Source: Rozella allomycis CSF55 (lineage: Eukaryota). From it: 64,000 bases of DNA. A model generated the notes under the pieces. That model made no database searches. It saw nothing but the letters and a program-made list of their open reading frames with translations, and was not told the origin of the DNA. Positions 1 to 64,000 of this stretch are shown here, in pieces (within the stretch, counting starts at the first letter, position 1; each line of letters begins with the position of its first letter). Where the stretch lies: the NCBI GenBank assembly GCA_000442015.1, contig KE560428.1, positions 1 to 64,000 on the forward strand. Reading direction: 5' to 3'. The position numbers and the translations under genes were made by a program.

Positions 1-2
1 CA

Positions 3-68
3 GATTCTAGAGTAGATCCAAGTGCCCAAGACAATTATGCCATTCAGTTGGCTTCTTTCAAGTTTTAA
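3..68 (+). CDS. 3' end of an ankyrin-repeat protein (truncated by window edge)
   Basis: Manual translation DSRVDPSAQDNYAIQLASFKF*, matching the 'RVDPSAxDNxAIxxAS' ankyrin-repeat variant. Confidence 0.55.
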   Translation, partial: DSRVDPSAQDNYAIQLASFKF

Positions 69-187
69 TCCATAGTTAATCTACATTAAAGATATTCTTT
101 TTTGTTGTTTATGACGTTTATCTATAAATTTTAGCACTAGCAACTTTTTGGCAATATGCTATTAAGTAGCGATTTTACTTTTTTTAT

Positions 188-1260
188 ATGACTTCAAAAT
201 TTAATACTTTATTACTTTACAAGTGACTGCACTAGATAGTAAAGTAGTTCGCTACCTGAAAATATCATTTATGGTATTGGCGATGAAAAAGCCACTTTGA
301 AATGTTAGCTACATTCAAATTTAAAAATGAAGTCGAGCTTGACAATTTTTTGCTAGATTTGTTCAATAAAGAGAAAAAAGAAGAGCTAAAAGTAATTTAT
401 CTGTGTTGCTTTGACAGAGGCATGTTGAAGAATTTGACAAACTGTTTCCCAACGGAAATAGGGCAAAAGTTTGGTATGGAATGATCAATGAGATTGAAGG
501 AGATTCCGAGAAGGCCATGTCTATTTACGATGACATACTAAAAGATGATGAGTTATACCAGGTAAATTGCAAAGGTTCCTTAAGACTAGCCCGCTATTAG
601 GAGAAAAGTCACTCTATTTAAAAACACTGGGAAGATTGACAAAGCTATCAAGGAACTAAACAAATATTTAGCGGTCTATATCAATGATGAAGAAGCTTGG
701 ATGGACTTGGCCAAATTGTACTTGTCCCTATCTGCGTACTAGGCAATTAAATATATCATAGTTTACCACAGGCTGCGTTTTGTCTAGAAGAGGTTTTGTT
801 ACTGAATCCAAAAAGTTATCAAAATTTGCAATTGTATGGCGAAGTAATCTTGCAACGATTATGCGAATAGGTTCAGTTCGCCATGTCTACTTTAGATTCT
901 GTTCAACTTGCTATCACATATTTCAAACTTGTTTTGCAATTGAAACCTGAATATCCTCCCGCATTGATCGGACTATCCTCTGTAAGATAATTTTGTAGTT
1001 GGCATAGTGTTTCTATTCAATCAAAAAGTTATGTCCTGCAATTTTAAGAAAGGATCAAAAATTAGAAAAATATTTAATTCAATGTAACATCGCAATTCCA
1101 AAAAATACAACAACCACAGAATTTGCAGGTTTCCCAGCAGAATTCAACAACAGTGAAGAATTTANACGCAATTCCAAAAAATACAACAATCACAGAATTT
1201 GCAGGTTTCCCAGCAGAATTCAACAACAGTGAAGAATTTATTCAATCATTGATTCAATAA
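188..1260 (+). CDS. EMC2: ER membrane protein complex subunit 2 (TPR protein), multi-exon; start approximate
   Basis: Spliced exons read FDKLFPNGNRAKVWYGMINEIEG...AMSIYDDILKDD...AIRRKVTLFK...AIKELNKYLAVYINDEEAWMDLAKLY...AAFCLEEVLLLNP, the EMC2/TTC35 pattern. Confidence 0.85.
1092..1240. repeat. ~74-bp direct duplication around an N at 1166 (probable assembly overlap)
   Basis: cgcaattccaaaaaatacaacaa[c/t]cacagaatttg...gaagaattta occurs twice with one mismatch, separated by an N. Confidence 0.85.
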
Positions 1261-1507
1261 AAGGTGTTGTATATTCATATCTTTGTTCCTCGTAAGCTTG
1301 GTACAACGCCATAGTTCTATCTCGGGTCGTGACATGATTATCCGGGGTAAATTTGGTTTTGCCCATTGGCGACTTGATGTGTTGATATTGTGGAAAATCC
1401 TCCATTTCATATACATAAGAGCTAGATTTTTTCTCGGAGTATACTTTCTTTTGACTTTGGAATGGTTTTGTCATGTTTATGTACTTTTGGTGGCGAAGTA
1501 TCATCAA
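1238..1507 (-). CDS. hypothetical protein
   Basis: 89-aa ORF in an otherwise unassigned interval; no recognisable motif. Confidence 0.25.
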   Translation of the reverse strand: MMILRHQKYINMTKPFQSQKKVYSEKKSSSYVYEMEDFPQYQHIKSPMGKTKFTPDNHVTTRDRTMALYQAYEEQRYEYTTPFIESMIE

Positions 1508-1726
1508 TCTAAAACCTAAATCAGGGAAGTTAATAATATTACATTCCTTATGCTGAAATTATACCGTTCTAATGAAGAATCCTACACCTATCTTGCAAAT
1601 TTTTTGCAAACAATTTTGCATTTCATTAGATAATAGATTACAAAAAATCTCAATCTGAGTTTCTGAAAAAGATTAAATAATTTTTTATTATTTCCTTTTT
1701 AACCACTCTTTCATTGGTGATGGAAA

Positions 1727-3545
1727 ATGTGTATCACCAATGAAGCAATTTGCCATCTCTGTAAGCTACACATAGAAACGGAAGATCATCTCTTTGATTG
1801 CTCACNATCATTACTGGCTCTTTACTTAATCTTATCATTGAAGCGAGAACCAAAACGAGCCTCGTCTACTTTTATTGACAATCCACAACAAAATGTAATT
1901 ATATATTATTTGGTTCAAAGTTTGTGCGAAAGAAAGAAGGGAAGAATGGTTGGATCAAAATATCCACTGAATTCAAGCAGGAAGATGAGCAGGATCTTAT
2001 CACGCTGCAGAAACTTAATAACAAGGAGTTTATACTACCAATTGCAACACAAAAATTCGGATTCAAATATGCAGTTCTGGAAGGCAATACATTGTTTTTC
2101 TACGACGATGATAAAAAGGTACAAAGTTGGAAGTCAATTCATGTAGAAAGAATGCATAGGTGTTGCTGTATTGGATAGTGTGAATGTGTCGTTTTACCCA
2201 GAAGACCTGACAGATCCAGAACTTTATTTGAAAGAATTTCCTTTACGGTTGGAATCCAATAGTGGTTCTGTATTTAACAACAATGCGGAATGCTATTTAT
2301 ATGCACCTTCTTGTTATGAAAAAGAAGAATGGTATTTGGCCTTAAAAAGTGTTTGTTTCAATGCGAATAAAATTGTAAGTGTTAACATGGAAGGAGATTT
2401 AAGGGGCAGGAAACAATTGGGGATATCAATCGATTCATGGACACATTAATAAGAAAAGTGGAATCACCATTTTATGATGATAGATCTAAATGGTTTAATG
2501 CAATTTTAGGGAGAATATTTCTAAATATTTGGAAAGCCAGAGTTTTGGAAGAAAAGATAATACAATCGTTCAACAGAAAGACAAAGAGATTGAAGAAACC
2601 ATCTTTCCTTGTAAGATTTGGAATCGTTTAGTACAAAAGGGCCCGATAACCATTAAGGATGTAGATATGGGAAACTCGTTGCCTCAATTAGAAAATCCAT
2701 CGCTCCTTTTAATGGAGCTGGATGGAACTTTGGTATTTAACCTATTTGTTATTTAGATGTAGATGATATCTGGTGAAATAAGATTTAACGGATGTGTAAA
2801 AGTGATAATTGAGACCGAAGCAACGATTGATACGCGAATGAAGTCATTTAACGTTAATTTGAGGCTGAAGGTCATTTTAAGAAAATTCACAGCCAAGGTA
2901 GTAAAGTTCAAATTCGTTTGCTAGGCTCTATTTAAAGTGAAACCACCACCCTCTGATAGACTTTGGATTGGATTTTATGAACCACCAGTGATGGAGATTG
3001 ACATTGAGCCGATGATATCACAAACCGCTATCACATGGTCAGTTATTACGCAGTTAATTGAGAGAAGAATTCATGATACCATGCAAGAGAACTTTTTGTT
3101 GCCCAACATGGATGATATTTCATTGCCAGAATTCACAAAGGAAAAAGTTAATGGCGAGTGTAATTTCGAGAATGGGTTTGTGAACGATTCAAGCACATCT
3201 TCATTAAGAGTTGAGACTTTTGATGAATATGATCAATCTTCTCTAAATGAAAAACCAATTTTAAAAATTCTAACGTCTACAATTGATGACTCTATAGAAA
3301 TAACTGAGCCTGATGGAAATGAAACTCTGGTGATTAAAAGGGATCCGCCAATGAAAACAAGAAGCGTCATTTCTGGAATGAGACGAAGCTTTTCAGACAA
3401 GAAATTATCTTTTGATGGTGTAGATACTCAAAAATCCATGTTCTTTGCAAAAAGTGTTTCATCAATCAGATCCAGTTTTTCGAATTTCATTAAAGGAAGT
3501 GGCGAAGAGGCAAAAGATTCATTTGATGATCAGAAATTGGATTAA
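1727..3545 (+). CDS. NVJ2: TM-PH-SMP lipid transfer protein (Nvj2/TEX2 family), multi-exon; start uncertain (N at 1806)
   Basis: TM segment, PH-like exons (KYAVLEGNTLFFY; YLYAPSCYEKEEWYLAL), SMP domain WFNAILGRIF...KPPPSDRLWIGFYEPP...LPNMDDI. Confidence 0.85.
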
Positions 3546-3580
3546 TAAAAGTAAAGATTAAGTGTTAAAGTTATTTATTT

Positions 3581-6452
3581 CTATGGTTCACAGAGAACCG
3601 ACCAATCCTTGAGTTTTTGAATGTCCTTTTCAACGAATGGTTTCTTTAAATAATTTTGAACTTCTGGCTTTTCATCGAATGGATAAGAATGATTCACCAG
3701 ACTTGAAATTTCCAAAACTCTTTGGCCCATCATTCGTAGCTTTTCAAAATTAATCATCCCGTGAATTTTTGACGGATTACCATCATTAATAAATGTCAAG
3801 TCCTTTAAATAAATAGCTATTCGATAGATATTAAGATTCTTACGTAGAAAAGGTAAGATTGGTGGCTTGGCAGCGGTTATGGCATCTCTCAACGCTTTCA
3901 TATTTCTTGACGGATTGCTTAATTTCTCTAGTTCATCATATTGATTTTTCGCTTTAGAATTTAAACCCTATAATACAAATATAATGAATGTACATCCCAA
4001 GTCTTTTTTAGTCTTTGAACGCAAGACATGTTTAAGCCACCAAGAATAGCCAAAGTAGAGAAGAAATTATTCAATTCTTTGCATTCCTTTTCAATAATTC
4101 AGTAAAATATTACATAAGCGAGATTAATGAATCGTTTTAATGTTTTCTGTCTCTTTTTTAAATCTCGTTCAGCGCAAACTTCAGTCGCTACCCAAAAGCT
4201 TTCAATATCAAATCTTGAAATGAAAAATGATAAATTTGGATGTGGATCGTTCAAGTAGCTAATGATTTCATCTTCATCTACATTCTGCTTTGGCGGCAAC
4301 CAAATTTTATTTAGAAATTCAATTGGATGGACATTTTTGAATAATTTGAAATTGAATAGGGCTAATTGCTTTGAAAGAACTTCTGAACTAACTTGAAGGA
4401 AAATGGATTGAATGGTTTTTGATTTTCTATCACTAAATGTGGATTTAAAAATTGATTCATAAATTTCATCTTGGTGTTTTTTCAATTTAAATTAGAATGA
4501 TGAAATTACTTGCTTTTCTATTAGCTTTAACAAATTGTCGCAAAGTGTTTCAAACTCTGAAATTTCGGATTTAGCGTCTTTAACGAATTGGATGACATCC
4601 TCGCGCAAATCTGAGCTAGACGCAAAATCATGCCAATGAAATTCAATCCAAAAATGAACAACTTCTAAAACTCTAAAAAATATTAATCAATAAAACGAAC
4701 CTTCTCTGAGTTGGATTTTTATGAATGACAAAATAGGAAATATCTTCGCTTGTAGGATTTTGAGGCGGAAGGGCGTAAAATCGATCAATTAAATCCAAAA
4801 GAATTTGCTCAGGTTTAATAAAGTTGCGAAACGTTAATAAAATCATATTTGAAAAAGAATTGTCAATTTCTTCATCGTTGGCTAATTTTTCAATAATCTT
4901 TTCTTCTGTTAGAGCAACAATTTCCATTCTATGTTAAATTGAATCAAAAATTACTTTCCTTTGTTTAATTGATAAACCATAACATCTTGACCATCTTCGT
5001 TTATGCAAATCATGCTATAAGATTTCGGAGCTGAAATCACGATGACTTCTTTAATGTCCAAAGTGTCTTTGTAATATTTAACAGTTCTGTCCAATTCAAC
5101 TTCAATCACGTTTTGATCAAATTGATTCAAATTTGTATTTTCAATTTTATGAAACGATTCAACTTTATTATTCAACTCATCTTTATTAGGAGAAATAACG
5201 TTTGAAAGAATTCTGCTGTTTTTAGGTACAGCAAGGGTATAAGATTCAAACTTAAATCTTCTTCTAATAGAAAGATATCTCAACAAATCTTCCATCATCA
5301 CATATTCTGGTACTCTAACCATCGTAGTCGTCAGTAATTGTGGCAAACTAACCTTTAAAAATATTCTTGGTATTGATTCATCTTTACTTTCAAACAAGAA
5401 GTACGCTGGACTAGCAAGAAATTGTTGCTCATCAGTTGTTAAACTAGAAATCAAACTGGAATCCATAATTATAGATGAAATCCTCTTGTCTTCTAAACTT
5501 TTAGTATCGTCTATTGGCGATATCGACATGCGTATTTTTCCATCTTGCTTTCTCAATGTAGCCAGCCTAACATTCGTATTCAATCTTCTTCTAGATATCG
5601 TCTCTGGTAAACTCACCAAATTTTCTCTCAGCATGCCTTCAGATCCAAACTCTTTATTTATTGGACTAGGTATTCTTATTTGTTCATCAAAATTTTCATT
5701 CTTTTCTTCAATAATTTTGATTTCAGAATTCCTAGAATTGAGTCGCTGTACACTTTCAGACCCAATTGTATTGAATGATCTACTATGCGCTGCCGACTTT
5801 GAAAGCAAGTCAACTGATCCACTCTTCACCATTGTATTATAGCTACTAATCAATCCAAGATCAGGCTGCGAAGCAACTGGTTTCAATCCACTAGAATATT
5901 CTCCTATAGTGTCCCTAGTAGAATCACTGCTCTCTGCTTCCTTCAGTGTTGGAATAATAGCGGCATATTCTTGAGCCATTCTTATATGCGTCGTTTTCGA
6001 TGTCGGTGACTCGAAAATAGATGACCTCCTTCTATTAACTGGCTGTTCTGCATATTTCATACATTCTTGTTGTGTCGAAATTCGTCTTATTCGTGGCTTA
6101 ACATGGATCTCACAGCTTGGATATTCCAGCAACATTTTGTTCGACTCCATTAATATAGATTTCGCGTCAATCATTGTATACATTCTATAATAATGCAATA
6201 CATCTATTTTCTCTTGCTTTTCGATTTCCATTGCCACTTGTTCCACTGTACAAGTTATCGCGAAAAACATTATCGTGGGTGGCCCATTTGGCAAATGTAT
6301 GGTATATGCCTTTTCATCAACACTATTAATTCTTGATAAATTCAGTACCTTGTTACACGGAGTTTTTCAAACGATCGAGATATTGCAGCCTTTAGTGACA
6401 TGGCCTTGGCAACGCTTGAAAGTTGAAACTTACACATATCGAGATCTTTCAT
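3581..6452 (-). CDS. Ras guanine nucleotide exchange factor (REM + CDC25 domain) with N-terminal ubiquitin/RBD-like regions, multi-exon
   Basis: LLTFRNFIKP (REM), SFWVATEV, NNFFSTLAILGGLN, PPILPF..IYLKDLTFINDGNP...INFEKLR (CDC25 GEF). Confidence 0.9.
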
Positions 6453-6520
6453 TTTTCTTGGTTCATTAATAAATTGTTCTTGTATTAGTAGTTGTCCCTT
6501 TAATTGTGGCTTGAAGAGTT

Positions 6521-7940
6521 ATGACTATTCAGAATGTAAATCAGATTAAAGAAAAGGTACTTTCAAGGCTGACAGAAAAACAACCTCCTCCTGTACTTGT
6601 TCAGCTTGATCAACAGCAAAAGTAGGTTTATTTGTGTATTGATATAGTGAAATATACTCGCTTTTAAAGAGAACAGTTCAGTATCGAGAAAATAATTCAG
6701 TTTTATTACTTGGGCAGAGAGCCTGTGGTAAATCTGTGGTATCTTTAGATCTAAATGTTGATTAGACGTTAGCTAAATGTATGAATAGTATAAGAGAAGA
6801 ATTTGGAGATGATTGCTTTATTCACATACACTTGAATGGTATCTTCCTAACCGATGAAAAAATGGCGATTAAATATATTTTGAAACAACTAAAAATTGCA
6901 GATCTGGATTCTGTCAAAGTAAATTTCGAAAACAACACTTGACAAATAGTTGAGTGCCAACGAAGCGAATGCATTATTTGTCCAAATGTTGCGTCAAGGA
7001 TCTAAATCATCAACACCGCTTGTTTTCGTCTTGGAAGAGTTTGATAAATTTACTGGCGGGAAACAAAATTTACTATACAATTTGTTTGACTCTGTGCAAT
7101 CAGTAGAAACTCCAATGTTAGTGATTGGATCTTCATGTAGAATCGTAAAAGAGCGTTTTAAATATTTACAAGGATGTACTTGATTTACTGGAAAAGAGAG
7201 TTAAATCGAGATTCTCGCATCGAATTATTCACTTTTACCCGATAAAGGAATCGGCAGATTTTTATTACTTGTGCAAGTCAATTTTGCAAGTTGAAGAAGA
7301 TGGATGTGAAGAGTATAACAAATCTGTTGAAATGGTTTTCAATGATCCGCTGTTCCTGAAAGTGATTAGAAGCGTATTTGATTTAACGAAAAATATTCGC
7401 TTGTTTTATAAAATTGCTGTAATTATTCTTAGATTTCTTTTAATAGATAATTGCGATCACTTCTCTGAATGAACAGCAACCAACTCTGACATCCGTTCCA
7501 TTCTTTCAAGCGTACACTGATCAATTCAAAGACACAAAAAGCGGTCTTTTAGAAAGTAAAGAACTTATTTAGCTTTAAAAAGGTCTTTCAGTTTTAGAAA
7601 TAGGTTTGGTCATTGCGATAAAGAAGCTAGAAGAGTTGGAATGTGAGCACTTGAATTTCGAATCCGCGTATGACGAATACAAAAGATTTTCAATAAAATC
7701 AATGATAGATTGTTATAATAAAGCAGTTTCGTTCAAGGTAAAGGGATCATATGAATTGTAAAGGCTTTTGAAAATTTGATTCAAACAGAGCTCATTGAAT
7801 ACACTGACAATTCCAAATGCCCTAAAGAGTACAAGCAAATTAAACTGAATTTGGATTCGACTCAATTGCAGCAAGTTTTATTCAAGTTGACTACATTGCC
7901 AACCGCTCTGAAAAGATGGGGATTGTCAAAAGCTGTATAA
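6521..7940 (+). CDS. ORC4: origin recognition complex subunit 4, multi-exon
   Basis: ENNSVLLLGQRACGKS (Walker A), HLNG, FVLEEFD, QNLLYNLFD, LLEKRVKSRFSHR. Confidence 0.93.
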
Positions 7941-8034
7941 TAAACTGTAATTTAAATCATGAATTATTATTTGTCCAAAATTCCAAATTTGATGGTTTGC
8001 CTTAAAGTAGAATTGTTGGTGTCAAGCCACAACG

Positions 8035-11000
8035 ATGGGTGTTTTAGATTTTTTAAAGAGTCAGGGAATACCTGATAATATTTTAAAGGTGCTTTCAGGT
8101 ATTTCTATAATTTGTAATTTAAAAGATCATGATATAGACGACACTGTTATTGAATACGTGAATGATGAAATTTTGAAAGATGAGCTTGGTATAATGTCTT
8201 TTGGGATGAGAACAAAAATAAAGATTGCAATCGAGAAATACAAAGCGATGAATTCTGATTTGTTTGGGAAAAAGGAAGATATGATGACGAAAATTCAAAT
8301 CCCGCAAATGAATCAAGTGGAGAATCGTGAGAATGTGAGTGTGAAAGATAATGGAAAGAAAGATGATGGAAATAAAAATGATGAAAAAATAATTGTTAAT
8401 CATAAGAGTGACAATTTAAATAATGATTTTAAAACATTTCAGTCACGAACATATGGTGATGTTCCTAAACAGATTCCAAGACATGACAAGAGTAATGAAA
8501 AGGCTATCGAGGAACATTACCAAAGACCAGTGGATAAAAAATATTCGAGTAGAAATAAAAGCAGTGACAATGATTCCATTACATTAAGGAGCCAAAAAGT
8601 GGTTAAAAGGTTTAAAGAAAGAGAATTCGATAAACCAAAAGATTTACATTTTAAGGATGACAGTTTTTCTAGAAAGAAGAATGAAACTCGTGAAAGATCT
8701 AAAACCAATATGAGAGAGGATTTTAAAGTACCAAGCAGGGCAGTCAGTGAGAAAAGAACGCCATCAAAGATTAATGATCCATTCTCACAAAAGAGTAGCT
8801 CTAGGACTGTCAGTGAGAATAAAACTCCATCAAAGATAAATGACCCATTTTCTCAAAAGATAAATGATCCATTCTCGCCAACATTAAAATCAACTCCAAT
8901 AAAAAACCCTTGCGGACAGGAAAAGTATTTTGATCCTCTTGAAGAGATTTTGAACAGATACTTCCCATTCTACCAACCCAACAGCAATTATGCATTTTAT
9001 ACCAGAATTCTTACAGAACTATCGATGGTTTTCCATGAATGCAGCGTTGAAGAGAAATTGAAAGATATTTTCAAAGAGCTGTTTGCTGAAATCAATAAAT
9101 TTCTGGATTTGGAATTTCCGGGGTATAGACATCGAATATCTTTGTTGAATGTATTGAAAGATAAAGATGAATTTTTGTTTGATGTGTTTGATGATTATTT
9201 GATATGGAAAAAGAAGGATTTTACACAAAGAAAGGATATTGAATTAGAACCGGAACTGGAACAAAATGTTCAGCCGTTCTGTGTGCCTGCAACTGCAGAG
9301 TCATCAGAGACACTTTTATTGAAAACGAGAAATAGTGAAATTTATCTTGCGAATTTCTTATCGTCAGTGTTAAAGCCATATCAGATTGGCGGGTTGAAGT
9401 TTATGTTGAAGTGTATTTTGAGTGGCCATGGATGTATTTTGGCGCATGCTATGGGATTAGGAAAAACGCTGCAAGTTATTTCAATGTTGCATACACTTGT
9501 AAAGTCAAGTCAAACTATTTCAGAATTGAAGCAATTTAAAGTAAATTTTGTTTGATTGTTATTATAAAAGAAGGCAAAAATATTAATTTTGTGTCCAGCA
9601 ACGCTTTCAAAGAATTGGATTGATGAGTTTTATAAATGGATTATGATAGATGAAATTACCAGGGTGTTTGGTAAAATTTATGATTTTTCAGGTAAATTGT
9701 TTAATTCCAATTGAAGAAAGAATGTTTAACGAAAGATGCTAAATTTAATGCGGTTAATAGTTGGAGTAGAGATGGGGGCGTTATGATTGTTAGTTATTCA
9801 AAGTTGAGAGATTCAACTAGATCAGAAGATCGACATTTCTTTCATTATTTCTTGAACCCTGGTCCTGACATTATAATTGCAGATGAAGGACATTTAATTA
9901 AAAATAAAAATGTAAGAATTTTAATGTTTAAAGGAAAGTCAATTCTTACTTCTCAATTGCAACATGCAAAGACAAAGATTAGAATTTGTTTAACTGGATA
10001 CCCCTTGCAAAATAATTTAATGGAATATTGGTGCATGGTAGCTATTTTAGTTTTAAATTAAAAAAGGTGAATTTTACAAAACCAGGGTGGTTGAAAGATC
10101 ATTATTGTTTTAAACATGAATTCATTAAACCAATTGAAGAAGGAGTTTTCATTGAAAGTTCAATCAATCAACAAAAAGTTTCTCAAGCTAAATTGTTTCT
10201 GTTGGATCGTTTGATCTCTTCATTCGTCACAAGAGAAGATTCTTCTCATTTAACAAAAATTGTTCCAAAAAAGACAGAATTTTTAATCTTTTGTCCAATT
10301 TCACACGAACAAAAAGTTTTATACAATTCTACACTCAAATTGTTGGTTAAATTTAACGTTTCATTCTTTGAAAGAATTTACATTCTTCAATCAATTATAA
10401 ATCATCCTGCAATCCTCAAAGAACTTTTTCTAAATGATGAATCTCCTTCTTCTCTGTAATAATCATTCTTTAAACGTTATAGAAATTCTTCTCTCAAAAA
10501 GAAAATCTTCAACGAACTAAAACCACAATTGGAACAAATAAATAATTCATTTTCTTCCATCAAACTCACATTTCTATCAAAGCTACTCAAAACATTCAAA
10601 GACATTGGCGATAAAGTAATCGTCTTCTCTAGAAGCATTCATTCACTCAGTAACATTCTATTTCACTCTAAAATAGACAAGATTGAAGAAATTATGAAAG
10701 AGATGGAAGGCTACGTGTATTACAGAATCGATGGCTCTACAGACGTTCACATCAGACAAGATATGATACACACATTCAATTCATCAAAAAGTGCCGACGC
10801 TTTCTTGTTTTCCTCTCTAACTGGCTCTCTTGGAATAAACACTTATTCTGCCAATAGAGTCATCCTCTTTGATATTGGATGGAACCCTTCTCACGATGAA
10901 CAAGCCATTGCAAGGGTAATACATACGAAATTTCCAAAATAGGCTTATCGTTTGGGTCAGACTAAACCAGTTTTTGTATACAGATTAGTTGGCGCAGAAA

Positions 11001-11497
11001 GCATAGAAGAACGATTATTGGAAATAAATGCTTATAAATCATCAATCGCTCTAAGGGTAATGGATGGTGTAAATGCTATCAATACTGTCAGCAAAAGACT
11101 CATGAAATCGTATTTCAGGCATTTTGATCTTTCTAAACACGAAATATCGAATGGAAAGTGGGAATACCCTTCCATTATGAGACATTGTGACAAGGATTTC
11201 TATGAAGCGTTTATAAAGTACACGTGTTCTTCTATTTTAATTAGTTTTGGAAACGATAAAATTAAAATTTTGGAATATGATCCCAAAGTAAATGTGACAA
11301 ATTCAGTGAGTTTAACGGACGAGGAAAAAAGTCAGCTTGAAAAGGACGCGCAGAAAGAAATCGCTATAAGAAGACGAGCAATTGAAATTTACGAAAGAGA
11401 AATATCCAGTGAAAAGTCATCAGACCTTATTGATATTGTAGATGCTGATGAAGAAATCTCGGAAGAAGATGATCATTTACCTTTGCTAGACCTTTAA
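8035..11497 (+). CDS. ATRX/RAD54L2-type SNF2 chromatin ATPase with N-terminal SAM domain, multi-exon
   Basis: GCILAHAMGLGKTLQVI, PGPDIIIADEGH, LTGYPLQNNLMEYWCMV, RIDGST, GSLGIN..ANRVILFD.WNPSHDEQAI.R.YRLGQ; SAM-like N-terminus. Confidence 0.88.
8743..8877 (+). repeat. intragenic coding repeat (VSEx[R/K]TPSKINDPFSQK x2 plus a partial third copy)
   Basis: Visible in both the translation and the DNA of the SNF2 linker. Confidence 0.8.
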
Positions 11498-11631
11498 TAA
11501 AAACTATTTCTAATTAATATTTCTAATGAATTGAAATAAATTAATTCTTGATGTTTTGAATTCCTTTTAATAATTATTGCTTTCGTTTCAATAAATATTG
11601 CTGTTACCCTGGAGCCACTTGAAATTTCGTC

Positions 11632-13174
11632 ATGGCTGAAGTTTACAAAACAAGCAGCGGCCGAAAATACCATGCAGGCACAATCGCAATCGTAACAGTT
11701 GGACTCCCCGCCCGAGGCAAAACGTATATGGCGCACAAGCTAACACGCTATCTCCGATGGCTCGGCATCAAAACAAAATTGTTCAATGTTGGAACGTATC
11801 GAAGGCAGTGGATCGGGGCCCGAGTGCCGAACGGTTATTTCGATCCAAGTAGAAATATTAATAGAATTTTATAGGTAATAAGAAAAATGCGGAAGACCGC
11901 GTGAGAATTGCGAATGTTGCATTGTCGGATATGATAAAGTGGTTGATGGAGGGCGGTCAGATTGGAGTTTATGATGCTGCTAATACGACAAAGGAGAGGA
12001 GGATGGATCTTTTGAAGATATTGTCGGAAAGAGGGATCAAGGTAACGTTTATTGGGTTGTGTTATTGACTATCTTTGTTGAAGCGATTTGTGATAAGCCT
12101 GAAATTATTGAAGCGAATATAAAGGATATAAAGATTTCATCGCCAGATTATACGGGGGTGCCGGCTGAAGAAGCTGTGGCAGACTTTTTGGTAATCAATT
12201 GAATGATGAATTAAAAGAAACGAATTCAATTGTACGAATCAAGCTATGATACAGTGCAAGATGGGAATTTAAGTTTTATAAAAATATTTAACGTTGGAGA
12301 GCATATTATCATTAACAGGATAAAGGGCTACTTGCAATCTAAAATGGCCACGTTTCTTGCCAACCTGCATACCTCTCCAAGAACGATTTATCTTGTCAGA
12401 GTAATTCAAATCTTCATTTTTAACAATACAGCATGGAGAAAGTTACCCAAATCAGTACAAACAAGATCCTGGCCTTTCAGAGACTGGAACAACGTTTACT
12501 CAACAATTAAAATTATTCTTTCTTGATCATCGAAAGAAAAGCGATCGTCCTTTGGCTGTAATAAACTATTTCTTTTTAAAAAGATTTGGACTAGTGCAAA
12601 GAAGAGATCGTTGGAAATGGCTGCAATTTTACAACAGTCGTATCCCGTTTGTCATAAACCACAGCTAGCTGAATTAAACATGGGGATTTGCACTGGCTTA
12701 TCAGAATACGATATTCAAGTATGTTCAGTTATTAAGCGAGTCTTTTAGACAAAATACCCAAATGAATATGTTCGCCATTTAAAAGATCCTTATCATTACA
12801 GATATCCAAGAGGAGAAGTAAATTTAATTCATCAAACAACAAAGTCGTATCTTGATTTAGCAATGAGATTGGAATTTGTTATTTTAGAACTTGAAAAGGC
12901 GAAATGTGACGTTGTCATTTGCGCTCATGATACAGTTTTAAAATGTCTCTATGCATATTTCTTGGATAGACCTGATAATGTAATGTTTAATTCTGTTGCT
13001 TGAAAGGAAATACCCTTCCTCACCTTTCCTCGTCATCTTGTGTTCGAAATCACTCCAAGAGCTTATGGATACACTGAATCACGTTATTTCGTTCATCCAG
13101 TGGCTTTAGAAAGCGAGCCAGGATATACTCCAATTTATGAAAATGAGTTTAAAGTGTACACAGACAGGGAGTAG
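11632..13174 (+). CDS. 6-phosphofructo-2-kinase/fructose-2,6-bisphosphatase family (YLR345W-like), multi-exon
   Basis: SGRKYHAG..VGLPARGKT..LTRYLRWLG; YDAANTT; SSPDY; spliced RHGES; RYPRGESY.DL. Confidence 0.9.
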
Positions 13175-13275
13175 CAATAAATTCTTTTTAAAATATTTCT
13201 ATTTAGTTGTCTTGGTTCTTAAATAAATATTTTAAGCTTCTGACTCCTAGATTCCCATTCTTCCACCCTGGTGAA

Positions 13276-15051
13276 ATGGTTAGCAAGAAAAAGAAAGAAC
13301 AAGATTTTCAAAAAGTTAAATTAAAGGTGGGTAAAAAAGCACCTTTAAAAGATCATCACAAACAATTAAATTTAAAATCTAAAAATCTCGTTCTTCCCAC
13401 ACAACAAGCCCTTGAAGATAAAGAAGAAATAGTCAATCAAAGAAATCAAACTTTAAGAGAAATAATAAGTAAATGCAAACATCCAACAATGACTGTCAAA
13501 AAAGGTAAAAAAATTTATTGTTTTAAATGAAGATTCTTTATTTGACATTATAGAGTTTCTGAAAGATTATGGATTAGAGTCTTTGACAAATTATGAACAA
13601 AAATTAATGGAAAATACTCTTATATGTATGATGGATAACAACCAGATTGTCCGCAAAGGAACGTTAAAGTTGTTTGCATTTCTTAAAGAGATTGATTTTG
13701 ATTTTAATAAGCATATTTCTTTAATCCACGTTTATCTTCAATCTAGNGACTTGGGCGTTCGAACAGATTCGTTACAGTTTCTGGACTTGTTTGAAATCAA
13801 GTCTCCAATGTTCCTTTCATTATTCCATTCATTCTTTACATCAAAAACATTTCACTTGAAAGCAAAACTTTCAATATACAATTATTTTTATTTATATCTT
13901 AAAAGATGCATGTCAGGGTTAAAAGCCAAAGAGTCTATAGCCAATTTTGACTTTTTCAACGTTGAATCAGAGCAAAAATGTGAAGTTGAAGAAGAAATAC
14001 TGAAAAAAATCTTGGACACTTTATTCTTACAATGGATTGAACATAAGCATTCTCTGTCAATGATTCAAAGCAGTTCAGAAGAAACAAAATATCTCGGACT
14101 TGTTCTTAATTGTATAATATCTTTAACTAATATATTCAAAGAAAAAATAGACAATTCTTTGCCATTCCTTCAATCTAACTTCTCAGCGTGGATGAAAAGT
14201 CACGTATTTTTGTATTTCCCAATTCACAAATCAGATGACGCTGAACTATCCCGATTAAACAATCTATTGTGTGAACTTGTCAGCATTCTATCGCTTGCTG
14301 TGCCTGAAAATATTTTCTCGTTTATCTCTGAAAACTTTACAGACCTTTCACAATCGGTAATAGCATACGTTCCGCTACCTGTCATTTGTGACAATTTCAT
14401 TTCATTGAAATCTGGAATAAAGAAAATATCATTGATTTCGAGAATACAAAATGAAATAGAGTGTATTCCTCCAATGGTCTTATCTCAAATTCTTTTTGTA
14501 CTCCCAAGACTGATTTGCGAATTTTCATCAAAAAATGAAACAGAAACTGTCATTGTAAATGCCTTTTAGTTTTTAATAATAGTCGATTATAGCTTTATTT
14601 AAACTCATCCGAGAGTTGTTAGCAGATTACGACAATAATAGACTTTGCCTATTAATGTGTCCAATCTTTTACATAAAAAGTAAAAAGTCGATTTACTTTT
14701 AATATAGAATTGAATAAACCTGGACCGTTCTCTGCATTATCACGGGAAATTCAAACTAAAGTACTTGGTCTCTTATATAGTTTTAATCAAATCGATAGAA
14801 ATCTTTTTGAAAGTATTATCTTATGCTTCAATAGTATGAGCATCGATAAAGATTTAATAAACTTGTTGCTCTCAATTTTTAAATGGGACAACCTGGAAAA
14901 TGAGACCATGCTTGAAATCCTAGCAAATATTTCCAGGCTTGCTCAATCTGAAAAGGTAATCAGCTTTAAACCACTCAATTAGCCACTTGAATTGTTTTTT
15001 CAGTCCAATGAATGGGACTTTGAGAATTTTAAAATGATTTTGGCAAAATAA
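13276..15051 (+). CDS. IPI1: pre-rRNA processing protein Ipi1/TEX10, multi-exon
   Basis: N-terminal KKKKEQDFQKVKLKVGKK...KSKNLVLPTQ signature followed by a HEAT-like region. Confidence 0.85.
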
Positions 15052-15099
15052 GGTTAAAAGAAAATATAATATTTATAAAAATAAAAGTACAAAAGATTG

Positions 15100-15543
15100 T
15101 CATGAATTCTCCAAAATTGACTCGAGCATTTTTATCCGCTCTTCCAAAAGTAGATTTTCGGCTTCAAGTGTTTCAATTGAATCCTTCAATGTCGCCACAT
15201 ACTCTTTCTTTCTTTTTCTACACTTTAATGCCGCTATTCGATTCTTTTCTTGCAATTCTCTTCTCTGTTCTTCTGTCATCGAATCTCTCTTGCTTCTCTT
15301 AAATGACCTATTAATCGATATTGCGTTCCTTTTTCCTGTGGGGGCGGGAGGCAAATCTAATCGGTCAGGATTATCAGAATGCTCAAAACTTCGACCAGAA
15401 TCAAGAGATGACGTTGAATATAGTTTTGATGTTATAGGGGTATTGGTCTTTACATTTTGAAAGAAAAATTCTTCTAGGTCCAAAGACATAAGATTAATTG
15501 GCATATGATCAGATGAAGTTCGGACCATAGGCTCATTTAGATT
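15100..15543 (-). CDS. bZIP transcription factor (ATF/CREB-like); start uncertain
   Basis: RRELQEKNRIAALKCRKRKK basic region followed by a heptad leucine zipper. Confidence 0.85.
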   Translation of the reverse strand, partial: NLNEPMVRTSSDHMPINLMSLDLEEFFFQNVKTNTPITSKLYSTSSLDSGRSFEHSDNPDRLDLPPAPTGKRNAISINRSFKRSKRDSMTEEQRRELQEKNRIAALKCRKRKKEYVATLKDSIETLEAENLLLEERIKMLESILENS

Positions 15544-15724
15544 CATTCTTTCCGAGTTTCCGTGGCTTAGCCTATTCTTCCGCGTTCTATAATAAAATCT
15601 TTGTAATTGATACATGAATTGATTTAATGAAAATCGCTTTTTATTCAATAGTTCGAATTAATATGTGATTGGTATTGGGGATATTGAAACGGCCAGATTT
15701 GAGAGTGGGAACTTGGAAAGAACA

Positions 15725-16756
15725 TCATTGGGATGTTAGTGCCAGGTTTATGTGAAACCATATGCTGCAATTTAGACTTTGGGCTCGGTTGATTGATTGG
15801 AATCGATTTTTGAAGCATTGCAATGTCAAAAGGGGAGTGCCGCTCACATTTATTGCATGAAGATGAATTTGCACCAAAATTTACGTCCTGACAGTTTGAA
15901 TTGTTCTCTGCCTCTACTGTTTCTAATGATGCGGTAGACGTAATGAAGGTATTTTCAGCTGTATATTTCTTGATCTTCTTGTTCTCTTTTACTGGCTTTA
16001 ACTTTTTTATATCTTTATCATTGTACTCTTCATCTTGATTTGTTTTGAGCTTTGATTTCTTCGCTTGAAGTTCTCGATACTTCTCTTGCTCATCAGCAAA
16101 TCTAATTCTATCTTTATTCGCTTCATCAACAAATGGCTATATTGATTAAATTGTGATTTTACCCGCCTCTCGACAAAATTCATGGATTTCCAAAGCTCAC
16201 CAAGTTTTGAGCTTACTTGGCCAAAGGTTAGCTCTGGATGCTTTTTAGCCATCTCAGACCTTTTATGTCTATAAAATGCCAAGAATGATGAAATTGGTTG
16301 CTTTGGCGGTTTGGTCTTTTTCACTAGCTGTTTATTTGGTTTCTTATTTTTAGAATTCTTTTGCGAAGCTTGACTTATATTTATTTTACTGCTGTTTATT
16401 TCATTATCAAGTCCTTCTTCAATCATTAATCGAGTGACAAGGCCATTCAAAATCCGCCTAGCTTTTGCATTTTGAGTTTCGCCTTTATGATTTATTTCAT
16501 TAAAATTTATAAATTTATGCGCATCTTGATTCATTCGCATTAGTATATAGGCCAGTTCTTCCGAAGTAGTGTCATCAATGTTGACATTGTTTAGTGGAGG
16601 TTCAGTCCCTAGATGAATCTTGGCGTATTCACCCATTAAAGCAATAATACTTGAAACTTCAAGTATCTCTTGTTGTTCCTTGGATGACAGATGATATAGA
16701 GATCCTGAATCAAAGTTGGAAGGACTGTGTGACTGGTAGTCGTGCGGCGCGGTCAT
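15725..16756 (-). CDS. HMG-box protein, at least two exons; 3' end approximate
   Basis: PPKQPISSFLAFY...HPELTFGQVSSKLGELWKSM, then after an intron PFVDEANKDRIRF. Confidence 0.82.
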
Positions 16757-16856
16757 AAAGAGTAAACAAATATCAAATTGATATAATGCATATATACGCT
16801 TCAAAATGATAATTTAAAGAGAATTTCATATCCTTTTCAAGACTTCGCCACATTTG

Positions 16857-18516
16857 ATGTTAGGGTTGAATCAAACAGATTCAGACTTGAATGTGATTAT
16901 TTCACAAAAATTACCAAATTATGAGATTATAGAAGAAATAGGACATGGTACTTATGGAAAGTAAGTGTTGACACTAAAATTTTTACTAGAGTATTTTTAT
17001 CTCGCTTTAAAGTTAACGGGGATCACAGAGCCATAAAATACATTCAATACAGTTCGAATCCAGCTCTTCAGCAACAGATTCACAAAGAAATAATAATACA
17101 CAAGGCCCTCAAGCATGTGAATATCATTCAAGTGTTCGAGGTGGCTGATTTACCACCTGTTTGTACATTGCTTGTGATGGAACTTGCAAGTGGTGGAGAA
17201 TTATTTGATAGGATTGAGCCTGATGTTGGTTTAGAAGAACAATTAACTCACTTTTACTTTTTTCAATTAATTCGAGCGGTCGAGTATCTGCATGGACAAG
17301 GTGTTTGTCACAGGGACTTAAAACCTGGTAATTGATAATTTAATTAAATACAGAAAATATTTTGCTTGATGTAGACGGAAATCTGAAACTGACTGATTTC
17401 GGATTTTCAACAATTTTCAGACATCAGAACAAGAGAAGAATGCTGGAAACAGCATGTGGAACTCCTGTTTACATGGCCCCAGAAGTCATGAAACGGTATT
17501 ATGACGGCGAACAGGTAGATCTTTGGTCGGCGGGTATTATTCTGTATGTTTTGCTAGTTGGAAGTATGAAAGGTTGTAAGTGCTAATTATAGATACACCA
17601 TGGGAAGAGCCAACAGAAAGAGACAAAGATTTTGCTAAATTCATCAGAGAAGGTCCCTGTGGCCTCGTGGAAGGAAGTTGGCAAAATCTTTCGAATGAAG
17701 TCAAAGGTAATCTCTTATTTTTATATTTTTCAGATCTCTTGTGCAATATACTAAGATTCGATCCGAAAGAAAGATTTACTCTGTCCAAGATAAAGAACCA
17801 TCCATGGTTTCAACAATCAAATCCATTACTTTCGCCTAAAGGTAATATTTATTCTTCAGGAATAAAAAATAGGATTGTGCGCTAATCCTGAACAATTAGC
17901 CATGAAGTTTGTTAAACACATTAAATCATCTCCTATTGATTACATCATGGACTTGAATGATGATGAATCGTAAGCATTACATGCATAAGTTAAGTAGGCA
18001 AGTATTTCCAGCTCTTTCTCAGCCAGATCCACTGTACAAATTTTCACAGGATATTTCAATGAAAGAAATAAGCTTTTCTCAGCCTTACGATATAACCCCC
18101 GGAAACCGCCATTCGCAACCACTTTTACCACCTCTTTCCGCTAACACGCCTGGCCAAAAATACAATTGGTTTATGCGATACTTTTCCTGCCATAGACTCA
18201 CTCGATTTTACTCTAAGAGTCACGAAACTGTGATCCTCAAAAAACTAAAAGACATTTTGCAGTCTCTACTTGTTCAGTTCAAAGTTAACGGCTCTAAAAT
18301 TACATTTTCCACGGTTGATAAACATAAATGCCCTTTAAATGGGGAAATTTCAATACTCAAAGCGAGCAACGATGTCAGAATCGTTGTTTACAAACGAAAT
18401 AAGGTATTTTTAATGCTTTCAATTCCAATTAGGGCGATCCTTTAGAATTTAAAAGATTTTACAAAATGTTCATTGAACATGTACGAGACTTGATCATAGA
18501 GAACAATTGTAATTAA
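16857..18516 (+). CDS. CHK1: checkpoint kinase Chk1, multi-exon
   Basis: IGHGTYG, ELASGGELFDRIEPDVG, HRDLKPEN, DFG, CGTPVYMAPE; C-terminal FSQP, RLTRF, TVDKHKCPL, GDPLEFKR motifs. Confidence 0.92.
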
Positions 18517-18541
18517 GCGAATAAATTGATTATTATATTCA

Positions 18542-19661
18542 TCATTGTCCATTTATTTGTGCCGTGGATGAAGCCATTTGTTGTTGTGACCTAACTCTCT
18601 CCATTCCCTTCCTCTTCATATGCCGAAAAGTGAAATATGCTGCTACTCCGACACATAGTGTTCCCACAGGTACAAACACTCCGACTAAAATTTTCCAAAG
18701 TAGTCCACTGTCTGTGGTAGTGTCAGTTTGAGCGATTCTTTGATAGGGCGCAACACCGGGCTTTGGTGTTTCCAGAATAGGATTAGCATCCCCAACAGGA
18801 CTTTCAACTACGGCCACAGTGTTAGTAGATACCACGTCACCTTGTTGCGCTATATTACAAAAAATATATACCCATTACGAAATGCGTTTCCATAAAACCC
18901 AGTCCCGCTTTGACATGGTTCATATTTACATCTTCCAATTTCGTTGGTATTGTAATACTTGCATTTGCTTTGCCCTGGGTATGTATTGTCACCACCTTGA
19001 AATGATGGCATTTGCATTGTCGATTGATTTCTGTTTGATTTGTATTCTTATTGAATAATGAAACCATTTGATACCTATACCACCACTAATGTTAATATCA
19101 GTGCATGAATAATAATCGCCCAACATTAAATGTCCTCCGAAAAATACCCATTGCAAGGTAGCAGGCCCATCTGGTAGCGTATCTGGAATCTTCAAACTTG
19201 TCTTGCAAAATTTTATTTGTTTCCCTGTCTCCAAAACGTCATCAAATGCATAATCGTGTTCAGCATCACTAATTTCGTGTAATAAATTTATAATACCAGG
19301 TTCCAGCAACTTCATAACAAGAATATTTTACAACTGATGCATCAAATGCTGATCTATTGTTTGAAGATGATTGAGGAACAATTGACAATCGAACAAACCC
19401 ACCAGTATGATTTTGCCGGGCCCATTCAACAACCATAGATGAACCTCTTTGATAAGTAGCTGGCGGTATGTAGTATGGATGCGTTGCCGGCAACGGGTTA
19501 GGCGAATCGCATGGACCAAAACAACTGGTATCATTCCAAATCGCATCAGCCCGACATCCTGATTTCGTGTAATATTGTGCAGTTCTAGACAGAGGAGTCA
19601 CCAGATAAGAATGCCCATAAACTATCGATATCAAAAAGGAAAGACAAACAAGAATTTCCAT
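18542..19661 (-). CDS. secreted, C-terminally membrane-anchored LPMO-like (His-brace) protein, multi-exon
   Basis: Signal peptide followed directly by His (VYG|HSYLVTP.SR), NHTGG, LQWVFFGG...YYSCTDI, Cys-rich module, TM helix plus RHMKRK stop-transfer. Confidence 0.7.
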
Positions 19662-19689
19662 TGCTCCTTGGCAACAAAGCAAAACTACT

Positions 19690-20830
19690 TTATTTTGATA
19701 CTAAAATCGTGTGATTCTCCAAAACACCGGATTTCAATAACTTGATAGTCCATTTTAAATAAACTATCCAGATCCTTCGAATTGATTCATTTTCTGGTTT
19801 GACTTCAAAATCTGATTGTATATTAGAAAGCCAAGATTCCATTGTTTTAATTGAAAAATGAGTCCAATTCTCTATCATTTCAATGAAAAGTCCGCTTTCT
19901 TTTATGCTACTCTCGTAATGATATATAGTTTGGCTTAATTGTCTTGGCGAAACGTCAGTATATCTACTGAGAATATTGAATGTTAGTTACAAATATTTCG
20001 ACAAAAAAGTAAAATAGTAGGCTAATTGATTGTCAGAATAACGCACTCCATTATTTTTTGCCGGTACAGTTACATTGATCAAGACATAACCACCGTGAGC
20101 AAGACAGGCGCGCAGTTTTTTAAAAAGGTTCAAAGTGTCTGGTATATTAAACATATTAAAGACTTCAAAAGCAACCACAGCATCAATCGCCTCTGGTTTA
20201 TAATTGTCGACAAAATCATAAATGTTGAACGTTGTCGGAGAAGTACTGTCCTTGTGAAATGAATAGAAAAAATCCAAATCTTCGCTGTTAAATTCATAAT
20301 ATTTTATCAAGTAGGTCTGTAGACAGCCAAATCCCGAGTTCAGGTCAAGCAAAACGTCATCCTTGCAAAGATGAAGCAGATGCTTTGACGTTATCGCTTC
20401 CAATGTGAACAAATTCGCCTGTTCAAGAGATTCAGCGCTACATTCCCATGTATCAAAAGTGCTCACAGAATGCCATTTGTGTTTTCCGTACATTTGTGGG
20501 AACAGTGCTTTTGAAGGAGAATCAATTGATTACCTGGCCATGAGTTACTGGTGGTAAAGTTTCGAAACCTTTTTGTACAGCAGCTCCAATAATCTAAAAG
20601 AAATGAAAAGCCGGGTAGACTGCTCTCGTAAACATCAAGTTCAACCTCTTCGCCATCTTCTTCAACTATGGGTTTAAAAAATAAATTGTATTTTACTATA
20701 CGAACACAAGTTTTTCCAAAATGTGTCAGCCAATATGATATACAAGAACAGAGCCAATACCAANTGCCAAAATGATTACGACCACAGAATAGTCCATGCC
20801 TCAAAGTTTAATCAATAGCCAAACATTAAA
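19690..20830 (-). CDS. cyclopropane-fatty-acyl synthase / sphingolipid C9-methyltransferase-like SAM-dependent protein, multi-exon; start uncertain
   Basis: ESLEQA...LLDLNSGFG (motif I-like), IDAVVAFEVF, LRACLAHGG, ENWTHFSIKTMESW...RRIWIVYL follow the CFA-synthase pattern. Confidence 0.55.
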
Positions 20831-20876
20831 CTATAAAACATAATTAACCGCATAAACCGAATTCTGAATATTTTAT

Positions 20877-21761
20877 TTAATTCTTAATGTACAATCTCCT
20901 AATTTCTTCCTCTGCCGTCCGAATCTGCGTAACAGGACAATATCCCTTTTCTCTCACAAAACCCAGTATGCATTTATAGCATCCAATCACTCCACTCGGA
21001 ATAGCAACCTCATTCTCATAATCCTTGCCACAAACCGGGCATTTCCCAGCTTCCAATTTCTCAATTCCATCAGGCGGCGGCACCGGAGGCGGCACAACCG
21101 AATACGACTTGCTTGATTGCTTGCTAGTTATAAACATTTCTATACACCGGACCGCAAACAATGCCAGCCCAAATAACACAGGCCATTTGCTCTTCGAGTC
21201 GTTTTCAAAATCTTGCGGGGATCTTCGTTCATAATGCTGGCCAAGCAATGCCAGGATCCATGAATAGTATTTATGGGATCTGAATATATACAGAATAGCG
21301 AATGCAGCATTGATTAGCTTGTCGAGTGCAAATATGGTTTTGACACGCTTGTCTTGTGAGAGAAGTGATAATTTGGAATGCACATATGGATAAAGAATGT
21401 GGAGGAGCCATGATAATTTGGGTTTAGATGGGGTTCTTTTAAGTCCATAAAAGATTTCTGTCAATGACGCACCTAATTTGGTATTGCAGTTTGAATTACT
21501 TTTTTCATGAAAGGATAAGTATTCAGTGTAGCCTACTAATAATAATGAAAGTTCATCTTGATATTTAATGCAAGGCAAAAAATATCGAGGAAATTGTTGA
21601 GCAAGAAGCTAATGTTATAACTTTTAAGAATGTACGGTGAAAGCGTAATTTAAGGTTGGTTTTAAGAGATCATTTAACTGTTCTTGAGCTAAACATTCAA
21701 AAAATGAAGGTCTGGAGTAATTAGAAGTGGTTGAAGAAATATGGCTTGAAAATTCAGCCAT
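20877..21761 (-). CDS. PEX12: peroxin 12 (RING peroxin)
   Basis: RPSFFECLAQEQL..LLKPTL, SLTEIFYGLKR, PPPVPPP, CPVC...SGVIGCYKCI...CPVT. Confidence 0.92.
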
Positions 21762-21877
21762 GGGCTATTAGAGGAAATGTAAAAAAGGAATTCACAGTAA
21801 TTGATCAAACAAATTCCAAATTCAAAAATAATTAAGAATAATTCTTAACATTAAGAATATTTAAAAGACAAATTTAT

Positions 21878-23696
21878 TTAATGACAACCCTGGTCACGTT
21901 TGCGTGGAGCGCAGCGAATGATATCATCAACTCTAAGAATCATTTCGGCAGCTTCAGAGGCACTTAATAAAACTTGCCTTTTGAGTTTGAGAGATTCAGT
22001 GACACCAAGTTGAATCATGTCAGCAACATCACCGTTGTACATGTCTAATGTTAAATGTAATGAAATAAAGTACCAAGACCGAACGAGTATTTTCCTTCAT
22101 TGTGGGCAGCCTTTAGTTTAGCGATGAGTTCAGAGCTGTCGTAGCCAGCATTGTCAGCAATGATGGTTGGAAGTTGGCGAAGGGCGTGAGAGAAAGATTC
22201 CATTGCAATAGCTTTCTTGCCAGGGGTGACTCTAGCAACATCGTCGATAGCTTTTGCCATTAACATTTCAGCGCTGCCACCGCCAAGAACAGTTTTTGGT
22301 TCTTTGACAGTTTGAGAAAGAACACAAAGGGCGTCATGTAAGGAGCGTTCAGCTTCATCTAAGAGTTGTTGAGTTGAACCTCTGAGGACGATAGTGCAAG
22401 CTTCACCAGCAGCAACACCAGAGAATTTAATCATCTTTCGTTATTAAAACAAAAAGGAAATACTTTTTCTTCACCAATTAAAACTTCTTCAATTAATTTA
22501 CAATGGCCAAGTTTGACTAATTCAGGATGATCAAACGTTGAAACAATTTCACCTCCAGTGACTAACGCTAATCTTTCTATCCCATCAAAGTCTGCGTGTT
22601 CAATCGCAGCAATTCCAGAATCAGCAAAAAGTTGTTCTGGATAATTATAAATCAATTGGCGATTCACAAAACAATTAATTTCATGTTTCTTAATTTTTTC
22701 AACTTTGTTTTTCATCTTTTCTTTTTCTGCTTTTTCTAATTCAGCCAATTTTCCTGTGGCTTCAACTTTGACACGTGCTCCAAAGATCTTTATTTTGTCA
22801 GTGTCCATAGCTACCCATTTCTATAAATAGATTTCATTACGAGTGTTTGCAATCAATATTTTAGCATTTTCAATTCTCTTTGGCTGATTCACTCCAATTT
22901 TCTTATTCAAAATAAACCCTTCATCTAAATATGAATCCACCAATCTTCCTCCAACTTTTTTAATGATTTGAATGTGTTCTAAATCTGTGCTTCCCTTCAA
23001 TCTCAAAACAGCTTCAACTGCCAACTTTGCAAAATAATCTTTATCTTGAGACAAAACTTTAGAACTCAAAGTAGTCTTGGCAATATTAATCAAATCTTTC
23101 TTAAATTCTTCTTCATTCAATCTTTTATTCCTTGAAATCATTTCTTACCCATTGTCAGTCGCCCTTGCTTCAAGTGCCTCTCTAGCAACTCCAGTCGCAA
23201 GTCTAAACCCTTCAATAATCGTTTGTGGATGGATCTTTCTATTAATCAAATCCTCAGCTCCCCTCAACAATTCTGACGCCAAAACACAAACAGATGTTGT
23301 TCCATCACCAACTTCATCATCTTGCACTTTGGAAATATCTTTTCTTATTCTTTCCATTTATTTTTACTAACCAAAACTTTCGCTGCTGGATTGTCCAAAT
23401 GAATAGACTTCAATATAGTCGCACCATCATTCGTCACCTGGATATCACCCTGTCCAGACATGGACTGCAATATTTTATCCTTTATTCACACAATATATTC
23501 CCTCATACCATCCCTTTAGGCCCCAAAGTACTCTTCACCAAGTCTCCAACCGCAATAGCTCCAACAAATGAATTCTACACAATAAATCACACTTATTTCT
23601 CATACCAAACGCGCATTCTCTGCCCTCTCCTCTGTCGCCTCTCTCTGCAAAATACTAGTCTATTATCATCAAAATATTCCTCCCTATTACCGTCAT
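21878..23696 (-). CDS. CCT2: chaperonin CCT subunit beta, multi-exon
   Basis: [65 protein letters not shown]. Confidence 0.97.
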
Positions 23697-23807
23697 ATAT
23701 TACAAGGGTCGTATGAGAAATTTAGGAAGTATCTAGAAGTGTGGCTTGGTGAAATTGTTGCAACAATAACGATAAAAATGCAAAACTCTATTTATTTACA
23801 TTGTCTA

Positions 23808-24286
23808 TTAATCATCATCAACCTCTCTGTTCATGTAATAATCAATCGCCGTTGAAAATGCGGCAAATCCAGCTCCTCCCATCAACATCGCTTTGGGTCC
23901 ACTCTTATAAGCTAAAATACCGCCAGTCATAAATCCAGCAAAAACACTATTCCATAAATCATGCCTGCCTCTATACTAGAATCAAACAATCAAATATTCA
24001 ATACTCCTTCTATCAGACATTCTGTAGTAGTAAACAGGGCTGCCACTTTGCCAAAACTTTTCGCTTGCTGAAATGTCGATGATGCCATTTCTTTTAATAC
24101 AGTTCGGGCCATGGCTTTGGTTCCCTGTGCCTCTAGTTCTATTGGGCTGCCATGAAATGACGTGCTGTGCATGAACAATCCCAACAATCCACCCATACCA
24201 AAGCCTACCAGACCGCTTTGTACACATTTGAAAGCACAGTTTTGTTGAAAATCGTTGGCAGCAAACGGGTTCGGTGGTGGCTGCAT
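23808..24286 (-). CDS. TIM22: mitochondrial inner-membrane translocase Tim22
   Basis: NCAFKCVQSGLVGFGMGG..GLF, AKSFGKV..LF...ECLIE.YRGRHD, GFAAFSTAIDYY. Confidence 0.92.
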
Positions 24287-24387
24287 TTTAGGAATTTCAA
24301 ATGTTTCGCATCAATGTGATTCAAAATGGAAAATAGAAATTACCTATCCATCTAATATTGAAATAGATATATTATTGTTAAATGAAT

Positions 24388-26037
24388 TTATTTAAGATCT
24401 TTGGCGTCGGGAAACATATTGAAATACGCAGGCTCAGGAATATACGTGACAGAGATTTTTCTTCCCGCAAAGAAACGATTATTGAGTGACTTTAAAGCTT
24501 TTGATGCACTTGATGAGGTATCAAACATCATATACACTTCACCATTAACACTTTTAGTAACGTGAACATGTTTTACAAGTCCATAATTTAAACATTCATC
24601 CTTGACATCATTTCCAATTTCAACATCCCAGTTCTCTTCCGTTTCTTCTTCTGGATCATACATATTTGTTAACAAGATACATGTAGACGTAGTTGGCTGA
24701 ACAGTAAATAACGAAGTGGATTCTCTTGACTCCAACATTTTATTCATTAATTCAAATCTACCTTTAGAATCTAACGACATTCCAACTATTTCGGCTTCAT
24801 CTTGCGTCAATGTTGATTTTTCAGGCGCAACAGCCACTTTAATCTCTTAACTTTAATCACAATTCTTACTTGGCGGCCTAAAAGATCAAAGTTGTGAAGT
24901 GTTTGCAAAGCCTTTTTAGCATCATCTGGTCTCTTGTATTGAATAAACGCAACACCCTTTGAAACTCCTTCAAAATCCTTAATAAGTGAAACATCTTCAA
25001 TATAACCCATCTGTTCAAACACTTTTCTTATATCTGCTTCCCGTAGACTGGGATGAATATTGGAAACATGAAGGCGAGAAAAGACAGTCACTCGTCTTTC
25101 TATTACACGCCTATCTCTTCACAAATAACAACTTACTCGTCATTGAATGAAGCTTCATCTACTATTCTATTTTTTTCTGCTTCTGATGGTTGGACAATAA
25201 CCGGAATTCCACCTAGAGTTTTAGCAAGTTATTTTCTTTACCCAATTTCTGTCCTGTCATTCCAACCGCTTTTGGAACACTTTGTTCATCATAAAACTCA
25301 ATGTACCCAACTCTTTAAATATCAATTAATTAAAGTTTTTACCCTTTTGATCTTTTAGATATTTTATCATAAACCAATCTAGCACTTCTTACTTTTCCAA
25401 CTTTCCCAAAAAATTCATACAGATCCGGAGACCTCATCTTTTGAGCAACTTGCATTACAAAAACCTTTTGAATCTTTAATAAACTTCTTACAGTTCTTTT
25501 ATCTCTATCAACTGCAGACATTACTGGACTTGGCGATCTAGATTCCCTTCTACTCACATCTTTGCTTTTACGATCTCTTGATCGGTACCTGTCTCTAGAC
25601 CTGCTACGTCTTTTTTCTTTAGAGCGAGATCTCCTTCTTCTACTATCCCTTGATCTATTTCTTTCCCTTTCCCGAGACCTGCGTCGCTCTCTATCCCTGG
25701 AATAATCTCTGCGACTTCTATCTCTTGAACGATATCTTTCTCTATCCCTATCTCTTCTTACTGATCGCTCCCTTGACCTTCGGCGCACTTCACGAGAAGA
25801 ATGGCGACTAGACCTTCTGTCTCTTCGTTCATCCTTATTCTCTCGTTTTGAAATTTCAGATAAATCGTCTTTTACACTCTCACTAATACTTTCAGTCATC
25901 CTACTATCGTCTTTTGAGGGAAACGGATTATGATTTTCTTCATTAATTTTATTTTCTTTATTATAATTATCTACACTGTTATTATTAGTTATTTGCTTTA
26001 AAGGCGCATCCAATAACTCGTCAACATCAAAATCCAT
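24388..26037 (-). CDS. RBM39: RBM39/CAPER-type splicing factor (RS domain, 2 RRM, UHM), multi-exon
   Basis: RS-rich N-terminus, RDKRTVFVMQ, SKRSKG, LLTNMYDP..E...W..EI..DV.DEC, RFFAGR. Confidence 0.9.
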
Positions 26038-26171
26038 TTCGTAAGTAAATACCAAGCCACTATTCAAAAGTAGCAATGGGTCAATGACATCCATCAGGGA
26101 ACACGATTGTCAGAGTGTGATATTATACTGTCAAACAAGGATTATTAGTTTGTCAAGTTTGACAGCAACAC

Positions 26172-26639
26172 ATGTTACCCATCCGTTATTTAGTTTTATT
26201 AATCAGTTTCGCGCTAGCGATTTCAAGTGATACTTATCAATCTGATTTGCGTGATTTGGAATACTGCTATTACTTACAATATCAACAAAATTTGCTGGAT
26301 ATTCAACAAGCCCAAGAAAAGCATAGGCGTGCGCAATCACAAATACCACCGCATCCTATGCCAGAAAGATACTGTAATGATGTTTTTGAAAATATGCATT
26401 ACCAATCATTAAGTCGTCTGGCTTCATCCATGCCCTGGGAAGTTCCAGAAAACAATGAAGACCGAAAAACCACAAGCTACATGGACTCTTATCTTTCGTT
26501 TCCGTCTTCGTCCTTGCCAAGATCTTCGGCGAAATCATCCGAATCTTTAAGAAAAAAGCTTGTAAAAAAAGTAAAAGAAAAGATAACAAAGCCAATAGGG
26601 CAAAGTATTAAAAACTTGAAACGTAAGTTGAGCAAATGA
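26172..26639 (+). CDS. secreted hypothetical protein with basic C-terminus
   Basis: Signal-peptide-like MLPIRYLVLLISFALA; intronless 155-aa ORF. Confidence 0.7.
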   Translation: MLPIRYLVLLISFALAISSDTYQSDLRDLEYCYYLQYQQNLLDIQQAQEKHRRAQSQIPPHPMPERYCNDVFENMHYQSLSRLASSMPWEVPENNEDRKTTSYMDSYLSFPSSSLPRSSAKSSESLRKKLVKKVKEKITKPIGQSIKNLKRKLSK

Positions 26640-26720
26640 ATAAATATACGTTTCTATGAAATTATGAATTAAATATTTGCAACTAAAGACTAAAGAGTAA
26701 TTCATGGCGAATTTCAATGT

Positions 26721-27003
26721 TTATTCAGCAGGCTCTTCAATGGGTGACAAACTTATAGTACTGTCATATTCTGAATACAATACACTTTCGTTTTCATCAA
26801 CACCCTGTTTTTGAAACATTTCATCGACTTCAACGGCCACTATATTCAACAGTTCCAATACTTCATATTTAGTGCCTTCTGGAAAATGCGATTGAATAAA
26901 CTGAATAGGAATTAACATTTTCTTTAAGAGTAATTATCAATTTTTTTGACATGGTTTGAGCTAAATGTAATAAAAGAAAGCAGAGAAGTAGATGGAATTT
27001 CAT
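26721..27003 (-). CDS. small secreted protein, peptidase inhibitor I9-like; apparent 1-nt frameshift near 26910
   Basis: ATG at 27003 gives MKFHLLLCFLLLHLAQTMSKKLIITLKEN; continuing in the adjacent frame gives PIQFIQSHF...LNIVAVEV...VLYSEYDSTISL. Confidence 0.45.
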
Positions 27004-27070
27004 AAAATCTGATAAGCCCCCGGGAATTTTCAATCAGTAAAGTGTAAATCAACAGNCAAGAAATCTCTAA

Positions 27071-30000
27071 ATGGAGTCACGAAAGAATGACACTGTGCGA
27101 TGCAAAACTTGCAAGGAGTTATTATGCCATACTTCGGATTGCTACATTTTTAAAGAAAAAGTATCTAAACAAGTTCACTTTGCTCTCGCTACACGGGAAA
27201 ACGTGATCCTCGACCAAGCTACAACAAAAAAGTTCAAAAAGTTTCGAGTGACGTGTAAGGGTAAGGACCCTCACAAGATAGGGACAGTGAATTGTATAGG
27301 GTATCAAGACGCGGAGATTATTTGTTTGAGTTTGAAAGATTTGTGTATCGGAGATGATCAGTTTAAAAAAGTTGACGATTTGGTCAAAGTAGAGCAGTCA
27401 TATGTATGGAAAGTTGTGGAAGATATGGTGATTGACCAAGTTAAGGCAGTTGAATCTTGCTATAGGCGAACAAACTTTCCCAATGGTCATGTCGAATTGC
27501 CGAATGATATAAAGCTTGAATATGAACCATTTGATTACCAAATTGAATGTTTCCATCATATTATGAATGTCCATAACAGTCATAAAAAGAATTCAGTCAT
27601 ATTCCTTGAAACAGGTACAGCTGTTGTTGCATTAAATATAGGACGCGGAAAAACATTGATTTCTGTATTGACGGCAGCGAAAATGCTTGAACTGAATCCT
27701 GATAAACGAATTCTTATGATTGTACCTACCGTTAGTTTGGTGTGTCAGCAAGTGAAGATATTTAAGACATGGCTACCAAATGGGCATGCAATCTGTTGTG
27801 GAATATTTGGGGAAATGTCTCAAACTAAAAAAGCTGCATTTTGTCTTGATGAGAAAATGAGAGTCTTTGTTACTACTGCTGGTTCCTTCAATAATCTGAC
27901 TTTAAAAACATGCACTGAAAATGAGGGCTGTTCGGATGATTGTTTGCATAAATTGTTGCACATAGGGCAATTTTCATTATTGATACTTGACGAATCACAT
28001 CATTGTTTTAAGAATTCCCCTTATAATGATGTCATAAGGGCGTACGATCAATGTAAACCTGAATTTAGGCCAATGATACTTGGCTTAACTGCATCCCCAA
28101 TAGTGGGCAGCATTAGTAATCCAGACGAAAATATCCGTAGCTATCTTGGAAACTTTAATGCTTCTATATTTTATCCATTTTATAGAGATATTCTCAACGA
28201 TTCCGATTGGGCATTCAAAAAGAGATTTAACTTTCAGTTCGAGGAGTTTAAAGTTGATAAAAAGGAGATTTTGTTTAGAGATACTTTGATTAAAATGATT
28301 AAAGATATTTTAGCTAGTATTTCTATGCCATTAAATGATGGAAGGGATTGGAATCTGAATCTTATTCGTGCGGAAATCAATGTCTTGTTGTCACAAGAAG
28401 AATATGGAAACAAACATAAGCTTGTTCGTTATTGTATAAAAATGTTAAACTGTTTGGATAGTATTGCTACTGATTATTTGTGTGAAGTTGTTGAGACTGT
28501 CAAACTTCACCACAAGTTGATTGAAGCAAAAGACAAAATCTTGTGGAATCAATTGAATTTAGTTGCTTCGTTTAAGAATTATCTGGCGCTTTTGGATTCT
28601 TTAGAAGCACATTTGGAAGGTTCTAGGTCAAAAGTAGATTTGTTAAAGGATGTATTGTTAAGGCACACTGACAGGTTATCCAAGACCATAGTGTTTTTCC
28701 AGAGAAGAAAAGATTGCAGAAAGCTAAAAGATATATTAAGCAAAGATCCGGAATTCAGTAAATACAATCCTGAATATGTGATTGGACAAGGCTTTGGAGA
28801 TGGAATGACGAATTTTCAAGTTCAACGATGTTTAAATGATTTTAAAAGCGGTGAATGTAGGCTTTTATTGGCTACTGATATTTTGGAAGAAGGTATCGAT
28901 GTCCCAGAATGCAATGTTGTGATAAGATATGATTTGTCAAAAACTGTGAAATCATTTATTCAAAGTAGAGGGAGAGCCAGGAAAGAAAACTCCAAATTTA
29001 TTGTTTTAACAGAGTCTATTGAACAAACCAAAAAGCTTCTTCAAGACGAGAAGGAAATGTTACGTGCTATTTGTGAAAGGACTATGGAGGATGTAGAAGA
29101 AAGAAAGGATGATTCATCGTTAAGAAGACTGATGTCGCAAGTAGAACGGTTAAAAATAAATGCAATTGAATCAATTAAAAACATATTCGTGGAAATGTGT
29201 TCATCTAAAAGTAAAGAAGAAATATCAAAAATTCTCAAGAAACATATTGGAAGTATTGAATGCAGTTCGCAAAAAGATGGCTTGTATTGGATTGCCTTTG
29301 AATTAAAAGATTCTAAAAGTTGTGATATTTATGAGAATATTCTTCAAATACAGTTTAACGATCCTAAAGTTAAATTGCGTCCGATTGAACCAATAAAGTC
29401 AGCAAAAATTGTGTTGAGCTGTGGAAGTCTTTGTCATGGTTATTTTCAAGATGACAATAACTTTGTGATCTGTGATGAAATTTTAGAAAAATTTTCTCTT
29501 GAAGTGAATTTTGATTCCAGGAACTCCTTTTTAAAATTTGTTGCTGAAGATAAAATTTTGATGAAATGTTCCTTTTTATCTCTAAAGAATGAAATATCAA
29601 TTTCGCAAAGGCCAGATAAAACTTTAGTGATTTTTTCTTTGCATTCCGCTCCTGAATTTTACATTCACGACAGCGACCTGAAACAAACGTATGTGGATAT
29701 GAGATTTAAACCATTGACATTTTGCTTTAAAGTAGACATGGAATCTAGTCATGATTTATGGACTTTTAGAACTATATTTTCTTCGGGAACATTAAAATGC
29801 TATGATAAAATCATATCTTTTCATCAACAAGACAATCAAATAAAGAAAAAGTACCTGAAGCTTGATTTTGAGCGAGAATATTTTCTTTGGTCTCTTTTGA
29901 CTGATAAGTTTTCACATTTAGGTTTAAGCAGAGATCTAATTGAAGTTATTTCCGAAATAGATGATGTTAATGAATTATATATTCCAAGGGATACAACTGT

Positions 30001-33000
30001 TAATACAGTATCGGATCTTATTACTCTAATTAAAACTTCTAAAAAGCTGGTAATTTATTTAATTTGTTTTTATTAGGAAAAAAGGGAACTTAAGAACTAT
30101 CTTTGGGTTAAGCGGATAATAATTACACCATGCAGATTTGTTTTTACTGGTGAAGACGCCATATCGAGCAACAGAGTTTTTCGGTTATTGTCAAATAAAG
30201 TGGATGACTTTATCGACTGCAATATTCGATATGAGGATTTTTCAGAGCATTTAGTTTGGCAAGTCGAACCATTCTTACCAGTTTTAAAAACCATTTTATT
30301 GAAAGGAATAAAAGTTGGGGATAAAGTTTTTAAGTTTTTTGCAGCCTCAAACAGCCAGCAGAGAAATGGTGGTTTATATCTAACCAATCTGGATCAAAAC
30401 AGCTTGTATAGTACTTTAGGGGACTTTTCATCATTACCAAACGCGGCAAAAACAATGAGTAGAATTGGTTTATCTTTGGGTTCTTCTTTGGCGACTATTT
30501 CTATTACATTCAATAAAAATATGATGATTGATGATGTGAAGAATGACAAATACTGCTTTACAGATGGAATCGGAATGATTTCCCCAGATTTAGCTTCTGA
30601 AATTACAAAGTTAATGGGGTTGGAGAAATGTCCTAGCGCTTTTCAAATTAGATACGCTGGATTCAAAGGTGTGTTGGCGGTTAATCCAAATGCCAAGGGA
30701 ATTTTATTTAGACCCAGTATGAAGAAGTTTGAATCAAAATACTCTCACATTGATGTCCTTAATTATTCTAAACCACAGAATCTTACATTAAACAGACAAT
30801 CTATTGCTATCTTATCTCATCTTGGAATTTCTGACGAAACCTTTGAAATGATACACGACGATCATTTGTTCTCTTTAATTGATTCATTTAATGATCCACA
30901 CACAGCACATTGTCTTTTAAAAGAACACTTGAATCATCATTTACTGGATGTTTCTCTGATAAAATCCAAATGTAACTTTTTATTTGATCCTTTTTTTCAA
31001 AAAATGCTTCACAATCTAGTTCTATATCAAATTAACTCTTTAAAGACAAAAGCATGTATTCCGGTAGAAAAAGGTAGAAATATGATTGGAGTTGTGGACG
31101 AATATGATATTCTTGATTATGGTAAAGTTTTTGTTCAATACACTGACGATAATGAAAATTGTGAAATTGTTAAAGGAAAAGTGGTTGTTTATAGGTGTCC
31201 ATTGTCTAGGGCTAGTGATGTTCTTGTATTGGAGGCGATTGATGTTCCTGAATTGCGTCATTTGAAAGATGTTATTGTTTTTCCTCGTAAAGGTGTGCGT
31301 CCGCACCCTCATGAATGTTCAGGTGGAGATTTAGATGGCGATCTATATTCTGTTATATGGGAAGAAAAGTTAATTCCTGCTGAATCTAAAGAATTTGTTG
31401 ATATTGAGTGTCCTGTAATAGAGCAAGTTAGGGAATCAACTAGTATTGAGACTATGTGCCAGAGATTCATTGATATAAAAGCAACGAATAGGCTTGGAAT
31501 AGCATCACATGCACTACAAGCAATTTGGGACCATGAAGGAGTGGAGAGTGAAAAGGCGAGATATTTGGCTGCTTTTATATTTTATCACATTGATGCAGTT
31601 AAAACTAACATTGACGCAAAGTTTAATTCTTATGCAAAGCCTAAAGCATATCCCCATTTCATGGAAACAAAGAACAACTATTACTTGAGCAAAAATATAC
31701 TAGGCAAATTGTATGATAAGTGCAGTGATTTGGTTATGGAAGACGCAGAAACCAACCCCAAGAAATATGATCTATTTATTCTCGAAGGTTATGAGAAATT
31801 CTTAAAAGAAGCAGAAGAACTTTACAAAGAATACGAACTGTCTTTATCTCAAGAACTTGATCGTTATGGCTTGAATGAATATGAATTTCTTTCTGGTGCA
31901 ATTAGGCGCATTCCGGATAAAATTACAGAGAGGACTGAAACATTTGTATTGAAAATCAGAGAAACATCTAAAAAACTGATCGAAGATTACAGAAAGCGAA
32001 TTATTAAAGACCCGGCATTTGTCTCTGCGTGTTACTTTGTTGGGCTAAGAGAAAAATATAAAAGTTTTGCTTGGATCGAATATGAAACTTTAATAAACTC
32101 AATTCAAGTGCAGAATGTTAACTTGACTATGGAAGATAAAATCAATTCATCTCTAAGAAAGTATTTGGATTCCAAAGGTGACTTGCTTGATAAATTGGAT
32201 CAAAGAATTTGCATGGGTGAAAGATTGATCAAAATTATTAATAGTGTTTGTGATAATAGAGTCAAATATTCTGGAAGTACAGCAACTTTGTTGTTTAGTG
32301 ACAACTCTGATATTGATTTGATTGTTTGTGAAGCAGATAAAGATTTAATGATACGAATTTATGAAGAAATTAGGAAAACATACAACGAAGCAGAGTTAAT
32401 TCCACACGAGCATGTGTATACAATCAGAGGCGATTTTTTTGATATAACAAATAATGATAATGGTAAAACTGAAAAACTTTTATGTTTATTCTCAAATCAT
32501 CACGAGCTTTATCCTATTCTCTTCTTTTTTATCGATTGGTTACGTTCTATTGGTTATATCAATTCAACAGAAAGATCTAATGGTTTGTTTTTAACAACTG
32601 AAGCTATTTGGTTTTTTATCGATTCTTTAAAGAAGATTGGATATCTGAACAATTCTTTTCTATTTTATGTAAAAAGCAGTCTTTTTGGTGGCATCAAACC
32701 AAGTGATATTAATTGTGAAGGTAAAGAGATCTATAAATTTTGGGCGTCTCAATTACCAATAGTTAAAGAAAAGTTGAAGAAGTCTAATCTTTCTGCTCAA
32801 TATCTATGGAAATTTCTGAAAAGTTTATCAAGAAAATCTCCCGGAGTGATTGAGCAATCATGGTCAAGTTTTATTCAAATTTGCATTAAAGCGCTGTATC
32901 TTTTCTCTGTTTCTGACGGTGACTTGTTCAGTTTCTTATCTAAATTTCACACCTCTCTATGTTTACCAATAAACGGACTATTAGCCAGTAGGTTCTCGTC

Positions 33001-34399
33001 TCATGAAGAATATCATAAAAAGTACTTGTACGCGAAATTTAATATTCCAAGCACTGTTAACATTGAATTTAAATCCATAAACACAAAATTGTTTCTTATG
33101 GCTAGTGGAGATCCTGTGTCACTTGAGAATATTAAACGTGAAATTGAATTCTTAAATTATTACGCTGTTATCATGCGTAAGAGAAATGAAAACTCTTATT
33201 TTATTGAAAATTCTTCCTTTATTCTTGTAGAAGGCTCGAATGATTTCAAAAACGATCGGCTGGTTTTTGTTCCTCTTCACAATTTTCCTGACATGAAAAA
33301 TATCAGATTGCATCCAGAACATTATGGGTTACCTCAACACTTTATAAGGTTGCTTCAAAGTGTTTGCAAAAAGAATTGGAAAGAGGATGCATTTGATAGG
33401 TTTTTTAAGCGATTCAAAGAGCAGATTGAGATGTTCACTTGTGCAATCAAAAATAAACATGAACATGAAAGATTAATTGGTCCACTAACAGCTTTAATTC
33501 GTGTTGGATATCATTATTTGTTAAAGATTAAGGAAGAGGAATGTCAATTTTTATCAGTTACCGAACTGGAAGATTTATTTCAATTGGGATTAAATCCTCG
33601 TGAGCAGAATGAAGATGAATCTGATGAAGGGTCTGGTGAAAGTGGGTCTGAAGATTTAAGTTTAGAATTTGGGTCTCCTGAGAAATCTGTTGCCAAACTA
33701 AACGAAAATTTTGATGAAGTCAATTCAAAAGTCACACATTCGTTTTTTACTATTGCTAGAAAAGATCCAGTCGAACATTATCTTAGAAAAGGGTTTCAAT
33801 TAACTTCTACAATTAACAAAATTTCAATTACAATTGAATCCGCGGATCGTGATTTTAATATTGACCTTGATGAAAACTATAATTTTGTATGCATTGAACA
33901 CAGGGCTGTTAGGTGGTTTTGTTCCACATTAACTGCGTTTGATGACGCTCAAAAGGAACGTTCTGAAATTCTAAATGACGTTCGATTCTATTTAAATTGT
34001 CAAAATACATGCAAGAACGATCCCTTGGCAAAGAAAATAGCAAACGTTTTTATTTCAAATCCTCCTAAAGATTATGACGACATTTACTCCAGACAAGAAT
34101 TCAAAAAATTGAATGTCTCTGTTCGTAATGTAAGGATTCAATCTCAAAGTACATATGATGCAATTAATGGATCTGTAGTATTGATTAAAACAGGTGTTAG
34201 AAATATCTATTCGGAGGCTCTCAGAAAAGCTATCCCTGACGTAGATCAAAGACCAAGAATAGAAATTGATTTAAGATTTAATAACAAGTGCATTGAAGAT
34301 TTGTATGAAGGAGAAGTTGCGGAAAGTTCTGTGCTTGAAGATTTCGCTAGAAAGTTTTTTGAAAGTGGGCTAGAGTTAATGGAACTTATGAATAAATAA
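27071..34399 (+). CDS. multidomain RNA-dependent RNA polymerase: RLR-CTD-like + DExH helicase + RdRP + Cid1/TUTase-like nucleotidyltransferase + unknown C-terminal domain (~2424 aa; introns 27615-27641 and 30050-30076)
   Basis: Both ORFs are in the same frame, and the separating TAG is the end of a 27-nt GT-AG intron. Motifs LETGRGKT, DESHH, GLTASP, EEGIDVPECN, QSRGRAR; ITPCR..SNRV, FTDGIG, FQIRYAGFKG, CSGGDLDGD; SGS.x9.DID. Confidence 0.9.
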
Positions 34400-34600
34400 T
34401 TTAATTTAACTAAAGATTATGCAATGAAATTTATTGTCAGTATAATTCTTTAAGACACTAAATTAATGAATTTTTCCTTTTCGTTTCGGCTTCATCCACA
34501 AGATTTTCTAAATCTCTTCTTTTAATAGACTCCGCGTCGGCTAAAGTTAAATTACATGGAAGGGTAACAGGCAATTTGACAATTTCGGTTACAGCTTTGA
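34283..34600. repeat. diverged direct segmental duplication with ~36415-36705 (RdRP 3' end + intergenic + GTPase 3' end)
   Basis: Shared blocks acaagtgcattgaagatttgta, tgaagatttcgctagaa, tctttaagacac.aaattaatgaatttttccttttc, gctaaagttaaat.acatggaagggtaa.aggcaa.ttgacaatt. Confidence 0.85.
34450..34600 (-). pseudogene. truncated, frameshifted remnant of the 3' end of the AIG1-like GTPase gene family
   Basis: IVKLPVTLPCNLTLADAES...DLE matches IVNLPITLPCYLTLAIAES...DLE of 36540-37670; EKFINLVS* is present in a shifted frame. Confidence 0.75.
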
Positions 34601-35186
34601 ATGCTTCAGAAATATCAAGTGATAGTCCTCTGAAAATTCGCATGGGAATACCAACAACCGACTTTTGGCTGCCTAGAACATCCTATTTGCAATTCAAAGC
34701 TTTTTTCCCCACCACTGCTGATGTTACTCGCAGATTTAGAAATGGCATTTGGAACAGCTTAGAGAAACTCTGTTGGAGGTAACACCGTTGAATACATTCA
34801 CAAACAATACAATTAAAATGAAGTTTGGACCATTCTTTACGAGTGCAGCAGTGAAGAAAGATTGGACGCAGCAACGGAACGAACATCTTGGTCTCAGTCC
34901 GATAGAATCTACACTCTGAGATTGGCAAGTGGATTGCTTGGATTAAAAATATGGTTCCATTGTATTTATTGGGAGGCAAGGTATCAATTGAGTGGATATG
35001 GCATAAGGTGTTTCGCTGTCTTTGCAACAACAGAAGATACCAAATATACAATCAAAGAGATAAATTTCTTTTGACAATCCACAGCATGCCCTTAAAACCA
35101 CCCGAATGATGATGATCTTCATCTTGTGTCAAAACAATAGTTTTCTAGTCAGCGTATTCAGTGTAAGCAATTCTATCTAAACCAGA

Positions 35187-35309
35187 CTGATAACCCATCA
35201 ATCGATCAAAACATTTTCTCAATTCTTCAATTGATGGAGCACCATAATCAAGAGGACTCGTATTTGCAGCACCTGATTGATTGGCACTATGGGCAATCAA
35301 TAGAAATTT
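35187..35309. repeat. 123-bp perfect inverted repeat with 36040-36162
   Basis: Both arms translate KFLLIAHSANQSGAANTSPLDYGAPSIEELRKCFDRLMGYQ on opposite strands; the second arm is bounded by Ns at 36039 and 36163. Confidence 0.85.
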
Positions 35310-35566
35310 GGCGTCACGATTCTTTGCATTAACCAAAAGTTCATTTCATTTAGAAGTCACAGGAATTCTATGATACGAAAACGAAGGCATCAAGTAGTTT
35401 TGGCTCATTCGACAACGTATAAGCATTCACAATAAAAAATATTCCACTCATTATTAGTTGGCATCAAGGAAGAATCAATTCTATTCTTGACAACCGCCAA
35501 TTGCCATGGCAACTCCGCTTTTAGTAATATAGATGACTAAGCCACTACGCCTTTATTTTCATCCAA

Positions 35567-36031
35567 ATGGATTCTTCAAGTACAAATGTACCGAGCGTGC
35601 ATACAATTGAAGCTTGGAAGGGAGAATTCAAGGAACTGAAAAAGGATATCGTTGATCTGAGGACTGGATTTGACGATTTGGAGACGGAACTCGCTAACGT
35701 CACGGCCACTCTCACTGGTTTAGTGACTTGGATGCAGAAGCCTATTTTGTGCCCTTTGATGGAATGGTTTTACCGAAAGAAGATGGCAGTTCCAGATAGT
35801 GATCATCGTCCTCTGTTCGATCTTCTATCTTCATGGAATAATAATGAGGTACTTTCTAGAACAGGGCTGGAAAGAAAGGTTTGGTTAGCAATGTATCACT
35901 TTTGCCAATCAAGACCGTATGAATGTAATTCTATTGTTCACGGAAGGCCTCCTTTTAAACTGGCAAAACAATGCTATCACTCTGTGGCGTCCACCTTTAC
36001 AATCGATTCAGAAGCGGAGCAAGGTTTTTAA
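35567..36031 (+). CDS. hypothetical protein with N-terminal coiled coil
   Basis: 154-aa ATG-initiated ORF; heptad region FKELKKDIVDLRTGFDDLETELANV. Confidence 0.55.
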   Translation: MDSSSTNVPSVHTIEAWKGEFKELKKDIVDLRTGFDDLETELANVTATLTGLVTWMQKPILCPLMEWFYRKKMAVPDSDHRPLFDLLSSWNNNEVLSRTGLERKVWLAMYHFCQSRPYECNSIVHGRPPFKLAKQCYHSVASTFTIDSEAEQGF

Positions 36032-36163
36032 GTCATTGNAAATTTCTATTGATTGCCCATAGTGCCAATCAATCAGGTGCTGCAAATACGAGTCCTCTTG
36101 ATTATGGTGCTCCATCAATTGAAGAATTGAGAAAATGTTTTGATCGATTGATGGGTTATCAGN

Positions 36164-36300
36164 ACAAAATTGCATTTATTCTTACATTTTTGGATGTAGC
36201 TATCCATTTCACGATCGAAATCTGCAACATTTAATCATAAACATTAGGATTCATTTATGACTAGATTTTTTCTCGATTAGCAAATAATAATGGAACCAAT
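36164..36300 (-). pseudogene. degenerate internal fragment of the AIG1-like GTPase family
   Basis: ctatccatttcacgatcgaaatctgc is shared with 36811-36836 and encodes ADFDREMDSYI in both places. Confidence 0.6.
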
Positions 36301-36539
36301 GAATACTATTTTTCTTGATCTGACCTTAACATTTTAACCGACTCAGTCCATCAAAGAAAAACACATGTTTTACTGTGGTTGGTTATTCACTTTGAAGTCT
36401 TTCGAAATTCAATGACAAGTGCATTGAAGATTTGTAAGGAAAGAAAGTTGTATGTTTGAAGATTTCGCTAGAATTTNTTTTATAAATAAATAATTTAACT
36501 ATACACTATGCAATTAAATTTTATTGTGAGTATAAGTCT

Positions 36540-49200: not shown

Positions 49201-52200
49201 ATAAGATTATTCTTTGTTGTTGGAGCATTTAAATTGAATTTATCGTTTAATGAAGTATTGAATATCTCTAATGGACCAAGATTGATGTAGAATGGATTGA
49301 TTCCAAATTGATTATCCTTGTATTCAAAATCATTCTTAAAATCCAATTGATAATTTTCTGATAATTTATTTAAAGCTTTTTGTTTGAAATCAGAATCATT
49401 TAAACAATCCAAAAAGATCATAGAACCACCATTAACAAACGCATCTTCTTTATCTAATTTATCAACAGTTGAATTAATAAAAGAACACCATGAAATCAAA
49501 TCTCTTAAAGAATAAACAAATTTAGAATAATTTTCCTTCATCCAAAACACAAAATCAATCATTCTCTTGGCAAACTCTTTAACATTACACTTGTTTTCAA
49601 CTATTAACAATAAATCATTATAATCATCAACAGGAGGAACCCAAATTTCAGTAAATCTATTTCTCAAAGCAGGCGACAATTCCTTCTTTCCAAAATCACC
49701 TCCAGGATTCATCGTAGCTATAAACCTAAATTCATCACTCGCTGTTAAAACTTGTCCATTTTCTCTTTCAGGAATTGTCAATATTCTAGCTGATTCTAAA
49801 ACTGAATTTAATCTCTCCAACACTGAATCTTCAGCCAATGATATTTCATCCATTAAAAATATATCACCGTTAACCATTGATGAAACTAATGGACCATCAA
49901 TCCATTCAAACAGTTGTGATTTTGTGTTGTCTCTACATGGACGCTGTGAACCAAGAAAATCTGATGATTCTGTGTGTTGATGGCAATTTAATATCAACAA
50001 ATTTTGTTTAAAATATTCTGCTATCCATTGACAAAGTGATGTCTTTCCTATCCCTGTTGCTCCAATCAATAACACTGGCTCTTTATTCAATAATGCATTA
50101 TAAACCAAAATTAACAATCTTTTCATTGCACTAGTAAATATTAAATTGGAATTTGTATCAATCTCTGGATATGAAATTGACTTTACATCAATAACTGATG
50201 GAGAACCATTAGACACTGACTGTTTAGACTTTTTCTCATTATTCTCCACACTCATTTTACCCTGCTTACTCTCTTTATCACTAATTCGAAGATCATATAA
50301 GTCATCTTCATTAATCTCCACTTTGATAACCTGCTCCAAAACCTTCTTCACAATACCCTTCTCATCAACATCTCTAATCCTCTCCGCCAACAACATATAC
50401 CCAATCTCAGCCAACTCTTGATAAGAATTTGGATTCCTCTCAGCCCACTTGAACAAATCTCTAAGCGTAATAAACCCATGCTTTCCAGAAAATATTTTAG
50501 ATTTCGGTCTCTTATCAATCAACTCTTGATACACCAATACCATCTTTTTGCAATAAGATGGCGCTACAATACACTTTTTAGATAAAATCTCTTCCATTTC
50601 GTCACTGGGAATGTTGTCGAAATGCAATTCTAAGAATCTGTTTCTGAATGCCTTTGATAATGTTTTTCTGCCGCCGTACATGCCTGGTGGATTCTGGGTG
50701 GCAAATAAAATGAAATTGGGATGCGCTTTGATTGTTTCTTGGGTCTCTGGAAGAAATATTTCTCTGTTATCGTCTAACAGTCTATTAAGGGATTCTAAAA
50801 CTTCTGTGGGGGCTAAATTCAATTCATCCAATACTATCCAATACCCATTCTTCACTGCTTCAACTAGAATACCTTGCTTATAAACCAACTTTCCAGTAGA
50901 ATCATTAACATAAGATCCAAAATACTCTTGTATGTCTGTATGTTCATGATTATTTATTCTAACAAACTTGTTTCCTGTTAAATCTGCTAAATACTTTATT
51001 ATACTACTTTTTCCCACTGATGTTGGCCCTTGTATTAAAATTGGATACTTTTTGCACTGAACAGCCCTTGCTAAATTCTTTAAATTATTCTTGACACTTC
51101 TAGTTAAAATAAATGAATTGTTCTCTTCTTGAATCTCATAGTTTCCTTTATCAATTAAATATCCTTCTATTAAACATTTAGATTCATCATCATTCTTTAC
51201 AATATTACATTGACTAATATTTCTCTTTAATAGAATTGTAGAGTTTATTATTTCATTCATTATTTTAAAAGATTCTTCATTCAATTGAGTTGTAAAAGAA
51301 ACACAAATTCCTTCATAAACACATTTTAAAATTGGATAGTTTTTATTAACAGAAATAGCAAATGATAATGCTCTAGTTAAAGTTCTCATACTAAAATGTG
51401 GCTTCTTGTTATCTGTATCATACAAATTAGATGCCTTTTTAACTCTATAATAGAATTCAACAATAGATCCAAGCAACCATTGCTCATAATGTCCAAATTT
51501 ATTCAAATATTTTCCAACTATAATCTCTAAATCTTTCTTATAACAATCAATTTCATCAACAAATATTTCTGTAAACTTGCTTCTCAATGCTGGTGGCAAA
51601 TCCTTCTTGCCAATATCATTAGATGGATTCATACACGCAAACAATCTAAAATTCTCATTCCTTGGAATAGGCTCAACATCTCCCCTTTCTGTTAATGTTA
51701 TTGATCCTTTATTATCTTGCAACAATCCTGACAACACTTGAAGAGTTTCCGAAGATGCTAAATTCACTTCATCCAATAACACCCACTGCCCCTGTCTAAT
51801 CGCTTTCAACAACGCTCCTTCAACAAATCCAAACAACAATGCATTCTTTTTCATTTGAGAACTTTGAATCTGAAACTTTTTACATTTCTCATTCAATTTA
51901 ATCCATTCACTCAACAACTCACTGCCATCACCTGATAACTTTTTTATCGCCATTTCACTTGAATGTCTAATCAGAGTTATAAATCTATCCCATTTCTGTT
52001 TAATAAATGCTTTTCTAACATTATCCAAATACTCTTCATTCTTTGACTTTGAAAACGTTGCAATAAACAAACTATCAAATTCTTCTTTCAAGGGAAGTGC
52101 TAAATGACTAGCTGGAATTGGTTTGTATCCTCCCAACAAATCTGAAGCTTCTGACTGCTGACTCAAATTAATAACACTATCAACGACGCTAACTGCTGAA

Positions 52201-54000
52201 CACTCGTCGTCTTTCCTGTTCCAGTAGATCCAACCAACAAAACAGANCTACCAACAAAACAGACTCATTCATTTTAACACAAGTGCTAATCTTTTCCAAT
52301 ATATTCAATGACAATTTAGTATATGCAAACAATTGTTCATTCATCCCACTCCTCACTACATCCAATACACTCCTTCCAAATTTAACATTATTGCTATTAA
52401 TCTCATATTTTGGCTGATAAACATCCAACCCATACTTTATCGCTTCTTCATTCATTTCCATTATCTCTCCAATCTTAAACATAAATTCTCTTCTATCATC
52501 CATATTCGATATAAATCCTCCAAAACAATCCAAACTCTCTAAAATCATTTCAGTCTCATGAATCCTTCCTTGTCCCAACTCAAACAATCTTCCCGTCCAC
52601 TTCAACACATCATTAAACGTCAACACTCGCTTATTAAACACTCTCTCCTCTCCACAAATAAAATCCTTCACTTTCAATATCACATCCATCAATCCATCCT
52701 CAAAAGGATACTTTGTCTTTATTATCATCGTTGATTCCTCCTCACTCATCCCCTTCACCTGCACGCTAAAACACATCCTTCTTCCAATCAGAGACTCAAA
52801 TATCGTATTCTTCAAACTTCTGGCAGTCACAAACAATCTAAAATTCTCATGCGCCGATATTCTCTCTCCTCTTGATGGTATAAACACTTCGTTAGATCTA
52901 AACAACGATTGCAACATTGATATCGTATCCATATTCACTAGATCAACATCTTCAATCAATAACCACTTTCCACTACTAACAGCAACAGATATCACACCAG
53001 GCTGCCACTTGAACTCGCCCGGAATATCCGTACACACATACGATCCCAACAGCGCCTTTGAATCAGTCTGTTCTCCCATGTGTATTCTAAGTAACGATTG
53101 ACCATTTCTCTTGGCTAAATGTTGCACAAGTGTAGTCTTTCCACTACCTGCTGGCCCTTCCAACAAAATAGCCTTGTTCGCCATCAATCCTTTTTCCATC
53201 TCACTTATTCTACTCTTCACACTCTCAGTCATTAAAATATCACTACTCGTTTCTTCTTTGACACTCTTTTCAAATATTATCCTGGGAATATCCTCTGGAA
53301 CACTGTCGATTTCAACAACTCTCTTCTTGATTCCACAAATCCAATCATGCTCATCCAAACAATACCTCTCTTCAAACTGTTTCTCAACAACACTCCTTTC
53401 TTCCAACGACAATGCATACACAACATCCAATATTCTAAAAGCCACAAACCTCACAAACTCATTTTCACAATTCTTCAACTCGAAAACATTACTCCAATTT
53501 TCACCAATTCTCTTCCTCCTAAAAATACTCAACATCCTATAAAGCCCATACAAATGCACAGCAAAACACTCCACATTCTCATACTCTCCAATCATTCCAA
53601 CCAACACATCCAAATTCTTCTCAAACCACATCCCAACAACCCCTCTAACTCTAACCTCAATCTCGCAAATCTGAGCAAACGCAAACAACACCCTACTCTC
53701 ATCACTCAACTCTTCATAAGCACGCTCACAAACATCAAATATATCGCAAATGATCACATCACGCCCCTTGCTCAATGCCGGAAGCTTCCGTTTTTCTCTC
53801 ACAAACTCATTCTTATCAAAAGTAATAAGATGCTCCACAAGATCAGGCAATATCTCACGAAATATCATCGCCAAAGATATACTCTTCTCGGGACGCAAAA
53901 GCTCGCCAGATATCACACTCACAAATTCTTCATATGTTTTCAAAACCGGTAAAGAGCCGTATCTTTGGTTGAAGATGTATATGCATTTGGAAAGATCCAT
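40230..54000 (-). CDS. MDN1: midasin (Rea1/MDN1) AAA-ATPase, multi-exon with assembly breaks
   Basis: Six AAA modules (GPAGSGKT, GPTSVGKS, GATGIGKT, GNPGVGKT, GPSMSGKT), long linker, D/E-rich region, MIDAS LRLILEPT..GDYKTGKRLNMRKII..DDSLSM. Confidence 0.97.
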
Positions 54001-54125
54001 TGCTTTTTTTCTCTTCGGGACTCAGCCACAGTTATACGCTGATAAATAGAATTGGAAAAGAAACGTAAAGGCAAATTGAAATAAATAGAGAAATCTTTGT
54101 TTTATTTGGTGCTTGACGGCTTGTT

Positions 54126-54509
54126 TTAATTGTCTCTTTGGTCTCGCAGGTTTCTACCATAATTGTTATACTCACCAACTATAGGGCTATCGTTTCCACG
54201 GTCCATGTATCTATCCAAAAGCTTCTCCATGCGTCTAATCTTTACTTTTAAACTTTCGTTTTCATCTTTCAAATCCTCGCATCGGTCCTTGTCCTTGTTG
54301 GAATAAATGTCATCATTCGTTGTTGCAGCTGATTTATTGATAACGACGTGCGTTGGGTACCGGTGCTCGTCATCGGTAAACACTTTTCTGCCGGTTTGGT
54401 AAATACCGGCGCCTAGAACACCAGCAACGGCACCGCTCACTAAACCTGGATTGGGATCGGGTAATGCTGAAATGAGGCAAGTAAAGGCTAAAACCAAGAA
54501 TGTCTTCAT
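54126..54509 (-). CDS. small secreted protein (paralog A; ALPDPNPG family)
   Basis: Signal peptide, LPDPNP, Gly/Ala-rich helix, C-terminal Cys + coiled coil; paralogous to 55911-56228. Confidence 0.8.
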   Translation of the reverse strand: MKTFLVLAFTCLISALPDPNPGLVSGAVAGVLGAGIYQTGRKVFTDDEHRYPTHVVINKSAATTNDDIYSNKDKDRCEDLKDENESLKVKIRRMEKLLDRYMDRGNDSPIVGEYNNYGRNLRDQRDN

Positions 54510-54757
54510 TTTCAAATTAATTTGTTACATAGGGGTTCAATATGCCATATATGAAACTTGAAGGGACCAATCAAAATAGATGACTAAAATAGAAACCGGG
54601 ATGGCGATATATGGTACATGATTTACATCATTTCTTTTAATACCATCAACCAATAGTACTGACATTTTATAGCATTCGTTTAAATAAATATTGCGCGATG
54701 ATGCAAATATTAATAGACATGCAGAGGGGTTGAACATAGATCGAGAAATCAATTCAT

Positions 54758-55562
54758 TTATTCAATATAAATAGCATCCTCCTCTAATTGCTTCAAAAAT
54801 TCTTCATCCCATTCATCATCGTCGTCAATAACAATTTCCCCTGGTCTCTCAATAGATTTTGGGGGCAAATTGGGTGACGCTGGCCTCTTTGACGTTGAAG
54901 ACAAATGGAATGGGTTTTTCAATGGTATTTCATCGTCATTAACAGTAAACTTTGAACCATTACTCTCATCGATACTATGTTTAATACATTCACATTGCTT
55001 ACTTCAGTTTTCTTCTCCATCTATGAACGGGGTGAACGGCCTTTTCACTAACCACACCGCCAAGAACTTGGACATCATCGCTTTTCTTAATGAGAAAAAA
55101 CTCGTTAACTTTTTCGAGGCCTTTTCTGACCCTGATTTTACACCCATACGGCAGTTCACTTGGAAGACTAGATATTCCAGCATGAAATTCCAAAAGAAAA
55201 ACTTCCTCTTTTCCATCTGTTACCCTGATTTTTAATTGACGATTGGACTTTGACTTTTCGTCCCTATTTTCTTTATTCAAGAATGAGGAAAGTTGTGAAT
55301 ACATGCTCTGTGTTACATCAATAGATTCAAGGACTTGACATATTACAAATGATAGATTGTTTTTTTGAATAGGACTAGATATTTCCGTTAAGTCGGAATA
55401 TAAATATTGTTGCGCAATATGGAACATCCAGTTTTCTTCGGGGACTTGTGAATCTAACTCTGATTCAAGAAAACATATGCACTCTTGAAGCCATTGAGGC
55501 TGAACAAAGAAACCTTCTCGTGCCAGAAGAGCGTTGGCTTTCTCAAAATTTGGCTTCACCAT
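54758..55562 (-). CDS. RMI1: RecQ-mediated genome instability protein 1 (short, N-terminal OB-fold form), two exons
   Basis: VQPQWLQECI, QYLYSDL, CQV...DVTQSMY, RQLKIRVTDG...EF, GCKIRV, VQVLGGVV; acidic tail after an intron at ~54975-55001. Confidence 0.82.
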
Positions 55563-55910
55563 TGCATTAAAATTTAAGCCACAATAATGCAAAACGGTCG
55601 CCCCTAATGACGAAAACGAATCCTCAGAAACATTTTTTCTTTCTCAATGTATCAACCGACTGTTTTGATTTTTTAATTTCTCCTCTAGTTATCCGCGCAT
55701 AAAAATTAAATGCATGTTTGGTGTTGTAAAGAGAATTGATAACTATATATTGACTCGTGACTCATGAGGTATTAAGGCAAAATTTTTAGTCCATAAATCC
55801 ATATTGGAAATCTAATTACAAGCAAAATCCCCCGCATTCTATTTTTAACGATTGGTTCATTTGTAAACAGCCTAAATAGCGTTCATCTGACCCCTTTGTC
55901 ACAAATACGT

Positions 55911-56228
55911 ATGAAGACATTATTGGTTTTAGCATTCGCCTGCCTTCTCTCAGCTTTACCAGATCCTAATCCAGGATTAATTGGCAGCTCTATCGGAGTT
56001 GCTGGAGGGATATACGCAGGAAATAAGATATTTGGCAGTAAAGATGATGATATAGTGCCCGTCAAACCCATTACTATTAATGCAAATCAACAATCACGGG
56101 CTACCGAGAAAATGGATATGTGCCCAGATTTGAAATCAGAGAATAGCCTTCTAAAAAAGGAATTGGAGCATTTGGAGAGACTTTTAGATAGATTTTCAGG
56201 TCCCAGAAGTGGTTTTGATAGGCGTTGA
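55911..56228 (+). CDS. small secreted protein (paralog B; ALPDPNPG family)
   Basis: MKTLLVLAFACLLSALPDPNPGLIG...CPDLKSENSLLKKELEHLERLLDRF. Confidence 0.8.
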   Translation: MKTLLVLAFACLLSALPDPNPGLIGSSIGVAGGIYAGNKIFGSKDDDIVPVKPITINANQQSRATEKMDMCPDLKSENSLLKKELEHLERLLDRFSGPRSGFDRR

Positions 56229-56399
56229 AAGCGCAATAAAGACACTAGTGATTTGTTCATGTCTTCTCTTCTTCTTTTATTTCGCTATTCATTAATAATC
56301 AACTAAACAAAATGTTTGAATGAACGATTCGAGAAATTAATTATTGGAGTAAATAAAAATTTATTGAAACAATAAAAAATTAACATTGCCATTTCTTCG

Positions 56400-57642
56400 T
56401 TACAACTCCATGTGCTCGTCCAAGAATTTTCTCACTTGTTGGGGAGTATCCGGTAATACCACTTGGTATTTTATATATAAATTTCCATATTCATATGATT
56501 GGGCATTCCTTGGCATACCTTGATTCTTAATCGTTTGAACAAAGCCTATATTTTGCAAATAAAGCTAAGGGATACCTGGTTGAGTGACTTCTGTTCGTTG
56601 AACAATGCGTTCTTTCCCGTCCAAATGTTTAAAACTCCTTTTAAATCCACGAAGAGCTTCACGTAGAGTGATAGTAAGCGTCATATAAAGATTGTCACCA
56701 TCGCGCTTAAATACAGGGTGGGGAACAGTTTCAATGACAAATTTAAGATCACCTGGAATATAATCTGGATGTTGATCAGCTTCTTCCTCAAAAAGCTTAT
56801 GCTACATCAAAAAATTCGTTACGATTTCATTGCCATTTCTCATTCCTCTGTCTATTGTTATGCTTATGGGTGTCCCCCCTCTAACAACTTTATGCCCTTG
56901 GCACTTGGAACACTTGGATTTGAAGATTTTCCCTTTTCCATTACATGTATCACAATCCGATTGTATTTGTTGAATCATGTTTCCGAACTGAATGATTTGG
57001 ATATGTCTACCGCGTCCTTGACATGATGGACAACTGGTTGAATATCTAGATTATTTTTACTTTCGTATGTCGTTTTCATTTTCAGCACCGGAACCATGGC
57101 ATTTGGGACACACGACCTGCTTGCTTACATCAACTTCCACCACTTTTCCTAGATACAGATCTTCCAAAGAAACAGTAAGTGACATTGATACTGTAGCCCC
57201 TTTTCGCTGTTGCTGATGTCTATTTTTTCGAAATCCGCCGGCGAACCTATACGTCAAATAACAATTTGCCATATACTGTGCGAAAATATCAAATGGGTCA
57301 TGAAATGCAAATTCGTCGTCGCCTTCGTTATTAAGTCCTGCGTCGCCAAATTGATCGTACCTCCTTCGTTTTTCAGTATCCGATAAAACTTCGTATGCTA
57401 AATATACATATAATAAGCATTTTACCATTGCTGATTTCAACAAACTTTGCTTCAGCTTCTTTACTGCCATCGTTTCGATCGGGATGATACTTTAAAGCGA
57501 GTGAATGATACGCCTTTTTGATTTGTCTTTCGGTGGCATCAGGACTCACACCAAGTACTTTGTAATAGTCTTTTGATGTTTTTGTTTCTTTGTAGAAAGT
57601 GTACACCGACGAAAAAATAAGAAACAGCAGGAAAAATCTCAT
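56400..57642 (-). CDS. SCJ1: ER-lumenal class A DnaJ co-chaperone (Scj1-like), multi-exon
   Basis: Signal peptide, J-domain with HPD, CxxCxGxG zinc fingers, C-terminal HMEL* (HDEL-like). Confidence 0.85.
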
Positions 57643-57785
57643 GTATCACACCCTGGACAAAGAGGCTAAACAAAAATAGATACAAGTAACGGACTATCAA
57701 GAATTGTAGTTAATTTAGCCCTGGTTTATTTTGAAAATAAATAATAAATAATATATCATCCTGTAATTCTGTTACGCGTCACAAA

Positions 57786-58409
57786 TTAAGTTGTCTTCGA
57801 TGGGAATAACCCCTCTAACCTGTCATAACACCGACGCAAAATTTTTCTGTCGATGCCCATCATTTCACAAGACGATAGAAATTTACTCCAGTCAACCAAC
57901 TTTTTCTTGAACTCTTTTCTTGGGTTGTTTTCCTCAGAAGAGCTCAATCCGTCTTGAAGGTTAATTTTATGTATGACTAAGCAATTCCGTATTACCAAAT
58001 GAAGCTTTTCAATAACGCTCATCTCAATCAAATTAAACTCCGGAGAATTTATATCAACATTTTGCATTGGGCTAACTTTTACACTTGCCAAAGTATTAAT
58101 TTCCCGAGTGCCTTGCTTATTCTTCTGAGAAATCAAGCGTTTAAACTCTATTCTCACAGCCTCTTTGAGATATAGATTAAATAAAAAATGACATCTTTCC
58201 TGTATATCAAGCAAATAGTCTGTTGTGTAATCTAAATCTGGTAGCAGGCGTGATTTGAGAAAGTATGACTCATTGGCAGGCCAGCGATAGCCTTTCTCCA
58301 CCAAATTTTCGTCACTTGGTTTGTAACACAAAATTACTCTCCGTAAGTCTTTCTTGTTTCGTTCTTGTAGAACTTTAACCAGTTGTCTGTAGTCATCAAT
58401 ATTATCCAT
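57786..58409 (-). CDS. hypothetical protein, possibly Rrn9-like (Pol I upstream activation factor)
   Basis: YRWP near the N-terminus and C-terminal DWSKFL....MG....LRRC..RL..LF resemble fungal Rrn9-like proteins (from recollection, unverified). Confidence 0.4.
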   Translation of the reverse strand: MDNIDDYRQLVKVLQERNKKDLRRVILCYKPSDENLVEKGYRWPANESYFLKSRLLPDLDYTTDYLLDIQERCHFLFNLYLKEAVRIEFKRLISQKNKQGTREINTLASVKVSPMQNVDINSPEFNLIEMSVIEKLHLVIRNCLVIHKINLQDGLSSSEENNPRKEFKKKLVDWSKFLSSCEMMGIDRKILRRCYDRLEGLFPSKTT

Positions 58410-58559
58410 CGGGTATTATTACAAGGGTGCCACATGAGTTGGGACATCAAGCATGTTCTTTTCACGATAAGACAACTTACGATACTTGGTAGGCATTATA
58501 TAAGAGCAAGTGAAGTACTTAACAGTTTAGATTAAGAATATCAATATATAAGCCACAAT

Positions 58560-58895
58560 ATGATGACACCTAATCCAACTTTGATAAGACAAGCACAATC
58601 TGCTAATCGTGCCAATCCACCTACAAGAAGTTCGTCTTTTTCAAGAAAGATCTATAATACCTTCCTTCGCAAAAATTCTGTCTTTTGGACATGTGTAATT
58701 GCAACTGCTTTAGTTACTGAAGTCGCAATCGACATTGGCACCGAGAAATTCTGGCAATATCACAATCAAGGAGTAATTATATATTTTCATGGGTGTTTTA
58801 GAGATTGTTTAAGGATATAGTTGGGCAGATTGAAGCCAGAAGATCCAAAAGATTGGCGGANAACGATTGGCGGACGAGGCAGGAGAATCATCTGA
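58560..58895 (+). CDS. QCR9: cytochrome bc1 complex subunit 9
   Basis: IYNTFLRKNSVF...FWQYHNQG, intron, RLFKDI. Confidence 0.85.
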
Positions 58896-59041
58896 ATAAT
58901 AAAGCTTCAAATTCAATCAATACTTTTATTTCTATTTATTTACATCATAAAACCACTGGCGGAGTGGCCTCAATTGTATACTGAATTTCAATAGAAATTT
59001 GAAACTTGAAAGTCCAGGCTCAGTTTTTATTCATTCATGAG

Positions 59042-59626
59042 TTATTCATTCATAAACCCACACCTTTTGCATTGTTTAATTTCAGTGTTTTTCGAGAATT
59101 CTTCAATAACACGAGCTATTTGAACATCGAGATCTTCACAATTAAATTGAACTTCATGAACAGTATATTTGCACTGCTGGCAGTACCATCTTAAGGTATC
59201 TCATAAAATTTAGGTTGATAATTTTACCTATTTGATCGATATCTCTTGTTTGTTCAATTACAATACCGATTGAACCTGCATATCTAATCGGACAGTGAGG
59301 TACGCATTCTAAGAATCAAATTTAGAATCTTTACTAGGTAAAAGATAAATATTTCCCTCTGGTATCTTAACCTCTCGAAATTCATTCAACAGATCGACGT
59401 ATTTTAGTAACATGTCCCCCTTAAGTTGGAAGAATATTTCCTGAGATTTTTAATCATTGTGATTTACCTCGGTTTGATTTATGTGATAATCTTTACGGGA
59501 GTTTGGACCAAGGACAATCATTATCTGAAAATCACCTTTCTGTATGACGGCATTCTGGACTGGACCTTTAAATTTATCAATATTTTTGGAAACCCAGTCC
59601 AAAATATTTATTGGATATGGAACCAT
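59042..59626 (-). CDS. BNA1: 3-hydroxyanthranilate 3,4-dioxygenase, multi-exon (absent from the ORF track)
   Basis: Manual splicing gives MVPYPINILDW...IMIVLGPNSRKDYHINQTE|EIFFQLKGDM...YLLP..VPHCPIRYAGSIGIVIE...LRWYCQQC...CKRCG*. Confidence 0.9.
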
Positions 59627-59705
59627 TAAACCAAAGACTAAAACATGCTTTTAGAATTTTTCAAACTGATAGATCTTATTACTTGCAAAGCCACGTTTAG
59701 GGTAT

Positions 59706-61223
59706 ATGGTGCTCTTTCTTTTGATTCTTACAATTCTCTCCATTGTCTTGTTTTCGCTCTACAAAAAGTTTTTTATACCTCCCAAAAGCTTGAGAAGCAT
59801 ACCCAGGGCGCCATTTTTTAGTACAACAAGACTTCTCTTGACGGACATTCCAATAACTACAAGAATAAAAGTAGCAGAAAAAATGAAAGAAGCTGCAATG
59901 CTTAAATATCCGAATAGTCCTGAAGATCATGTAGTTTTAATTAATTTTTTCGGGAAATGGTTGTTAGCAATCGAAAATCCAAAACTCTGTAAAATCGTTC
60001 TCTCAAACTCGGAAGTGTTTTATAAATATGCCTATGCGGGATTGCAAGAGGGTACATTGAGTGGAGACTTAATGGGTGCAAATATCTTATCAGAGAGTGG
60101 ACCGAACTGGAAAAGGCATAGGAAAATTTTTAACCCAGTTTTTGTTAAAAATTGGGATACTATGACTTTTGGACTGAAAACCAAACAGTTGTTAAATCAA
60201 TGGGACTCTCTAATTGAAAATAAGAAGAGTATTAACGTGACCGAATGGATGCCTAGAATAACACTTGACATTTTTGGATTAGAAGTATTGGGTATTGATT
60301 TAAATGCCATAAAAGAAAATACTGACATGTACATAAAATATCAAAGAATGATGGAACTATTTAATGACTTTATTCTCTTACATCTTCCATTTGTTTATAA
60401 GCATTTTAACTTTCTTTCTAGGGTGAAAAACGCTAAGGAAGCAATCAATGACTTTAACAAAATTATCTATGACATTATTGAAGACAAAAAATCTAGAAAA
60501 GAGAAAGTAGCGGATGGAGACTTACTTGATCGTTTTATAATGGCGTCTGAGAGCGAAGTTGGGGGACTCTCAATAAAAGAACTACGGGACAGTGTTCTCA
60601 TTACTCTAATAGCTGGGCACGACACTACATCAACTAGTTTGATATGTACATTGTATAATCTTGCTAAATACCCTGATGTGCAAGACAAAGCTCGAAGAGA
60701 AATCGAACTAGTAATGAAATCAAATGACAAGAGAGCTATTCCAAGCTATGATGAACAAAAGGAATTCTATTATTTGAGTGCCATTTTAAAAGAAACTATG
60801 CGATTGTACCCGTCATTGTCTTCTTTGCCACTTAGAATAGCGACCAAGGACTTTAAATTAGGAAATATTGATCTTCCAAAAGGAACTCTGGTGACCATAT
60901 CTGTGATGGCTATGCATCACAATAAATCTCATTATGAGAATCCGGACCAGTTTATTCCGGAGAGATTTTACGATGAAGAACAAAATAAATTGAAATGTCC
61001 AATGGAGAATCTAAACGATTACAAATGGCTTCCATTCTCTGGTGGTGGTAGATCTTGTATCGGGATGCAATTTGCAATTATTGAACAAAGAATATTAACG
61101 GCGATGATATTAAGAAATTATAGAATTGAACTCAGTGATGAATTAAAGCAAAGCGAAATACCTTTTGCAAAGAATCCCATACTTCATCCACTTGACGTCA
61201 ATTTAAGGTTTATTAAAATTTGA
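59706..61223 (+). CDS. cytochrome P450, intronless
   Basis: N-terminal TM anchor, WKRHRK, AGHDTT, ETMR, PERF, FSGGGRSCIG. Confidence 0.96.
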   Translation: MVLFLLILTILSIVLFSLYKKFFIPPKSLRSIPRAPFFSTTRLLLTDIPITTRIKVAEKMKEAAMLKYPNSPEDHVVLINFFGKWLLAIENPKLCKIVLSNSEVFYKYAYAGLQEGTLSGDLMGANILSESGPNWKRHRKIFNPVFVKNWDTMTFGLKTKQLLNQWDSLIENKKSINVTEWMPRITLDIFGLEVLGIDLNAIKENTDMYIKYQRMMELFNDFILLHLPFVYKHFNFLSRVKNAKEAINDFNKIIYDIIEDKKSRKEKVADGDLLDRFIMASESEVGGLSIKELRDSVLITLIAGHDTTSTSLICTLYNLAKYPDVQDKARREIELVMKSNDKRAIPSYDEQKEFYYLSAILKETMRLYPSLSSLPLRIATKDFKLGNIDLPKGTLVTISVMAMHHNKSHYENPDQFIPERFYDEEQNKLKCPMENLNDYKWLPFSGGGRSCIGMQFAIIEQRILTAMILRNYRIELSDELKQSEIPFAKNPILHPLDVNLRFIKI

Positions 61224-61241
61224 ATAAAGCTCTTATTTATG

Positions 61242-62181
61242 TTACAAGTTGTATTTTTCTGCTATCATCGCCGCAAATTTTTCGATGATATTTTTATCGT
61301 TTTCATCGTATATGATATCACCTAAACTTTTAGGCCTGCTTTCGTCTCTCGCATCGTCGTCTTCTCTGAATGCGAACCATTTGGAAAACCGTTTTTGAGT
61401 ACTATTAACGTACTGGACAAGGTCTTGCGATGTTAAATAACTTTGCTCATTTACACCAGCCAACTCGTTATATTCCGTTCGATACAGACTAAAATATTAA
61501 AAGAAATGTCTTTACATTGATTCGACAAAGATACCAAACGCCAGAGTAACAGAAGCAATTATTCCAAAACGTTTTGTTATAGATGCTGTTCTTATAATCT
61601 CTATCATTGATAGATGTTCACCTTCTCTTTCTTCTTCGCCTGCGAATGCTTCATGATACGTTGCTGTAGCCAATATTGTTCTCTCAAATTCTTCATATGA
61701 CGGCGGTTTATAGTTTTTCATTCGTTCAGCAAAAGGGGTGCTATTTTCAATTTCATCTTCTTCCTAAAATACAAGAAAGGAGACTAGTTACTCTCCTCAT
61801 CGATCCTTGGCTAAAGATTTTGGAATCATATGCCTTTCTCCTTTCTTTGTTTATAAGATCATCATAAGCTTGTTTTATTTTAATAAACCGATCGTGACTT
61901 TCTTCCTTACTAAGGTTTCCATTGAGTGCCGCCAAATCAGGATGATACTTTTTAACCAATTTTTGATACCGAGTTTTTATTTCATCTACAGATGCGAATT
62001 TTTCAACTCCTAGAAGATCATAATGATCAATATTCGGATCATTAAAGTTTGGCTCCTGGTCACCATTTTCATCGTATCTATTATCTGTGCGTGACTGCGA
62101 TTCATAATATCTCATAGAAGAGTATCCCCAATATCTTTTCATGATGGATGGTTTCACCATACGAGACAATTGTAATAGCAT
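61242..62181 (-). CDS. J-domain protein with mitochondrial-like presequence and TM segment, multi-exon
   Basis: HYDLLGV...LVKKYHPD...FIKIKQAYDDL...RRKAYD; later hydrophobic segment FGIIASVTLAFGIFV. Confidence 0.75.
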
Positions 62182-62336
62182 GAATTAAGGATGATTTCGA
62201 ATTTTTCGTTTATTGAAAAGGTAAGTGGGTTTTAATACGATTATTGAATTAATTATAATATTTAAGGAAAAAAAATTGTATAATGAAAAAAACTTAAATG
62301 GTTTGTAAATATATATTTGATAGCTATCGGAAGTTA

Positions 62337-62807
62337 ATGAACAACACCACCAATTCCAGAATCTTCGTCGGGGATGGTTATCGACCCACATTTTCCAAGT
62401 ATGATAGAATAACTATGATGGAAGATCAATTAAACACAAGCCCTTTGAATAGAACGAAGAAAGTCTTTGCAACCGTGGACCTTGATTCCAATAAACACCT
62501 TAATCGACGTCGATCTTCACGATCTGCCTCAAAAAATCTTGTGCCTGAAAGGATATTGATGAATTTGAAAGAAATGGCAAACATTCATAAAGAGGAAGAT
62601 CTTTTAATTGATACTGTGAGAAACATTACAACCAGTATACGAGGTGTAAAGAATGGTTGGAAACAAATGGAAGAATCTACGAGGCAAGTTCTTGGGAAAG
62701 AATTTGAAATACAATCTTTGCATAGCACCTTTAATGCCAGTAGTATGGGATTATACAAAACTTCTTCAATTACAGATTCGAAAATAATTTGGCAGCAAGA
62801 CAATTAA
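62337..62807 (+). CDS. hypothetical protein
   Basis: ATG-initiated ~156-aa ORF with helical/coiled-coil character; no recognised motif. Confidence 0.5.
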   Translation: MNNTTNSRIFVGDGYRPTFSKYDRITMMEDQLNTSPLNRTKKVFATVDLDSNKHLNRRRSSRSASKNLVPERILMNLKEMANIHKEEDLLIDTVRNITTSIRGVKNGWKQMEESTRQVLGKEFEIQSLHSTFNASSMGLYKTSSITDSKIIWQQDN

Positions 62808-62875
62808 ATTATTCATTTATTCGGTTCAAGAACTCTGTTTTGGAGTTTTTTTATTTATTGTTTATATTTTGAGAA

Positions 62876-64000
62876 ATGATCAACGAATCCGTTAGAACAC
62901 TCCCAGAGAGACTTCCAGTGTTAGTGGATTATGGTGCAAAAATTTTAAAATCTCTTGAATATTTATATGATATTATGAAATCGACAGACGAACCGCCAGA
63001 TATTGAGCCAAATCCACTTTTTATATTGAAACCTTTGATTTTAACAGAAACCGCTTTCAGTTCCATAAATAAGCTTTTGAACAGAAAATTCCCTTTATTG
63101 CCAGATATCTCACATGTAAATGATAAATTTTGCCATTGAAGAGACTAAAGGGTTTCAGGAGTTTTGTCTAGCGCACAATGAGGTGATGCAAAGTTGTGAA
63201 ATCTTTTACAGCTGCATGCTTCGAATCACTCATTTGTATCAGGAATCTATTATTGCACTTAATGATGTATCTCAAATAGTGCCCAATAAAGTAAAGAACT
63301 ATTTTCCACCAATAAAAGATATGCTTTACAAGCAATATAGCAATATACTCATCTTTGATAATGTCTAACATCGTTAATATATTCATAATATTGGCACAAA
63401 TGCCAGAGCTTAAAGTCACAGTTGCTGCCTTCAAGGTAGCAAAAGATTTTATAAAAACATTCCAACAAGGAGATGATTATTATGATACTATCTCAAGTTT
63501 AATAATGGAATACGAAGAGAATGTTTTATCTACCCTTCAAGCAAACTTTTCATTTATAGGTCCATGGTTTGGAAACTTATTCGAGTCCCTGAAACCAGAT
63601 ATTCAAACAGCTACGCAATCTTGTGAGGCTTTAAGGAGAGACAACAATTTAAACATTTTGGTTCCGTTTAACATTGAAGGCTGGAATTTACAATCGGTAT
63701 ATCTACACTTCAGTTTTAAGATCAGTATTTAACAACTTTGACAAGAAACAACACATTCTTCAAATCCTTAAGTTTTAATGCCTTACTTTTTCCTGATGAA
63801 CTCAACAAACCAACTGTTATGGAGACTGTCAAATATCTATACCAATATCAACTCGCAGCACCTTTATTTGGTTCTGAGGTATTTTTCATATTAAATGAAA
63901 ATAAAGATGATTGACTACAAAAAAATATTTGAAGCAGCTACAAAGTCACATTTTAAAGTAGGGAAAAGTGTCTTGTCTGTTTTGTAAGTTTTTTGATGAC
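62876..64000 (+). CDS. Nck-associated protein 1 (Nap1/NCKAP1, WAVE complex)-like, multi-exon, runs off the window
   Basis: LPERLPVLVDYG..IL...LLNRKFP resembles the NCKAP1 start (LAEKL..L.DRG..ML...RKFP); FPDEL...APLFG.E resembles a later NCKAP1 block. Confidence 0.6.

Follow-up and report, generated by a model that had tools for sequence, protein, structure and literature searches.

The C-terminal domain (CTD) of the RLRs is the RNA-end-reading part of RIG-I, MDA5 and LGP2. In C. elegans, DRH-3 acts together with the RdRPs RRF-1 and EGO-1, the RDRC of S. pombe consists of Rdp1, Hrr1 and Cid12, and the RDRC of Tetrahymena comprises Rdr1 and Rdn nucleotidyltransferases. Fusions of a helicase to an RdRP are already known from the Dictyostelium Rrp proteins (RrpA, RrpB and RrpC), Peronosporomycete RDR, Hydra and Nematostella (Martens 2002, cited in Bollmann 2016, PMC4791657). 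For these fusions, the accessible portion of the latter article gives DEAD-box, Helicase_C and RdRP domains only, and none of the terms "zinc", "RIG-I" and "N-terminal" appears in the article. As for the RLR CTD, the accessible part of a study on related folds (Lupas et al., 2015, PMC4287342) states that it could be detected in animals alone.

The window considered here, the whole stretch of 64,000 nucleotides of Rozella allomycis CSF55 that was analyzed, contains a 98% match to a named protein of this species and carries on its forward strand a coding region for an N-terminal module, a helicase, an RdRP, a nucleotidyltransferase (NTase) and a C-terminal region (27071..34399, +; about 2,424 codons once two 27-nt introns are taken out). 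It is seen as two open reading frames, 27071-30076 (1001 codons) and 30188-34399, which lie in the same frame with one TAG between them. This TAG, the sole stop between the helicase and RdRP frames, forms the last three bases of a 27-nt intron (gtaat...attag; 30050..30076, +), across which NCBI model P0006 reads ...KKL|EKRELKNY.... Helicase and RdRP are thus predicted to be one gene, joined through a 27-nt GT..AG intron that contains the only TAG. The second 27-nt intron (gtaca...atatag; 27615..27641, +) lies inside helicase motif I, which is an uninterrupted xTGxGKT in homologues, and its excision converts ETG-TAVVALNIG-RGKT to ETGRGKT. The predicted protein has about 2,420 aa and the order N-terminal module, helicase, RdRP, NTase; in relatives of 2,200-3,400 aa all these domains sit in one chain.

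The helicase core (27521..28978, +) is of the Dicer/RLR family of duplex-RNA-activated ATPases, with matches to Pfam ResIII (5.8e-20) and DEAD (2.6e-15) at residues 151-344 of the reading frame and to Helicase_C (1.3e-22) at residues 521-636. It contains the motifs DESH and QSRGRAR, its two lobes are separated by an insertion of about 175 residues, and its closest named relatives are LGP2/DHX58 and Dicer-like proteins. Next comes a eukaryotic RdRP domain, its catalytic motif being GGDLDGD (30200..31720, +; Pfam PF05183, E 5e-129, 432 bits), and, given this match and the in-frame junction, the original prediction of a helicase coupled to an RdRP instead of CARDs holds. Further downstream lies the core of a Pol-beta type NTase (GS...DIDLIV; 32192..32347, +), for which the Pfam MTPAP-like_central match is weak in Rozella (17.6 bits, E 0.004, gathering score 27) and exceeds the threshold in the relatives from Hydra (41.2 bits) and Riccia (50.2 bits). 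The catalytic motifs of the Rozella protein, namely GRGKT (once spliced), DESH, QSRGRAR, DLDGD and GS..DID, are all intact.

The N-terminal module, an RLR-CTD-like beta-tent as delimited by family HMM, hhalign, AF2 and VIA, spans residues 8-128 (27092..27454, +). The original prediction had seen a RIG-I CTD-like zinc module at 27092-27355 (+), the translation of which, TVRCKTCKELLCHTSDCYIFKEKVSKQVHFALATRENVILDQATTKKFKKFRVTCKGKDPHKIGTVNCIGYQDAEIICLSLKDLCIGD, corresponds to residues 8-95 of the frame 27071-30076; every residue string quoted for it is present, although this span covers the beta-tent core alone and not the entire module. Since 27092-27355 encodes residues 8-95 and the helicase begins at residue ~151, the module is indeed N-terminal to the helicase. 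Its first zinc knuckle, Cys11-x2-Cys14 (27101..27112, +), is invariant in 26/26 aligned modules and occupies the columns of the first CxxC of RLR CTDs. The second knuckle, C62-K-G-K-D66-P-H68-K-I-G71 (27254..27283, +), is a degenerate form of the family consensus C-x2-C-x3-[VI]-G, with Cys62 and Gly71 in conserved columns. The fourth Cys was correctly described as missing: in the profile-profile alignment, Asp66 stands in this column, where 92% of the family and 100% of RLR CTDs have Cys, and leaves the four-Cys zinc site incomplete, with C11, C14 and C62 present. Because it lacks this Cys, the Rozella module may bind zinc poorly, and Asp66, or His68 two residues further on, would have to stand in as the fourth ligand. 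Trp113 (27407..27409, +) belongs to a conserved [KR]-W motif, and its column is occupied by Trp in every RLR CTD and in 92% of the family. Another conserved position of the family is a His (VH[LF], 81%), which falls at most one column away from the His that is invariant in RLR CTDs, the register shifting by one between alignments. Rozella has a second copy, P0007, that is 96-97% identical; within the 64,000-nt window there is no second copy.

Part of the module has been spliced out in the public annotation, where 39 nt (gtaag...tatag; 27261..27299, +) are treated as an intron of model P0006. According to the family-HMM score, this segment, KDPHKIGTVNCIG, is coding: the unspliced Rozella form reaches 36.8 bits against 21.8 for the spliced form, whose alignment ends at Cys62, and P0007 retains the segment with an in-frame difference of 2 residues. 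The NCBI splice was therefore rejected as the main form, as it loses the second knuckle at a cost of 15 bits, and its removal of 39 nt that appear to encode this knuckle is best regarded as an annotation error. The public Rozella models can thus be corrected in that helicase and RdRP are split, one model lacks the 39 coding nt, and the other keeps the 27-nt intron within the P-loop.

A phmmer search with the reading frame against 1.84 billion representatives retrieved many fusions of 2,200-3,400 aa, among them proteins of Dictyostelium discoideum, Plasmopara, Pythium and Hydra, and the Rozella gene belongs to this helicase-RdRP fusion family. In 25/34 gathered relatives of >1,900 aa, the module is found at residues ~1-150, before motif I. 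The 26-row alignment of the module comprises two Rozella rows and 24 from other eukaryotic proteins, and the family HMM was built from the latter only. The module is conserved in 53/185 gathered proteins of many phyla. It heads related helicase-RdRP proteins of sponges, cnidarians, amoebae, oomycetes, algae and a liverwort; fusions of this kind occur in Pythium, Plasmopara, Hydra, Oopsacas, Cavostelium, Endostelium, Riccia, Mallomonas and Prorocentrum. Across the 26 rows, C11 and C14 never vary, and conservation is 90% or higher for C62, the fourth-Cys position, G71 and W113. The Rozella module is homologous to those heading other helicase-RdRP fusions across eukaryotes. The literature searched yielded no account of helicase-RdRP proteins with a RIG-I-like, Yippee-like or zinc module at the N-terminus. 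What is added here to the fusion family is this module, the NTase domain and a range that now also takes in Rozella, a sponge, a liverwort, a synurophyte and dinoflagellates. The family-wide occurrence of the module in eukaryotes, the NTase after the RdRP and the part of the module spliced out in the public model all go beyond the original prediction.

As a single sequence, the Rozella segment gives weak evidence of any affinity. Its top Pfam match is RIG-I_C-RD (PF11648) with 14.2-15.0 bits (E 0.03-0.05), under the gathering score of 25.6, phmmer against the PDB finds the RIG-I CTD with E 1.3 over 27 residues, and a protein-atlas search with the single module sequence returned nothing usable. 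Such values might be expected if a Cys-rich N-terminus without any real domain matched by chance, an explanation to which we assign a very small probability and which the conservation of the family already refutes, the module being present in so many phyla and the Hydra member being predicted with a pLDDT of 95.7. Moreover, the likeness to RLRs exceeds chance with two HMMs, neither of which gives the real score in any of 2000 shuffles: the family HMM without Rozella scores the Rozella module at 36.8 bits (best shuffle, 12.4), and with an HMM made from the LGP2/MDA5 CTDs of vertebrates (9 sequences), the Rozella N-terminus obtains 10.2 bits and P0007 15.9 (none of the composition-preserving shuffles >8.0).

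Profile comparisons connect the module to RLR CTDs over its length. With hhalign, the module family matches the 9 LGP2/MDA5 CTDs with a probability of 91% (E 1e-6, 106 columns), and against PDB sequences the family profile finds MDA5 (E 0.0056, profile positions 5-107), the duck RIG-I CTD (0.03, positions 4-123), the DRH-3 CTD (0.046) and LGP2 (0.1), all in register across the entire domain. The family HMM directly matches the C-terminal CTDs of two RLR-type proteins, P0132 (35 bits) and P0105 (18 bits). RIG-I_C-RD is found in 11/26 modules at E <= 1 (best 1.7e-5), and the best relative seen, P0037, reaches 23.1 bits at residues 4-97 (E 8.8e-5), still below 25.6; in whole-protein scans of Pythium, Hydra and Riccia, RIG-I_C-RD is absent at E <= 0.01. 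The columns shared by the module family and RLR CTDs are the four Cys, the Gly and the K-W, and apart from the K of K-W, no conserved basic columns coincide in this alignment.

The module could instead be a generic beta-tent of the Yippee/Mis18/CULT kind that serves protein contacts, oligomerization or the binding of a small ligand, its RLR likeness merely reflecting the superfamily. Pfam Yippee-Mis18 (PF03226) touches 14/26 modules (best 6e-5), compared with 11/26 for RIG-I_C-RD, Mis18 is the best PDB sequence match of the family profile (E 0.0018), and these families adjoin in sequence space, according to the accessible part of Lupas et al. (2015; PMC4287342). However, the Mis18 match extends over just 39 columns at the second knuckle of the query, which fits either of the two Mis18 knuckles, whereas RLR CTDs align across 100-120 positions; the Rozella segment itself has no Yippee match at E <= 1, and the domain is always joined to a duplex-RNA helicase.

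The predicted structures point in the same direction as the full-length alignments. AF2 models the Rozella module with a pLDDT of 78.3 and a pTM of 0.70, and among ranks 1-50 of a Foldseek search with this model, 40/40 matches listed are RLR CTDs (best E 2.2e-4). VIA, run against 48,161 chains, places RLR CTDs in each of the first nine positions (Z 8.6-10.6), with alignments of 98-110 residues across model residues 1-130; behind them come MsrB1 (7.6), Mis18 (7.4 and 7.3), CULT (6.8) and YPEL5 (6.4), which cover only residues ~5-96. The Hydra model gives the same ranking, with nine RLR CTDs in front (Z 8.7-10.6) and MsrB1 (7.1) and Mis18 (6.8) behind. Across both AlphaFold models, MsrB, Mis18, CULT and Yippee reach Z 5.2-7.6, and the nine RLR CTDs lead other beta-tents by 1-3 Z and alone cover the extension past residue ~96, a ranking to be read with the caveat that AF2 is PDB-trained and may favor the best-represented beta-tent subtype. 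DRH-3 CTD structures with 5'-ppp RNA (6m6r, 6m6s) are found among the structural matches. The module is accordingly modeled as an RLR-CTD-type beta-tent including the C-terminal extension, and the original assignment to this type over Yippee, Mis18, CULT and MsrB is upheld by hhalign, Foldseek and VIA; a generic beta-tent seems to us improbable.

Slightly less probable still is that an RLR-CTD-type domain in Rozella has become a decaying remnant, homologous but devoid of zinc binding or function, in a protein whose helicase, RdRP and NTase still work. The fourth Cys is gone in both Rozella copies, which have unequal knuckle spacing (CKGKDPHKIG and CKQGHKIG), the Rozella helicase has the longest terminal branch (1.72), the AF2 pLDDT is 78 against 96 for Hydra, and the 36.8 bits of Rozella compare with 72-125 for other members, although these were included in the HMM and the scores are not strictly comparable. 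On the other hand, C11, C14, H36, C62, G71 and W113 are all retained, the frame is open, and both copies keep the module with in-frame changes only. Zinc ligands can include His or Asp.

The RLR-CTD-type module is joined to a helicase that the trees place outside the RLR clade. In the trees, 20/21 fusion helicases form a clade (support 98), which Rozella adjoins with weak placement on its long branch, and the RLR helicase clade (support 99) contains no fusion helicase. Fusion and Dicer helicases group together with SH-aLRT values of 91 (C20 model, 52 rows) and 97 (LG+G4, 31 rows). In AU tests on the 31 rows with LG+G4, a weaker model for long branches, Rozella with the RLRs is borderline rejected (p-AU 0.044), whereas a clade of fusion helicases and RLRs (0.147) and a clade that takes in every fusion helicase, the Rozella one too (0.224), are not rejected. 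In our trees, the fusion helicases are therefore placed nearer to Dicer than to the RLRs, with a grouping of fusion helicases and RLRs still compatible. An RLR helicase identity of the Rozella protein was rejected on the basis of the trees and the p-AU of 0.044. The notion of a "permuted RLR" thus survives in one part, an RLR-CTD-type module N-terminal to a Dicer/RLR-family helicase, and fails in the other, as the helicase appears to belong to the RdRP-fusion family, outside the RLR clade. Because the helicase is no RLR orthologue, the cooperation of CTD and helicase is not simply transferable from RLRs.

Taken together, we consider it likely that residues 8-128 are a beta-tent of the RLR-CTD subtype that heads a helicase-RdRP-NTase chain and acts as an RNA-end-binding cap, the binding of RNA ends being inferred by analogy. 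Working like an RLR CTD, the cap would grip one end of a duplex or template RNA, which may be the 5'-triphosphate terminus found on RdRP products, and module and helicase would close a ring around the RNA, upon which the helicase, polymerase and tailing enzyme of the chain could then act. As the putative cap, helicase, polymerase and tailing enzyme share one chain, the protein may represent an all-in-one RdRP complex, comparable to DRH-3 with RRF-1/EGO-1. The module suggests a concrete, testable way in which RdRPs of eukaryotes may select or retain their RNA, for which Dictyostelium RrpA-C, Nematostella and Hydra are tractable systems; for rrpC of Dictyostelium, phenotypes in DIRS-1 siRNAs and in 5' spreading have been described (PMC3661229). 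With a homologous module in Opisthokonta, Amoebozoa, stramenopiles, dinoflagellates and streptophytes, this type of sensor would far predate animals. It is tempting, if doubtful, to speculate that a duplex-RNA helicase and an RLR-CTD-type sensor were brought together not in animals but in an early-eukaryote all-in-one RdRP machine that read templates or 5'-triphosphate products, and that animal RLRs and DRH-1/3 inherited or re-shuffled the sensor from this machinery of RNAi amplification; sponges and cnidarians still carry both forms.

Compared with known systems, the module resembles the CTDs of RIG-I, MDA5, LGP2, DRH-1 and DRH-3 in the beta-tent and C-terminal extension of the predicted models, in the columns of both CxxC knuckles, of the xxx[VW]G that follows the second one and of the K-W, and in being joined to a Dicer/RLR-family helicase. 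It differs in that RLR CTDs have four Cys and lie C-terminal, after the pincer, whereas the Rozella module lacks the fourth Cys, stays below the Pfam gathering score and is N-terminal to Hel1, in a chain that has an RdRP and an NTase, no CARDs and a helicase outside the RLR clade. Yippee/Mis18, CULT (cereblon), MsrB/SelR, Mss4 and TCTP share with it the beta-tent core, in which a zinc site lies between two hairpins, and sub-threshold sequence matches, but their Z values of 4.3-7.6 are lower than those of RLR CTDs and concern the core only (residues ~5-96); to our knowledge, none of them is joined to a helicase. With the helicase-RdRP fusion family, the Rozella gene has in common the RdRP, the order of domains and, probably, the clade of its helicase. 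The RdRP complexes of C. elegans, S. pombe and Tetrahymena, likened here by activity, likewise bring together helicase, RdRP and non-templated nucleotidyltransferase activities, and DRH-3 of C. elegans has an RLR-type CTD as well, solved with 5'-ppp RNA; these complexes are assembled from separate polypeptides, whereas in Rozella the corresponding parts are predicted to lie in one chain.

The peptide on which the original prediction was based (27092-27355, +) is present on translation and corresponds to residues 8-95 of an ORF of 1001 codons (27071-30076), which shares 98% identity over 99% of its length with the public Rozella allomycis CSF55 protein P0006, while a second copy, P0007, is 96-97% identical. 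The window is eukaryotic nuclear DNA, as midasin, a SNF2 ATPase and a P450 are encoded by other ORFs. A further ORF (30188-34399) is in the same frame as the helicase ORF and separated from it by a single TAG, with which a 27-nt GT..AG element (30050-30076, +) ends, and P0006 is spliced at precisely these positions. A second 27-nt GT..AG element (27615-27641, +) splits helicase motif I, and its excision yields ETGRGKT. The downstream ORF encodes a eukaryotic RdRP (PF05183, E 5e-129, motif GGDLDGD) and, C-terminal to it, a Pol-beta-type nucleotidyltransferase (NTase) core (GS...DIDLIV, 32192-32347), which is weak in Pfam (17.6 bits) and exceeds the Pfam threshold in relatives from Hydra (41.2 bits) and Riccia (50.2 bits). 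In relatives 2,200-3,400 aa long, the helicase, the RdRP and the NTase lie on a single chain. Based on the shared frame, the GT..AG elements, the PF05183 and NTase domains and the single-chain relatives, 27071-34399 is read as one gene of ~2,424 codons, with splices predicted from sequence logic and homology; every catalytic motif is intact in Rozella. A post-RdRP NTase of Pol-beta type (MTPAP/Cid-like) was also observed in the relatives P0005, P0035, P0049 (Hydra) and P0076.

Very small introns occur in the Rozella genome, with two of exactly 27 nt (GTA...[AT]TAG) in this gene, the one at 27615-27641 being in frame and within the P-loop, and such in-frame mini-introns are easy for gene finders to miss or to over-call. 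The midasin (MDN1) gene is broken over several long ORFs (40230-54000, - strand), with a gap of ~23 nt with GT..AG ends at ~52166-52189, and overlaps a region of strongly negative GC skew (-0.2 to -0.55, + strand, 42-54 kb). Within it, at 44560-44640 (-), are two tandem intron-like units of ~32 nt (gtaatgttgggga...gatttca[g/n]) with an N at the junction, which could reflect either duplication of a mini-intron or an artefact of assembly. A further N, at 27057, lies directly before the start codon of the helicase-RdRP gene.

The public Rozella models of 27071-34399 conflict, as P0006 excises both the 39-nt and 27-nt elements and stops soon after the RdRP region begins, whereas P0007 retains both and lacks the entire Helicase_C region; the full RdRP and NTase are joined to the helicase in neither. 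The 39-nt segment taken out of the NCBI model P0006 (27261-27299, gtaag...tatag) codes for KDPHKIGTVNCIG, which lines up with the second knuckle and xxx[VI]G of the helicase-RdRP fusion family. With this segment, the Rozella N-terminus reaches 36.8 bits against a family HMM (24 modules, Rozella left out), compared with 21.8 bits without it, when the alignment stops at Cys62, and P0007 retains the segment with an in-frame difference. On these three grounds we read 27261-27299 as coding, and the P0006 splice, with which the second knuckle is lost and the score falls, was rejected as the main form.

The N-terminal module (N-module; residues 8-128, 27092-27454, +) is widespread in the fusion family. 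A phmmer search with the ORF against 1.84 billion representatives returned 6,127 matches at E <= 0.001, and the N-module is found at residues ~1-150, before motif I, in 25 of 34 compared proteins of >1,900 aa, the other nine being Dicer-like proteins, models truncated at the N-terminus or a Dictyostelium protein that contains a long insert. None of the 20 compared proteins bearing an RNase III motif has it, and six of seven shorter N-module proteins scanned are truncated helicase-RdRP models. Members come from oomycetes (Pythium oligandrum, Plasmopara halstedii), animals (Hydra vulgaris, the sponge Oopsacas minuta), amoebozoans (Cavostelium, Endostelium), the liverwort Riccia sorocarpa, Mallomonas annulata (with an extra dsRBD), Prorocentrum/Polarella and a eukprot record labelled Mesen1. 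The module consensus reads C-x2-C ... F-[FY] ... V-H-[LF] ... C-x2-C-x3-[VI]-G ... G-P ... K-W, and Rozella carries a degenerate version; P0007 scores 32.1 bits with the family HMM, and the top of 2000 shuffles 12.4. In the Mallomonas protein P0053, a dsRNA-binding motif (dsrm, 24.8 bits, residues 12-81) lies ahead of the N-module, in keeping with an RNA-related function of the N-terminal region.

When three family members were scanned with Pfam as whole proteins, no N-module was reported. Pfam RIG-I_C-RD reaches 23.1 bits in the relative P0037. Two results speak against an RLR-CTD identity: RIG-I_C-RD stays under its gathering score, and among 26 modules, Yippee-Mis18 matches 14 versus 11 for RIG-I_C-RD. 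Searched against PDB sequences, the family profile matches Mis18 (E 0.0018) and MsrB (0.02) around one knuckle only, and MDA5 (0.0056), the CTDs of RIG-I (0.03) and DRH-3 (0.046), and LGP2 (0.1) over nearly the full domain. Alignment of the 26-row family with nine LGP2/MDA5 CTDs (hhalign) gave a probability of 91% (E 1e-6, 106 columns), and four Cys, a Gly and K-W share columns with RLR CTDs in the profile-profile alignment. The family HMM also matches the C-terminal CTDs of two LGP2-sized RLR-type proteins of ~700 aa, P0132 (35 bits) and P0105 (18 bits), which may be the RLR CTDs nearest to the N-module. The Rozella structure was predicted by AlphaFold2 from the family alignment, from which RLR sequences were absent (pLDDT 78.3), and 40 of 40 among the Foldseek matches listed are RLR CTDs. 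When 48,161 chains were searched exhaustively with VIA, RLR CTDs took the first nine places (Z 8.6-10.6, 98-110 residues aligned, residues 1-130), followed by MsrB1 (7.6), Mis18 (7.4 and 7.3), CULT (6.8), YPEL5 (6.4), Mss4 (5.5) and TCTP (4.5), whose alignments are limited to residues ~5-96. The Hydra model (pLDDT 95.7) gives the same ranking. The RIG-I CTD-like fold of the original prediction was thus borne out against Yippee/CULT, with the modelled N-module matching RLR CTDs more closely than either.

The designation "permuted RLR" held for the RLR-CTD-type module N-terminal to the helicase, and failed for RLR membership. In a tree of 52 rows with Hef-type helicases from archaea as the outgroup (LG+C20, quick search), RLRs (support 99), Dicers (95) and 20 of 21 fusion helicases (98) form clades, while the long-branched Rozella helicase takes no settled place among Dicer plus fusion (SH-aLRT 91). 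With 31 rows (LG+G4), Fusion+Dicer has support of 97, and AU tests borderline rejected Rozella+RLR (p-AU 0.044), and rejected neither Fusion+RLR (0.147) nor a single clade uniting Rozella with all other fusion helicases (0.224). These trees agree with a previous study, where the helicases linked to RDRs in Dictyostelium, oomycetes, Hydra and Nematostella form a single clade separate from Dicer helicases (Bollmann et al., 2016, PMC4791657). On the basis of the trees and this clade, the Rozella protein appears not to be a permuted RLR but to belong to an old lineage of Dicer/RLR-family helicases, the third besides Dicers and RLRs, with an N-terminal RLR-CTD-type module.

The helicase-RdRP fusion is already known. 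In the full-text passages retrieved, no module at the N-terminus of helicase-RdRP proteins is mentioned, whether RIG-I-like, Yippee-like or of a zinc type, and Lupas et al. (2015, PMC4287342) give the RIG-I regulatory domain as detectable in animals only. What appears to be new is that an RdRP family found across eukaryotes has a putative sensor domain of RLR-CTD type in permuted position.

In RLRs, capping of the RNA end and closure of the helicase ring are both tasks of the CTD. For Drosophila Dicer-2, ring closure is assigned to the DUF283 domain (PMC10328071). By analogy with both, we infer that the N-module would hold the RNA terminus, while that RNA would be worked on by the helicase, RdRP and NTase domains further along the chain. 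Zinc binding is putative, and the fourth ligand in Rozella would need to be Asp66 or His68. The nearest functional parallel, in trans, would be DRH-3, which acts together with C. elegans RdRPs. DRH-3 is an RLR-type helicase, and its CTD was solved with 5'-ppp RNA (PDB titles). As the NTase domain lies C-terminal to the RdRP, the fusion family would unite three activities on one chain. In contrast, the helicase, RdRP and NTase activities of the S. pombe and Tetrahymena RdRP complexes reside on separate proteins.
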